Below, piece by piece: positions 1-49,494 of a stretch of 49,494 bases of DNA. The DNA comes from a virus: the IMG/VR virus record IMGVR_UViG_3300019476_000014, positions 1 to 49,494 of that record; one strand, given 5' to 3'. Position 1 is the first letter of the stretch; every line of letters begins with the position of its first letter. Under the pieces are notes generated by a model. The model had not been told where the DNA came from. It saw nothing but the letters and a program-made list of their open reading frames with translations, and made no database searches. The position numbers and the translations under genes were made by a program.

Positions 1-127
1 AACTTCGCCGACATGGTGTCGGTGATGATCGACATCGAATCATCAATGAATGACGTATTCTTCGACGCCTTCTCAGCCTCCTCCAACTGCTCGACATACA
101 AACCAACACTGTTCGACATACGCGACA
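1..127. repeat. Terminal overlap, identical to 49368..49494 (closure of a circular or circularly permuted assembly)
   Basis: Base-by-base comparison: positions 1-127 (aacttcgccgacatggtg...gttcgacatacgcgaca) recur verbatim as the last 127 bases. Confidence 0.95.
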
Positions 128-1838
128 ACAACTCCACGTCACGCACATTCTTAAACCCAAGATCCTTAATAGCCTGAGCCTTCTGCACCTTGTCGCTGAT
201 GCCCGCAAGGTTCTGCAAGATGCCCTGGAAGACCCGGTTCGGGTCATCACGCCACAGCTTCTGGAACTCGGCATCCGTCACACCCACAGCGCGGGCGTAC
301 GTGTGCATAGCGTCGCCGCCCTCAGCAGCAGCCGCGTTAATCGAGTTGAAGATACGCTGCAACGAACCACGCGCCCACTCCTTCGGGATAGCCAGCGACG
401 ACAACGTAGACGACAGGGCGAGAATCTGGTTCTGAGTAAAGCCAGCACTCTTACCCTGAGCGGCAATCGACACCATCATGTTGGCAATCTCAGGCTCCGT
501 CGCAACCGACTTCGCACCCAAGTCAGCAACCTGGTTCGCAAGAATCTTATACCCATCCCCCGCGCCCTTAGAGGACTCCTGCAAGCCACCCATCATCTGG
601 CCGAAACGACCAAACGCCGTCGTCGCAGCCTCAACATCCATCTCCGTCACCGTCGAGAACTCAGCGACAGCAGTCGTGAAGTCCTTCAGGTCCTTCGTCG
701 GAATGTTCATCTGTGCACCCAGCGTGGCGATCTTCGCCAGATCAGCAAACGGCGTCACAACCTTCTGCGTCGAAAGATCCGTATACGCCTTACGAAGTTC
801 GTTCAAATCATTAGTCGTACCCTGTGCGGTGCGCTTCACGTCAGCGAACGCGCGCTCCTGAGCAATACCAGCCTGCACAGCAGCCGACACCAGCGTGCCA
901 AGGCCAGCCGTAATAGCCCCGTAATACACCGCCGTGTCGCGAGCAGCATAACGAACGTTCTCAATCGCCTGCTCGTTCGCACGGAGCTGAGCCTTCGCCG
1001 CAGACGCATTGATACGCATTGCCTGGCGCTCGCCAGAACCCTGCTCCTTGATCACCGCGCGCTGCGTACGGCCAGCCTCAGCCTCACGAGCAGCAGCAAT
1101 ACGCGCAGACGCAGCGACAGCCGCAGCCTCACGCTTCGCCTCAGCGCTTGCCGTCACACCAGCAAGCTTTAGCTCGGCCTGCTGCAACTGCGAGGCAGCC
1201 TGAATCTCGGCAAGACGAGCAGCCTCATTGCCCTTCGCTTTCACTAGGTTCCGCTCGTCCCGGCCCTTCTGACGCTGCAACGGGATAACGTTGTCCTCAC
1301 GCTTCACGCTCGCCTGCGCACGAAGCTTCTCAGCCTGAGCCTCAGTCTTACGAGCCTGCGACTGGTTCAGCGCTGCCTGCGCACGCTTCGCCTTATCCTC
1401 AGCAGTAGCCATAGCATTAGTCGCTGATGCGACATCACGCATCGCAGCAGCAGTATCCTTCAGCTTTTGAATGTGATCATTCGTCAGCTTATTGCTGGCC
1501 TGCATTTCGCGCACAAAACGACGGTACGCCGATACAGCCTTATCGACACCACCAGCCAAGTCAACCTTCGACATGCCATCACTGGCACGCGACACAGACG
1601 ACAGGCCATCAGCAACAGACTTCAACGCTGTCGCCGTCTCACGCATGTTCTTAACCTTGCCGCTGTTAAGCTGCAATGAATCAAGGACAGAACCACCACG
1701 ACCAGACGGGGCCTTCAATGCAGCAACAGCAGACTGCAAAGAGCCGATCTGCTTTTCCAGAGCACTAATATCTCGCGCAGCCTTTTCAGCCCCCTCAGAA
1801 TTGACATCAATGTCAATCTTGATCGACTCGTCACTCAT
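1..1838 (-). CDS. Tail tape measure protein, N-terminal part (about 612 codons). The ORF is open to the left edge and continues at 49367 once the overlap is collapsed.
   Basis: ATG at 1838-1836 follows a GAGGA RBS (gtagaggattaagacATG). Hand translation of five spaced segments gave no stop (MSDESIKIDIDVN..., ...DERNLVKAKGNEAARLAEIQ..., ...MMVSIAAQGKSAGFTQNQIL...). The frame matches the MSNSVGLY ORF (1838-119 = 1719, divisible by 3). It is missing from the ORF track only because it has no stop inside the window. Confidence 0.85.
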   Translation of the reverse strand, partial: MSDESIKIDIDVNSEGAEKAARDISALEKQIGSLQSAVAALKAPSGRGGSVLDSLQLNSGKVKNMRETATALKSVADGLSSVSRASDGMSKVDLAGGVDKAVSAYRRFVREMQASNKLTNDHIQKLKDTAAAMRDVASATNAMATAEDKAKRAQAALNQSQARKTEAQAEKLRAQASVKREDNVIPLQRQKGRDERNLVKAKGNEAARLAEIQAASQLQQAELKLAGVTASAEAKREAAAVAASARIAAAREAEAGRTQRAVIKEQGSGERQAMRINASAAKAQLRANEQAIENVRYAARDTAVYYGAITAGLGTLVSAAVQAGIAQERAFADVKRTAQGTTNDLNELRKAYTDLSTQKVVTPFADLAKIATLGAQMNIPTKDLKDFTTAVAEFSTVTEMDVEAATTAFGRFGQMMGGLQESSKGAGDGYKILANQVADLGAKSVATEPEIANMMVSIAAQGKSAGFTQNQILALSSTLSSLAIPKEWARGSLQRIFNSINAAAAEGGDAMHTYARAVGVTDAEFQKLWRDDPNRVFQGILQNLAGISDKVQKAQAIKDLGFKNVRDVELLSRMSNSVGLYVEQLEEAEKASKNTSFIDDSMSIITDTMSAK

Positions 1839-1898
1839 GTCTTAATCCTCTACATAGAAATGTCCCCGGTACCACTTCAATGATACCAGGGACAATAC

Positions 1899-2552
1899 TC
1901 ACTTAACGAACTCCAATACCTCCAAAGGAGAAGGCATTGGTTCCTTTGTGCCATCAGAATACTCGACAGTATCCATCACTGTGTAGGTGCTTTCACCAGG
2001 TCTTGAATCCCGCTGCTTCTCCCGATAGGTCTCAAGCTCAGCACATGAATAGCACGTCGAATGCTCAACATGGAACTCAATGGATGAATGCTCACTGCGC
2101 CCATACCACAAAGGTGTTCCGCATTTGTTACACAGGCTGTCGAGGTAATACTGATAGCCTGCACACAATGCCAGATCAAGCGGCGTGTATTCGGTTTGGG
2201 GGATCGACTCATAATCCTTGTCGTCGCCAAACCATACAGGCAGGGTGCGAGCAAACATGCCATAAGCCCCAATGAACAATGTAGGAGGTTTGCCTTCAGC
2301 CCTCGCGGTCTTCAGAAGCAAGAGCATCCACTGATTCTCCTGCTTCGACAGCTCCGTCCCCACGAAACGTAGGATCGGAGATCGCCTCCGACACAACGAC
2401 ACCCAACGTCTGAGCGTCATTCCACGTAGTGCAAATCTGCTGCCACAGGAATTCAGGCAACGCGCCGCGAAGCTCGGCAGCATCATCGTCTGACAGTCCC
2501 TTCTGAGACTCACCCGTCTCATTGTAGATGACTTCGACACAAGCGTGAGCAA
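1899..2552 (-). CDS. Tail assembly chaperone, frameshift-extension ORF (gpT-like); probably expressed only as a fusion to 2296..2922
   Basis: This ORF overlaps the 3' part of the upstream chaperone ORF in another frame and ends 61 nt before the tape measure start, the classic G/GT position. No convincing start or RBS of its own. Confidence 0.6.
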   Translation of the reverse strand: MLTLVSKSSTMRRVSLRRDCQTMMLPSFAARCLNSCGSRFALRGMTLRRWVSLCRRRSPILRFVGTELSKQENQWMLLLLKTARAEGKPPTLFIGAYGMFARTLPVWFGDDKDYESIPQTEYTPLDLALCAGYQYYLDSLCNKCGTPLWYGRSEHSSIEFHVEHSTCYSCAELETYREKQRDSRPGESTYTVMDTVEYSDGTKEPMPSPLEVLEFVK

Positions 2553-2922
2553 TGATGTACTCCATCAGTCGATCCTCGCGTTCGACATCAATGACCGCCT
2601 TCTCGTCAGCAGACTTGTTCTTCGTCGAAAACACGGGGTCAGTCCACACGCGGCGCTTGAGGACCTGAAGCTCCTTATTCGACAGGGCACGAAGACGAAG
2701 AGTGATCGTCTGCTTGCGCAGCTCCTCAAGCTCCTCCTGGAATACCACACCAGGACCCACATCCGTGATCGAACGGGGCGCAGTGTTCTGTGCGACAAGG
2801 GCAGCCTTCGCGGCCTCAGTCAGCTCCAAGAAACGCTCAGCATCCTCGGTGTTCAAGGGTACGTCGATGGCCTTCACAGTGGGCTTGATCGACGAGATGA
2901 TCTTAGACAGTTCGAAAGGCAT
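2296..2922 (-). CDS. Tail assembly chaperone (gpG-like)
   Basis: 208-aa acidic protein between the major tail and tape measure genes, with an overlapping downstream ORF in an alternative frame. Confidence 0.7.
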   Translation of the reverse strand: MPFELSKIISSIKPTVKAIDVPLNTEDAERFLELTEAAKAALVAQNTAPRSITDVGPGVVFQEELEELRKQTITLRLRALSNKELQVLKRRVWTDPVFSTKNKSADEKAVIDVEREDRLMEYIIAHACVEVIYNETGESQKGLSDDDAAELRGALPEFLWQQICTTWNDAQTLGVVVSEAISDPTFRGDGAVEAGESVDALASEDREG

Positions 2923-2983
2923 GATGTCTACTCCAATCAGATATGAGAATACCCCCGCACCTCGGAGGTACGAGGGTATTCTA

Positions 2984-3529
2984 TCAGGCCGCGATGGCCT
3001 TATTCAGTTCCATGTAGCCCTGAGGCAGGAACGGCACAGTGAACTGGATGGGCTTATCGCCGTCACCCAGCTCATCCTTCGGGTTGTCTGCAACAACCTT
3101 GAACACGCTGATCTCCATGCCAGCCTCGACAGGAGTACCCTGTCGGAAGCCGATACGCTGAACAAGGTAGCCCTCGTTCAGGCCATCAAGGACGCCCCGC
3201 TTGAAAAGCTGAAACGCCTTGTCGTAGACGCTCGTGTTGCCAGCTGCCTTCTGGCCGGGTGCAATCGCCTCACGGAAGAAGGTCAGCGACGCTTCGTAGT
3301 TCGACACCGTGGGGGTCTTGGCGTTTCCGGAGTCACAAATGGAACGCGAGTCATCCGTGTCGCTGTCGGTCGCACCCAGCGTCATGCCAGCCACAATGGC
3401 ACATGAAATGTCCACGGCCTTAGCCGAGGCACCCGTGTAAGTGGCAACCTTAAAAAGGTCACCCACGTTGGTAACACTGTCAGCCGAAATCCACCAAATA
3501 GAGGTATTCGGAGAAAGCATCTTGGGCAT
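2984..3529 (-). CDS. Major tail (tube) protein
   Basis: 181 aa, strong RBS (caggaggactgattATG), located after the head-tail joining genes and before the chaperones. Confidence 0.7.
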   Translation of the reverse strand: MPKMLSPNTSIWWISADSVTNVGDLFKVATYTGASAKAVDISCAIVAGMTLGATDSDTDDSRSICDSGNAKTPTVSNYEASLTFFREAIAPGQKAAGNTSVYDKAFQLFKRGVLDGLNEGYLVQRIGFRQGTPVEAGMEISVFKVVADNPKDELGDGDKPIQFTVPFLPQGYMELNKAIAA

Positions 3530-3531
3530 AA

Positions 3532-3705
3532 TCAGTCCTCCTGATCCGTCGTATTGTCAATATCAATGATATCATCCTCACCACAGCACTTAGGCGGTGT
3601 CACGGGCGTATCATCATCAACAGGCTCATACATATCGGGCAACACCGACAGCATGTCCTTAGACTTTTCGCACACAATACCCGTGTGGATATTCCGTACT
3701 CGCAT
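3532..3705 (-). CDS. Small acidic hypothetical protein (57 aa, below the ORF-track cutoff)
   Basis: Hand translation: MRVRNIHTGIVCEKSKDMLSVLPDMYEPVDDDTPVTPPKCCGEDDIIDIDNTTDQED. The ATG lies 1 nt after the upstream stop (TGAtATG) and the ORF exactly fills the gap before the major tail gene. Confidence 0.45.
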   Translation of the reverse strand: MRVRNIHTGIVCEKSKDMLSVLPDMYEPVDDDTPVTPPKCCGEDDIIDIDNTTDQED

Positions 3706-3706
3706 A

Positions 3707-4123
3707 TCAATCCCCCCTATCCAGGTTCACGTAGAAACTCATATGCCGCTGATAAACAGTAGGCCGCAATGTCGAATCATGATCCGCCGTCGAACCGACA
3801 GAAGCCGCAATGTTCACCTCATTCGACCCGTCAATCAACACAGCACCAATGAGCTTTTCCTTCACAACCGACACCAGCCGGTCGAGCATTTCCTTATTCT
3901 CAGCATAAACATCCACATAAAAAGGATGGTCATACACATCCTGAGTGTGCCCTGCCATCGACAGGTACGAGTTCAAGTAGCGGTTAATTTCCGCCCCGCC
4001 GTGGTACACAATGTACAAAGGCTTCTTCACATCACGAGCAAAAGAATCAAAGACCTCAATATCCCGGATGCCTCGCAATAGATCAAGACAGGCCTTGTCG
4101 AACTCAAGTGTACGATCCCTCAC
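3707..4123 (-). CDS. Tail terminator / tail completion-like protein
   Basis: 138 aa; GTG start overlaps the upstream stop (GTGA). Position is immediately upstream of the major tail gene. Confidence 0.5.
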   Translation of the reverse strand: MRDRTLEFDKACLDLLRGIRDIEVFDSFARDVKKPLYIVYHGGAEINRYLNSYLSMAGHTQDVYDHPFYVDVYAENKEMLDRLVSVVKEKLIGAVLIDGSNEVNIAASVGSTADHDSTLRPTVYQRHMSFYVNLDRGD

Positions 4124-4596
4124 TTCAACCTCCCATAAAACTCTTCACGGAACACCTTCGTCACACGAGGCAGGTACTTCGCCGGAGTAATACCGTTACC
4201 CGCAGACTTCTTCGCCTTGGCACGCAAACCAGATCGCAAGTACCCTGTCGTCCTATTACCCTGAGTACCATTCTCCTGCCATGAGTAGTAGGGTTTCTCA
4301 CGCGCCCACTTATGCCAACCGATCTCCACGACCTTGCCACCCTTAGACGCATCGACACTGAACGTATCACGCATATAGCCTGTATCGACACGCCGAGGAT
4401 CCGTATCGATCAACTCTCGGCCATACTCAGTGGAAGCGGCAGCAGCAGCCTGAGCAGCCTCATTCACACGCTTCCACGCAGCATCGATGATCTTCTTCTT
4501 CGCACGAGCGGCGACACCATACCGGTCAGACTCGACAGTGATCTTAATGCCAGCGACACGCCCATCAAAGCGGACAACCTTCTTAGTTCTGGCCAT
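4120..4596 (-). CDS. Head-tail joining protein (HK97 gp10-like)
   Basis: Internal start MARTKKVV with RBS acgggggatactaATG. Size and position fit the HK97 gp10 family. The longer track ORF (to 4671) overlaps the upstream gene. Confidence 0.55.
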   Translation of the reverse strand: MARTKKVVRFDGRVAGIKITVESDRYGVAARAKKKIIDAAWKRVNEAAQAAAAASTEYGRELIDTDPRRVDTGYMRDTFSVDASKGGKVVEIGWHKWAREKPYYSWQENGTQGNRTTGYLRSGLRAKAKKSAGNGITPAKYLPRVTKVFREEFYGRLK

Positions 4597-5077
4597 TAGT
4601 ATCCCCCGTCTCAAAGTCACACAATAGCGTCGGCTGCCATGGCAACGAGTCGAACACAGCGTTACGGACAACTAGCTTCAAGCCATTCTGTCGGGGGTCA
4701 GCAGGAGACTCATTAATCACCACACGCATACCCTCTGCAAACGACACACGCATCGTAGGATCGCCCCACAGATGCTTGTTCACAATCCCATTCTTGTCGA
4801 TATGAAGAAGCTGAATACGATACGCGTGCACGCCCGTCACTTCACCAGCCCACTCGCGATTACGAGCACGCCAGTCAACGTTAGGCGTTACGTTCGCCCA
4901 CCCAACCCAGATAGGCAGATTCTCCTGGTTATGTAGTCCGTGCTCAGGGTCCCACTCGTGCTCGACAGAATCTGGAGTCGGATACACACTGATCTTGCTA
5001 TTCGACAACAATTCCAAAGGATAATGCGCAAGAGTCACAAACAATGGATGGATATTAGGGTTGATCGACAGCGCCAT
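4583..5077 (-). CDS. Head closure / head-tail adaptor protein
   Basis: Start MALSINPN overlaps the upstream stop as TAATG; position within the connector gene set. Confidence 0.5.
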   Translation of the reverse strand: MALSINPNIHPLFVTLAHYPLELLSNSKISVYPTPDSVEHEWDPEHGLHNQENLPIWVGWANVTPNVDWRARNREWAGEVTGVHAYRIQLLHIDKNGIVNKHLWGDPTMRVSFAEGMRVVINESPADPRQNGLKLVVRNAVFDSLPWQPTLLCDFETGDTNGQN

Positions 5078-5457
5078 TAGAAGTTCACCACCCAATCAAC
5101 AGGATCATACGACGGCATGATGACATCAAACGACAGGTTGTTCTCGTCGTCTTCCCTTGCCTGCTCCCGCAAAGTCTTCGCGCGCTTCACAATGGCGTCG
5201 AGCAGCTTAGCACCATCCGTCTGCTTATCATCAGTCTTCAAGACGAGAAGCTGCAATGCCTTATCCATGCCGATAGCGTCGCACGCATCAGCAGCGGCCC
5301 GCTTCACATTTCCATTGTTAACAGCAAGGAAAGCAAGAATCTCATCATCCGTAAACAAATAGCGAGGCTCATTGCGAAGGTCCCGCAAGTCCTCCAACTT
5401 ACGCAAGTCAGGAATAAGAACCCTTACCTGGCCAATAGGAGAAGTGTAGTCAATCAT
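5077..5457 (-). CDS. Head-tail connector (gp6-like) protein
   Basis: 126 aa, first gene after the major capsid gene. Confidence 0.5.
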   Translation of the reverse strand: MIDYTSPIGQVRVLIPDLRKLEDLRDLRNEPRYLFTDDEILAFLAVNNGNVKRAAADACDAIGMDKALQLLVLKTDDKQTDGAKLLDAIVKRAKTLREQAREDDENNLSFDVIMPSYDPVDWVVNF

Positions 5458-5514
5458 GATCTAAGTATAACTGAACCCCCTACAGCAAAAGCCATAGGGG
5501 GTTCAATCAATCCG

Positions 5515-6657
5515 TCAGGAGTTCAGGCCTGTAGACCCAATAACACCATCATAACGGACAAGGCCCGCGCCAGCAATCTGACGAATACGAATCTCGATGT
5601 CGTCGTTGTCGAACGAACCCTCGTACGGGTTAACGTCCCCGCCGCCGAGCATCTGGCCGGTCTTGTTATGGATGCGAAGCTCAGGAGCCTCACGACCCAT
5701 CATTCCGGTCTTGGCCAAGACGGTCTTGCCATTGGCACGACCACCCTTCGGAAGGAGGACCCATGCCTTCTCGCCACCGACAACCGAGATGAGGTCGGAG
5801 GAAAGCACCTCCAGACCCTTCAGCGGGTTCGCCTTGATCTCCGTACGCTTGCCAACCTGCGTACGAATCTCATTGATGAGGGTGTAGTTCTTGGCGACCT
5901 CAGCCAGAGCCGGGTTGGTCACCAGCACAAACCCTTCAGGCACATACGTAGAATGCCCGTCACGGATGGTCGCAAGAGCCTGGTAGCGTGCAGCCACAAT
6001 GGCATCGAACGACAGAGCCGCGTTCTTCACGCCACCGACACCACCAGCACCCGTGCCACCAGTGAACTCATCCGGAACGGTCGTGAAGTCAGCCTTCGTC
6101 TTGTTGGCGTCATTAAACACGTCCGCACGAAGAGACTTCGTGACCGGATCGAAAATCTGAAGCAGAACCAGCAGGTCCTCAGTACGCGCAGCAAGCGTCG
6201 CAGCATCCTTCGGGAAACGTGCAATCACGTTCCACTCATCGTTGATAAACGACTCGAAGGAGAACTGGATGCGAGCACCGTGCTTGCTGGTGGTGATAAA
6301 CGCACCCTCTGCCTGGTACGACATGGTGGGGTAGGGGGTGAGTTCAGGGACATGAGGAAGCGTGCCGACAGGGTGCTTGTAGCCCCCGTTGTCGATGGGA
6401 GCAGTCGTGGTGTCAGGCTTCAGCGACAGGAGCGAAGCAGGGCGGAAGTCCGTCAGCAGCTCCTTGGTAGCAATATTGCCCCACATCGTGTTGTAGGAGT
6501 CAAAATACTCCTGGAAGCGCACGTTCGCGGCTGTCACGAACATGGGCGCGAGTTGGTCAGAGGTGATGGCTTCCTTCAGGCGAGCCTGCGCAAGACGGTC
6601 GCCTGCAAGGGCCTCAGCCAACTGAGTATTGAAGTCTTCCTGGTTCTTGAAACGCAC
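5515..6657 (-). CDS. Major capsid protein
   Basis: 380 aa, GTG start with RBS taggaggcaattaaaGTG. Follows the scaffold/protease and decoration-like genes, the canonical position and size. Confidence 0.75.
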   Translation of the reverse strand: MRFKNQEDFNTQLAEALAGDRLAQARLKEAITSDQLAPMFVTAANVRFQEYFDSYNTMWGNIATKELLTDFRPASLLSLKPDTTTAPIDNGGYKHPVGTLPHVPELTPYPTMSYQAEGAFITTSKHGARIQFSFESFINDEWNVIARFPKDAATLAARTEDLLVLLQIFDPVTKSLRADVFNDANKTKADFTTVPDEFTGGTGAGGVGGVKNAALSFDAIVAARYQALATIRDGHSTYVPEGFVLVTNPALAEVAKNYTLINEIRTQVGKRTEIKANPLKGLEVLSSDLISVVGGEKAWVLLPKGGRANGKTVLAKTGMMGREAPELRIHNKTGQMLGGGDVNPYEGSFDNDDIEIRIRQIAGAGLVRYDGVIGSTGLNS

Positions 6658-6672
6658 TTTAATTGCCTCCTA

Positions 6673-7146
6673 TCAGGCGGTCTTTGCAGGCGCAAGGACA
6701 ACCTGCATCTTCTGATCGACAGAAGCGGACGACACAGGCTCCTTCAGCCAGCCGATAATGACATCCGCACCCGTCTTGACGGTCGTCACAACAGGCTTGG
6801 TGCCAGCACCCGTCGCAGCCTTCACGTACACAGGGTCACCAGCCTTGGCATCAGCAGTGACCTTGCCAGTCAGCTCGAACACACCGCCAGCGACACGCAC
6901 AGAGGCGTAGCCGGGGCCATTCAGCCCATAGGTAGGAGCCGTCAAGACCTCACCGAGGGTCTTCTCAGGCTCAGCAGTCGTGGGGCGAACCTTCGACTGA
7001 AGAATGCCAGCAATGCCGTTCGCCTTGTTAATGACAACGGCATCACCCGGCTCAAGATGAGCCTGCGCTGCATCGACAGGCAGAGAAAGAGTATCCGAGT
7101 ACTCGAAAATCTGATTGTCATTGACAACAGGAACCTTAATAGGCAT
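6673..7146 (-). CDS. Head decoration / cement-like protein (DUF2190-like)
   Basis: Start MPIKVPVV. Gly/Val/Ala-rich, about 157 aa, between the scaffold and capsid genes. Confidence 0.45.
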   Translation of the reverse strand: MPIKVPVVNDNQIFEYSDTLSLPVDAAQAHLEPGDAVVINKANGIAGILQSKVRPTTAEPEKTLGEVLTAPTYGLNGPGYASVRVAGGVFELTGKVTADAKAGDPVYVKAATGAGTKPVVTTVKTGADVIIGWLKEPVSSASVDQKMQVVLAPAKTA

Positions 7147-7160
7147 AACCGCCACAGTGA

Positions 7161-8009
7161 TCACCAACCGATCTTCTTGAAAGTGTTAACAGGCTTGTCG
7201 TCAACCGGGGTAGCAGTAGCCGCCACAGCCTCCTTCAGATAAGCACGCTCAGACTCCAAAGCGGAATCAACATCCGCACCAGCCTTCACGGCCTCACGAA
7301 CACGCACGATGGCAGCCTCCGGCAAACCAGACTCAGCAATCCTGCGGCCAGCCTCAAGAACCGAATCAACATCGACAGATGCCTCTTCGGTAGGCTCTTC
7401 TGCCTTGGCCTCCTGAATAGTAGCCACAGCAGCTTCGAGCTTAGAGCTGAGAGCTTCAATAAGAGAAGCCTTCAGCTCGTCGAACTTGGACTCGATCTCC
7501 TTGTCCATGCCCGCCTCCTTAACGTAATTGTCGTTTCGATTAGATTCTAGCAGATCGATAATAGCTCCACCTGCACCCGGAGTAGTCACAAAGTCAACTG
7601 AACGCACTCCAGCAATAGGTGGAACAATACCATTCTCACTAATAGGGTCAGCACACCAAGCATTAATAGAAACACCAATATGCTCCCACTTATCCTTGAT
7701 TAGCTCATTCACACCCGAAAAGACTTTGCACACCGTATAGAGTGCACCATCTTCTCCGACAGTGGCATCCTCCAAGAAGACACCAGCATAATCACGAATA
7801 GAACGCTCCGGGCGCTCCCACTCCTCGGTTTCTGTCGGATGGTCAATGAACATCTCAGTGCCAGCCTTGAACAAAGGCGCAGACTCAGCCAAGTTCTCAG
7901 CAGTATAAATACCACTCGAACCCTGACCTGGCACGATAATGCGAATCCGATACTTCCCATCACCCAGAGAACTAGCCTCCGGTGAGAAAGACTCATGCAG
8001 CTTATGCAT
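7161..8009 (-). CDS. Prohead scaffolding protein / maturation protease-like
   Basis: Start MHKLHESF with RBS taggagtagggggaccgATG, overlapping the portal stop by 8 nt. The C-terminal half is Ala/Glu-rich and helical, which fits a scaffold. Confidence 0.55.
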   Translation of the reverse strand: MHKLHESFSPEASSLGDGKYRIRIIVPGQGSSGIYTAENLAESAPLFKAGTEMFIDHPTETEEWERPERSIRDYAGVFLEDATVGEDGALYTVCKVFSGVNELIKDKWEHIGVSINAWCADPISENGIVPPIAGVRSVDFVTTPGAGGAIIDLLESNRNDNYVKEAGMDKEIESKFDELKASLIEALSSKLEAAVATIQEAKAEEPTEEASVDVDSVLEAGRRIAESGLPEAAIVRVREAVKAGADVDSALESERAYLKEAVAATATPVDDKPVNTFKKIGW

Positions 8010-9336
8010 CGGTCCCCCTACTCCTATTGTCGTTTGTTCCGTCCGACAGGGGGCCAACACCTGTCGCACGCCCGTCCTTGGTCTCGTCGTCACTCTTTGT
8101 CGATGTCGAGTCTTCCTTGCCCTCAGGCAGCTCAGGCAAATCCTCCAACGGCAAGGACCCAGCAATCTTCAGCAGTTGCAACACGCCGGAGCGCATCTCG
8201 ACCTGATGTAGCGCGCCATTCTGGTACGCAAGAGTCAGAGACTGAATTCTGCGATGCGTCTGGTCATTATTGATCGAACCGTACTCGACATTAATCTTAA
8301 TGCCGAGAGCCTGCGCGACCTCATTGAGCATGTCGATATGAAGCTGACGACGAAGCTCCAACGCCTTGAAGGTCGGGTCTTCCAGAGCAGTCTCAGCGCC
8401 CTGTCGTCCACCAGCAGATCCATCCGTCAGCAACACCGACAAGGGGATATCGAGAGCAGCCGACACCATAGCCGCAAGAGGCGTGCCAGCAGAGAAATCG
8501 ACACCAGCACCGGCCTTCGTAATCGCCTGAATGTCCTGGCCAGCCCCAATCGAGGCAGTGCCACCGACACCCATGCCAGCCATGCGCGCCGTCACAGCCT
8601 GCTGCTGCTTAGCGTTCACAGACTTCGCTTTGAAAGCCAGACGCGACAAGGACTTCTGCATCATGCGCGCAATTTCCAGATGCTCCTTGTAAGCCTGAGC
8701 ATAATTCAACGCACCCATAAGGTCCGGCTTGCCGTAATGCTCAGCACTTAGCCGGTTTACCGTCGTATACACAGCAGTCAGACGACGATTCACCTTGTAG
8801 TTCGCGGCATTAATCGTCACGCCCGTGTGATCCCACAGCATGTACCACTGAGGGTCCCCCGTAGTCGCAGGATTAATAAGCAGTGCAACGACATCCCCGG
8901 TCACATCATCAGTGGCAACACCACCAAGACGCATCAAAGGAATAGGCATGACCGTCTTCGTCGTCTTATCAACAAGGTAGATAACACAGCCGTCCGTGTT
9001 GAACGCCTGCTCATCACGGACACGGGCCTGCACACTGAAGCACGCCTTAGCGTTCTCGTCGATCACCTTACGTGCGGGCCTCGTCGCGCCCTTATACACA
9101 ACCGGGTCGGACCACATGTAGGCGTTGCGGACGACAAGACCGCGCTTCACAATCGGATTCAGCGTGGCCAAGCGACGTGCGCGTGCGGAATGATCCCGGA
9201 TAACATCAAGAGTAATAAGCGAGTCAGCACCCTCGACAGCAGACAACGACACCCAGCCGATGTCCTCCTGTCGAAGGCGGGCAAGGGACTCAGAATAAGC
9301 CCCCAAAGCCTCGATAAGTTTCTGCTCGTACTTCAT
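8002..9336 (-). CDS. Portal protein
   Basis: 444 aa, directly downstream of the large terminase gene. Confidence 0.75.
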   Translation of the reverse strand: MKYEQKLIEALGAYSESLARLRQEDIGWVSLSAVEGADSLITLDVIRDHSARARRLATLNPIVKRGLVVRNAYMWSDPVVYKGATRPARKVIDENAKACFSVQARVRDEQAFNTDGCVIYLVDKTTKTVMPIPLMRLGGVATDDVTGDVVALLINPATTGDPQWYMLWDHTGVTINAANYKVNRRLTAVYTTVNRLSAEHYGKPDLMGALNYAQAYKEHLEIARMMQKSLSRLAFKAKSVNAKQQQAVTARMAGMGVGGTASIGAGQDIQAITKAGAGVDFSAGTPLAAMVSAALDIPLSVLLTDGSAGGRQGAETALEDPTFKALELRRQLHIDMLNEVAQALGIKINVEYGSINNDQTHRRIQSLTLAYQNGALHQVEMRSGVLQLLKIAGSLPLEDLPELPEGKEDSTSTKSDDETKDGRATGVGPLSDGTNDNRSRGTDA

Positions 9337-9348
9337 AAACTAAGCCTA

Positions 9349-10857
9349 TCACGCAATAAAGTAAGCCAATTCATCCTCAAACATGAAGTCTGTAAAGTCC
9401 TCAGCATCCAACAAATCATCCGGTGAAAAGTATTGTCCCTCGGAGTCACCTGCCATAATTGCGCCAATGTTTTGGTATGCATAAATAACAGCATCAAGAA
9501 CGTCAGGGGACTTAATGCCACGCTTACGCATATTCTCTTTCGACTCAATGAGCAGTGCGGACCCTCGGTACTCATATTTGATCGATGCAATCTCGTTATG
9601 CAGCTCGTCGTCGTCAGGAAGATGCACCCTTCCATCAGCGACAGCCTTGGCAAACTGGTCGTACATGGCTGCACGGTAGTTGTACCACTTCGTGCTATCA
9701 CCTGACTTCGCGTTACCGTGAATGCCGACGACGGAAATGGTTGGCGGCACGAAGTTGTAGATGCTGTCGAGCACTGATGCACCGACACCAATAGCGTCAA
9801 TACGGATCTCGACAGCCCCCATCTCCACGGCCAGTTCGCCGACCTTGCGTGCAAGCTCAGGACCGTTCAAGCCCTGATACCGGCCATGAATCCTGATGTA
9901 GCCTCCTTGGTTCGACACGATCACGCTGCTGTCGGAGCCGTATCGGGCTACATCGACACCAATCGTGATCGGCATGCCCTCATCCGGCTCGGAGGTGTCG
10001 TAGGCTTCCATGGACTGCATGACGCGCCCCATGTTGAACAGGCCGTCGTCAGACACGTCAGGGAACTCGCCAAGAACACGTGCGACAAAGCGGGGGTCAT
10101 CCTCGCCCCATTCCTTCTTACGCGCCTCAACCCAGTCAACCTGCACAAGACGAGTCGCGACTTCGACAGGTACGACTTCGCCCGTGAAGTTAGGCGTGTC
10201 GTATGCTCCGAACTGGATGATGTTCCACGAGCGTTCCTCTGGCTTCAGGCGCATCTCCCGCTTGTACACCTCAGCCATGTAGCATGAGGGGTCATTGGGA
10301 TTAGCAATGGCCAGAATGCGCGCGTACTTGTTGGTGGTGATTGCGTCGGCTGCGGTGAAGATTTCCTTGGAAATGCCTCCGGCCTCGTCCATGATGACGA
10401 GGACGTACTGGTCGTGGACACCCTGGAAGCCGGACTCGTCCTTATCGTCTGGCTTCATACCGAAAGCAACAGGGTCCTGACGGTCATCCATCTTCCACGT
10501 CGCATCAGCGTTCACCTTGCCGCGAATACCAGCAACAGCCTTGACACGGGGTATCTCTTTCCACAGGACGTTGCGTACCTGTTTCCAGTTCGTAGCCGTG
10601 GTGACAACTGTCGTGTCATCGACAGGGTGGGTGTCTACCCACCAGTTGACGAGGGTGGCCGACAGCCGGGACTTGCCACAACCGTTAGAAGTGACAACTA
10701 ACGTCTTTTGATGCTGCACGACAGACTGTGAAACTTCACGCTGCTTAGACCACATGAACAGGCCATGGTCTTCAGCCCACTTGTCAGGGTTGTTGCGCCA
10801 CACTTCAAGACGCTGAGCATCAGCGAACTTCTTAGCGACAGCACCAAAAGGCAGCAT
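9349..10857 (-). CDS. terL: Terminase large subunit
   Basis: 502 aa with Walker A-like VVTSNGCGKS and Walker B-like VLVIMDEAGG. Followed by the portal gene. Confidence 0.8.
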   Translation of the reverse strand: MLPFGAVAKKFADAQRLEVWRNNPDKWAEDHGLFMWSKQREVSQSVVQHQKTLVVTSNGCGKSRLSATLVNWWVDTHPVDDTTVVTTATNWKQVRNVLWKEIPRVKAVAGIRGKVNADATWKMDDRQDPVAFGMKPDDKDESGFQGVHDQYVLVIMDEAGGISKEIFTAADAITTNKYARILAIANPNDPSCYMAEVYKREMRLKPEERSWNIIQFGAYDTPNFTGEVVPVEVATRLVQVDWVEARKKEWGEDDPRFVARVLGEFPDVSDDGLFNMGRVMQSMEAYDTSEPDEGMPITIGVDVARYGSDSSVIVSNQGGYIRIHGRYQGLNGPELARKVGELAVEMGAVEIRIDAIGVGASVLDSIYNFVPPTISVVGIHGNAKSGDSTKWYNYRAAMYDQFAKAVADGRVHLPDDDELHNEIASIKYEYRGSALLIESKENMRKRGIKSPDVLDAVIYAYQNIGAIMAGDSEGQYFSPDDLLDAEDFTDFMFEDELAYFIA

Positions 10858-11432
10858 CAGTCACCCTCCATCTCGACAGTCGCCTCAAGCAGGGCAGCGG
10901 GCTTATTCACAGCCTGAGAGAACCAGTCAGCCTTATTCGTCTCCAGGGTGCGCTTTGCTTCAGTCGACAGGTGCGGATACACAAGTGCCGTGTACTCTTC
11001 GAGCACCTGGTTGGTGAACGACAGCATGACTGCTACCTGCTTCTCCTCGATCACCCTGATCTCATGCGTCACGGTCTGTCGCTTCAGGTTCGCAACCTCT
11101 GAGATTTCACGCAAGACCGCAAGAAGACCCTGAAGGTTCGCACCCCAATTGCCCTTATCATCAGCAAGACCAAACATCTCAATCTGCGAGTAGGCCATGT
11201 CAACAAGCGCATCAAGACGGTCAAGCTGCTTGATGCGCATGTTGCGAGGTGAGAGTTCCTGTCGGCTGTCATAATACGCCTGCTCGATAACGAACAGCTC
11301 GTCCGACGTAAAGCCCGTCGCCTCAATGATCTTGTTACGATCAGCGCCACGCTTCAGCAACGACAGGGCAGCATCTCGCCGCCCTTTTACTCCTGGGTCA
11401 TCACTCGTCAAAAGCGTCCGAGATTCGCTCAT
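10857..11432 (-). CDS. Terminase small subunit (putative)
   Basis: Its stop overlaps the terL start. Start chosen at MSESRTLL; the track ORF extends to 11489 but overlaps the upstream gene further. Call is by position only. Confidence 0.45.
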   Translation of the reverse strand: MSESRTLLTSDDPGVKGRRDAALSLLKRGADRNKIIEATGFTSDELFVIEQAYYDSRQELSPRNMRIKQLDRLDALVDMAYSQIEMFGLADDKGNWGANLQGLLAVLREISEVANLKRQTVTHEIRVIEEKQVAVMLSFTNQVLEEYTALVYPHLSTEAKRTLETNKADWFSQAVNKPAALLEATVEMEGD

Positions 11433-11544
11433 TGAACTCACGAATAACCCCCTCGATAGTCTTCTGGAACTTATGATCCAAGTATGCATACATGCCAGTC
11501 ATGCCAACAATCAAGCCGACAAACACACCAATAAGAAATGACAT
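11401..11544 (-). CDS. Small membrane protein (47 aa, one N-terminal TM)
   Basis: MSFLIGVFVGLIVGMTGMYAYL... with RBS cgaaggaggattaATG. The ATG overlaps the upstream stop (TAATG). Confidence 0.55.
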   Translation of the reverse strand: MSFLIGVFVGLIVGMTGMYAYLDHKFQKTIEGVIREFNERISDAFDE

Positions 11545-11786
11545 TAATCCTCCTTCGGAACAGAAGGCAGGTCCTCTACCTTCACGCCAGCTTTCACAGC
11601 CGCGACACGCACAGCATATGCATGTTCTCTCCACACCAATACTTGCCTGCGAAGATGAGACTCAAGATTATCCCGAGCCTCTTTAGTCTCTTGGGCCTTC
11701 TTATAGCGTTCGACACAGAGATCAGCGATAGTTTTGAGGAGAAGGGTTGCGCCAAAAGACACTACTCCAACGATTGCAGTGTTCAA
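11544..11786 (-). CDS. Membrane-anchored coiled-coil protein (80 aa)
   Basis: TTG start after ctAGGAGcacca. N-terminal TM (NTAIVGVVSFGATLLL) followed by a charged helical region. Confidence 0.45.
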   Translation of the reverse strand: MNTAIVGVVSFGATLLLKTIADLCVERYKKAQETKEARDNLESHLRRQVLVWREHAYAVRVAAVKAGVKVEDLPSVPKED

Positions 11787-11794
11787 TGGTGCTC

Positions 11795-12259
11795 CTAGTG
11801 GTTGATGGCCGCCAAGTACTCCTTGCGAGTCCTTAGATATTTCTCTTCGGCCTTTTCCAGTTCTGTCTTTGGCAAGACGCCAGGGCGATACGAGTAAGGC
11901 CATACCCGCAAAGCCCTACCCAGGAAAAACAAGCCGATAATTACCGATAAGATAATAACATGTGTGGGCCACCTGACATGGGCCGTTGGAAGCAGCAACT
12001 CGTCAATCGAGATCAGCAGCATACCGACAACAGCTAGCAGTGCCGCGGGGCCTTCTAGCCACCAACTCCCCCTCCACGCGGAAGGTGCGCCAAGGATCCC
12101 CGACACCAACATGATGAGGCCCGCTACAATAACGACCACTGGCAGGCTCCCTACGCGCAAAAGAAACATGACGCCAGTAACAGAGATAAGGCAGTAGATC
12201 ACCACCATGGCGCCTGTTACTGAACGGGGTTCTTCCATCGTGCTCAATATGTCCTTCAT
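11795..12259 (-). CDS. Integral membrane protein, about 4 TM (holin-like or other)
   Basis: Four hydrophobic stretches. No SD; TATACT lies 8 nt upstream of the ATG, so the transcript may be leaderless. Confidence 0.6.
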   Translation of the reverse strand: MKDILSTMEEPRSVTGAMVVIYCLISVTGVMFLLRVGSLPVVVIVAGLIMLVSGILGAPSAWRGSWWLEGPAALLAVVGMLLISIDELLLPTAHVRWPTHVIILSVIIGLFFLGRALRVWPYSYRPGVLPKTELEKAEEKYLRTRKEYLAAINH

Positions 12260-12312
12260 AGTAATAGTATAAATGACCTACCCACTAAGTAACGTGGGGA
12301 GGCCATTTACAA

Positions 12313-13161
12313 TCACGGATGAACGACACTTGGTACTGATGCCATCAGGCCTGTAGCGCCCCTAGCGAGTGCTGTATCAGCCTGCTGCTGAGTCGTAATG
12401 ATGTGCGCAATCAAAGGCTTGCCTGTCGCCTTGAGAGTGTCCCACACACCCTGCTCAGCATTCCACTCCATACCGAGCACATCGAAGTTCGACAGGTCCG
12501 CGCCTGCAACCTCGTTCGGGTACATCATGCACATGGACTTGTACCCCTTCGCCTTCCCGCGCGCAGCGACACCACCCTGGATGAACTGCTTGATCAGCAC
12601 CCGATCTTTAGCATGTGGAATGGTGTCGAGATAGTCGAACAACGCATTCTCAGAGTCCATGTCCCCCTGCGAACCAGTCGGCTTACTAGATGTCACCTTA
12701 TGGTCGATAGCCAACACAATGTCGTCCCCAACCTGATCGACAACATCCTTTAGCTGCATGAAACCTCCGGATGCCTGTTGTAGGGTCTTGAGCGTAGACC
12801 AGGGGGTGTTCCAGATCTGGTAGTCCGTGCCCGGCACTGTACGGGTCGTCACCCAATCGTGGATCAGAACAAACTCGCCAGTCGAACAGCGGCGCACCGA
12901 CAGCTCCAACGCCTTGAAACCGGCCTTCAATGACTCTGTGAGGCCCTTTTGAGTGAACTCCGGGTACTCGGTACCACCGAGCCTGTGAGCCACGTAGAAC
13001 GGCTTAGAGGCCAGGAAACGATCAACGACACTGCCAGTAGGAGCAGGAGCAGGCTTCGGCACCCTGCGTGTGCCGGCCACCCACTTATCCCCTCCTCGGT
13101 CTCGAACCCAGAGAGTCCCACGCACGTCACCGCCAGCGCGACGCAACCACAGATCAGGCAC
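12313..13161 (-). CDS. Glycerophosphodiester phosphodiesterase (GDPD)-like protein
   Basis: FYVAHRLGGTEYPEFT ... ALELSVRRCSTGEFVLIHDW resembles the GDPD HR..PENT and E.D..hhHD motifs. Confidence 0.5.
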   Translation of the reverse strand: MPDLWLRRAGGDVRGTLWVRDRGGDKWVAGTRRVPKPAPAPTGSVVDRFLASKPFYVAHRLGGTEYPEFTQKGLTESLKAGFKALELSVRRCSTGEFVLIHDWVTTRTVPGTDYQIWNTPWSTLKTLQQASGGFMQLKDVVDQVGDDIVLAIDHKVTSSKPTGSQGDMDSENALFDYLDTIPHAKDRVLIKQFIQGGVAARGKAKGYKSMCMMYPNEVAGADLSNFDVLGMEWNAEQGVWDTLKATGKPLIAHIITTQQQADTALARGATGLMASVPSVVHP

Positions 13162-14173
13162 CGGGGATCACCACCTGGACACCAAGGCCATTCGTCGCCT
13201 GAGCGTTCGGGTACGTGAACACCGCGTCCGTGTCACCCTTGCCCTGGGCGACCGCCACCGTCTGGAGGTTAGAGCCAGACTGAGCCGCGAACTCAACCAT
13301 TTCCCAGCCCTCACTCAGTGTGATCTGGCTACGAGTCTCTTCACCGATAGAACGCTCGAACGCGTACGCGAACACAAGACCCGTGCCCGAAGCCTTCTGG
13401 GCCGTGACCGTTGTGGTCTCCTTCGGCTCCTTTGTCCGATCCTTCGTGCTACCTGCCGTAGGCGTGCCACCGCCGCGCACCGACAGGGCCACATAGCCTG
13501 CCTCGACATCCTTGGCTGTCTTCAGCTCAACCACCTGAGCCCACGGCCCGTAGGCGATAGTGGACTGCTGGGTGCCAACCCAGTATGGTTCGACAAGCAC
13601 TGTCCAACCAGCAGGCCAGGTGAACGCCTGATCCGACTGGGACTTCACGTTGACGCCGACGATCACCGTGTCCCCGGCCTGCCCATCGACAGTGACCGTG
13701 CCTGTGTCGCCCGTGTACTGCCCGCCCGCGTGAGCAATCAGCGTCGCCGTCGTTGCAGCAGCGTGTTCAATAAGGAAGTAGTAGGAACCATCAGGCAGTG
13801 CCTCAGCTTCCGCCTTGGAGGCCACCACATGAATCTCTGGGCGCGTCACGTTGACGTTAGCGACAGGGGCAACCGGGGAGGGCACAACAGGCGCAGCCCC
13901 AACCAGTGCACTGAGCGACACCTCCTGATCAACCGCGAGGCCGATTTCCTTCTCCACGATGACACCACTCGGACCAGTGATACGCACGTCGTATGTGCCC
14001 GGTTCAAGGTCAATCGACACAGGCTGCAACGTGTTCTGCACAACGTAGCCACCAACCAGGATGTCAGTGACAGGATTGTTCGAGCCGACAGGGCTAGGCT
14101 TAGGCGTCACGTACACGCTGATCATCACATGATCGCCAGCAGGGGTCTTGACGCTACCAACAATGCGAGGCAT
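13154..14173 (-). CDS. Hypothetical beta-rich protein (339 aa), possibly cell-surface binding
   Basis: Strong RBS (ttaaggagttgaacaATG). The N-terminus looks like an Ig or carboxypeptidase-regulatory sandwich by composition only. Confidence 0.6.
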   Translation of the reverse strand: MPRIVGSVKTPAGDHVMISVYVTPKPSPVGSNNPVTDILVGGYVVQNTLQPVSIDLEPGTYDVRITGPSGVIVEKEIGLAVDQEVSLSALVGAAPVVPSPVAPVANVNVTRPEIHVVASKAEAEALPDGSYYFLIEHAAATTATLIAHAGGQYTGDTGTVTVDGQAGDTVIVGVNVKSQSDQAFTWPAGWTVLVEPYWVGTQQSTIAYGPWAQVVELKTAKDVEAGYVALSVRGGGTPTAGSTKDRTKEPKETTTVTAQKASGTGLVFAYAFERSIGEETRSQITLSEGWEMVEFAAQSGSNLQTVAVAQGKGDTDAVFTYPNAQATNGLGVQVVIPGA

Positions 14174-14244
14174 TGTTCAACTCCTTAAATTGTTATTGGT
14201 AGTGCTGTGGCCCTGCCACATGATGCGACAGGGCCACGAGGCAA

Positions 14245-14511
14245 TTAGTTGGTGTCGCTGTCAGGCGCACCATAGGCAGGCGCCAAATAGGTACCCCCCG
14301 TATGAACAGCCGCGACGAGCAGGCCAATCACGGACAGGATCTGCTGAGCAACCGTAGACCACTGCTCCCAGTTCTCAGCGGTCCACCCACCATAGGCGAC
14401 ACCAACCATGCCGATGGCAGCAACCAGACCGTAGAGAGCCTTACGGCGCTCAGGGGTGAGCACCGTCCACTTCGTGCGGTCGGTGGTCAGAACTTCATTC
14501 TTCATCTTCAA
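14245..14511 (-). CDS. Holin-like protein (2 TM)
   Basis: 88 aa, strong RBS (taaggaggtttgaagATG), two hydrophobic helices, located in the lysis neighbourhood. Confidence 0.6.
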   Translation of the reverse strand: MKMKNEVLTTDRTKWTVLTPERRKALYGLVAAIGMVGVAYGGWTAENWEQWSTVAQQILSVIGLLVAAVHTGGTYLAPAYGAPDSDTN

Positions 14512-14545
14512 ACCTCCTTATACACATTATACAAAACGTGAACAT

Positions 14546-14590
14546 GCAAAAAGCCCTGGACACTTAAGTAGCATCCAGGGCTTTTTGTTT
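14546..14590. terminator. Bidirectional intrinsic terminator
   Basis: gcaaaaagccctgga-13 nt loop-tccagggctttttg, with an A-run before and a T-run after. Confidence 0.7.
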
Positions 14591-14595
14591 AGTTC

Positions 14596-15798
14596 TCAGC
14601 GGCGCTTGTAGCGTGCGACAGCCAGCGCTACACCACCCACCACGAGGATGCCTGTACCAATCAGGCCAGCAGGCGTAGCGCCCGTCTTAGCGAGCTTACC
14701 CTGTGTTCCACCCTGTGTGCCATGAGGCTTTTCGACAGGTGCAGGAGCGGACGGGGACACGGACGGCACAGGAACCGGCGTCGTTTCGACAGGAGCAGGT
14801 GTCGGATCAGACTGGGGCTTGTCAGACGGCTCCAGCGAAGGAACCGGGGCAGGGGTCGGCATGCTCACATCAGGGGTCGGCACCGGAGAAGGCTCCGGCT
14901 TCGTCATAGTCGTGCCATCACCGTCAGCGCCACCATTCGCCTTGACAGTCGCCGTTGCTTCCAGCTTCACACCGTTCACCTCGGCGTGGTTTGTCACCGA
15001 GGTCTGACCCTCGGGAATACGCATCTGCTCAGGAGGGTAAACCATACACACCTCCACATCATCAGGGGCCGTGAACTTAATCGTATTCTTATCCACCTGA
15101 ATAGCAGAGATGAACACAGTCGTATTCGGGTCCCATGTAGCGCCCTTCGCGCACTTCACGTCGGTGTTCAGCGCCGTATCGAAGTCCTTCACGGTGTACT
15201 CCGTGCCTCCTTCGGCAATGAACTTAATGCCCCACCCAACGGTGCCATTAGCATTCGTCCAACCAAACTTAACGTTGGAGGGGTCAGCATACTCGTAGTG
15301 GGCGGGACCCCGGCAGTCGTTAGAGCACTTGCCTGTAGCGTCCTTGTCGCCCCACACGAGGGTCTTTACGACCTCACCATTCAGGCTGATCTTTCCCTCA
15401 TTGGTACCGACAGCAGCATCCTGAAGGCGCGCACGCGCCCACCAGGTACCCTTCACGTCCTTCTTATTGACATAGGCGTCAGGGATTGTCGTAACCTTAC
15501 AAGTCAATGTCGCCTCGTTGGCAGTGCACTCACCGATCTGAGACCCGTCATCAAGGGTGAAGGGGAACGAGGCGTTCCACTTGAACCCGCCATCAACGGA
15601 TGCGACGGTGAACGACTGGCCGACAGTAAGGTGCTCAGTCTCCCACGTGCCAGACACGTTGACTTCAGAACTAGTCTGTCGGCTCATGGACTGCGCCGAG
15701 GTGACTGTAGCGGTCATGGTGTCGCCTACTGCGTAGGCGGCGGCAGGTGCAGCTACGAGCATGCCAACACCAGCGGCGGCTGTGATGATCTTCTTCAT
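14596..15798 (-). CDS. Sortase-anchored (LPXTG-type, LAKTG) cell-wall surface protein
   Basis: Signal peptide MKKIITAAAGVGMLVAAPAAAYA, a Pro/Thr/Ser-rich stalk, then LAKTG plus a hydrophobic helix plus RYKRR at the C-terminus. Strong RBS ataaggagaaaaacaATG. Confidence 0.85.
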   Translation of the reverse strand: MKKIITAAAGVGMLVAAPAAAYAVGDTMTATVTSAQSMSRQTSSEVNVSGTWETEHLTVGQSFTVASVDGGFKWNASFPFTLDDGSQIGECTANEATLTCKVTTIPDAYVNKKDVKGTWWARARLQDAAVGTNEGKISLNGEVVKTLVWGDKDATGKCSNDCRGPAHYEYADPSNVKFGWTNANGTVGWGIKFIAEGGTEYTVKDFDTALNTDVKCAKGATWDPNTTVFISAIQVDKNTIKFTAPDDVEVCMVYPPEQMRIPEGQTSVTNHAEVNGVKLEATATVKANGGADGDGTTMTKPEPSPVPTPDVSMPTPAPVPSLEPSDKPQSDPTPAPVETTPVPVPSVSPSAPAPVEKPHGTQGGTQGKLAKTGATPAGLIGTGILVVGGVALAVARYKRR

Positions 15799-15827
15799 TG
15801 TTTTTCTCCTTATCGGTAGTGGAAGGG

Positions 15828-15859
15828 GGGCCGGTAGTTACTATTGTGACTACCGGCCC
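15828..15859. terminator. 11-bp GC-rich hairpin without a U-tract (possible terminator or insulator)
   Basis: gggccggtagt-10 nt-actaccggccc, between the endolysin stop and the LPXTG gene RBS. Confidence 0.35.
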
Positions 15860-15873
15860 TCACTATTCTCAAC

Positions 15874-16896
15874 TCAGTGCTGCGTGACAAGCCTCACAGT
15901 ACCATCGGCATCCTGCTCAACCGTCATCCGACCGTGGACAAGCTTGCCATCTTCACCAAAGATCGAGCACCCACCATCAAGACGAGTCTGACACAAGCCG
16001 ACAGCCATAGCACCCGTATCAGACAAGAAGTAATCGTCCCCCTGATACGACAGCCACCCGGTACGCATAGCACCATTAGCTTCCAGGTAATACCACTTAC
16101 CCTTAAGCTGCACCCAGCCGGTCTGCATCTCACCCTTCGAGTTCAGGTAGAACCAATGTTCACCATCCTTCACCCAACCGGTCTCCATAGCACCATAGCG
16201 CCCATCATGAACCGGGTGCAGGTAGTACCAGTGGCCATCAATGTGCTGCCAGCCAACCTGAATCCAGCCCTTCTCATTGGCGTAGTACCACGAACCGGCG
16301 ACAGGAAACCAGCCAGTCTCGAAGTTGCCAGCAGGCAGACGATACCACCAGCCACCATCCTGCGACACCCAGCCCTCCTTGTTCAACAGCTCAAGGTCAA
16401 GGTCGTCGTAGTACTGCTGAGCCTTCTCAATGTACTCATTCGCATACGCATCACGCAGCGAAGCCGGGCACTCAGTCGAGTAGAAGTCGCTATGAGGGAA
16501 GACGTTCACTCGCCACTGCGGACGGCCCAAGCCGTAACCTCGACACAAGGCAGCAGTGAGGTGTGCACCAGCATCCAGTGTCTCCTCACTAATGTCCCAG
16601 CCACCATCAGCACCAGTGGAGTTCGCGTGCTCAATACCAATCGACTTCTTGTTCACGCCCGGGCAATGCCAGGCCGTGTCAGAGTCATGGACGTACTGGC
16701 AAATATTGCCATCAATGTCCACATCATAATGTGCACTCGTACCATTCGAGCTGAACGCACCATACACGCCACTAAAGCTCATCGCCTTACCGGCGTTATG
16801 GTGGACAACAACACGATCAAGAGCGTTACCACCACGCCCATCATCAAAGTTGTCAATCCACATATTCGTGTCGGCAACGAGGTCTTGCCAATTCAT
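15874..16896 (-). CDS. Endolysin: N-acetylmuramoyl-L-alanine amidase (Amidase_2/PGRP) with six C-terminal CW_binding_1-type repeats
   Basis: VVVHHNAG, SAHYDVDIDGNICQYVHDSDTAWHCPGVNKKSIGIEHAN and PHSDFYSTECP match amidase_2 motifs. Six GW..(D)G.WYY....G.M.TGW repeats follow. Confidence 0.85.
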   Translation of the reverse strand: MNWQDLVADTNMWIDNFDDGRGGNALDRVVVHHNAGKAMSFSGVYGAFSSNGTSAHYDVDIDGNICQYVHDSDTAWHCPGVNKKSIGIEHANSTGADGGWDISEETLDAGAHLTAALCRGYGLGRPQWRVNVFPHSDFYSTECPASLRDAYANEYIEKAQQYYDDLDLELLNKEGWVSQDGGWWYRLPAGNFETGWFPVAGSWYYANEKGWIQVGWQHIDGHWYYLHPVHDGRYGAMETGWVKDGEHWFYLNSKGEMQTGWVQLKGKWYYLEANGAMRTGWLSYQGDDYFLSDTGAMAVGLCQTRLDGGCSIFGEDGKLVHGRMTVEQDADGTVRLVTQH

Positions 16897-17177
16897 CTCT
16901 TCAACTCCCAGTGTCCGAAGTCTCTCAGTTCCGTTTCAATCATATCAGCAAAGAACTTCTCCCCTTCCGGGGTCACAAACACCTGCCAATGATAACTAGG
17001 CCGCTTACCACCCCGAGTAATAGCCCGACGCACACCAAGCAAACCCTCAGCCTTCGGTGTTGGCATATTAATACCGCCACGGCGCTTCAGATAACCCTCA
17101 CGAGCCAGCAGCCTAATGACCTTAAAAGCCCCAATACTACCAATGCCCCTAGCAAACTCAAGCAGACTCGGTTCCAT
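16893..17177 (-). CDS. Hypothetical protein (94 aa)
   Basis: ATG overlaps the upstream stop (TGATG); the stop overlaps the endolysin start (ATGA). Confidence 0.55.
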   Translation of the reverse strand: MEPSLLEFARGIGSIGAFKVIRLLAREGYLKRRGGINMPTPKAEGLLGVRRAITRGGKRPSYHWQVFVTPEGEKFFADMIETELRDFGHWELKR

Positions 17178-17602
17178 CACACACCATCCACATCAGTAAA
17201 GAAAGCAGCAAACGGATCATCACCCGGATCAGCGAACATGACATCAACAGGCCCAGGCTCAGTATCAACAGGTCGCAGAACATCCTTCGGACGCCGCATC
17301 GTCTTCAAAATAAGCGTCCAGTCGATAGGCAGGTAATCATTCAACAAGATCATGTCCTTGATATTCAGACTGCCACGGACCAGCTTATTGTAGAAATACC
17401 GATCCGAGTGTCCCCCAACCTTGCGCCCATCCTTGAACGCCGACAGGCCCGCGTCAATGAATTGCGCAAGCACAAGCGCTCGAAAATCATCAAGACGAGC
17501 CTCGACATCAGCCGGGTAATCCATCTTCTTTCGCGACGCTCGCGCATTCGCCATCCGCGCACGCGCAGCTTCCAGCTTCACAGGATTCTCGATCTTACTC
17601 AC
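17177..17602 (-). CDS. Hypothetical protein (141 aa)
   Basis: GTG start overlaps the NrdH stop (GTGA). Confidence 0.55.
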   Translation of the reverse strand: MSKIENPVKLEAARARMANARASRKKMDYPADVEARLDDFRALVLAQFIDAGLSAFKDGRKVGGHSDRYFYNKLVRGSLNIKDMILLNDYLPIDWTLILKTMRRPKDVLRPVDTEPGPVDVMFADPGDDPFAAFFTDVDGV

Positions 17603-17844
17603 TTGCCAGCCTCCTTCTTGATCATGTCAGGGCGGAACCCCGACCAATGCTTCACGATAGCTCCCTTGGCATCCTTCACAACAACGACAGGGGCCTGACT
17701 GTACCCGAGGCTCTGAATGAACGACAGGGCCTCAAGGTCCTCAGACACGTCCACACTCTCGTGCGGGGCACCCAGCCCATTCAGCTTGCGGTACGTAGCC
17801 ACACACTGAGGGCAACGAGGCTTAGAGTAAACAGTAATGCTCAA
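17599..17844 (-). CDS. nrdH: NrdH-like glutaredoxin
   Basis: CPQC redox motif and the C-terminal WSGFRPD signature. TTG start placed 7 nt after the dUTPase stop; the longer track ORF overlaps dut. Confidence 0.7.
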   Translation of the reverse strand: MSITVYSKPRCPQCVATYRKLNGLGAPHESVDVSEDLEALSFIQSLGYSQAPVVVVKDAKGAIVKHWSGFRPDMIKKEAGK

Positions 17845-17851
17845 CTTCTTC

Positions 17852-18253
17852 TCACTTTCCAGTCGAACCAAAGCCACCCTGTCCACGCTTCCTCGTGGAC
17901 AAAGCAGGCTCAGCATACAATTCAGACAGGCTTTCCAGTCGCAGGACCACGATCTGCGCAATGCGCTCGTGTTCTTCAAGAACGACAGGGCTGTCGGTCA
18001 GGTTATGCAGTGGCACAAGAACCTCACCCTCATACCCGGAGTCGATCACACCGACACCATTGGCGAGGATCAGGCCCTTCTTGTGCAGCGACGAGCGGGC
18101 AAAGACAAGGCCGACAGCATCCCCGGGGATGTCGAACATTTGCGGCATGTAGCCCGTCTTCACCATGATGGTCTCATGAGGGTAAATGATGTATGGGATC
18201 GGCACCTCCAAGTCTGCCCCCGCGTCGCCGTCATGCTGCCTGTAAGGTCGCAT
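17852..18253 (-). CDS. dut: dUTP diphosphatase
   Basis: AGADL, RSSL.KKG, GVIDSGYEGE, ERIAQ and RGQGGFGSTG motifs. Confidence 0.9.
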   Translation of the reverse strand: MRPYRQHDGDAGADLEVPIPYIIYPHETIMVKTGYMPQMFDIPGDAVGLVFARSSLHKKGLILANGVGVIDSGYEGEVLVPLHNLTDSPVVLEEHERIAQIVVLRLESLSELYAEPALSTRKRGQGGFGSTGK

Positions 18254-18284
18254 TTCTTTCTCCTTCCTCTTTGTTGGTAATAAT

Positions 18285-18319
18285 GTGAGGGCCTGTCTTT
18301 ATGTTCGACAGGCCCTCAC
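18285..18319. terminator. 13-bp perfect hairpin (possible attenuator or terminator)
   Basis: gtgagggcctgtc-9 nt-gacaggccctcac. The minus-strand reading contains GGGCCTGTCGAAC, the core of repeat array B. Confidence 0.35.
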
Positions 18320-18405
18320 TGTGCGTGTTGTAAGCCCGCACAAGGCCCGTACCTGGAAGGACGAACCCTCCTAGTACGTGTTCCTGAGATCAGAGGCGCG
18401 CTGTC

Positions 18406-18723
18406 TCAGGCCGTCTTATCAACCAGCGCCCACGAGAGGGCTTCCTCGCTGCTCTGGTCACTTGCGCTCCAGTGGATAGCGTCGAGGGCAGTGTCCCAAG
18501 GGTCAGTTTCATTCGCCTCTAGGCCGTGCAGTCGTGGCTCCTGCGCAAGCTCATCCAGCTCCTTGAACTCTGCGTCGTGCAGCCAGTAAGTGAACAGTGG
18601 CACATTCACGTTGTACTTGATATTGTGATGCCCCCAATCAGACTCCCAGCCGCTAATGTCATGCACACCACCGTTACTGTCGGTGAACTGGAACTCTGGA
18701 TGGTCGAGGAGACCTGTGTACAT
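18406..18723 (-). CDS. Acidic hypothetical protein (105 aa as called)
   Basis: ORF-track ORF. No SD before this ATG; a strong RBS plus ATG lies 73 nt upstream but out of frame (see the GACT repeat finding). Confidence 0.5.
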   Translation of the reverse strand: MYTGLLDHPEFQFTDSNGGVHDISGWESDWGHHNIKYNVNVPLFTYWLHDAEFKELDELAQEPRLHGLEANETDPWDTALDAIHWSASDQSSEEALSWALVDKTA

Positions 18724-18770
18724 GCACAGCTCACAGGACCCGTCAGTGTCCGTGTATGTGTTGTCGCTGT

Positions 18771-18786
18771 AGTCAGTCAGTCAGTC
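18771..18786. repeat. Tetranucleotide repeat (AGTC)4, read as (GACT)4 on the coding strand
   Basis: gtAGTCAGTCAGTCAGTCgcag read directly. Confidence 0.95.
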
Positions 18787-18818
18787 GCAGTTTCATGCTG
18801 TTTCTCCCTTCATTGTGG

Positions 18819-18904
18819 TGGTCCCCTTGATGAGAGTCGAACTCATACTCCTTACTGGAACCCGGGTTTGAGCCGAGCGCGTCTGCCTGTTCCGCCACAA
18901 GGGG
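18819..18904 (-). tRNA. tRNA-Leu (anticodon CAA), class II, CCA encoded
   Basis: Hand fold of the reverse complement: CCCCTTG-TG-GCG/GAACAGGCAGA/CGC-G-CTCGG/CTCAAAC/CCGGG-TTCCAGTAAGGAGT-ATGAG/TTCGACT/CTCAT-CAAGGGG-A-CCA. Features: 7/7 acceptor pairs, 3-bp D stem, long variable arm, 86 nt. Confidence 0.85.
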
Positions 18905-18961
18905 GGTGGTGCCTCCCAGTGTTCACCGTCCCTTGCTTGCAAGGTACTGAGAGGCTATTCA

Positions 18962-18990
18962 GTTATATGTTCAGCATAGCACTAGTACAA
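18962..18990 (-). promoter_or_regulatory. Candidate promoter for tRNA-Leu (TTGTAC-17-TATAAC)
   Basis: Read on the minus strand: TTGTACtagtgctatgctgaacaTATAAC, about 55 nt upstream of the tRNA 5' end. Confidence 0.3.
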
Positions 18991-18993
18991 ACA

Positions 18994-19338
18994 CTATGCT
19001 TCGTGACCTGGATCAATCAACACATTGACGTAATCCTGTTCCAGGATCAAGGCAAGAAGCACGTCAGCATCTTGCCGGATAACTTCAGCCTCAAAGCGGT
19101 TAACCGTCACCCAATGCTGGTCAGTCACCTTCAGATAAGTCCCGTGCTTCTCAGTGACAACGACACTGCCCTTGGTCGTAATGTCATTGAAGTCCTCACA
19201 ACTCAGGATAGTTGTGACTTCTCGCTTGCCGACACCCTCTGCATGCAGGATCTTCACCTTATCAAGGCCCATTGTGTGAAGCTTCTTGTAGCCGGCCCGC
19301 ACCTCATCAAAGGTGTCAATGTATTCCTGGTTGTTCAT
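18994..19338 (-). CDS. Hypothetical protein (114 aa)
   Basis: Start MNNQEYID with RBS ggaaggagaaaaacgATG. Confidence 0.6.
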   Translation of the reverse strand: MNNQEYIDTFDEVRAGYKKLHTMGLDKVKILHAEGVGKREVTTILSCEDFNDITTKGSVVVTEKHGTYLKVTDQHWVTVNRFEAEVIRQDADVLLALILEQDYVNVLIDPGHEA

Positions 19339-19472
19339 CGTTTTTCTCCTTCCAATAGCTGTTTGCAGTATTTCAATACAAGACCCCAACTAGAGTTGTA
19401 GGGGTTGTAGCGATGTTCAAGATTAGCTATAGTCTTAATTTCTTGAACAATGCGTCGTTCGTTAGAGTCCAT
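19335..19472 (-). CDS. Small hypothetical protein (45 aa, below the track cutoff)
   Basis: Hand translation: MDSNERRIVQEIKTIANLEHRYNPYNSSWGLVLKYCKQLLGEKR-type ORF. Its stop overlaps the next ATG (ATGA). Confidence 0.3.
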   Translation of the reverse strand: MDSNERRIVQEIKTIANLEHRYNPYNSSWGLVLKYCKQLLEGEKR

Positions 19473-19552
19473 CATGCTTCCACCATTGCTCGATCAATCT
19501 GAAGCATCATTTTTGCAAACAACTGTACAGTGTTCCAGTCGGCATCATCTCT

Positions 19553-19744
19553 CTATGAGTGTGCAATAGCATAAATTTCAACAACATCTTGAAACTGGTG
19601 GTAGTTGAGGCTTTCTAGCTCAGGACTGTCGAAATTCAGAACAATCTCACTAAACTTTGCTACCTTATCCCACTCGACACTATCCTGTTGAGATTGAGCA
19701 ATGCTACCAATTTCCTTAGTCAGGCTGGCCAATTCAGCATTCAT
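19553..19744 (-). CDS. Hypothetical protein (63 aa)
   Basis: Start MNAELASL with RBS aaaggaggagactaATG. Confidence 0.55.
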   Translation of the reverse strand: MNAELASLTKEIGSIAQSQQDSVEWDKVAKFSEIVLNFDSPELESLNYHQFQDVVEIYAIAHS

Positions 19745-19920
19745 TAGTCTCCTCCTTTCAATTCCGAGTACTTCCAAGTCTTAATGTCACCATATGTAAA
19801 CATAATGGTGCAATCTTCACGCCTACGACGATGTGAAGCCCTATGACTGGCGATACCAAGATAGTTAAAAGACCTACAACAGGTACAGCAATAGCAATCT
19901 TTAGTCAGTCTTGCTCTCAT
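19744..19920 (-). CDS. Small Cys-rich protein (58 aa), possible zinc-binding
   Basis: Hand translation: MRARLTKDCYCCTCCRSFNYLGIASHRASHRRRREDC... Coupled at both ends (ATGA upstream, TAATG downstream). Confidence 0.45.
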   Translation of the reverse strand: MRARLTKDCYCCTCCRSFNYLGIASHRASHRRRREDCTIMFTYGDIKTWKYSELKGGD

Positions 19921-20153
19921 TTATTCATCCAGTCATAGATCATTGCTTCAGCGACACCCTGGCACGAGTCATAGTCCTTAGCATAATCAGGGTACAGCTC
20001 TTCAAGGGCATCGTTCGTATCCCACCAACCCTGCCAGTTATCTACTCCCAGATAGTCAGCAACGTTCATGCTCACTGCCTGTGAAAAGACTTCACGAAGC
20101 CACTCTTCAGTGACGACGAACTTACCATCACCAATGTACTGAACGCTATTCAT
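19917..20153 (-). CDS. Hypothetical protein (78 aa)
   Basis: Start MNSVQYIG overlaps the upstream stop (TGATG). Confidence 0.55.
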   Translation of the reverse strand: MNSVQYIGDGKFVVTEEWLREVFSQAVSMNVADYLGVDNWQGWWDTNDALEELYPDYAKDYDSCQGVAEAMIYDWMNK

Positions 20154-20365
20154 CACACCAGCACCATCCAATCTTCCTCGACAGTCTTAGACATTAGATC
20201 ATCCGACATACCGGAACTAAGAAGAATATCCATCTGATTCACCCAGAAGTACCCATACTCCTCAGTAACCACCTTAAAGTACCTATTACCCTCTGTATCG
20301 ATCAGAACAGCACCAAGCGCGAGACGACCAAACGGAATAGGCAGCTCACTGAACTTAATAAGCAT
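20153..20365 (-). CDS. Hypothetical protein (70 aa)
   Basis: ATG overlaps the lipoprotein gene stop (TGATG). Confidence 0.55.
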   Translation of the reverse strand: MLIKFSELPIPFGRLALGAVLIDTEGNRYFKVVTEEYGYFWVNQMDILLSSGMSDDLMSKTVEEDWMVLV

Positions 20366-20763
20366 CAGTTATCGCCTCCACTGACCTGTACATCGATATC
20401 AGGCAGCAGCTCTTCAGGACGGAACTGCACCTTATAGTGATAAGTATCCACAGATGCAGGGTCCATCTGCTCCACGAAGTAAGTGACGTTATCTGAGATA
20501 CCCAGATAATGCTTCTTGTACTCTCCGTCACCCGTCTTGCAGGTGACCTCAAGCTGAGCATCCTCCTTATCCTTCGTGATCGAACACAAACCTTCGATGC
20601 TGAGAAGGTACTTATCAGTGATACCATTGACAAAGACAACCCTGCGCATCACACGGAAGTTATCCGAGTCATTGCTCAGGTTGTACGAGGCCGTCTGAGC
20701 CGGGGTACAAGCCCCAAGAGACAGCATGAGTGCACCTGTAATGGCAACCAGCTTACGGTTCAT
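20365..20763 (-). CDS. Putative lipoprotein
   Basis: MNRKLVAITGALMLSLGAC: signal peptide with lipobox L-S-L-G-A-C. Confidence 0.7.
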   Translation of the reverse strand: MNRKLVAITGALMLSLGACTPAQTASYNLSNDSDNFRVMRRVVFVNGITDKYLLSIEGLCSITKDKEDAQLEVTCKTGDGEYKKHYLGISDNVTYFVEQMDPASVDTYHYKVQFRPEELLPDIDVQVSGGDN

Positions 20764-20930
20764 TTGTTCTCATTCTCCTTTGCAAGATATTCGACAACAG
20801 TCATTGCACGGCGATACTCATGTGTTGCATATGCAGCATAAGCGTCAGCCTCATCTTTGGTTTCAAAAAGACCAATGATGCCAGGGTCATCACAGTCCGA
20901 GTCCCATACAGCGTACAGTGTATCCAACAT
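20760..20930 (-). CDS. Small acidic hypothetical protein (56 aa, below the track cutoff)
   Basis: Hand translation: MLDTLYAVWDSDCDDPGIIGLFETKDEADAYAAYATHEYRRAMTVVEYLAKENENK. RBS gaaggagaattgaaATG; the stop overlaps the next ATG (ATGA). Confidence 0.5.
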   Translation of the reverse strand: MLDTLYAVWDSDCDDPGIIGLFETKDEADAYAAYATHEYRRAMTVVEYLAKENENK

Positions 20931-21120
20931 TTCAATTCTCCTTCAGATTGTATTCGACAATAACTTCTGATCATTCAGCTTCTTTAAGCGACATCACGAT
21001 CCGTGAACGTAGTAGTATCATAGGGATTCTCCCACGTCTATGCTCGACTCCTTTCAAATGTCACCAACTCATTAACAGGCTCCACAGTAACCTCTAGAAC
21101 CATCATAGATGGTGCCTCTT

Positions 21121-21317
21121 TCAAGGGCACCCAACCCCGACAGTAAAGGCTTCAGAGTCATCCCACGCTGTCTCCAAGTCATAGCGGACAAACGCTTGCT
21201 CATGCTCAGTGAACACATCATCAATGCAGATCACACGCATCCACCACCTGCATCGAACGTCATGTAATCCTTCGACAGGAACTCGTATGCTTTAAACTCA
21301 GCAGCCGTGTTCTTCAT
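21121..21317 (-). pseudogene. Possible frameshifted small gene (28-codon and 39-codon ORFs overlapping in different frames)
   Basis: MKNTAAEFKAYEFLSKDYMTFDAGGGCV* (the ATG overlaps the upstream stop) is followed by MRVICIDDVFTEHEQAFVRYDLETAWDDSEAFTVGVGCP* in another frame. Confidence 0.25.
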
Positions 21318-21646
21318 CAGATAATCCCATAGTGGACGACACGCACGACACCATGAGTCGAACGAACAATATCAGCGAACTCCTCGTGGGTGTACGTATG
21401 ACCGTCGAATCCGACCCACACCAACTCATTGCGGCTGCCATCACCAACGACGCGCATTGCTTCCCAGGTGCCGACACAGATGACAGTGCCTGCCTCGATG
21501 TCGAAGGAGTCCATCACGATTCGTAGGCACTCAGGAGTGAAGCACTCAAACTGCGTGCTGGTGAGGTCGGATGTGTTGGTGGTGGTGATATTGGCTTCCT
21601 CAAGGGCTTTGACGAATGCCTTGATGAGCGGGTCAAGCTCAGTCAT
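21317..21646 (-). CDS. Hypothetical protein (109 aa)
   Basis: Start MTELDPLI with RBS aaggagaacaacaATG. Confidence 0.6.
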   Translation of the reverse strand: MTELDPLIKAFVKALEEANITTTNTSDLTSTQFECFTPECLRIVMDSFDIEAGTVICVGTWEAMRVVGDGSRNELVWVGFDGHTYTHEEFADIVRSTHGVVRVVHYGII

Positions 21647-21935
21647 TGTTGTTCTCCTTGTCCGTGTTGGTGTCCGTGTTGGTGTCCAAGGGGTCAAACA
21701 GGATCACGGGCAGGTTGGTGGTGTCTTTGTGTATCCGGGCCGCGAACTGTTCGTGGCTAAGGCAGCGGCCTGTCTTGGCGTGTATCCACTGGTGAGGCCC
21801 CTTTGAGGCATCGACAAGCACGAAGATGTGGTTCCTGAGGCGTACGACAGTGCCGGGGACCATATTGTATGTGGCGATCCTTTGTGGGTTGCCGAGGTTG
21901 GTCAAGGCAATGAACTCACTGGGTTGTAGGTTCAT
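21639..21935 (-). CDS. Hypothetical protein (98 aa), first gene of the leftward arm
   Basis: RBS gaaaggagaaaacATG. The C-terminal TNTDTNTD is encoded by a 12-nt tandem repeat at 21661-21684. Confidence 0.6.
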   Translation of the reverse strand: MNLQPSEFIALTNLGNPQRIATYNMVPGTVVRLRNHIFVLVDASKGPHQWIHAKTGRCLSHEQFAARIHKDTTNLPVILFDPLDTNTDTNTDKENNND

Positions 21936-21963
21936 GTTTTCTCCTTTCGTTGTTGATACTCAT

Positions 21964-21992
21964 ATCTTAGCAGCCAATCAGTGAGTATGCAA
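21964..21992 (-). promoter_or_regulatory. Candidate leftward promoter (TTGCAT-17-TAAGAT)
   Basis: Minus strand reads gggtcaagtcacgTTGCATactcactgattggctgcTAAGATatg..., about 30 nt before the first leftward gene. An iteron-type motif abuts the -35. Confidence 0.4.
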
Positions 21993-22672
21993 CGTGACTT
22001 GACCCACTACCTACTAGCCCCATAGAAAGGTGGGTATGCACTGAAAATACACGCGGGGGTATGACACCCCCGCCTCTCCCCTTCCCCCTATAGCATTTGA
22101 TTTTCTTTTTGTCAAGTCGAGGGGCCCCCAAATCCCCTCCCATGTTCCTCTACCACAACTCCCCCAATTTGTCAAATTATGCGCCCCTGGTCAATGTGTA
22201 AAGACAATCTTGTCACTCTGTCAACTCAAGTCCCCCTCCAACTCGCGTGACTTGCATCATATGACCCCAGTCACAAATCAATGCTGCGTGACTTGCATCA
22301 TGTGATGCATTTCATACTGCGTGACTCACATCATATGACCTGACTCACATTTTCAATGCTGCGTGTCCTCTGTCACGTACAGCTGCGTGACTTGCATCAT
22401 GTGATCTCCGTCACCTGCGTTGTTCACCCCACATGATCTACATCACGATAGTGGTCCAGGACACAAGAATAAAGCTTACTCGGAAATTATACTCGGGTTA
22501 ATACTTAACCTCACCGTTACCTTCGTGACTTGCAACCTAGGACTTTAGTCATGCATCGTGACCTGCATTACATGACCTGGATCACACTTCGTGACTCACA
22601 CCACGTGATAGACACCACAAGCGCAGACCCCCATTTTTGCGAAAGTCTTTTTCCTGCGTGACCACACTCACG
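21993..22672 (+). repeat. Repeat array A: about 10 direct copies of the (C)TGCGTGACTTGCATCATGTGA family
   Basis: Copies read at 21993, 22245, 22284, 22317, 22358 (degenerate), 22383, 22521, 22554, 22587 and 22654. The best three are identical over about 20 nt; spacing is irregular (about 30-120 nt). Confidence 0.85.
22053..22073. other. GC hairpin gcggggg-tatgaca-cccccgc
   Basis: Perfect 7-bp inverted repeat read directly. Confidence 0.6.
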
Positions 22673-22780
22673 AAGCACAAGTAAAGTCGTGTTTACCTTT
22701 GTATCAACTTGCACGAACTGACATGATCTATTCGTCAGAGTGTCAGGAGAAAAAATTCTCGCGAAAACCCCCTTTTTCGC

Positions 22781-22980
22781 TGATTATTTCTAGATTTTTC
22801 TCTTAAAATACAATCAGCAAATTATTACCTACAGAGAATAGTCATAAAACATAGTTGTAATAATCATGTTCTATACACAAGATGTTCTAAAATAGATAAT
22901 ATTCTTAATACTATAGATAATATTATTACTAATAAAGAAAATAAAAAGATCCACGTAAAGAAATCATAGAAAAGTAGTAG
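22781..22980. other. AT-rich island (possible DNA unwinding element or curved DNA)
   Basis: Hand counts of three 60-nt lines (22801, 22861, 22921) give 15, 12 and 13 G+C, i.e. 20-25 %. TAGATAATATT recurs at 22893 and 22914, 21 nt apart. Confidence 0.7.
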
Positions 22981-23386
22981 GTGGTCAGTTTTTACTCATG
23001 TGTCCCCCGTCACCCTTCTGTGGAAAAAACGCTCTAAAACGCCCTCTCACGCTCTTATCTCCCCCTACCTAGGCCATGACACTATCCCCACCCTAAAACT
23101 CGCTCAGATCGCCTTCTAGACCCCTTAACGACGGTCCTAGCATCCAACGTCAGCCTCTAACCCTGTTGTCGCCACGCTGTGCATACGCGTATACCACATC
23201 AGCTTTCAAAATGCAAAACCGTTCCGTATTTTGAGATGTCAAGTAAAACGCATGTCTTAAGCCTAAAGTGTTATCTGTTTCACTCTTAAATTCCTTGACT
23301 TTTTTCTTTCGAAGGTATAAACTGTCAGGGTCACCGCCCTCAGTATGTGTAGAGAACACACAGCACGCACCAAAGCAACGAGGCCG

Positions 23387-23706
23387 CTAAGGGGGGCTGT
23401 CGAACCGTAACACGACACAGGGGGCTGTCGAGCAGATCTAAGGGGGGCCGTGCACAGCAACGAAGCACACAGGCATGAGGCCTGTCGAAGCACCCTTATG
23501 TCGAACACAGCATGCCCATGCACATAAGGGGGTGTCGAAGCACGAACACGCCTAAGGCCTGCTGTCGAACACACACACACACGCCTAAGGGGGTGTCGAA
23601 GGCGCTTGAAGGGCCGCTAAGCCTTGTCGTAGTAGCTAGGGGCCTTGTCGTAGTAACGAGGGGGGCTCCCCCCTTGCTCGTCGTAGCTGCCTTGCCCCTG
23701 TCGCTC
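23387..23706 (+). repeat. Repeat array B: about 10-12 copies of (C)TAAGGGGG(C)TGTCGAA(G/C), with degenerate CCTTGTCGTAGTA variants
   Basis: Copies read at 23387, 23417, 23438, 23477, 23495, 23524, 23551, 23584, 23616, 23636 and 23694. Also an (AC)7 run at 23569-23582 and the palindrome GGGGGGCTCCCCCC at 23660-23673. Confidence 0.8.
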
Positions 23707-23724
23707 AAACACCTCGCACACGAT

Positions 23725-23742
23725 GTGATGCAGGTCACGCAG
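23725..23742 (-). repeat. Inverted copy of the array A motif next to the rightward promoter candidate
   Basis: The plus strand reads gtgatgcaggtcacgcag, which is the reverse complement of CTGCGTGACCTGCATCAC. It ends 8 nt before the TTGACA -35. Confidence 0.7.
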
Positions 23743-23749
23743 ACTTGAG

Positions 23750-23779
23750 TTGACACTCTGACAGACGCTGCGCTAAGCT
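23750..23779 (+). promoter_or_regulatory. Candidate rightward promoter (TTGACA-18-TAAGCT)
   Basis: agTTGACActctgacagacgctgcgcTAAGCTtgag. The -10 resembles that of the leftward candidate. Confidence 0.4.
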
Positions 23780-23883
23780 TGAGTCATCGGCAAGGGAAAC
23801 AGCCCAAAGGCCAAAACCAAAGACCGCCGTGAGGCGGGCAAGCCCCCTGATCCGAACGATCTTGACTGTAAACTAAATGACGT

Positions 23884-23939
23884 GGAAGGCGACGGCTTGC
23901 ACCGTCGCGACGGGGTTGGCACCCCTGTCGAACGCTTCC
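23884..23939 (+). ncRNA. Compact three-way-junction RNA fold (function unknown)
   Basis: Outer helix ggaag..cttcc encloses two hairpins with the same 5' arm: cgacgg-cttgca-ccgtcg and cgacgggg-ttggca-cccc(t)gtcg. Confidence 0.3.
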
Positions 23940-23991
23940 ACAGGCCAGATGCTAGCGCACAGGGTAGCCGCCCACCGCGCTGCATACTTCA

Positions 23992-24058
23992 GAGCCGCGC
24001 CCCTGTCGTGCTGAGCGACGGTGGCGGGTGAAGGCAGGTTCGATTCCTGCCCGGCTCA
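23992..24058 (+). ncRNA. tRNA-like element TL1 (67 nt): acceptor stem, one long hairpin, canonical T-arm; no D-arm, no CCA
   Basis: gagccg(c)...(c)cggctc acceptor helix (6 bp plus a C-C), central hairpin cgcc-c-ctgtcg/TGCTGAG/cgacgg-t-ggcg, T-arm gcagg/TTCGATT/cctgc, then A. Confidence 0.45.
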
Positions 24059-24154
24059 CGACGACACACGTCACGAAGCTTCCAGTTGACAGAGTGACAA
24101 CACCCCGTGTAAGCTGAAGCCACAACAAACCAAACGAGACCGAAAGGCCCAACC

Positions 24155-24376
24155 ATGACACACCTGGTCAACCTCACCGACGAGTACACCCGCGTCCCCA
24201 CCCTCACCCGCATCGCAGGCGACTACGACCGCTACAAGGAATGGTTCGCCCTCGTACCCGGCTTCAACGCCTACGACGCAGCCAAGTGGGCACAGCGCGT
24301 CATGCGCGGCCTGAACGGCGACCGACAGGCACTGAGCCAGCTCGAAGACGCAGGGTTCGCCCTCACCGTCTACTGA
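24155..24376 (+). CDS. Hypothetical protein (73 aa), first gene of the rightward arm
   Basis: RBS cgaaaggcccaaccATG. Confidence 0.6.
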   Translation: MTHLVNLTDEYTRVPTLTRIAGDYDRYKEWFALVPGFNAYDAAKWAQRVMRGLNGDRQALSQLEDAGFALTVY

Positions 24377-24442
24377 CCACCAACCAACGCCCGGCCCTGA
24401 TCACAACCACACGCGGGGCCGGGCACCCCAAGGAAACCAACA

Positions 24443-24907
24443 ATGAACATCACCGCCCTAGCAGCCACCGCCCTACTCGCCACAGCACCCGTCAGTGTCA
24501 CCGCCACCGAAACCAACAACGACGGACTCACAGTAGAATACGTCCCCCTTGACCAAGTGCCCGACTGGTATACGACAGTCCCCTACATGCACACCGGGGT
24601 ATGCATGATCACTGAGCAAGACATCACCTGTGCCACCGACACGCAGTGGAAACGCGCCACCTTCCACGACAGGTACACACAAGCACTATACAAGCTCATC
24701 CGAAAGGAACCGACAATGAACCAGCTGACCACAATCACCGACGTGTACGACGAAATCAAGACCACCCTTGGCGAGTTCGTGGGTGACTTCAACATTGAAG
24801 GCATCGCCAACGACGGCTACATCTTCAACCCCGCAACCCAGACATTCGAACCCTCCCCCGAGGTCCCGTTCTGGGCAGCTGTCGAAGCCAACGCACGCCA
24901 CAACTAG
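24443..24907 (+). CDS. Hypothetical protein (154 aa) with a signal-peptide-like N-terminus
   Basis: MNITALAATALLATAPVSVTA... ; RBS ccaaggaaaccaacaATG. Confidence 0.6.
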   Translation: MNITALAATALLATAPVSVTATETNNDGLTVEYVPLDQVPDWYTTVPYMHTGVCMITEQDITCATDTQWKRATFHDRYTQALYKLIRKEPTMNQLTTITDVYDEIKTTLGEFVGDFNIEGIANDGYIFNPATQTFEPSPEVPFWAAVEANARHN

Positions 24908-24919
24908 CCCAACAAGACA

Positions 24920-24967
24920 TCCCCGCATCAATGGCGACAAAGCCGGGTTCAATCCCCGGGCGGGGAA
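24920..24967 (+). ncRNA. tRNA-like minihelix TL2 (48 nt)
   Basis: TCCCCGC-atcaatggcgacaaag-CCGGG/TTCAATC/CCCGG-GCGGGGA-a. 7/7 acceptor pairs and a canonical GG-TTCAATC-CC T-arm. Starts 13 nt after a stop codon. Confidence 0.5.
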
Positions 24968-25020
24968 CGAAGCACCCTCAACAGGTGAGGGCGCTCAACC
25001 CAATACCGAAAGGCAGAACC

Positions 25021-25269
25021 ATGTCGAAGACCTACAAGACCGATCCCTGGGACGTGAAGGAAGCACGCGGTGTCGCGTGGCACCCCCGGGAGTTCCGCAG
25101 GGAGCGCTCTCTGCACACCCGGGACCTGAGCAAGCGTATTCGCGCGAGGGAGCGCCGGGAGATGGAGCGGATTACCCACGACCTTGAAGCTTGGGAGTCC
25201 TACTACCCGACCGGGGCAACCCTCCGTGAGTTCGAGACCGCTACGAACAAGGATGGGTGGCAGTACTGA
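25021..25269 (+). CDS. Hypothetical basic protein (82 aa)
   Basis: RBS cgaaaggcagaaccATG. The longer track ORF would run through TL2. Confidence 0.55.
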   Translation: MSKTYKTDPWDVKEARGVAWHPREFRRERSLHTRDLSKRIRARERREMERITHDLEAWESYYPTGATLREFETATNKDGWQY

Positions 25270-25589
25270 TGACAACCATCAAGGCAACACTCCAGAACCT
25301 GCGGAACAACGGTTGGGGCTACTACCCCTGCCTTGTCGGTGGAAAGCTTCACATCAACCGGGACGAGAACTTGTACATGCTCGTGCGCAATGACACCCAC
25401 GAGATTGTGTGCCAGTGGAATAAGCACACGGGCGTCGTGTGGGTTCTCGGGGAACTCGCTTGGCATGAGAAGAGCGTCATTAACCAGATCATTGAGGTAT
25501 GGCGGCCCTGGTACAAGGTTGACTGGGAGACCTGGGAGGCCACTCACCGCAAGGCGTACAAGACCCTACTCCCCTTGAAGAGTCTGTGA
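25269..25589 (+). CDS. Hypothetical protein (106 aa), paralog of 25596..25925
   Basis: The ATG overlaps the upstream stop (TGATG). Shared ...VC.W......G........L...EK.......W......KW..WEA pattern. Confidence 0.6.
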   Translation: MTTIKATLQNLRNNGWGYYPCLVGGKLHINRDENLYMLVRNDTHEIVCQWNKHTGVVWVLGELAWHEKSVINQIIEVWRPWYKVDWETWEATHRKAYKTLLPLKSL

Positions 25590-25595
25590 GCTGAC

Positions 25596-25925
25596 ATGAC
25601 GATTCGGGACACCCTACAAAGCGCTTACCCTGACTCCCAGTTCATGGGGACGCGTCGCCTCGGATCCAAGTACACGCTGTGTCGTGGGATGAATGGGTTT
25701 TTTATTCAGAACCGGCTCACCGGCACAGTCGTGTGCACTTGGGATGCGGACGGCAACCTGTACGCTAATTCCTCGGGGCTGTCGCCATACGAAAAACGGC
25801 TTGTCAGCATGGTCTTGCGGATATGGCGAGATGCACCACCCATCAAGTGGGACATATGGGAAGCACACGCTGTCCGCATGGACGACAGGTGGGGGCGTGA
25901 GTATGGCCTCGTAAGCACACCCTGA
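25596..25925 (+). CDS. Hypothetical protein (109 aa), paralog of 25269..25589
   Basis: Alignment by eye with the preceding gene. Confidence 0.6.
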   Translation: MTIRDTLQSAYPDSQFMGTRRLGSKYTLCRGMNGFFIQNRLTGTVVCTWDADGNLYANSSGLSPYEKRLVSMVLRIWRDAPPIKWDIWEAHAVRMDDRWGREYGLVSTP

Positions 25926-25933
25926 GAAGGGTA

Positions 25934-25982
25934 TCCCGGCCCTGTCGGTAGGTAAATGTGGGTTCGACTCCCACGCCGGGAA
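25934..25982 (+). ncRNA. tRNA-like minihelix TL3 (49 nt)
   Basis: TCCCGGC-cct/gtcggt/agg-taaat-GTGGG/TTCGACT/CCCAC-GCCGGGA-a. 7/7 acceptor pairs; starts 9 nt after a stop codon. Confidence 0.5.
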
Positions 25983-26018
25983 CAACAATCAGTGCCAACA
26001 GAAAGGAACCCACCCTCG

Positions 26019-26330
26019 ATGAACGACTACCTGAAGACAATCATCAAAGCCCAGTCCCTCGTCAAGCAGCTTCTGAACGACACCACATTCGGCAAGTTCA
26101 CACTCGGGGACATTACGATTAGCAAGCCAGAAGACCTACACAAAAACTTCCAAATTGGTACCCTCATTACGATCGGTGTTTCGGAGTGGTTCCTTACCCT
26201 TGCTGATTCTGAGTCCGTTTGGCAGAACTATTATCAGGGTGTCGTCTTGGACAGTGAGGGCCTGTACATTCTTATACTGAAGGCCCTTGAGGAAGATATG
26301 GCCGTAGAGCTTCTACACAAGGGAGCGTGA
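26019..26330 (+). CDS. Hypothetical protein (103 aa)
   Basis: RBS gaaaggaacccaccctcgATG. The longer track ORF would overlap TL3. Confidence 0.55.
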   Translation: MNDYLKTIIKAQSLVKQLLNDTTFGKFTLGDITISKPEDLHKNFQIGTLITIGVSEWFLTLADSESVWQNYYQGVVLDSEGLYILILKALEEDMAVELLHKGA

Positions 26331-26331
26331 C

Positions 26332-26646
26332 ATGACATCTCTGGATGCCTACAACCGCAAGATTGACAATCTTCGAGAGACTGCCCGGTTCCTTAAGGAT
26401 GCCGACAAGGTGAGACTCAAGAGACCTCAAGGGGATTTCATCCCAATCCGAAAACCATCAGACCTACTTCTGATGCCGGGGACTGTCATAGCCTGTTACT
26501 CCTTGGCAAGGGTGTTCATGCTTCGTGAAGATGGTCTTTGGTATAGTGACTGTGTTCACAGACGTAACGGTGGCGTCTACACATGTGATGAGCTGTTTAC
26601 ATACCTGAAAGGCTCATCGCACCCCTTTGAGATTATCTACAAATAA
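26332..26646 (+). CDS. Hypothetical protein (104 aa), weakly similar to 26019..26330
   Basis: TGAcATG junction with the upstream gene; shared KP.DL....GT.I motif. Confidence 0.55.
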   Translation: MTSLDAYNRKIDNLRETARFLKDADKVRLKRPQGDFIPIRKPSDLLLMPGTVIACYSLARVFMLREDGLWYSDCVHRRNGGVYTCDELFTYLKGSSHPFEIIYK

Positions 26647-26651
26647 TCTCA

Positions 26652-26701
26652 TCCCTGTCCTCGTTTGGGAGGCTCGCTAGGTTCGATCCCTAGGCAGGGA
26701 G
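26652..26701 (+). ncRNA. tRNA-like minihelix TL4 (50 nt)
   Basis: TCCCTGT-cctc/gtttgg/gagg-ctcg-CTAGG/TTCGATC/CCTAG-GCAGGGA-g. Six Watson-Crick pairs plus one G-U in the acceptor stem; starts 6 nt after a stop codon. Confidence 0.5.
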
Positions 26702-26738
26702 CGACAGAAAAAACAAACAAGACCGAAAGGTAAAAATC

Positions 26739-27191
26739 ATGCTGTCACGCAAATGCGCAGAATGGATCATTGGACCCGAACTGACACCCGAACTCGCAGC
26801 CACCATTATGGATGGTGGGCTGCAAGGTAGCGACATCTGGGATGACGTGTGCACGTTCGCAGGTGGCTGGTGCAATGACACCAATGTTTTCCTTATGTGG
26901 GACGCTATGGGGCGTCCCGACGAAAGCGAGTACTTGGAACCCGAGTACGATATGGAACGGGACCCTGAGCGTCGCCGTGCCATTGTCGCTAACGCCCGCA
27001 TCTCAGCTATGGCACAGCTCATCGCAGACGATTTGATCAGCGTCGTGGAAGAGATCCTGGTTCGTGATGGCTGGGCCATTCGCCCCGCGTCTGAGGTGGA
27101 AGCTGAAACTGTCGGCTGGGTTGAGGATGGGTGCGACGCCCTTGGCTTCGCAGGTGAAGGCTACCTGTTCGCTCCTGAAAGTGAGAACTGA
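26739..27191 (+). CDS. Acidic hypothetical protein (150 aa)
   Basis: RBS gaccgaaaggtaaaaatcATG. Confidence 0.6.
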   Translation: MLSRKCAEWIIGPELTPELAATIMDGGLQGSDIWDDVCTFAGGWCNDTNVFLMWDAMGRPDESEYLEPEYDMERDPERRRAIVANARISAMAQLIADDLISVVEEILVRDGWAIRPASEVEAETVGWVEDGCDALGFAGEGYLFAPESEN

Positions 27192-27192
27192 G

Positions 27193-27357
27193 ATGGTTAT
27201 CCTTGGACTTATTCTTAGCATCTTCGTAGCTGTGTTGGGGGCCTTTCTACTAGTAACAGCTAAGGATGACGCTCTTGGTAGTATCTCAGGAACGGTTTTC
27301 GCAATTCTCGGCTCCATGTGGGCTGGGTTCTACTATGCAATGCTGATGGGCTGGTGA
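27193..27357 (+). CDS. Small membrane protein (54 aa, 2 TM)
   Basis: MVILGLILSIFVAVLGAFLLV...GTVFAILGSMWAGFYYAMLMGW. The ATG lies 1 nt after the upstream stop. Confidence 0.55.
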   Translation: MVILGLILSIFVAVLGAFLLVTAKDDALGSISGTVFAILGSMWAGFYYAMLMGW

Positions 27358-27361
27358 CAAC

Positions 27362-27754
27362 ATGTGGGAAGAATTGATTGGAGAGATTACTAAGCAGGAT
27401 GAGTTCCGTTCCTACCTCGACAAGTTGCAATTGTCTGTTGCAGGGTATGTCAAGGATGATGTGGGCTGGGACCTGACAGCTATCAACCCGTGGTTTGTTG
27501 AACGAGGGTACGAGTTCGTCGGCTACTTGGACCTGTTCAGTGAAAACGAGCCATCTGGCATCTTCGTCGCTGTCGAAGGTCTCGTATGGCGGTGCAACAC
27601 CAACACAGGCGACAACCAACAGTACTGGTATTTCGAGACCGAGGCGAGCGAAGGTGTGAGCCTTGATGACATGTGTTTCCTACATGGCTGGGCACACCAG
27701 TTCATCTGGGATTCAGATGATAAAGAATGCTACATCGTGAACATTGCGGAATGA
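27362..27754 (+). CDS. Hypothetical protein (130 aa)
   Basis: ORF-track ORF in the co-oriented gene series. Confidence 0.55.
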   Translation: MWEELIGEITKQDEFRSYLDKLQLSVAGYVKDDVGWDLTAINPWFVERGYEFVGYLDLFSENEPSGIFVAVEGLVWRCNTNTGDNQQYWYFETEASEGVSLDDMCFLHGWAHQFIWDSDDKECYIVNIAE

Positions 27755-27762
27755 AAGGAACA

Positions 27763-28077
27763 ATGATGTACGGAAAGATTGACCCTAAACTGCTTGTCGA
27801 TTGGGAGCTGCGAAAGTCGTATAGCTCTGAAGAGCTTGGGATTGAACCAGACTTATGGGATTACGTCAAGAAAGATGGTTCCCTCATGACTCTCGAAAGC
27901 CTTGAGGATGCTTGCACGTGCGTGTTCGACAAAGCGAATAAGTCTAGTCTCATCTTTGGGAAGGTCTACACTGCGAGTCAGGTTGCACGCGAAGTCGCGT
28001 GGGACGATTGGAACGACTACGTGAAGGATACACTGTCAACTATGTGTGTCGAAGGCATTATCCGTCGGATTAACTGA
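27763..28077 (+). CDS. Hypothetical protein (104 aa)
   Basis: RBS gaaaggaacaATGATG. An alternative start at 27751 overlaps the upstream stop. Confidence 0.5.
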   Translation: MMYGKIDPKLLVDWELRKSYSSEELGIEPDLWDYVKKDGSLMTLESLEDACTCVFDKANKSSLIFGKVYTASQVAREVAWDDWNDYVKDTLSTMCVEGIIRRIN

Positions 28078-28202
28078 AAGGAAATCAGGCAAATGAAACA
28101 GCTTGATATTAGCAATGAAACACTCAGAGAACTTGCATGCATTGAATAGATGAACAAAAACAACCCTAGTACTCTGAGGTAAGACAACAGAAGGAGAAAA
28201 CA

Positions 28203-28538
28203 ATGAACACTGAAGCACTCGTTACACGTATCTGCAAGCTCAATACTGAGATTGCTGAGCTGACAGAGGCCCGTGACAACCTGAAGCGGGAGCTGTGCGC
28301 AGCCTTCCAACCCGGCGACAAGATCACAGTAGGCGACACGTCCGTGTCGTTCATGGTGCGACGCACAGTTAACCCAGCGGCTGTTGAGAAGATGGCAGCT
28401 TTCAAGAAGCTGCCCAAGGCAGTGCGAGAGGCTTGCTACGACAAGCCGAAGTTGAACACGCGTAAGCTTGCAAGTCTGGGTCTGATTGACCTGGAACCTG
28501 CCACCAATGTGTCGGAGGTCTACGCGACGTTCCGATGA
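28203..28538 (+). CDS. Hypothetical protein with an N-terminal coiled coil (111 aa)
   Basis: RBS gaaggagaaaacaATG. Confidence 0.6.
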   Translation: MNTEALVTRICKLNTEIAELTEARDNLKRELCAAFQPGDKITVGDTSVSFMVRRTVNPAAVEKMAAFKKLPKAVREACYDKPKLNTRKLASLGLIDLEPATNVSEVYATFR

Positions 28539-28762
28539 GGTGGAAGACATACGGCACGGGCGTGGGTTACACCCTTGAACAGGTGCAAGCCGCTGCCAGT
28601 GCCCTGGAAGACAGTGAGCTTGTCGAATATTCAACTCAGTGGCTTGAATCTGTTCGACAGATGAGAGCGGCTGAAATCATTCACAAAACCCTGGGAACAG
28701 GTGCAGAGATTGAATTGCCTAACGGCATAGTTGTCTATATTGAGGAGAAGACGCAATGCTAA
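28535..28762 (+). CDS. Hypothetical protein (75 aa)
   Basis: ATGA overlap with the upstream gene. Confidence 0.55.
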   Translation: MRWKTYGTGVGYTLEQVQAAASALEDSELVEYSTQWLESVRQMRAAEIIHKTLGTGAEIELPNGIVVYIEEKTQC

Positions 28763-29145
28763 ATGATTGGGTGGAAGGGTCTACTGTTAAGCTGGAAGAG
28801 TTTAAGGAAGACATCTTCTACGAGCTGTACCATGATGGTGAGTTCAAACCTGACACTGACTGGGAGACCCTGCACGATGACTGGATTCGTGGCCTCGGCT
28901 TCACTCAGTGGTGGAATGAGGCTCTTTCTTCCATCGGTTACGAAGAGTGGGGCGGACAGGATGGACGATTCTTGTGGGTGAAGGATTGGGCAACCCTCGT
29001 TGTCATCCCCGGCGTGTACGAACTACCTACGTTCGACATCAAGGCAACATTCAATGAGGATAGCCTTGAAGACACTAATTACACAGAAGGTGTCGTCAAG
29101 GATCACATCTTCTATGCAGAAATTATTGCAACAGAAAGGAACTGA
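28756..29145 (+). CDS. Hypothetical protein (129 aa)
   Basis: RBS gaggagaagacgcaATG. Confidence 0.55.
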   Translation: MLNDWVEGSTVKLEEFKEDIFYELYHDGEFKPDTDWETLHDDWIRGLGFTQWWNEALSSIGYEEWGGQDGRFLWVKDWATLVVIPGVYELPTFDIKATFNEDSLEDTNYTEGVVKDHIFYAEIIATERN

Positions 29146-29146
29146 C

Positions 29147-29485
29147 ATGTCTCTAGAAGAAATCACTACAAAGTACCAGCAGGTTTGTGTCAAGGCTGTC
29201 GAAGCTGCTATCCGACAGGCGGCTGCAAAGCATGACATTAACGAGCTTGTTGACCAGGAATTCTACGTAGCAACCTACCTGTATGGTGGAACTGACCTGA
29301 CCATTTGTGCTGAGGTTGGGCGTGACGGGTATTGGGGTGTTGAACGCCCTGAGACGGATGTGTCGGCAATCAATGATGACTTACAGCTTGCCTTGGATAA
29401 GCTCGGACTAGATGTCATCCTTAATGCCATGCTCACACGGGGTATGGAATCCACTGGACAGGTTGTTTTCTGGGAGATTGCATGA
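29147..29485 (+). CDS. Hypothetical protein (112 aa)
   Basis: TGAcATG junction; start MSLEEITT. Confidence 0.55.
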   Translation: MSLEEITTKYQQVCVKAVEAAIRQAAAKHDINELVDQEFYVATYLYGGTDLTICAEVGRDGYWGVERPETDVSAINDDLQLALDKLGLDVILNAMLTRGMESTGQVVFWEIA

Positions 29486-30897
29486 CATTCACCCCCCGTT
29501 CCTACCAGTCCCGAGTATTGGAAGAGCTAGCAAACTCTAAGACGCCTTTCACGGGGCTGGTAGGCGCGGGCCTCGGAACAGGCAAGACCGCTGTGTCGGT
29601 GTGGAACACCATGAACGCATTCGGGGATACAATCAAGGATCAAATCATCCTCGTGGTTGCACCTGTCCGCACTGAATCAGGATGGCGCAAGCACTGGAAA
29701 ATGCTCGCAGGTCTCGACATGGTCACCCTGTCTGGGAAGAAAACTAAGGCTGCCCTGCAAGTATGGGACAACCTTGAAGCCCACAAACCTGGTGTCTACT
29801 TTATTACCTGGGAGCTGATGCGCTCACGCAATAAGGAAAAGCGCTGGGACGGCAAGGCTAAGAAGATGGTCTACAAAGCCATGAGCAAGCCATTCTACGG
29901 TGTCGAGTTCGCCATGCTCATTGCCGACGAATGGCACCGCGCGTGCAACCATTCTTCCCTGAACTTCGCTGTCGCACGAAACATTCAAGCCAAATACCGG
30001 CTCGCCTTGAGTGCGACACCGGCAGGGAATAAGCCCTGCAACATCTGGGCGGCCCTCAAGTTCCTGTGGCCTAACCACTATGGCGGCTACTGGGACTTCT
30101 GTGCCAAGTTTTTCACGGAAGAGTTCAATGCCTTTAGCTCTTTCGGGAAGACTTATACAAGCGAGAAGCATCCGGGCATGGTGCGCCGTGGTGCGCCATC
30201 GTACCATGAGGTGTCTCAGGCTGAGGCAAACCCGGAGCTACCCGGCGTGATTATTCACCATGTCGAAGCGGAATTGTCTCGCACGCAACGCAAGCTGTAC
30301 AACGACCTGGAAAAAGACGCACTCACGTACTTGAATGACAAGCCACTGGCCTTGTCTATTCCAATGGAACTAGACCTACGGCTTCGACAGATGACACTGG
30401 GAGTGCCATCGTTTAACGAGGATGGGGCTGTCGATTACCATGAGGATTGTAAGTCCTCGAAGCTAGACGCAATGATGGACATCATTGCTGATCTTCCCGA
30501 GGACGAACCTGTCGTTGTGTGGGTACACTCCCAGAAGTTCATCAAGGCAGTGTTGCACCGTTTGCGTAAAGCCAGTATCTCATGCATTGAGGTGTCTGGT
30601 AAGTCCCGTGGTGACTTCCACGCCATGATTGACGGGACAGTCCGTGTCATTGTCGCTCAGCATGAGGCTATGAGTGAGGGAGTTGATGGACTCCAGGAAG
30701 TCTGTCATACTGAGATTTGGCTGAGTCAGTCTAACAGCCTGGTGATTAACGAACAGGCAACAGGCCGACTCAACCGACAGGGGCAGACACAGCCTGTTAA
30801 CCGTTTCCTGATTCAGGCGACTGATACTGTAGACAACCGTGTTCTGGGACGCTTGCAGGAGCGTTTCGACAAGCTCAAGGCATCTGGCCTTATCTGA
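29482..30897 (+). CDS. SNF2/RAD54-family DNA helicase
   Basis: GLGTGKT Walker A, LIADEWHRACN (DExH box) and C-terminal helicase motifs (QATGRLNRQGQ). Confidence 0.8.
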   Translation: MTFTPRSYQSRVLEELANSKTPFTGLVGAGLGTGKTAVSVWNTMNAFGDTIKDQIILVVAPVRTESGWRKHWKMLAGLDMVTLSGKKTKAALQVWDNLEAHKPGVYFITWELMRSRNKEKRWDGKAKKMVYKAMSKPFYGVEFAMLIADEWHRACNHSSLNFAVARNIQAKYRLALSATPAGNKPCNIWAALKFLWPNHYGGYWDFCAKFFTEEFNAFSSFGKTYTSEKHPGMVRRGAPSYHEVSQAEANPELPGVIIHHVEAELSRTQRKLYNDLEKDALTYLNDKPLALSIPMELDLRLRQMTLGVPSFNEDGAVDYHEDCKSSKLDAMMDIIADLPEDEPVVVWVHSQKFIKAVLHRLRKASISCIEVSGKSRGDFHAMIDGTVRVIVAQHEAMSEGVDGLQEVCHTEIWLSQSNSLVINEQATGRLNRQGQTQPVNRFLIQATDTVDNRVLGRLQERFDKLKASGLI

Positions 30898-30929
30898 AAA
30901 ACAAACCAACAAACTGAAGGAGAACAAAC

Positions 30930-31139
30930 ATGTCTGATAACAACAAGTCCTGGACCATTAACTTTGGCCCTTTCTTTATTCTCTGCGTTGCATTTACAAT
31001 TGCGGCAGTCTGGTTCCCTAACTACATCATGTGGGTTGTGTGGGCCTTCGTAGGCTATGCCGCTGTGGTTGGAGTGATTACGATCATTGCCATTATTGTG
31101 GCAGCTGTTATGGTCTACAAGGCGAGTAAGAGGTTCTGA
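30930..31139 (+). CDS. Small membrane protein (69 aa, 2 TM)
   Basis: RBS ctgaaggagaacaaacATG; two long hydrophobic stretches. Confidence 0.6.
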   Translation: MSDNNKSWTINFGPFFILCVAFTIAAVWFPNYIMWVVWAFVGYAAVVGVITIIAIIVAAVMVYKASKRF

Positions 31140-31142
31140 GCC

Positions 31143-31544
31143 ATGCAGATTATAGAGTGCAATCACAAAACGGTCGCTAAGCTTCTGAAGAAGAATGTGG
31201 AAAAGTTCTGGCTAGACAACAACAACAGGGATGCATATATCCAGTTCACTGATGGCAGTGTCGTCTGCGTTCATGCACTTGATTACAAGTGGGAGACCTA
31301 TGTGGCATTGGATGGTCGGAAAGAAACTGAAGCTGCTAACAATGGGACCTCATTCAACGACAGCCAGGAGGTTCACCTGTGGTATACCACACAGGGGGAT
31401 GAATCACTATTCACATCACGGACAGTGTCAATCTGCTTTGATGCTGTCAGGTACTACATTAGTGACAGAGTTCAGTACCCAACTCGACAGTATGTCCCGA
31501 TTGTTGAATTTCATTATTACGAAGCAGGTGAAACATGGGAGTAA
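31143..31544 (+). CDS. Hypothetical protein (133 aa)
   Basis: ORF-track ORF, tightly packed. Confidence 0.55.
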   Translation: MQIIECNHKTVAKLLKKNVEKFWLDNNNRDAYIQFTDGSVVCVHALDYKWETYVALDGRKETEAANNGTSFNDSQEVHLWYTTQGDESLFTSRTVSICFDAVRYYISDRVQYPTRQYVPIVEFHYYEAGETWE

Positions 31545-32215
31545 GCATCAAGGAAATCTATAGCCCCATCCTTGCCTACGGTTGGGAGGATTTGCCGTCT
31601 GACTACATCAAGCGGGAGTATCTTCCTGTCGAAGATGGCATTGTCACCACTCCGAGTGGGGCAAAACTTGGGACAGCTTTCCTCGTGAATGGTGACCTGC
31701 GATTGATCAACACCAGCGGCACTGTGTGCGCACAGTGGTGGGCGGGTGACAACGAGATGGTTGTCGTTGATCCTTTCAACAACCGGATCTTCACTGTGCC
31801 GACACTCACGGATCTGAAGTGCAACGCACGCGAGCTGGTGTCGAAGAGCATTGACCTCGACGCCGCAAAGCCTCTTGACCTGTCACTCATGTGGGTGGAT
31901 CATGACCGAAACGAGGTAGGTTTCTACAGGGACGACTTCCCTGGGGACCTTTGTCCCTACACGGCACGGCTGAGTGGGATGAGTCTGCTTGCGCTTAAGG
32001 AGGATGAAGACGGCAACATGGTCGTTTTGAAGACTTCTGCACTCGCAAGGCTCATGAGGTATTTGAGTGGCAACACTCTCGCATTCCTCGATTACAAGTG
32101 GTCACGAGTCCCGAAGATCATTGACCCTCGTCTGGGAGTCACCGACTTCGGATACAAGGTTCTCGGATGGGCAGCTACTATGTCACCGGAGCATAAGGAG
32201 ATTCTTTCCAAGTGA
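31535..32215 (+). CDS. Hypothetical protein (226 aa)
   Basis: ORF-track ORF, 10-nt overlap with the upstream gene. Confidence 0.55.
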   Translation: MGVSIKEIYSPILAYGWEDLPSDYIKREYLPVEDGIVTTPSGAKLGTAFLVNGDLRLINTSGTVCAQWWAGDNEMVVVDPFNNRIFTVPTLTDLKCNARELVSKSIDLDAAKPLDLSLMWVDHDRNEVGFYRDDFPGDLCPYTARLSGMSLLALKEDEDGNMVVLKTSALARLMRYLSGNTLAFLDYKWSRVPKIIDPRLGVTDFGYKVLGWAATMSPEHKEILSK

Positions 32216-32619
32216 GAGAGTACATTCAAGCAGCACGGGACGAGGCTAAGAAGTCCCGCTGCGACCGTGCGCATGTCGGGTGTGTGATCGTTGACCGTGC
32301 GAGCGGCCAGGTGGTGTCGAGTGCTTTTAACGAGACGCCACCTGGCCTTGAGCCGTGCGACACAGGCGGGCATAGAATGGTGGATGGCCACTGCGTCAAC
32401 ACTGTGCACGCGGAACGGGGTGCCATCCGGAAGATGGCAGAACATGGGAGTGAATACACTCTCTATGTGACTCACTATCCTTGTCGTGGGTGCGCGCACC
32501 TCATCTCATCCTGCCCTGAGATCATGGAGGTTGTGTACCTCGGAGACTATAACAACTCTAGTGAGGCTACTGCTCTCCTCATGGGCCTGTCGAAGGGAGT
32601 TCATCATGTCGAAGAATAA
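32212..32619 (+). CDS. dCMP (deoxycytidylate) deaminase
   Basis: HAERGAI ... PCRGCAHLI zinc-binding CDA motifs. The GTG start overlaps the upstream stop (GTGA). Confidence 0.8.
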   Translation: MREYIQAARDEAKKSRCDRAHVGCVIVDRASGQVVSSAFNETPPGLEPCDTGGHRMVDGHCVNTVHAERGAIRKMAEHGSEYTLYVTHYPCRGCAHLISSCPEIMEVVYLGDYNNSSEATALLMGLSKGVHHVEE

Positions 32620-32893
32620 GCTGGTTATCCAGGTTCCACCCGGATTCATGTTTACAACCATCGAACGGGACAAAATTCGCAAGACAAGGTGGGAGGTTAA
32701 GACTGGCTCGGATCAGATCGTGCGCCACACTTCGTGTGTCCCGTTGTTTGGGACACGGGAGTTGTGGAAGGTCATTAAGGAAGGCGACTTTCTGGTTTTC
32801 ATTGAGTCGCCTCTAGATGACCGGCATCAATTTGCATGGAATCTATACGTCATGAAGGAAGAGCAGTACAAGGAATGGACATCTCATGAGTGA
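32606..32893 (+). CDS. Hypothetical protein (95 aa)
   Basis: Start MSKNKLVI. Confidence 0.5.
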   Translation: MSKNKLVIQVPPGFMFTTIERDKIRKTRWEVKTGSDQIVRHTSCVPLFGTRELWKVIKEGDFLVFIESPLDDRHQFAWNLYVMKEEQYKEWTSHE

Positions 32894-33590
32894 CATCTAC
32901 GATCAGCTGATTCGGGAACTGTCAAAGCCTTCGCCGCGTGACAGGCAACGTAAGGTAGGGCCGTCTGAGTTGGGAGACCTCTGTGAGCGTTGCCTTGCAG
33001 AGAAGCTGCTTGGCATCCACGAGGATGAGAACAACCACCCCCTCGCGCCGATGATTGGCACGGCCTTCCACCTCTACCTAGAGAATGTCATTGGCCTCAA
33101 GGGTTACCTCAAGGAGACTAAGGTAACTGTCGGCACCATCGACGGGTACGGAGACATCTCTGGTACCTGTGATGGCTTCGACGTGGTGACAGGGCATGTC
33201 GTTGACTACAAAGTGTTGTCGAAGAAGAAGATCAAAGCCTTCTCGTCAGCAACCTTCTTCAACGAGCAGCAAGAGCCAGAGTTCTACTCGGACTCACGAA
33301 TAGAACTGCAACTCAAAAAGTACTTCTATCAAATGATGTTGTACGGGCTGGGTATGGAGAACGCTGGTTACGAGGTGAACTACTGCTCGCTCATTCTCTT
33401 CCCGAGGGATTGCACCATTGAGAGTGTCCTACAAGCCAGCCATGAGCTATGCTTCAAGTACGACAGAGTGGCAGCTCTTGCCGTCCTCGAACGAGCCAAC
33501 CAAATCTTCCAGTGGGCCGATGAAAATCGGGACCATATTGGAGAACTCGACAGCCATCCCGGCTGTTACTACTGCGCTTTTAAGCGGTAG
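32886..33590 (+). CDS. PD-(D/E)XK nuclease, Cas4/RecB-like exonuclease
   Basis: D..(17)..DYK catalytic-type motif (GTCDGFDVVTGHVVDYKVLSKKK), plus N-terminal CERC and C-terminal GCYYC cysteines as in Fe-S Cas4 nucleases. Confidence 0.65.
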   Translation: MSDIYDQLIRELSKPSPRDRQRKVGPSELGDLCERCLAEKLLGIHEDENNHPLAPMIGTAFHLYLENVIGLKGYLKETKVTVGTIDGYGDISGTCDGFDVVTGHVVDYKVLSKKKIKAFSSATFFNEQQEPEFYSDSRIELQLKKYFYQMMLYGLGMENAGYEVNYCSLILFPRDCTIESVLQASHELCFKYDRVAALAVLERANQIFQWADENRDHIGELDSHPGCYYCAFKR

Positions 33591-33607
33591 AGAAGAAAGG
33601 AGAACAC

Positions 33608-34390
33608 ATGGGAAAGTTTGATAGCTTCCTGACAGGCCTCAACATCGAAGTGTCTGACCCTCGTGTCACCACCCCTAAGATCAAGATGTTGATCTATGGT
33701 ATGTCCGGAACGGGAAAGACCTCACTCGCAGTCTCTGCCTCTAAGGTTGAAGAGTTAGGTCCGGTCCTATATATCGACTTTGAACGTGGCACTGCCCCCG
33801 CTGCTAGGTACGGCGACTTGGACAATATGCTCGTTGTCCAGCCCGCCTCCTACCAGCAATTCGCGGAACTGCTGGTTAAGATCAGCAAGAATCGGGACAT
33901 GGAGTTCAAGACTATTATCATCGATACCATTGACCGCTTGCAGGAACTCATCAAGTTCCACTTTAAGAGCATAAATCCCAAAGACAGTTTTGCCATGTGG
34001 GATGCTACGTATGAGAAGATTATTGATCTTGTCAACAAGATCAGCTTTGACCTCGGACTGAACATCATTTGCATCACGCATGAAGCACGTGAAGTGAATG
34101 ACATCTCCCGCCTGTCACTGATCGGCCCGTCGTTTGAGGGCAAGCAAAGCCTCAAGAAGCTGCCTGGCATCTTCGACATCATCGGTCGTATGACGTGGGA
34201 GGATATTGGGGATGACGACAATGAAGAGCTGGTTACAGTTCTGACTGTCCGGTCTTCGTCTGAAGTGCTGGCAAAGACACGATTCGATCCGATGCCATCC
34301 ATGTCTGGAAACACGACAATGGGGAAGATTATGGGTTGGGTCCATGAACATTGCGAAACCCAAGGAGTAAAGGAGAAGGATGACGACTGA
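33608..34390 (+). CDS. AAA_24 / Sak4-like RecA-fold ATPase
   Basis: MLIYGMSGTGKTSLA Walker A and IIIDTIDRL Walker B. Neighbours are a nuclease and a DUF669-like gene. Confidence 0.7.
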   Translation: MGKFDSFLTGLNIEVSDPRVTTPKIKMLIYGMSGTGKTSLAVSASKVEELGPVLYIDFERGTAPAARYGDLDNMLVVQPASYQQFAELLVKISKNRDMEFKTIIIDTIDRLQELIKFHFKSINPKDSFAMWDATYEKIIDLVNKISFDLGLNIICITHEAREVNDISRLSLIGPSFEGKQSLKKLPGIFDIIGRMTWEDIGDDDNEELVTVLTVRSSSEVLAKTRFDPMPSMSGNTTMGKIMGWVHEHCETQGVKEKDDD

Positions 34391-34589
34391 GTACCTGTCG
34401 ATCACTGGCGTGATTGAACTAACAGGCATCAACCGTACGACGATCCTGTACCGCATACGAGAAAACTCCAAAGGTTTTCCACAGCCGGATGCTATCATTC
34501 GACATGACAAGCTAGTCACCTACGGGTGGCTGCCTGAAACTATCAACAACTACACCATCACCAACAAGAAGGAGAACAACAATGATTGA
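34380..34589 (+). CDS. Small helix-turn-helix DNA-binding protein
   Basis: LSITGVIELTGINRTTILYRIR pattern typical of Xis/AlpA-like HTH proteins. Confidence 0.5.
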   Translation: MTTEYLSITGVIELTGINRTTILYRIRENSKGFPQPDAIIRHDKLVTYGWLPETINNYTITNKKENNND

Positions 34590-35043
34590 TTTCGATGCAC
34601 TGATGAGCCTGGACGTTGCCGAGTCCATGTCTTTCGAGCCTCTGCCCAAGGGGCTGTACAAGGTGACCGTTGATGCCTGTGAGCTGGGAGAGTCCAAGAA
34701 GGGCAACCCTATGTACACGGTTGATTTCGTTGTCACGGAAGGTGAACACGCGGCGCGCCAGATTCGTTACTGGTTGGTCGTAGTCACCAAGAATGGTCTG
34801 CATTGGGACCTCCCTAAGTTCTGCGATGCGTCGGGTAACCCCTGGCCTACCGAGCGCACGGGACGCACCACCGACTACTACTACCAGGTTGCTCTCGATA
34901 TTGTTGGCAAGACGGCGACGATCACCATTGATGTCGAGGAGTCTGAATACAACGGTGAGACCCGCAAGCGCAACAACATCAAGAAGGTCGAATGGGACGA
35001 TGTGAAGCCGAAGAAGTCTAAGGCTTCCAAGATCGAACTCTGA
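34582..35043 (+). CDS. DUF669-like (SSB-like) protein
   Basis: EPLPKGLYKVTV...ESKKGNPMYTVDFVV pattern and position next to the Sak4-like ATPase. Confidence 0.5.
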   Translation: MIDFDALMSLDVAESMSFEPLPKGLYKVTVDACELGESKKGNPMYTVDFVVTEGEHAARQIRYWLVVVTKNGLHWDLPKFCDASGNPWPTERTGRTTDYYYQVALDIVGKTATITIDVEESEYNGETRKRNNIKKVEWDDVKPKKSKASKIEL

Positions 35044-35059
35044 CCGTTAACTAACTAGG

Positions 35060-35092
35060 CGGGGCTGCACTTCGACAAGAGGTGTAGCCCCG
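35060..35092 (+). terminator. Hairpin between the DUF669-like and primase genes (weak terminator or attenuator)
   Basis: cggggctgcac-11 nt-gtgtagccccg (one G-U), followed by tctt. Confidence 0.3.
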
Positions 35093-35123
35093 TCTTACAA
35101 TAGGTGGATACGAAAGGAGAGGC

Positions 35124-37439
35124 ATGAACCTCACAGAGTTTTTCCGGGCAGTCTTCCCAGACGGCGAAGGCTGGACGCCTATTATTCTCAAGGGTCCGAT
35201 GGGTGGCCTCACAAACTTCCGCTGGTTCAACCTGCCTGCACAGCTCGACAAGATGGTGGCTTACACCAAGGCACATGCTGACCTTGATGTGTACTACTCA
35301 CCTTTCCTGTACACGAAGCCACCGGCGTGCACGAACACACGCCACGCGGCCAAGGATAATGTCATCCGCGCTGCGTGCGTGTGGTCAGATGGGGATGACT
35401 GCCCTATTGACAAGCTGAGGATTCAGCCTTCCATCCTTGTTCAGACCAGTGAGAAGCACTGGCAGGGATACTGGTTGCTTGATGACGCCGAGGACATGTC
35501 GAACGACATGCTGGAAGCCCTCTCGCGAGCACTCTATGAGGATCACCGCAACGACGGCATGGATCGTGGCTGGCCCCTGTCGAAGAAGCTTAGGGTTCCG
35601 TTCACGCACAACTGCAAGCGAGCGGACCCGTGGGAAATCACTATCACGGTCAATAACGAGCCGATCACTGCTGCTGAGTTCGCAGCAGAGTACCCGCCCG
35701 TCGAGCGAATGGGTATCGAGGAAGAAGACTTCCCCACTGACATCCCCACCATGTACGAAGTCCTCGGCATGGTCAACCGCTCGTACATTACAGACCTTGC
35801 GACGGATGACGTGTTCACTGACGAGGAAGACCGTTCCTCGAAGATGTATCACCTCGAATGTACACTCTGGGAGGAAGGCTGCTCGATTGTCGAAGCCTTC
35901 GCTGTCGTGCGTGGGACGGAATTCAACAAGTTCGCTATGGACGGGAGAGGCGACGGCTACCTGTGGAAGCAGATCAACCGGGATCATGCCCGATGGAAGG
36001 CACAGCACAACGGCCCATCTGAGAAGGAGCTGGAAGCTACTACCAAGGTCGGCTCCTCGTATCTTCTGAGCGAAGCACGAGAGCTGACCCTTCAAAATGT
36101 GAACTTCCTGCATGAGAACGAGCAGGAACCGATGGGTCTCTTCGTCGATCAGTTCGCCGTGTGGGCTGCAACGAAGTCAGCAATGGCACCCAAGCAGTTC
36201 CACTACGCGGGCGCTCTCGCCATCCTCTCCTCAGTGTTCGCAAAGTACGCCTTCCTGCCCATCAACGTCCAGCGAATGCCCTTGAACCTATACTTCCTGG
36301 TACTAGGGCGCACCACCCAGTCCCGTAAGTCAACGTCACTACGCCTCGCAGAAAGCATCATGCGGGACGTTGCTATTGGTGTTGGTAAAGGGACAGACGC
36401 TTTCATTGCACCTGAAGATTCAACAGGTGAGGCCCTGTCGGCATACCTTCGTACCAAGCCGAAGGAGTCTGGCCTGTACGCAATCGACGAGGTGCAGGAC
36501 TTTTTCGCACACGCTGCACAAAGGGGCAGCTACATGTCCTCCATGATGCCCTTCCTCACCAAGAGCTACGACGGGTATATCCCCGCTGTCGCACGTAAAG
36601 ACAAAGGTGGCAAGGTCGCGTACCAGACAGCGACGCCATACTACATGACGTTCTACGGGACAGGTATTCTTGATCAGTCTGCGAAGCACCTGACGAAAGA
36701 GCGTGTTGAGTCTGGCTTCACACCACGCTGCCTCGTTGTTGTCGATGAACGGGACCACTACATTACGTCCTCACAGGACGTGAAGCTGGTTGCTGTTAAT
36801 CCTTCGACAGGCAAGATTGCCGACAAGCAGCGTGACTTCATGCTGTCGAACCTTATCAGGGCAACAACTAAGTTCGACACGCACTTCAGCGCACGCCAGT
36901 CCAGGTCTCTAGCACACGAGGAAGTCCGTATCCCTGTCGAGTTTGAGCCGGGCGTGTTTGAGCGGTGGATCGAGTTCTCTGAGGAAGCCAAGGTGATGGC
37001 TGCACAACATGGCATGAGTAGCCGTGAGCTGTTCCCTGGCACCGAGCGTATGACGTTCTCTGTCTTGCGTATCGCTGCCCTGCTCGCCATGTACAACGGC
37101 CCTAATGCTCATGGCGGCGTCGTTGTCACGATGCGACACATGCTCAAGGCTATTGCCTTAGCTCCTATCTGGATGGCGTCGAACGAGGTGTTTATTCACC
37201 ACGTCAAGAACTCCAACTTCAGCAACAAGGTGGATAAGTTCGTTGGCTTCATTGCTCGCTCGGATAATGGCCTCGTGCCAATCCCGAAGATTCTTCTGAA
37301 GTTCCAGTCTGAAATCAACGGAATGAAGGAGCTGAAAGAAATCATCACGTATGCTCAGGCGCGTGGTGTCGTCCGGGAAGTTATTCAAGGGAAAAAGAAT
37401 AGTGATCGTTTCATCAAATATATAGGGGGCCAGGTATGA
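35124..37439 (+). CDS. DNA primase/helicase (prim-pol-like N-terminus, P-loop NTPase C-terminal half)
   Basis: 771 aa. N-terminal DVYYSP...VWSDGDD acidic motif and central GRTTQSRKST P-loop-like motif. Located before the DNA polymerase gene. Confidence 0.55.
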   Translation: MNLTEFFRAVFPDGEGWTPIILKGPMGGLTNFRWFNLPAQLDKMVAYTKAHADLDVYYSPFLYTKPPACTNTRHAAKDNVIRAACVWSDGDDCPIDKLRIQPSILVQTSEKHWQGYWLLDDAEDMSNDMLEALSRALYEDHRNDGMDRGWPLSKKLRVPFTHNCKRADPWEITITVNNEPITAAEFAAEYPPVERMGIEEEDFPTDIPTMYEVLGMVNRSYITDLATDDVFTDEEDRSSKMYHLECTLWEEGCSIVEAFAVVRGTEFNKFAMDGRGDGYLWKQINRDHARWKAQHNGPSEKELEATTKVGSSYLLSEARELTLQNVNFLHENEQEPMGLFVDQFAVWAATKSAMAPKQFHYAGALAILSSVFAKYAFLPINVQRMPLNLYFLVLGRTTQSRKSTSLRLAESIMRDVAIGVGKGTDAFIAPEDSTGEALSAYLRTKPKESGLYAIDEVQDFFAHAAQRGSYMSSMMPFLTKSYDGYIPAVARKDKGGKVAYQTATPYYMTFYGTGILDQSAKHLTKERVESGFTPRCLVVVDERDHYITSSQDVKLVAVNPSTGKIADKQRDFMLSNLIRATTKFDTHFSARQSRSLAHEEVRIPVEFEPGVFERWIEFSEEAKVMAAQHGMSSRELFPGTERMTFSVLRIAALLAMYNGPNAHGGVVVTMRHMLKAIALAPIWMASNEVFIHHVKNSNFSNKVDKFVGFIARSDNGLVPIPKILLKFQSEINGMKELKEIITYAQARGVVREVIQGKKNSDRFIKYIGGQV

Positions 37440-39496
37440 AGATTCTGACTAACAGCGTAGACAAGCTGCCTGTGCTTGTCGTAGTTCTGCTAAAGAGGGC
37501 TAGGGCTGTCTCAGGCCTTCCTGCTGGCACACCTATCGAAGTCGTTGATGACCCACAGGCCGAAGACATCAGGATCACACTCGGCACTGTGAAGGGCTAT
37601 AAGGGCGACGCATACAAGACGCTCTCGCCTAAGCAGATCGTTACCAACACGCAAGCAATCCTGTTCCTTGCTCAGGCGCTTCAGTACGGCTACCTTGGCC
37701 CTATCGATCCTGGCCTGGAACTCGGTAAGGACTGGGTGATCTGGGAGGGCCAGGACATCTCCTTCAAGAAGGGGAGCGTCATTGCTCTCGACATCGAGTC
37801 CGCTGGTGACATCGACAACGACACATTCGCGGCCGGTCGCATCCTATCGATTGCCTTGTGGAATGGAAAGTTCGGTGTGGTGATCCCTGAGGAGCTTGCT
37901 GAGACTCCCGAGTCTGCTGAGCTGATCGAGCGCCTGTGTCGGGACAGCATTGTCGTCTGTCATAATGGCACGTTCGACATGCCCTACCTGTCGAAGCGGC
38001 TTGGCATCAATGTGTATCACCATGAGGACACGCTGCTGATGCACTTCGTGCTCGACAACCTAGCAGGTGAGCATGGCCTGAAGCCTCTGGCTCGTCGCTG
38101 GTTGCGTGCTGCTGACTGGGATTCGGATGCAAAGTCCTACTTGAAGCATGGCGCATACTTCGAGAACATTCCCAGGGAAAAGCTTTACAAGTACAACCTG
38201 ATGGACGTGTACTCGACTTTCGAGCTGTATAAGTACTTCAAGAAGATTCTTGACAAGAGCAGTGAGAAGTATGAGTACTACCGTTACCGTATGCGTGTGA
38301 CACGTGTGCTGCATGACGTTCAGATGAACGGCGTGGCTGTGTCGTTCACAGCTCTTGACGAGTTGGAAGAGGAGTACAACTGCCAGTGCGATGAGCACCT
38401 TGCCATCTTGAAGAAGCTCGCGGGGGATGACTTCAACCCTCAGTCGCCTAAGCAGATAGCTGAGTATTTCGCATCTAAGGGTGTATCGTCCCCGTCATTC
38501 GACGCAAAGCACCTGAAGAAGTTGAAGCGCGCTGGTAAGGAGCCTGAGTTCATCGACGCTCTCCTTGCTTACCGTTATGCAGCGAAGGTGATTGGAAGCT
38601 TCATTGCGAATGTGCGTCGTAAGCGTGGGGAGGATAAGCGCATTCATCCGTATTACCTTCCTCATGGTGCGAAGACGGGCCGTCTGTCGGCCAGGGGTCC
38701 GGCGATTCAGACGATGGGGCGTGACAGTGGTATCAAGCGCGCCCTTGTCACTGCGCCGGGATGCAAGATCATCTCTTGTGACTACTCTCAGGCTGAGCTT
38801 CGTACTGTCGCTGAGCTTGCGGATGATGAGGCCATGATTGCTGCCTTCCAGCCAGGTGCACCAGATTTCTTCGATGATCTGATGACGAAGATTTGGCCAG
38901 ACGATTATCCAACCATCGAAGCATACGAGGCATTTAAGCATGAACATCCAAAGACTGCTAAGAATAAGCGCGCACTGGTAAAGAGTGTGGTGTACGGTTT
39001 GAACTACGGACGAGGAATCCGAGCAATTGCGGCAGAACTTGAGAAGCCGTACGAAGAGGCCGAGTATGTTGTGAACCAGTACCTTGGGGCGTACTCAGGG
39101 CTTAGAGACTGGCAGCAGAAGGTCCGACACAGTGTTGGACGGAAGGAGGAAAACTACATGCGACGGACCAAATTTGGAATGACATACAAACCTCTCTTCG
39201 TGCCTGACGCTGACTACGCCTCGACACAGAACGAAGCATTGGCCTTTGTTCCGCAGTCCACTGCGAATGACATCTGCCTCAACGCAGCAATCAAGATCAA
39301 CGAACAGGTAGGGCAATACGGCGCCAAGCTGATTGGGCTTGTCCACGATGCAACCTATGTCGAATGCCCCGAAGAAACAATCGAAGAGTGTTCCAAAATG
39401 ATGGAACGCGAGATGTCTAAGGCAGCGACACTCGTCTTCAACCGCGTACCCTTCGTGGCAGAAGCAGAGGTCGGCAACAATTGGGAGGAAGTATGA
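37436..39496 (+). CDS. Family A DNA polymerase with a 3'-5' exonuclease domain
   Basis: ALDIES (Exo I), DYSQAELR (motif A), KRALVKSVVYGLNYG (motif B), LVHDA (motif C). Confidence 0.9.
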   Translation: MKILTNSVDKLPVLVVVLLKRARAVSGLPAGTPIEVVDDPQAEDIRITLGTVKGYKGDAYKTLSPKQIVTNTQAILFLAQALQYGYLGPIDPGLELGKDWVIWEGQDISFKKGSVIALDIESAGDIDNDTFAAGRILSIALWNGKFGVVIPEELAETPESAELIERLCRDSIVVCHNGTFDMPYLSKRLGINVYHHEDTLLMHFVLDNLAGEHGLKPLARRWLRAADWDSDAKSYLKHGAYFENIPREKLYKYNLMDVYSTFELYKYFKKILDKSSEKYEYYRYRMRVTRVLHDVQMNGVAVSFTALDELEEEYNCQCDEHLAILKKLAGDDFNPQSPKQIAEYFASKGVSSPSFDAKHLKKLKRAGKEPEFIDALLAYRYAAKVIGSFIANVRRKRGEDKRIHPYYLPHGAKTGRLSARGPAIQTMGRDSGIKRALVTAPGCKIISCDYSQAELRTVAELADDEAMIAAFQPGAPDFFDDLMTKIWPDDYPTIEAYEAFKHEHPKTAKNKRALVKSVVYGLNYGRGIRAIAAELEKPYEEAEYVVNQYLGAYSGLRDWQQKVRHSVGRKEENYMRRTKFGMTYKPLFVPDADYASTQNEALAFVPQSTANDICLNAAIKINEQVGQYGAKLIGLVHDATYVECPEETIEECSKMMEREMSKAATLVFNRVPFVAEAEVGNNWEEV

Positions 39497-39789
39497 TCGA
39501 CATTCGTGCCTACGAGCAAGCCCCTTGTGTTGGAGTACCTGTTGAGCTTTTCTTCGACTCAGGGTTCTACTATCAGGTCTTAAAGGTCTGCTGCTCCCAG
39601 TGCCCGGTCAAAGAACTGTGTCTTCAAGACTGTCTTGCACTCGAAGACGTACCTGTCGATGGCAAACGTTACCGGTCAGGGGTCTTTGGTGGAACGACAC
39701 CGGCTGACAGAAACAGACTGTGTGATACGAAGTATGAAATTCTGAACGATAATTGGGAGGAGAAGAATGAAAACCGTCATCGCGATTGA
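39493..39789 (+). CDS. whiB: WhiB-like Fe-S transcription factor
   Basis: Four-Cys pattern C..(x)..CCSQCPVKELC. RBS tgggaggaagtATG overlaps the polymerase stop (ATGA). Confidence 0.7.
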   Translation: MIDIRAYEQAPCVGVPVELFFDSGFYYQVLKVCCSQCPVKELCLQDCLALEDVPVDGKRYRSGVFGGTTPADRNRLCDTKYEILNDNWEEKNENRHRD

Positions 39790-40228
39790 TCCCGGGGTTA
39801 ACACCGGCCTCGTTGTTGCCCGTGTCGAAGAGGAGGTAGAGATTCTGCACTTCGATCAGTTCATCTGCGCAACTCACGTGGAGACAGTGGAACTCATCGA
39901 GCGATACCTTGACCAGTACCCCGGCGCTACTGTCGTGGCTGAGCAGTTCGATCTGCGCCCGGGCAACAAGTTTAATGCTGACCTCACTCCCGTGAAGGTG
40001 AACGCTATCCTTGACTGGCTTGTCGATGACATCCACTACCAGACTCCGGCGCAAGCGAAGGGTCTCGTGAAGGATGCTGTGCTAAAAAACCTGGGATGGT
40101 GGCTTACCGGCAAGGATGTCAGCTACAAGGATGCGAATGATGTACGCGACGCATTCAGACATCTGGTGTACTACCTCGTGCACGAGATGCGCCATAAGTG
40201 GACACTCGACACCGGCTGGCCTAGATAA
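39767..40228 (+). CDS. RuvC-like Holliday junction resolvase
   Basis: MKTVIAIDPGVNTGLVV N-terminal catalytic Asp motif. Last gene of the replication arm. Confidence 0.65.
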   Translation: MKTVIAIDPGVNTGLVVARVEEEVEILHFDQFICATHVETVELIERYLDQYPGATVVAEQFDLRPGNKFNADLTPVKVNAILDWLVDDIHYQTPAQAKGLVKDAVLKNLGWWLTGKDVSYKDANDVRDAFRHLVYYLVHEMRHKWTLDTGWPR

Positions 40229-40232
40229 AGAA

Positions 40233-40275
40233 AACCCCCTGACTAGGAAAGGAGAACTAGTCAGGGGGTTTCTTG
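40233..40275. terminator. Bidirectional terminator at the convergence of the two arms
   Basis: aaccccctgactag-10 nt-ctagtcagggggtt, flanked by an A-run and tcttg. Confidence 0.7.
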
Positions 40276-40343
40276 TACCCAATCCACCCGGCAGCATTCA
40301 CACAGACAATGATGAACAACTGTCGTTGCTTAGTATAGCACAC

Positions 40344-41015
40344 TTATCCGATCTTCGACGCCCCGATACACAGGCCGCCCCAACCGATGTTGTTAACAGG
40401 CGAACACGAGATCTTCACCTGCACTGGGACGCTACGAGGGCCAGCAGCGTAGTACGCCATTGTCGCCATACGGAATGACATCACGCCCTCGCTGTGGTTG
40501 TAGGTGTTGGTGGTTCCGACGTTGTAGAAGATGCCGTCGCCGATGGCTTGGAAGACATCGACGTTCGTGTCTTTGGAGCTGTCGTTGTTGTCCAGCGTAA
40601 TGCAGTTGGAGAACAGCCACAGGCCTTGGCTGGGGATCGACACGTTGCGGGTGATGGTAGCGCTTGCACCGTGCTGAGTGTAGCGGTACCACTTCGAGAA
40701 AGCTTCGTTGTCGTTGATGTACTTAATCTCGGGAGCACCACCCCAGATCTTCTTCACGCCGGTGTTCGTCGCGAGGTACATCTCGTTGATGTCGGAGCGG
40801 TATATGAGCACGTCGTAGGAGCCGACAGAGGCCTTGTTGATAACGGCTAGCTTGTCACGCTGGTCGTTACTGTTCTTGGCAATGAGGACACGGTTCTGTT
40901 GGAGGGCTTTAATGACATCCGACACCGTGTTGAAGCCTAGATTCATGAAGGCTGGCCAGCTTTGCACGATGTCACTGTCGGAGTAGGTCCAGATTCCTTG
41001 GGGGTTGACTGGCAT
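40344..41015 (-). CDS. Minor tail / receptor-binding-type protein (223 aa)
   Basis: MPVNPQGIWTYSDSD N-terminus and a beta-rich C-terminus; translationally adjacent to 41017..41625. Call is by composition and context only. Confidence 0.45.
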   Translation of the reverse strand: MPVNPQGIWTYSDSDIVQSWPAFMNLGFNTVSDVIKALQQNRVLIAKNSNDQRDKLAVINKASVGSYDVLIYRSDINEMYLATNTGVKKIWGGAPEIKYINDNEAFSKWYRYTQHGASATITRNVSIPSQGLWLFSNCITLDNNDSSKDTNVDVFQAIGDGIFYNVGTTNTYNHSEGVMSFRMATMAYYAAGPRSVPVQVKISCSPVNNIGWGGLCIGASKIG

Positions 41016-41016
41016 G

Positions 41017-41625
41017 TTAGTACCTCACTCCTGCGATTTGCAGGGATAGTTGTGCTGTCGAATCCCAGTTGTATACCCATTCTGGATGCACGCTGGAATT
41101 ACTGATGTTCACAACCACGATACCATCCTTGTAGTGCTCGTAATCGATGACAGTGTTGTAGTTGATGTGGGCTACCATCATTGCTTGGGTTTCGTTTCCT
41201 GTCGGCTCATATGACAGGAAGCACCGCAGGTAGCGGGTGTCTTCAGTGCGGGCGCCTCGCACGCCGACGAAGACATCGACGGGGTATCGGTAGCCGCTGT
41301 AGAGTTTGAGGCTGAGAGGGATCCTCAAATAGCCGGAGATGGCTAGTTGCATGAATAGGCCGGAGTCCGCCCAGGGGATGCTGCGGTACCAGATGTCTTC
41401 GTTGACGCCGACACCTCGTCCTCGACCGGGGGAAGAGACGCCCACCTCGTCGTAGAAAGGTTTGGCGACGCCATTGGTGGCGCGGTCTGATACGAGGCTC
41501 GTGACGCTCTGCGCCGCGTTGTTGGCTGTTGAGCGGATCAGCATGAGGTCGTTTTCTACTGATGCGAGGCGTTTGTTGATGTCGTTGCCCCAGGGTTGGG
41601 AGGGGGCGGGGAGGTTGTGTTTCAT
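41017..41625 (-). CDS. Minor tail / fibre-type protein (202 aa)
   Basis: N-terminal helical segment followed by a beta-rich domain; ends 1 nt before the next gene. Confidence 0.4.
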   Translation of the reverse strand: MKHNLPAPSQPWGNDINKRLASVENDLMLIRSTANNAAQSVTSLVSDRATNGVAKPFYDEVGVSSPGRGRGVGVNEDIWYRSIPWADSGLFMQLAISGYLRIPLSLKLYSGYRYPVDVFVGVRGARTEDTRYLRCFLSYEPTGNETQAMMVAHINYNTVIDYEHYKDGIVVVNISNSSVHPEWVYNWDSTAQLSLQIAGVRY

Positions 41626-41667
41626 AACCTTAGTATATCAGTATGACGAGAGTCACTTTCTAATAGG

Positions 41668-41697
41668 TTGCATTCACGCACGGGATTCATGTACTAT
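41668..41697 (+). promoter_or_regulatory. Candidate promoter of the HTH/Bro cassette (TTGCAT-18-TACTAT)
   Basis: gagAGTCACtttctaataggTTGCATtcacgcacgggattcatgTACTAT. Same -35 hexamer and upstream AGTCAC as the leftward promoter candidate. Confidence 0.4.
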
Positions 41698-41734
41698 TAT
41701 TCATGTCAGAAGGAAACAACAGAAAGGAAATCCA

Positions 41735-41986
41735 ATGACACCCAAGTACCTCGGCGTCAGCGCCTTCGCCAAGCACGTTGGCCTCACGGACAGCACCATC
41801 CAAAGCTACTTCCTCAAAGGCATGCTGCCCGCCCCCGAGATCTACTACCTCACCGGCAAGGGTGAACGCCCCGGCTGGAGCATCGACACTGTCGAGCACT
41901 GGATGAACAACCGCCCCGGCACCGGCCGCAGGTATGCTTCCATGAAACGTCACCCCAGCCACCCCTCTACGAAGGAGAACAACTGA
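41735..41986 (+). CDS. Helix-turn-helix DNA-binding protein (Xis/MerR-like, 83 aa)
   Basis: YLGVSAFAKHVGLTDSTIQSYFLKGMLP...W pattern; RBS agaaaggaaatccaATG. Confidence 0.5.
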   Translation: MTPKYLGVSAFAKHVGLTDSTIQSYFLKGMLPAPEIYYLTGKGERPGWSIDTVEHWMNNRPGTGRRYASMKRHPSHPSTKENN

Positions 41987-42303
41987 TGAACGACATCGCC
42001 ATCTTTAACCACCTCGGCAACGACATCCGCGTCACCACTGACGAGCAAGGCGAACCACTCTTCGTCCTCAAGGACGTGTGTGACGCACTCGATCTCGGAA
42101 ACCCCTCTATGGGAGCCAGCCGCCTAGATTCGGATGGGGTCAGTACTACTGAGGTCATCGACAATCTAGGGCGCACTCAAAAGACAAATGTCGTCACCGA
42201 GGCAGGACTCTACGAGGTCATCTTCATGTCCCGCAAGCCTGAAGCTAAGGCCTTCAAGCGTTGGGTCACCAGCGAAGTCCTCCCCTCCATCCGCAAGCAC
42301 TAG
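41986..42303 (+). CDS. Stand-alone Bro-N domain protein
   Basis: FVLKDVCDALDL ... AKAFKRWVTSEVLPSIRKH. It ends exactly where full-length antirepressors continue (..IRKHG..). Confidence 0.75.
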   Translation: MNDIAIFNHLGNDIRVTTDEQGEPLFVLKDVCDALDLGNPSMGASRLDSDGVSTTEVIDNLGRTQKTNVVTEAGLYEVIFMSRKPEAKAFKRWVTSEVLPSIRKH

Positions 42304-42502
42304 TGCCCCTTTTTTATTCGCTCCCGGACACCTGGATTAAAAAGGGGGGTCGTGAAACGCTACCCCCATGTGTAAGTGAATTTTCCATGAGATTCCGCGG
42401 AACCTCACGAATGTGTCAAGCAATCTGGACACCTAGATTGCAAAGTAGGTGTCCACTACCGAACCCCTTTTTATTCACCAACCCTACAAAAGGAGAACAA
42501 CA

Positions 42503-43246
42503 ATGAACCAGACCATCACCTTTACCTACAAGAACACCAACATCCGCACTATCACCACAGAAGACGGCACACCCCTCTTCTGCGGCAAGGACGTAGCAAT
42601 CACCCTCGGATACGAGAATACGAATGACGCACTGGCTCGTCACTGCAAGGGGGTCCCGTTTTTGGGAACCCCTTGAGACCCCAGGTGGAACCCAGGAAGC
42701 GCGCTTCATCACCGAAGGCGACCTCTACCGATTGATCTTCAACTCCAAACTCCCCACAGCCCAAAAATTCGAAGCATGGGTAGTCGATGAAGTCCTCCCC
42801 TCCATCCGCAAGCACGGCATGTACGCCACTCCTGCCACCATCGAAGACATGCTCGCCAACCCCGACATCATGATCAACGCACTCATGCGCCTCAAGGAAG
42901 AACGAGCAGCCCGCGCCAAGGCCGAAGCAGAAATCGAAGCCCAACGCCCTGTCGCAGCCCTCGGACGAGCCATCGAAACAGCAGAAGGAGACCTCACACC
43001 CAGCCCTTCGCCAAGATCCTGTCGAAGACTCACAAGGACATGGGACCCAACAAGTTCTGCCGATGGCTCCTCAACAACAACTTCGCATTCCGTAACGGCC
43101 AAGGCAAGATCATTCCCATGCAAGACGCCGTCAACCGAGGAATCCTCATCCTGACTGAGCGCATCGACCCTGCCGGCAAGATCAGGCCGCAGCTCCTCGT
43201 CACACCCGCTGGCCAGTCCTACTTCGCAGGCATCCTGAGCGCATAA
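42503..43246 (+). pseudogene. Bro-N/KilA-C-type antirepressor interrupted by two compensating frameshifts
   Basis: The homologous reading runs in frame 0 (42503-42676), frame +1 (to about 42995), then back to frame 0 (to 43246). The pieces are ...FCGKDVAITLGYENTNDALARHCKGV / ETPGGTQEARFITEGDLYRLIF...LPSIRKHGMYATPATIEDMLANPD... / ..FAKILSKTHKDMGPNKFCRWLL...VTPAGQSYF. Confidence 0.7.
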
Positions 43247-43251
43247 CACAC

Positions 43252-43291
43252 AAGGAAGGGGCAACACCGGGTGTGGTGTTGCCCCTTCCTT
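43252..43291. terminator. Bidirectional terminator (17-bp perfect stem)
   Basis: aaggaaggggcaacacc-gggtgt-ggtgttgccccttcctt followed by cttgtctt, between convergent genes. Confidence 0.75.
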
Positions 43292-43297
43292 CTTGTC

Positions 43298-45115
43298 TTA
43301 AGCAGACTGCGCCTCACGATGCTCAAAGCCCCTGAGTGACAACTGGCCAAGAGTAATCCCCGGCGGTGTCGGAAGATCAGCAACCCGAGGCATACCAAAC
43401 AGGTACGCCAAGTCCCACACCGACGTATACGGTTCAGCAGTCACGCTCGCGCCCGACTCACCGTACTCGACAGAATCGATCTGCCATACAGCCCTGTCGA
43501 ACAACGCGCACGTCCCCGCCATACGGCCAAACACCTGCGGCTTGTCCGTCACGGGCTTATTCGCAGTAAACTTCAGCAAGTCATCCATGATCTTCTTCAT
43601 CGTCGTACCCTCAGGCCACTTCTCAGTAGCCTTCTCGGGTAGGGGGCTGTCGGTGAAAGCAGTCACATCAGCAGCCGTCACAGGCTCACGCTCAAAGTCA
43701 TACGTAACATCCGTATACGCCTCATTCAACGGCGTCATACCAGACCACTCAAGACTCGTCTTCGTCCCCAAAGCAGACTGAGCAGCATACACACACGCCG
43801 CATACGCCTTATCCACCGTGTCGATGTACGGGCTGCTAATCTTCAACGGATCCGTCTTACGAGGATACCCCGTATAGAACGTCACAGTCTTCTCGACATA
43901 AGGATAACCCTCACCACAAATACGCAAGAAAGAGTAATCGTTCTGGCCGTCGGATTCAGCCAGTCGATACGGCGCAAGTCGCTTATTCAACATGCCCGTC
44001 ACAGTAACCTTAATCTGATTCGGCTCATCCCCCACTTCGACAAACACACTGCCACCCTCAGCGTTCCACTGCGCAGGGGTAATCGGCTTATTATCCTTGC
44101 CGACAACAACGTAGTAGCTTTTACCAAACTCCTTCGGACCAGGGACCACACCTGACTTCCCAAAATACACCGAACGAGCATCACTAGGATAGTCATATGG
44201 CATCACACAAACAGGCTGCGAAGTAATACTCTTCAAGTGAACAGGAACCTCAAGAACAAATTCCTTCGTCTCGCCAGCGTCTACAGAAAGCACCTCAAGA
44301 TCCTTCAAAGCCTCCAGATAAGACTTATTCAGGTCATAGTTCGGGTACAGCACAATAGTAGGTGCCGGCATATTCTTCGAATAAGGGTTAAAAACAGGCT
44401 TCCCATCAACCCAATAAGCAGCTTCGGAATTACCGCCACTAAACAGATCGTAAAGAGTAGACTCACGATACGTGCACTCAATGCTCGACACAGGCTCAGA
44501 CTGCTCATACGAAATCTTATAGTCAGACGTGTAACCCTGAAGACGAGTAAGAATCGTATGATTCTTAAACACCACAACCGTGTCGTACACCCACGTGATC
44601 TGAAGATCATTAGCCGACAGCCACGACTTCAAGACAGACCACAGATTACCCTTACCGCCAGGAAAATCATAGATATGATCCATAGCGGAGGTAGGGATAG
44701 TAAAAAACCCTCCAGCGACAGAACTAGGATGGAAATTCTGCACATAAATCTTCGGCGCTTCAATGATGCCAGCAGTCCAAAAAAACTTCGCAATAATCTT
44801 TTTCAGCTCCGTATAGACCATAGGCTCAATCGTCGCCTCAATATCCAACAGATAAAAAGGATCATTCAACGTCACAGACCAGACCCAAGGCCCTGTCGTC
44901 AAAGCGCGTGCGACAGCATGAGTACGCCCAAAACGCAAGTCACTGAGCACCACATCCTTGTTCACAACAAGGGCAGGCTCAATGCCTCCAGCACCCTCCA
45001 ACGAGTACTCAGAGAAGCCGCCAGACGCCTGATCGCGATCCAGTGACACACCATCCTCCTGCACAGACCAGTTCGTGAGCTGGCCAGCGGGGATACCGAA
45101 GATACGCATCACCAT
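43298..45115 (-). CDS. Tail tip / tail-associated protein (Tal-like, 605 aa)
   Basis: Start MVMRIFGIPAGQL with RBS ttGGAGGAGtgctactcATG. Second gene after the tape measure gene. Confidence 0.6.
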   Translation of the reverse strand: MVMRIFGIPAGQLTNWSVQEDGVSLDRDQASGGFSEYSLEGAGGIEPALVVNKDVVLSDLRFGRTHAVARALTTGPWVWSVTLNDPFYLLDIEATIEPMVYTELKKIIAKFFWTAGIIEAPKIYVQNFHPSSVAGGFFTIPTSAMDHIYDFPGGKGNLWSVLKSWLSANDLQITWVYDTVVVFKNHTILTRLQGYTSDYKISYEQSEPVSSIECTYRESTLYDLFSGGNSEAAYWVDGKPVFNPYSKNMPAPTIVLYPNYDLNKSYLEALKDLEVLSVDAGETKEFVLEVPVHLKSITSQPVCVMPYDYPSDARSVYFGKSGVVPGPKEFGKSYYVVVGKDNKPITPAQWNAEGGSVFVEVGDEPNQIKVTVTGMLNKRLAPYRLAESDGQNDYSFLRICGEGYPYVEKTVTFYTGYPRKTDPLKISSPYIDTVDKAYAACVYAAQSALGTKTSLEWSGMTPLNEAYTDVTYDFEREPVTAADVTAFTDSPLPEKATEKWPEGTTMKKIMDDLLKFTANKPVTDKPQVFGRMAGTCALFDRAVWQIDSVEYGESGASVTAEPYTSVWDLAYLFGMPRVADLPTPPGITLGQLSLRGFEHREAQSA

Positions 45116-46041
45116 GAGTAGCACTCCTCCAAAGAAACCGAAGCAGAAAAATGACCACGAGCATTATTAACCGTCACAAGACGAGCAGACCCAGGAACAA
45201 CCTTCATATTCCCACCACCAGCCGGATACGAGAACTCGTATTCAGACACACCAGCCAAGACCTGATCAGGATCATACGGTGTAACACGAAGACCACACCA
45301 CGACAACTGACCCTCCTGGCCAGGACGCATCGTAATCTCCCACAAGCCCTCACCCATACTGAAAACCTGATTCTTCAACTTCGTAATAACCGTGCCAGGC
45401 ATCCCACCATCGACACGGGAAATCAGCCACCTAAACGGTTGCTTACCGTCCTCATAGCCCGATGCAAAAAACACCCCATAATAACCCTCAGGGACAACAA
45501 CACGCTCCGTATACGCGCCAACCTTGCTCAACGCCAAAGACGCCTGACGAGCATTCAGTTTACTGAACACATGATCCAACTGATTATTAACAGCAAAAGG
45601 ATCAGGCTTATACACCACAGTAGGATGCTGAGACTTCTCATCAATACTATCCGACACAAACAAAGCCTGCTTCCCCCAATCGTTATACGCGAAAGGAGTA
45701 CCAGCATGAACATGCAAATAAGGCAAACCCATCAACGGCGACAGCATGTTATTGAATGAGAACGGATCAGCATACGACACCCACTCATCCCCGCGATTCA
45801 AAAACAAACGACGAAACAACTCAGCCTGATCACGATTCAAGTACGACCAATTCAGCTCATACTTCCGATGCCCATACACAGAACCATTAATCGACGCAAA
45901 GCCATTCAGCAACGTTGTCGAATCACTACCGAACTGCACACTATCTGCTGTCGGCGACTCATCCGGAGCCGGAAACCATGACATAAGCTTCCCGACCGCG
46001 AAATAAACCTCACGAGTCGAACAACCCCTAGTAAACGCCAC
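45109..46041 (-). CDS. Distal tail protein (Dit-like)
   Basis: First gene after the tape measure gene. GTG start 8 nt after GAGGAG; alternative starts at 46050 and 45984. Confidence 0.55.
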   Translation of the reverse strand: MAFTRGCSTREVYFAVGKLMSWFPAPDESPTADSVQFGSDSTTLLNGFASINGSVYGHRKYELNWSYLNRDQAELFRRLFLNRGDEWVSYADPFSFNNMLSPLMGLPYLHVHAGTPFAYNDWGKQALFVSDSIDEKSQHPTVVYKPDPFAVNNQLDHVFSKLNARQASLALSKVGAYTERVVVPEGYYGVFFASGYEDGKQPFRWLISRVDGGMPGTVITKLKNQVFSMGEGLWEITMRPGQEGQLSWCGLRVTPYDPDQVLAGVSEYEFSYPAGGGNMKVVPGSARLVTVNNARGHFSASVSLEECYSW

Positions 46042-49000
46042 GGTTACCACTCCTCACATTATTGCTGTCAACGTTCTTACTAATAGCCCGTCCATTCAAC
46101 ATGACTGTCGTCGAAACAGCCCGGACAAGCTCACTAAACTGCGCTGGATTAATTGTAACAAGCCCATCACCAGCGCCAGCAGAATAACCACCACCAGACA
46201 TTACCGGCACCTGCATTGTGTTAAGGGCATTCATGAAGCCCTTACCATAGAAATCGACAGCAGGCTGGCTAATTACATACTCACCACTGCGCACACTAAA
46301 CAGCCCGTTGCCATTCGTAGCCAGCAGATTATCAGCCTTCGGATTAGCCGGAGGCCGACCGGGTACCAAACCACCAGAAGCAAAACCCTGAGATGGAATC
46401 AGACCACCATCAAAGAACTGGTAGCCATCCGCCCAAGGACCCGCCTTACCCCAATGGCGCTTACCAGTCAAAACCTGACTCAAATCAGGAACAACCCTCA
46501 TCCGAACAGTAATCGTAGACTGCGAGGGCTGCACCGGAACCGTCACAGGGTCAGCATGAATACCGTCAATAGCGCCCTGTGTCGCACCGACAGACCCATT
46601 ATCCGTCACGTTCTCATGAACATCACGAGGAACCTGACCAATAGTCCCAGTCAGGCTGTCGAACGCACCAGCCAACTCAGTCACCTCACCCTGGTTGTAG
46701 CCCAGCTGAGTCACCTGAGAGATAAACTGCTGCTTCAGAGACTGCGTATACGCCTCGATCTCCTGCGTCGAATGGCCAGCGGCAGCATACGCCTCAATCA
46801 GACCAATCATCTGAGACTGCAACGACCGCAAAGCCTCACGGTTAGCAATAGCCGCCTCCGTGTAACCCTTCAAAGCAAACTGGCCAGCCTGAAGAACTGA
46901 AATCTCCTGACTGTTCTCACCAATCTTCGTCTGAGACTCGTTGATCTTCTGCTTCGCCTCATCAATATCAGTCTGAGTAGACTGCATACGCTCCTCGTCG
47001 CCGTACTTCACAGCGACAGCATGGAAGAACTCAGCATCATGCAACTCCTGCTGGGCCCGACGCATATCCGACGCAAGCTTCTCATTCTCCTTACGAAGAT
47101 TCTTGATCTTGCTCGTCGTATTCTCAACATCCTTGCGCAAAGAGTTGAGGCCCTTGTGGTAATTATCCTGAGCCGTCGTCGAACGCCACCACGACTGCAG
47201 CGCCTTGTCGAGCGCCGACTTCAACCTCGACAGGAAGTCCTCAAAAATCTCAGCAGCAGTCTTCGTCTCCTTACGGGCACGAGACGACGGTGAATGGCCG
47301 CCACCGCCACCACCAGAACGAGGCGAACGGCCACCACCACCGCCACCACCAGACGAACGCTGAGGCTTCGCACGGAAATTCGCAGCACTGAATGCGCTCT
47401 TACCAGCATTCCTGTTAGCAAACGTAGGCAGACGAACCTTCGACTTCTGGCCAAGAGTAAACGACCCCTTACCAGACAGAGACTTCGCGCCGCCAATCTG
47501 TGACATGTAGCCCTGGATCGACTGCCAAATAGCCTGGACCTTACCCAAGAAACCCTGAGCCTGACTCACAGCGTTCGCAGCATTGCCCACCATCTCATTC
47601 AACGACGCATCCGTCGCCGAATGATCCACCTCACCCGACTGATATGGCTGGGCAATAATCGCCGCCATCGTGTCACGCTGAGCCTCAAACGCGCTCATGT
47701 CGAACCCCTGGGCCGACAGGTAATCGATCGTGTCCTGAATCGACTGCTGAGCATACTGGTACGCCTCCTCACCAGTCAGACCCATCTCCTCGATGCCAGC
47801 CGCAGCAGCGTTCCCCATAGCCTGGAAGTAATCCTCAATAGCAGCAATGTTCGCCTGGCCCTCAGCAGAGTTCGGGTCCATCGACGTACCATTCTGCTGC
47901 ATCGACTCATACACCTGCTGCAAAGCACTGTCGAGAGCAGCAGCCGCATCTGTCGATGAAAACATTTCATCAAGCACCGAGCGCAGAACCTCACCAAGAT
48001 CCTTAAACTCGTTCTTAGCGTCGCCGATCTTGAACGACGCCTCCTCAGAGCTGTCGCCAGCCTCAGTCATCTCCTGACCAAACAGCTGAGCGTCGTTCAA
48101 GGCATCGCGCATTGCGCCTCCGACACCCTCAGTCTGACTCTTCACCTCGTTCAAGGCGCTGATCTGCCCCTCAAACTGCGAAGCAATGTCCGCACGCTTA
48201 GTCGCATAAGAAGGCGACTCAGGATCGAGCTTAGCAATCAGCTCATTCTTGCGTGCCTCAAGCTGAGCAATGTACCCATCCACGTACGCGTCAGCAGCAG
48301 CCTTACCGCCGCCCTCAGCCTCCGACGTAGTTGCCAACTTAATGTACTGCGCGTAAGAGAAGCCCATGTCAACAAGAGCCTGCTTGACATCCTTCGACAT
48401 GTTCTTGAAAGAATCAGAACCCTGAATAGCGTCAGAAATCAGCGCCTGCGTGTGCTCGCCGATCTTCAGCGTCGAATAGCCGAACGCCTCAGCCTGAGCA
48501 TGTGTCGTCTGAACAACCTGGCCGGACTTATCCACGTAGTAACCAAGTGCCTCACCATTCGAGGTGAGAGTCTGGCCGTTCTGCTGGATCGTAGCGTTCA
48601 GTTCAGCAAACGAAGTCTGAGCACCGGAGCCAACTTCCTTCGTGTCCTCAGCCAAAGCCTTCAGAATAGCCGACGAGCCACCGACAGCAGCCTTCAAGTT
48701 CTCAGCCTTCTCCGACGCCCCCGTAAACGAGTCACCAAGGTACGTCGCAGCAACAGACGCCGCAGTAATCGCGCCCGTAATAGCCAACCCCCACGGCCCA
48801 CCAAACATAGCCATCAACCCGGAGCCAACAGCAGACAGCTTCGACAAGGCGCCGACAGCCTGGCCAGCACCTGCAGCCACCTGAGCACCTGTCGAAACAG
48901 CCGACGCTGCAGCCTGAGCCTCCTTCGCAGCAGCCGCCTTACCCGCGGCCATAGCGACAGCCGAGTCCGACGCCGCAAGACGCTGATTAGCAGCAGCCGC

Positions 49001-49494
49001 AGCATTAGCAGTACCCGTATTCGCAGCCAAAGCACTGTCGTATGCGACAACACCACCCTGAGCCTGCTTCACAGCCTGCCACACCACACCCCACGACAAG
49101 GTCTGCTGGCCCGTCGCCTGCATCACGCGAGACCCCATCTGCATGTACGTCGCAGACATCGACACCAGCGCTGCCTTCGTCGCCACCATACCTACGCGAG
49201 CAATACCTACAGCGGTCAAGGCACCAACGAACGCCTGAATAGGGGCAGGGAGCTTCGCAAAAGCATTCACAGCCATCGTCGCCACCGTGACAACCGCCTT
49301 CATCGGCACCATGAAACTAGAGTTCATGGCCGCGCCAGCATTCTGCAAAGCGTTCTGGAACTGCTGCAACTTCGCCGACATGGTGTCGGTGATGATCGAC
49401 ATCGAATCATCAATGAATGACGTATTCTTCGACGCCTTCTCAGCCTCCTCCAACTGCTCGACATACAAACCAACACTGTTCGACATACGCGACA
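46028..49494 (-). CDS. Tail tape measure protein, C-terminal part (continuous with 1..1838 across the circular junction)
   Basis: A 1152-aa track ORF whose apparent ATG (49486) equals position 119 and is internal to the full ORF. Ala/Gln-rich helical sequence with Gly-rich tracts SGGGGGGGRSPRSGGGGGGHSP. Whole gene = 1838 + 3340 nt = 1,725 codons plus stop. Confidence 0.85.
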   Translation of the reverse strand, partial: SRMSNSVGLYVEQLEEAEKASKNTSFIDDSMSIITDTMSAKLQQFQNALQNAGAAMNSSFMVPMKAVVTVATMAVNAFAKLPAPIQAFVGALTAVGIARVGMVATKAALVSMSATYMQMGSRVMQATGQQTLSWGVVWQAVKQAQGGVVAYDSALAANTGTANAAAAANQRLAASDSAVAMAAGKAAAAKEAQAAASAVSTGAQVAAGAGQAVGALSKLSAVGSGLMAMFGGPWGLAITGAITAASVAATYLGDSFTGASEKAENLKAAVGGSSAILKALAEDTKEVGSGAQTSFAELNATIQQNGQTLTSNGEALGYYVDKSGQVVQTTHAQAEAFGYSTLKIGEHTQALISDAIQGSDSFKNMSKDVKQALVDMGFSYAQYIKLATTSEAEGGGKAAADAYVDGYIAQLEARKNELIAKLDPESPSYATKRADIASQFEGQISALNEVKSQTEGVGGAMRDALNDAQLFGQEMTEAGDSSEEASFKIGDAKNEFKDLGEVLRSVLDEMFSSTDAAAALDSALQQVYESMQQNGTSMDPNSAEGQANIAAIEDYFQAMGNAAAAGIEEMGLTGEEAYQYAQQSIQDTIDYLSAQGFDMSAFEAQRDTMAAIIAQPYQSGEVDHSATDASLNEMVGNAANAVSQAQGFLGKVQAIWQSIQGYMSQIGGAKSLSGKGSFTLGQKSKVRLPTFANRNAGKSAFSAANFRAKPQRSSGGGGGGGRSPRSGGGGGGHSPSSRARKETKTAAEIFEDFLSRLKSALDKALQSWWRSTTAQDNYHKGLNSLRKDVENTTSKIKNLRKENEKLASDMRRAQQELHDAEFFHAVAVKYGDEERMQSTQTDIDEAKQKINESQTKIGENSQEISVLQAGQFALKGYTEAAIANREALRSLQSQMIGLIEAYAAAGHSTQEIEAYTQSLKQQFISQVTQLGYNQGEVTELAGAFDSLTGTIGQVPRDVHENVTDNGSVGATQGAIDGIHADPVTVPVQPSQSTITVRMRVVPDLSQVLTGKRHWGKAGPWADGYQFFDGGLIPSQGFASGGLVPGRPPANPKADNLLATNGNGLFSVRSGEYVISQPAVDFYGKGFMNALNTMQVPVMSGGGYSAGAGDGLVTINPAQFSELVRAVSTTVMLNGRAISKNVDSNNVRSGNRGVY
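49368..49494. repeat. Terminal overlap, second copy of 1..127
   Basis: Same 127 nt as the window start; unique genome length is therefore 49,367 bp. Confidence 0.95.

Follow-up and report, generated by a model that had tools for sequence, protein, structure and literature searches.

The window (the whole 49,494-nucleotide stretch of viral DNA analysed here) carries four tRNA-like elements on its plus strand, which are listed with their neighbouring genes and hairpins in Table 1. Three of these elements, TL2, TL3 and TL4, are 48-50 nucleotides long and have the shape of a tRNA without an anticodon arm. Their sequences and coordinates had been reported in an earlier note on this DNA and proved exact on re-reading. 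The note's description of the fold was confirmed as well: each element contains a 7 bp acceptor-type helix (with one U.G pair in TL4), a 5 bp stem closing a T-loop, and an unpaired purine in the discriminator position. As in canonical tRNA (RF00005), the 7 bp acceptor sits on the 5 bp T stem, the residues T54, T55, C56, R57 and A58 are present and G53 pairs with C61; the 16-18 nucleotides between acceptor and T stem hold no anticodon stem-loop. The D stem covaries, has 3-4 bp and a GG-containing loop, and begins directly after position 7 without the U8/N9 connector. The three-way junction appears in RNAfold predictions of TL3 and TL4; for TL2 they reproduce the acceptor helix. The motif GGTTCRAWYCC occurs four times in the window against 0.18 expected, and a covariance model built from relatives finds TL2-TL4 with E-values of 4e-10 to 2e-15.

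Table 1. Positions of the tRNA-like elements, their parts, and the adjoining hairpins and genes in the window.
Feature	Position	Strand	Details
TL1, longer tRNA-like element	23992-24058	+	covariance model 25.8 bits, E 8.5e-5
Hairpin GACG-ACACA-CGTC	24060-24072	+	begins 1 nt past TL1 discriminator
Gene, 154 aa	24443-24907	+	ends 12 nt before TL2; also called independently in L359
TL2	24920-24967	+	covariance model 58.6 bits
TL2 acceptor	24920-24926 with 24960-24966
TL2 D-arm-like	24927-24938		ATC/AATGGC/GAC; then linker AAAG
TL2 T-arm	24943-24959		loop TTCAATC
TL2 discriminator	24967		A; next base C24968
Hairpin AGC-A-CCCTCA / ACAGG / TGAGGG-C-GCT	24971-24995	+	begins 3 nt past TL2 discriminator
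Three tightly packed genes, 82, 106 and 109 aa	25021-25925	+	between TL2 and TL3
Hairpin ACCCT-GAGA-AGGGT	25919-25932	+	ends 1 nt before TL3
TL3	25934-25982	+	covariance model 63.9 bits
TL3 acceptor	25934-25940 with 25975-25981
TL3 D-arm	25941-25952		CCT/GTCGGT/AGG; then linker TAAAT
TL3 T-arm	25958-25974		loop TTCGACT
TL3 discriminator	25982		A
Two genes, 103 and 104 aa	26019-26646	+	between TL3 and TL4
TL4	26652-26701	+	covariance model 45.1 bits
TL4 acceptor	26652-26658 with 26694-26700		U7.G66 wobble
TL4 D-arm	26659-26672		CCTC/GTTTGG/GAGG; then linker CTCG
TL4 T-arm	26677-26693		loop TTCGATC
TL4 discriminator	26701		G
Gene, 150 aa	26739-27191	+	begins 37 nt past TL4

No family match was found for the 154 aa gene before TL2. 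The Arg-rich 82 aa gene that follows TL2 is always located downstream of TL2-type elements. It had been suggested that two pairs of paralogous genes end in an element. The 106 aa and 109 aa genes before TL3 are indeed paralogues (25% identity, E 5e-11), whereas comparison of the 103 aa and 104 aa genes before TL4 found no similarity. The gap between stop codon and element, previously put at 6-13 nucleotides, is 12, 8 and 5 nucleotides for TL2, TL3 and TL4, respectively. The 40-55 nucleotides reported between element and ribosome-binding site apply to TL2 only (41 nucleotides), the distances for TL3 and TL4 being 18 and 23. The next start codons lie 53, 36 and 37 nucleotides past the discriminators of TL2, TL3 and TL4, respectively. 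Two open reading frames, at 24931-25269 and 25956-26330, cross TL2 and TL3 and would make these elements N-terminal coding extensions. Independent gene calls use ATG codons supported by ribosome-binding sites instead, and orthologous elements vary in length by 1-3 nucleotides, which would shift the frame; the coding reading was rejected on both grounds.

The only tRNA that ARAGORN calls in the whole window is a minus-strand Leu(CAA) at 18819-18904, and Rfam at its gathering thresholds returns the same tRNA and nothing further; ARAGORN also makes no call at the elements in 40 loci. These searches rule out mis-bounded ordinary tRNAs, as the earlier note had maintained when it expected no full tRNA call at TL2-TL4. 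Its expectation of a match to the 3' half of RF00005 was not borne out, as none was found in Rfam E-value mode over 24000-28000, even at E<=10. No RNA family of Rfam 15 matches the elements at gathering thresholds, and E-value mode over 22900-28000 gave chance-level matches only. Blastn of two elements matched only the T-arms of real tRNAs, and megablast of 24000-28000 gave no match in cultured phages. The nearest cultured relative is Arthrobacter phage Amigo, which is among the top terminase matches (41% identity); Amigo has real tRNAs placed between cistrons and no element of this kind. Full-text searching of the literature found no description of such phage elements. This agrees, as does the Rfam result, with the earlier statement that no phage class of this architecture was known, and the family is apparently undescribed.

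TL2-TL4 are not chance matches; they are part of a conserved family present in many uncultured viral contigs. The family spans at least 82 viral loci, and within any one locus all elements share a strand. Where loci were fetched by way of the helicase, all 50 matches lie on the helicase strand. Identical or near-identical copies of TL2 are present in at least 16 related loci. Orthologues of TL3 show compensatory changes, for example from the T stem GTGGG/CCCAC to GAGGG/CCCTC or GCAGG/CCTGC. A scan of genome contigs gave mostly chance matches, with elements only in L153, L214 and L236; two of these are contigs binned with Atopobium and Actinomyces metagenome-assembled genomes.

The covariance model was built on 66 related elements. 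In this set 13 of 15 base pairs have undergone double compensatory changes and pairing holds in 99% of cells; covariation scores 0.687, compared with 0.19 in shuffled alignments and 0.06-0.16 in slid controls. RNAalifold recovers the same helices de novo. In an unbiased test, all six unconstrained pairs form in 57 of 108 matches to a loose pattern, where 0.28% would be expected by chance. A pattern that leaves the acceptor free yields a perfect helix of 12 bp or more in 43 of 103 matches, compared with 2 of 103 in the control. The earlier note had made its reading depend on compensatory changes in related phages, and these are present. They strengthen its view of the elements as an acceptor, a small D-arm and a T-arm, lacking the anticodon arm and an encoded CCA. 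Within the family there is no or almost no variation at G53-C61, T54, T55, C56, A58 or the GG of the D-loop. The acceptor helix is divided: pairs 1-4 (U-A, C-G, C-G, C-G; UCCC/GGGA) are conserved in sequence, and pairs 5-7 covary freely.

Covariation of this kind bears on two alternatives. The elements might be functionless, decaying tRNA pseudogenes or the remnants of tRNA attachment sites, and the resemblance of their acceptor to that of an actinophage tRNA-Gln makes descent from a tRNA gene plausible. We give this reading almost no credence, as independent decay would not excise exactly the anticodon arm from each of 89 distinct sequences and at the same time keep every other pair by compensation, and the position and strand of the elements are too regular. 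Attachment-site remnants retain only the 3' part, and these and tRNA-fragment remnants are excluded by the presence of both acceptor strands and the D-arm in many distinct copies. The elements might also act at the DNA level as recombination repeats at the boundaries of early-gene cassettes, like integron attC or phage boundary sequences. The gene content between elements does vary among close relatives, one relative is missing TL3 and TL4 along with their genes, and similarity breaks just upstream of elements. However, the compensatory changes preserve an RNA fold rather than a sequence. The wobble pairs point to one transcribed strand, with U.G in the D stem of 29 of 66 sequences and a ratio of G.U to A.C of 34:2 in the other stems. 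As no recombinase was found among the scanned open reading frames and the mosaic junctions probably arise as a side effect of the sequence being repeated, a DNA-level role appears very improbable.

The elements are placed regularly with respect to genes. A same-strand open reading frame ends at most 90 nucleotides upstream in 111 of 114 distinct contexts (median 14 nucleotides), and the next start codon lies a median of 50 nucleotides downstream in the same contexts. In 113 of the 114 a C follows the discriminator, and CCA is encoded after none of 147 elements; the real tRNAs of these and related phages likewise carry only C74. In two loci, L139 and L039, 7-8 elements alternate with one or two genes.

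The elements are usually flanked by hairpins as well. Across the family the 28 nucleotides upstream have a minimum free energy of -6.7 kcal/mol, against -3.4 kcal/mol for shuffled sequences, and the upstream hairpin has its modal end 1 nucleotide before the element. The 32 nucleotides downstream have a minimum free energy of -9.6 kcal/mol, against -4.6 kcal/mol, and the downstream hairpin begins 2-4 nucleotides past the discriminator. In the window, the hairpin before TL3 includes the stop codon TGA (25923-25925) of the preceding gene, and the hairpin after TL2 has a predicted stability of -13.9 kcal/mol.

We hypothesise that the TL elements are punctuation, excised by host RNase P and RNase Z so that the early transcript would be split into hairpin-capped mRNAs; judged from sequence, the chance that this is correct seems to us about even. 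The elements would be cis-encoded tRNA mimics that have lost the decoding arm and retain the parts recognised by tRNA enzymes, namely a 12 bp coaxial stack of acceptor and T stem, the T-loop and a purine discriminator. The GG of the small D-arm could dock on the T-loop and form an elbow. The elements would be transcribed within the rightward early RNA, and gene orientation, together with gaps between genes that match no promoter or terminator, suggests that they lie in one polycistronic molecule. RNase P would cleave 5' of U1, and the tRNA 3'-end pathway would cleave at or just past the discriminator; because CCA is not encoded, RNase Z is the likely 3' enzyme. Host enzymes are implied since no RNA enzyme was found among 50 phage open reading frames scanned against Pfam. 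The upstream mRNA would end in a small hairpin just beyond its stop codon, and the downstream mRNA would begin 2-4 nucleotides before the second hairpin. The new ends would be protected by hairpins, and each block of one to three translationally coupled genes would therefore become a separately stabilised message. An RNA of about 50 nucleotides would be freed, which could then gain CCA.

The earlier note had put forward four hypotheses, of which processing in the style of tRNA punctuation fits best; there is no support for its suggestion that the elements act as primers. Punctuation is favoured because the elements are strictly co-directional with genes and intercistronic, because they alternate with genes in arrays, because the hairpins sit where new RNA ends would need protection, and because the 3' context matches that of the real tRNA genes of these phages. 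Some observations count against it. The elements are confined to the first 3-6 kb of the operon instead of its whole length, and the set of hairpins in the window is incomplete, TL4 having neither, TL2 no upstream hairpin and TL3 no clear downstream one. A hairpin 1 nucleotide from the proposed RNase P site could also hinder binding of the leader by the RNase P protein.

The intergenic, co-directional placement would equally suit a stable fold that is never cut, acting with its hairpins as a REP-like block to exonucleases that stabilises early mRNA, or as a tuner of translation in the 5' untranslated region. Three adjoining helices would form a strong structural block, and identical elements are linked to the sequence downstream of them (82% identity over +1 to +20) far more than to that upstream (43%). 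However, a simple GC hairpin would suffice for such a role, which leaves unexplained the invariant T-loop residues, the D-loop GG, the 12 bp stack, the purine discriminator and C74. We consider an uncut fold improbable.

The sequence of acceptor pairs 1-4 is not known to be required by RNase P or RNase Z, and its conservation therefore also counts against punctuation and suggests another partner. It keeps in play a role in trans, in which the released early RNA of about 50 nucleotides, abundant on this reading, would resemble one host tRNA at its acceptor end and elbow and titrate or redirect a host protein. That protein might be the GatCAB amidotransferase, a toxin or defence enzyme whose site of modification is the acceptor or CCA end, or RNase P itself. 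Pairs 1-4 and C74 are fixed in sequence while the remaining stems covary, and the form UCCCCGY...RCGGGGA-G is the acceptor of the mycobacteriophage L5 tRNA-Gln(CUG), TCCCCGT...GCGGGGA-G-CCA. Bacterial GatCAB recognises tRNA-Gln and tRNA-Asn by U1-A72 and the D-loop. As a model for the acceptor, L5 tRNA-Gln and a proteobacterial tRNA-Asn (L186) fit, whereas L5 tRNA-Asn does not. There are several copies per genome, in the earliest operon, and loss of the anticodon arm would leave the RNA unable to decode and insensitive to anticodon nucleases. Against this, the associated phage proteins have no recognisable function in Pfam or PHROGs. The only assignments among 50 open reading frames are DNA polymerase A, a SNF2 helicase, a terminase domain, dCMP deaminase, AAA_24, DUF669 and Phage_VG64. 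UCCC may have been kept through shared ancestry in a small number of phage lineages, acceptor sequences differ in other anticodon-less classes, and both the hairpins on either side and the close link to the downstream gene favour a role in cis. A function in trans is thus possible and, on balance, rather unlikely. The broader proposal, that a human-associated uncultured phage lineage and several others encode a new class of RNA aimed at the readers of the acceptor end and elbow of tRNA-Gln or tRNA-Asn (GatCAB, or defence toxins that modify the tRNA 3' end), is put forward as tentatively.

The mechanism proposed under punctuation resembles mitochondrial tRNA punctuation and the t-elements of plant mitochondria. 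In the latter, cuts by RNase P and RNase Z set the 3' and 5' ends of mRNAs and release a small RNA able to gain C or CCA (PMC1920247). The t-elements have a tRNA-like fold with a GGTTCRANYCC T-arm and an acceptor helix, and lie near mRNA ends in polycistronic transcripts; the phage elements have the same acceptor and T-arm fold at cistron boundaries, in a transcript whose polycistronic nature we infer. In contrast to the bacteriophage elements, t-elements are organellar, sporadic and heterogeneous, where the phage family is a tight three-way junction of 48-50 nucleotides. The t-elements also lack a regular module of hairpin, element and hairpin, and their cleavage has been mapped, whereas that of the phage elements is a proposal.

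The eukaryotic mascRNA and menRNA, from MALAT1 and MEN-beta, are also tRNA mimics, of 50-60 nucleotides inside a longer transcript. mascRNA is reported to be cut by RNase P and RNase Z and to gain CCA, the cut maturing the end of the flanking RNA (PMC8457004, PMC11693755). Unlike the phage elements these RNAs are nuclear and occur once per transcript, and mascRNA has a short anticodon stem. The phage elements lack this stem, and Rfam gave no match to the mascRNA-menRNA family (RF01684) at them.

Among bacterial RNAs, the YrlA class of Y RNAs has a non-coding domain that mimics the acceptor, T and D arms of tRNA. YrlA, which also occurs in mycobacteriophages, is acted on by the enzymes that modify and process tRNAs (PMC4201824). 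It differs in its Ro60-binding helix and its Ro60 (TROVE) neighbour, neither of which was seen with the phage elements, and in being a single gene rather than an intercistronic array; no Rfam match to it was found at the elements, and a TROVE domain is absent among the 50 open reading frames scanned against Pfam. The tRNA-like domain of tmRNA has an acceptor helix, a T-arm and a reduced D-loop and no anticodon arm. Its halves lie about 300 nucleotides apart and enclose a reading frame, whereas the phage elements are contiguous. In place of the G3.U70 alanine identity pair of tmRNA they have C3-G70, pair 3-70 being C-G in 55 of 66 sequences and G.U in none, and ARAGORN finds no tmRNA in the window. 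Viral 3' tRNA-like structures are 3'-terminal and have a pseudoknotted acceptor; of these, the Tymo_tRNA-like family (RF00233) scores 16.1 bits against a gathering threshold of 40, and the phage elements are internal to the operon of a DNA phage. The elements share with phage tRNA genes located between cistrons their position in the operon, the T-loop, the discriminator and the C74-only 3' context. They differ from them in lacking the anticodon arm and the 8-9 linker, in having a D-arm of only 3-4 bp and in being left uncalled by tRNA finders.

Should cleavage by RNase P and RNase Z prove real, the elements would form the first dedicated tRNA-punctuation system in bacteriophage operons, as far as we have found, and one built from tRNA mimics that are past decoding. 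The hairpin, the 50-nucleotide mimic and the second hairpin would then be a compact, portable module for splitting bacterial polycistronic RNAs. The elements are natural 'top-half' tRNAs under selection, which bears on long-standing ideas of the acceptor/T minihelix as a functional unit in its own right. Because the acceptor end is conserved in sequence, phages may be using these RNAs against host tRNA-binding enzymes or defences; were the reading in trans true, a new type of RNA for host takeover or anti-defence would be at hand, with punctuation merely the route of its release. The covariance model could be used to annotate this family in viromes, where tRNA finders and Rfam miss it.

The fourth element of the window, TL1, is additional to the three of the earlier note. 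It has a 6 bp acceptor (GAGCCG/CGGCTC), a 6 bp T stem (GGCAGG/CCTGCC) with the loop TTCGATT, and the discriminator A, after which come CGA and a hairpin that is small here and longer in relatives. Its folding z-score is -3.6. TL1 is kept in 20 relatives, among which its internal hairpin is variable.

The three short tRNA-like elements of the window that lack an anticodon arm, TL2, TL3 and TL4, lie exactly where the earlier note had placed them and agree with its reading base for base. Scanned for structure along with the rest of both strands, each shows a perfect 7-bp acceptor helix and 5-bp T stem. RNAfold predicts a three-way junction in TL3 and TL4; for TL2 it gives the acceptor helix. The T-loop motif GGTTCRAWYCC occurs four times in the window, compared with an expected 0.18. 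As anticipated, neither ARAGORN nor Rfam at gathering thresholds calls a full tRNA at the elements, their sole call in the window being a tRNA-Leu(CAA) at 18819-18904 on the opposite strand. A match to the 3' half of RF00005 had also been predicted, but Rfam in E-value mode over 24000-28000 gives zero tRNA-related hits.

Features of the window, with positions and strand
Feature	Position	Strand	Remark
Repeat-rich non-coding region, 2 kb	22150-24150		between divergent operons; rightward operon starts from here
Perfect 17-nt inverted copy AGTTGACAGAGTGACAA	22210-22226 and 24084-24100		
Six iterons, ~31 nt, GCGTGACTTGCATCATATGAC...	22245-22586		in 2-kb non-coding region
GGGGG(C)TGTCGAA repeats	23387-23601		in 2-kb non-coding region
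TL1	23992-24058	+	longer tRNA-like element; structural scan
Hairpin	24060-24072	+	after TL1
GC-rich hairpin GCCCGGCC...GGCCGGGC	24389-24425	+	gap between genes 24155-24376 and 24443-24907
TL2	24920-24967	+	
Hairpin	24971-24995	+	after TL2
82-aa Arg-rich protein (…REFRRERSLHTRDLSKRIRARERREMER…)	25021-25269	+	
Hairpin	25919-25932	+	before TL3
TL3	25934-25982	+	
TL4	26652-26701	+	

The elements form a family, beyond coincidence. In 24 related loci fetched via the helicase, independently of the elements, the covariance model detects 50 elements, each of which shares the strand of the helicase and lies upstream of it. A loose pattern in which only TCCC, the T-loop and GGGA were fixed has matches in more than 119 viral loci; the six unconstrained stem pairs are all formed in 57 of the 108 distinct matches listed (chance 0.28%). 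A second pattern left the acceptor unconstrained; of the 103 matches listed, 43 have a coaxial helix that is perfect over 12 bp or more, versus 2 of 103 for a displaced control. When 66 elements are aligned, 99% of cells are paired, both sides change at 13 of 15 pairs, and the covariation score is 0.687 versus 0.19 in shuffles and 0.06-0.16 in slid registers. The alignment rows were pre-selected for acceptor and T-stem pairing, therefore the two unbiased pattern tests are the firmer evidence. RNAalifold obtains the same helices de novo. Elements and compensatory changes had both been expected in related phages, and both are present. At least 82 of 238 viral loci carry one or more elements, with at least 89 distinct sequences. 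The family occurs widely, has strong support and is amenable to experiment.

The consensus runs 5' to 3' from a 7-bp acceptor through a D arm, linker, T arm and acceptor 3' strand to a purine discriminator. The D stem (3-4 bp) is immediately 3' of the acceptor and has a short loop with a conserved GG; the linker between D arm and T stem is 4-7 nt, and the T stem comprises 5 bp with G53-C61 and the loop TTCRAYY. The D stem often contains U.G (29/66) and the other stems contain 34 G.U against two A.C, which points to one transcribed strand. Among the matches listed, zero loci have elements on both strands; a recombination site acting at the DNA level is a less likely reading. Acceptor pairs 1-4 are near-fixed (U-A, C-G, C-G, C-G), in contrast to the free covariation of pairs 5-7 and the T stem; loci that were fetched independently of the element show this as well. 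The acceptor is the same as that of mycobacteriophage L5 tRNA-Gln (TCCCCGT...GCGGGGA-G-CCA), so descent from a tRNA-Gln gene with loss of the anticodon arm is plausible on sequence grounds. Set beside the freely covarying stems, the view that the elements are decaying pseudogenes is less likely.

In 111 of 114 distinct contexts the element follows the end of a same-strand ORF by at most 90 nt (median 14 nt), and the next start with RBS support comes at a median distance of 50 nt downstream. In a sister contig with independent gene calls the gaps coincide exactly with TL2, TL3 and TL4. Two other loci (L139, L039) have arrays of seven or eight elements in their first 5-6 kb, with one or two genes between successive elements; those of the window are confined to the initial 3 kb of the rightward operon. 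The distance from stop codon to element, claimed as 6-13 nt, is 12 nt for TL2, 8 nt for TL3 and 5 nt for TL4. An RBS 40-55 nt away holds for TL2 (41 nt) but not for TL3 (18 nt) or TL4 (23 nt downstream), and of two claimed tandem paralogue pairs the one before TL3 stands and the one before TL4 does not.

C stands next to the discriminator on its 3' side in 113 of 114 contexts, then G or T, then A or G; CCA directly follows the element in 0 of 147 matches listed. This C74-only context is also frequent in real tRNAs of these and related phages, thus the 3' flank of the element copies genuine tRNA genes. The tRNA-Leu(CAA) of the window has an encoded CCA and its orthologue in L018 has C alone after the discriminator, as do other real tRNAs of related phages (L018, L082, L055, L363).

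The 28 nt upstream of the elements fold at -6.7 kcal/mol versus -3.4 in shuffles, the hairpin often contains the stop codon and its modal end is 1 nt before the element. The 32 nt downstream fold at -9.6 kcal/mol versus -4.6, with the hairpin starting 2-4 nt past the discriminator. This hairpin-element-hairpin module is incomplete in the window. Identical elements have flanks 82% identical downstream (+1 to +20) versus 43% upstream, and TL3 and TL4 are jointly absent from one relative together with their associated genes.

The layout suggests that the elements are excised from the transcript. RNase P, RNase Z and the CCA-adding enzyme recognise a 12-bp stack, elbow and discriminator; the elements retain the features that tRNA-processing enzymes recognise and have lost those that the ribosome reads. 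RNase P would cut 5' of U1, and a 3' cut would fall at the discriminator; given the lack of CCA, RNase Z would suit this second cut. Both new mRNA ends would thereby carry a hairpin, the upstream message at its 3' end and the downstream message at its 5' end. At these two positions hairpins are known to shield bacterial mRNAs from exonucleases and from decay that depends on the 5' end. An element that stays uncut, as a stabiliser or 5'-UTR element, is less likely. No phage-encoded RNA enzyme was found among the 50 ORFs scanned against Pfam and PHROGs, which implies host enzymes. We give punctuation by excision with host enzymes, each cleavage step being putative, about an even chance. Excision leaves the near-fixed acceptor pairs 1-4 unexplained. 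These pairs allow for a sequence-reading partner of the released RNA, and bacterial GatCAB recognition uses U1-A72 and the D-loop; that the released RNA acts mainly in trans is, in our judgement, improbable.

The closest known systems include plant mitochondrial t-elements and mitochondrial tRNA punctuation (PMC1920247), mascRNA (PMC8457004), YrlA (PMC4201824) and the tRNA-like domain of tmRNA. By analogy, the mode of action would be most like that of t-elements. The elements do not match the defining features of YrlA and tmRNA. Nor do they match those of tRNA and of viral 3' tRNA-like structures, and they belong to no Rfam family. The earlier note knew of no described phage class, in agreement with this we found no description in the literature searched and no annotated example in the cultured phage genomes searched. 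We group them with tRNA-like processing elements and tRNA mimics.

Other viral contigs contain other anticodon-less forms, with lengths of 45-46 nt, 6+6-bp or 7+6-bp acceptor/T stacks and other acceptor sequences; a further form is 57 nt with a mini hairpin. Such classes are found in L030, L031, L035, L037, L045, L072, L077, L119 and L122, in the L033-L054 group, and in L289, L298, L306, L310 and L335. Where checked, they too lie between genes and have C after the discriminator. The class thus extends beyond the window lineage. Some arrays of short elements also include longer tRNA-like ones on the same strand, which have a long internal hairpin (L039 208-283, L126 3119-3195, L214 3003-3073); ARAGORN forces these to Ala(agc) or an undetermined anticodon. 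A Spirochaetia MAG contig (L178, CBDCGX010000035.1) has 15 tandem repeats of ~497 nt, each with an apparent 3' part of a tRNA-Asp gene, these are unrelated to the elements.

In TL1 the 6-bp acceptor and 6-bp T stem are invariant among 20 relatives and the internal hairpin differs in length and sequence. Promoter-like copies of TTGACA-18 nt-TAAGCT, read by eye and negative in a promoter scan, flank it at 23750-23779 and 24086-24115. Given its position between them, TL1 may end a short non-coding transcript. The GC-rich hairpin between TL1 and TL2 has a 5' arm similar to the start of TL3 and a weak covariance model score (14 bits). It may be a degenerate element, or simply a hairpin for processing or termination.

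The window is a complete contig (49.5 kb) from an uncultured tailed phage that encodes DNA polymerase A and an SNF2 helicase. The phage terminase shares 41% identity with Arthrobacter phage terminases, and no close relative is present in 50,697 deposited phage genomes. The lineage is common: the helicase and portal fall in 90%-identity clusters of 514 and 817 members, labelled at most 'Caudoviricetes sp.'. The repeats of the 2-kb non-coding region are likely an origin or operators, with divergent early promoters. The gene for the 82-aa Arg-rich protein is always just 3' of TL2-type elements. This protein has no family match and a 90%-identity cluster of 155 members, it is a candidate nucleic-acid binder.
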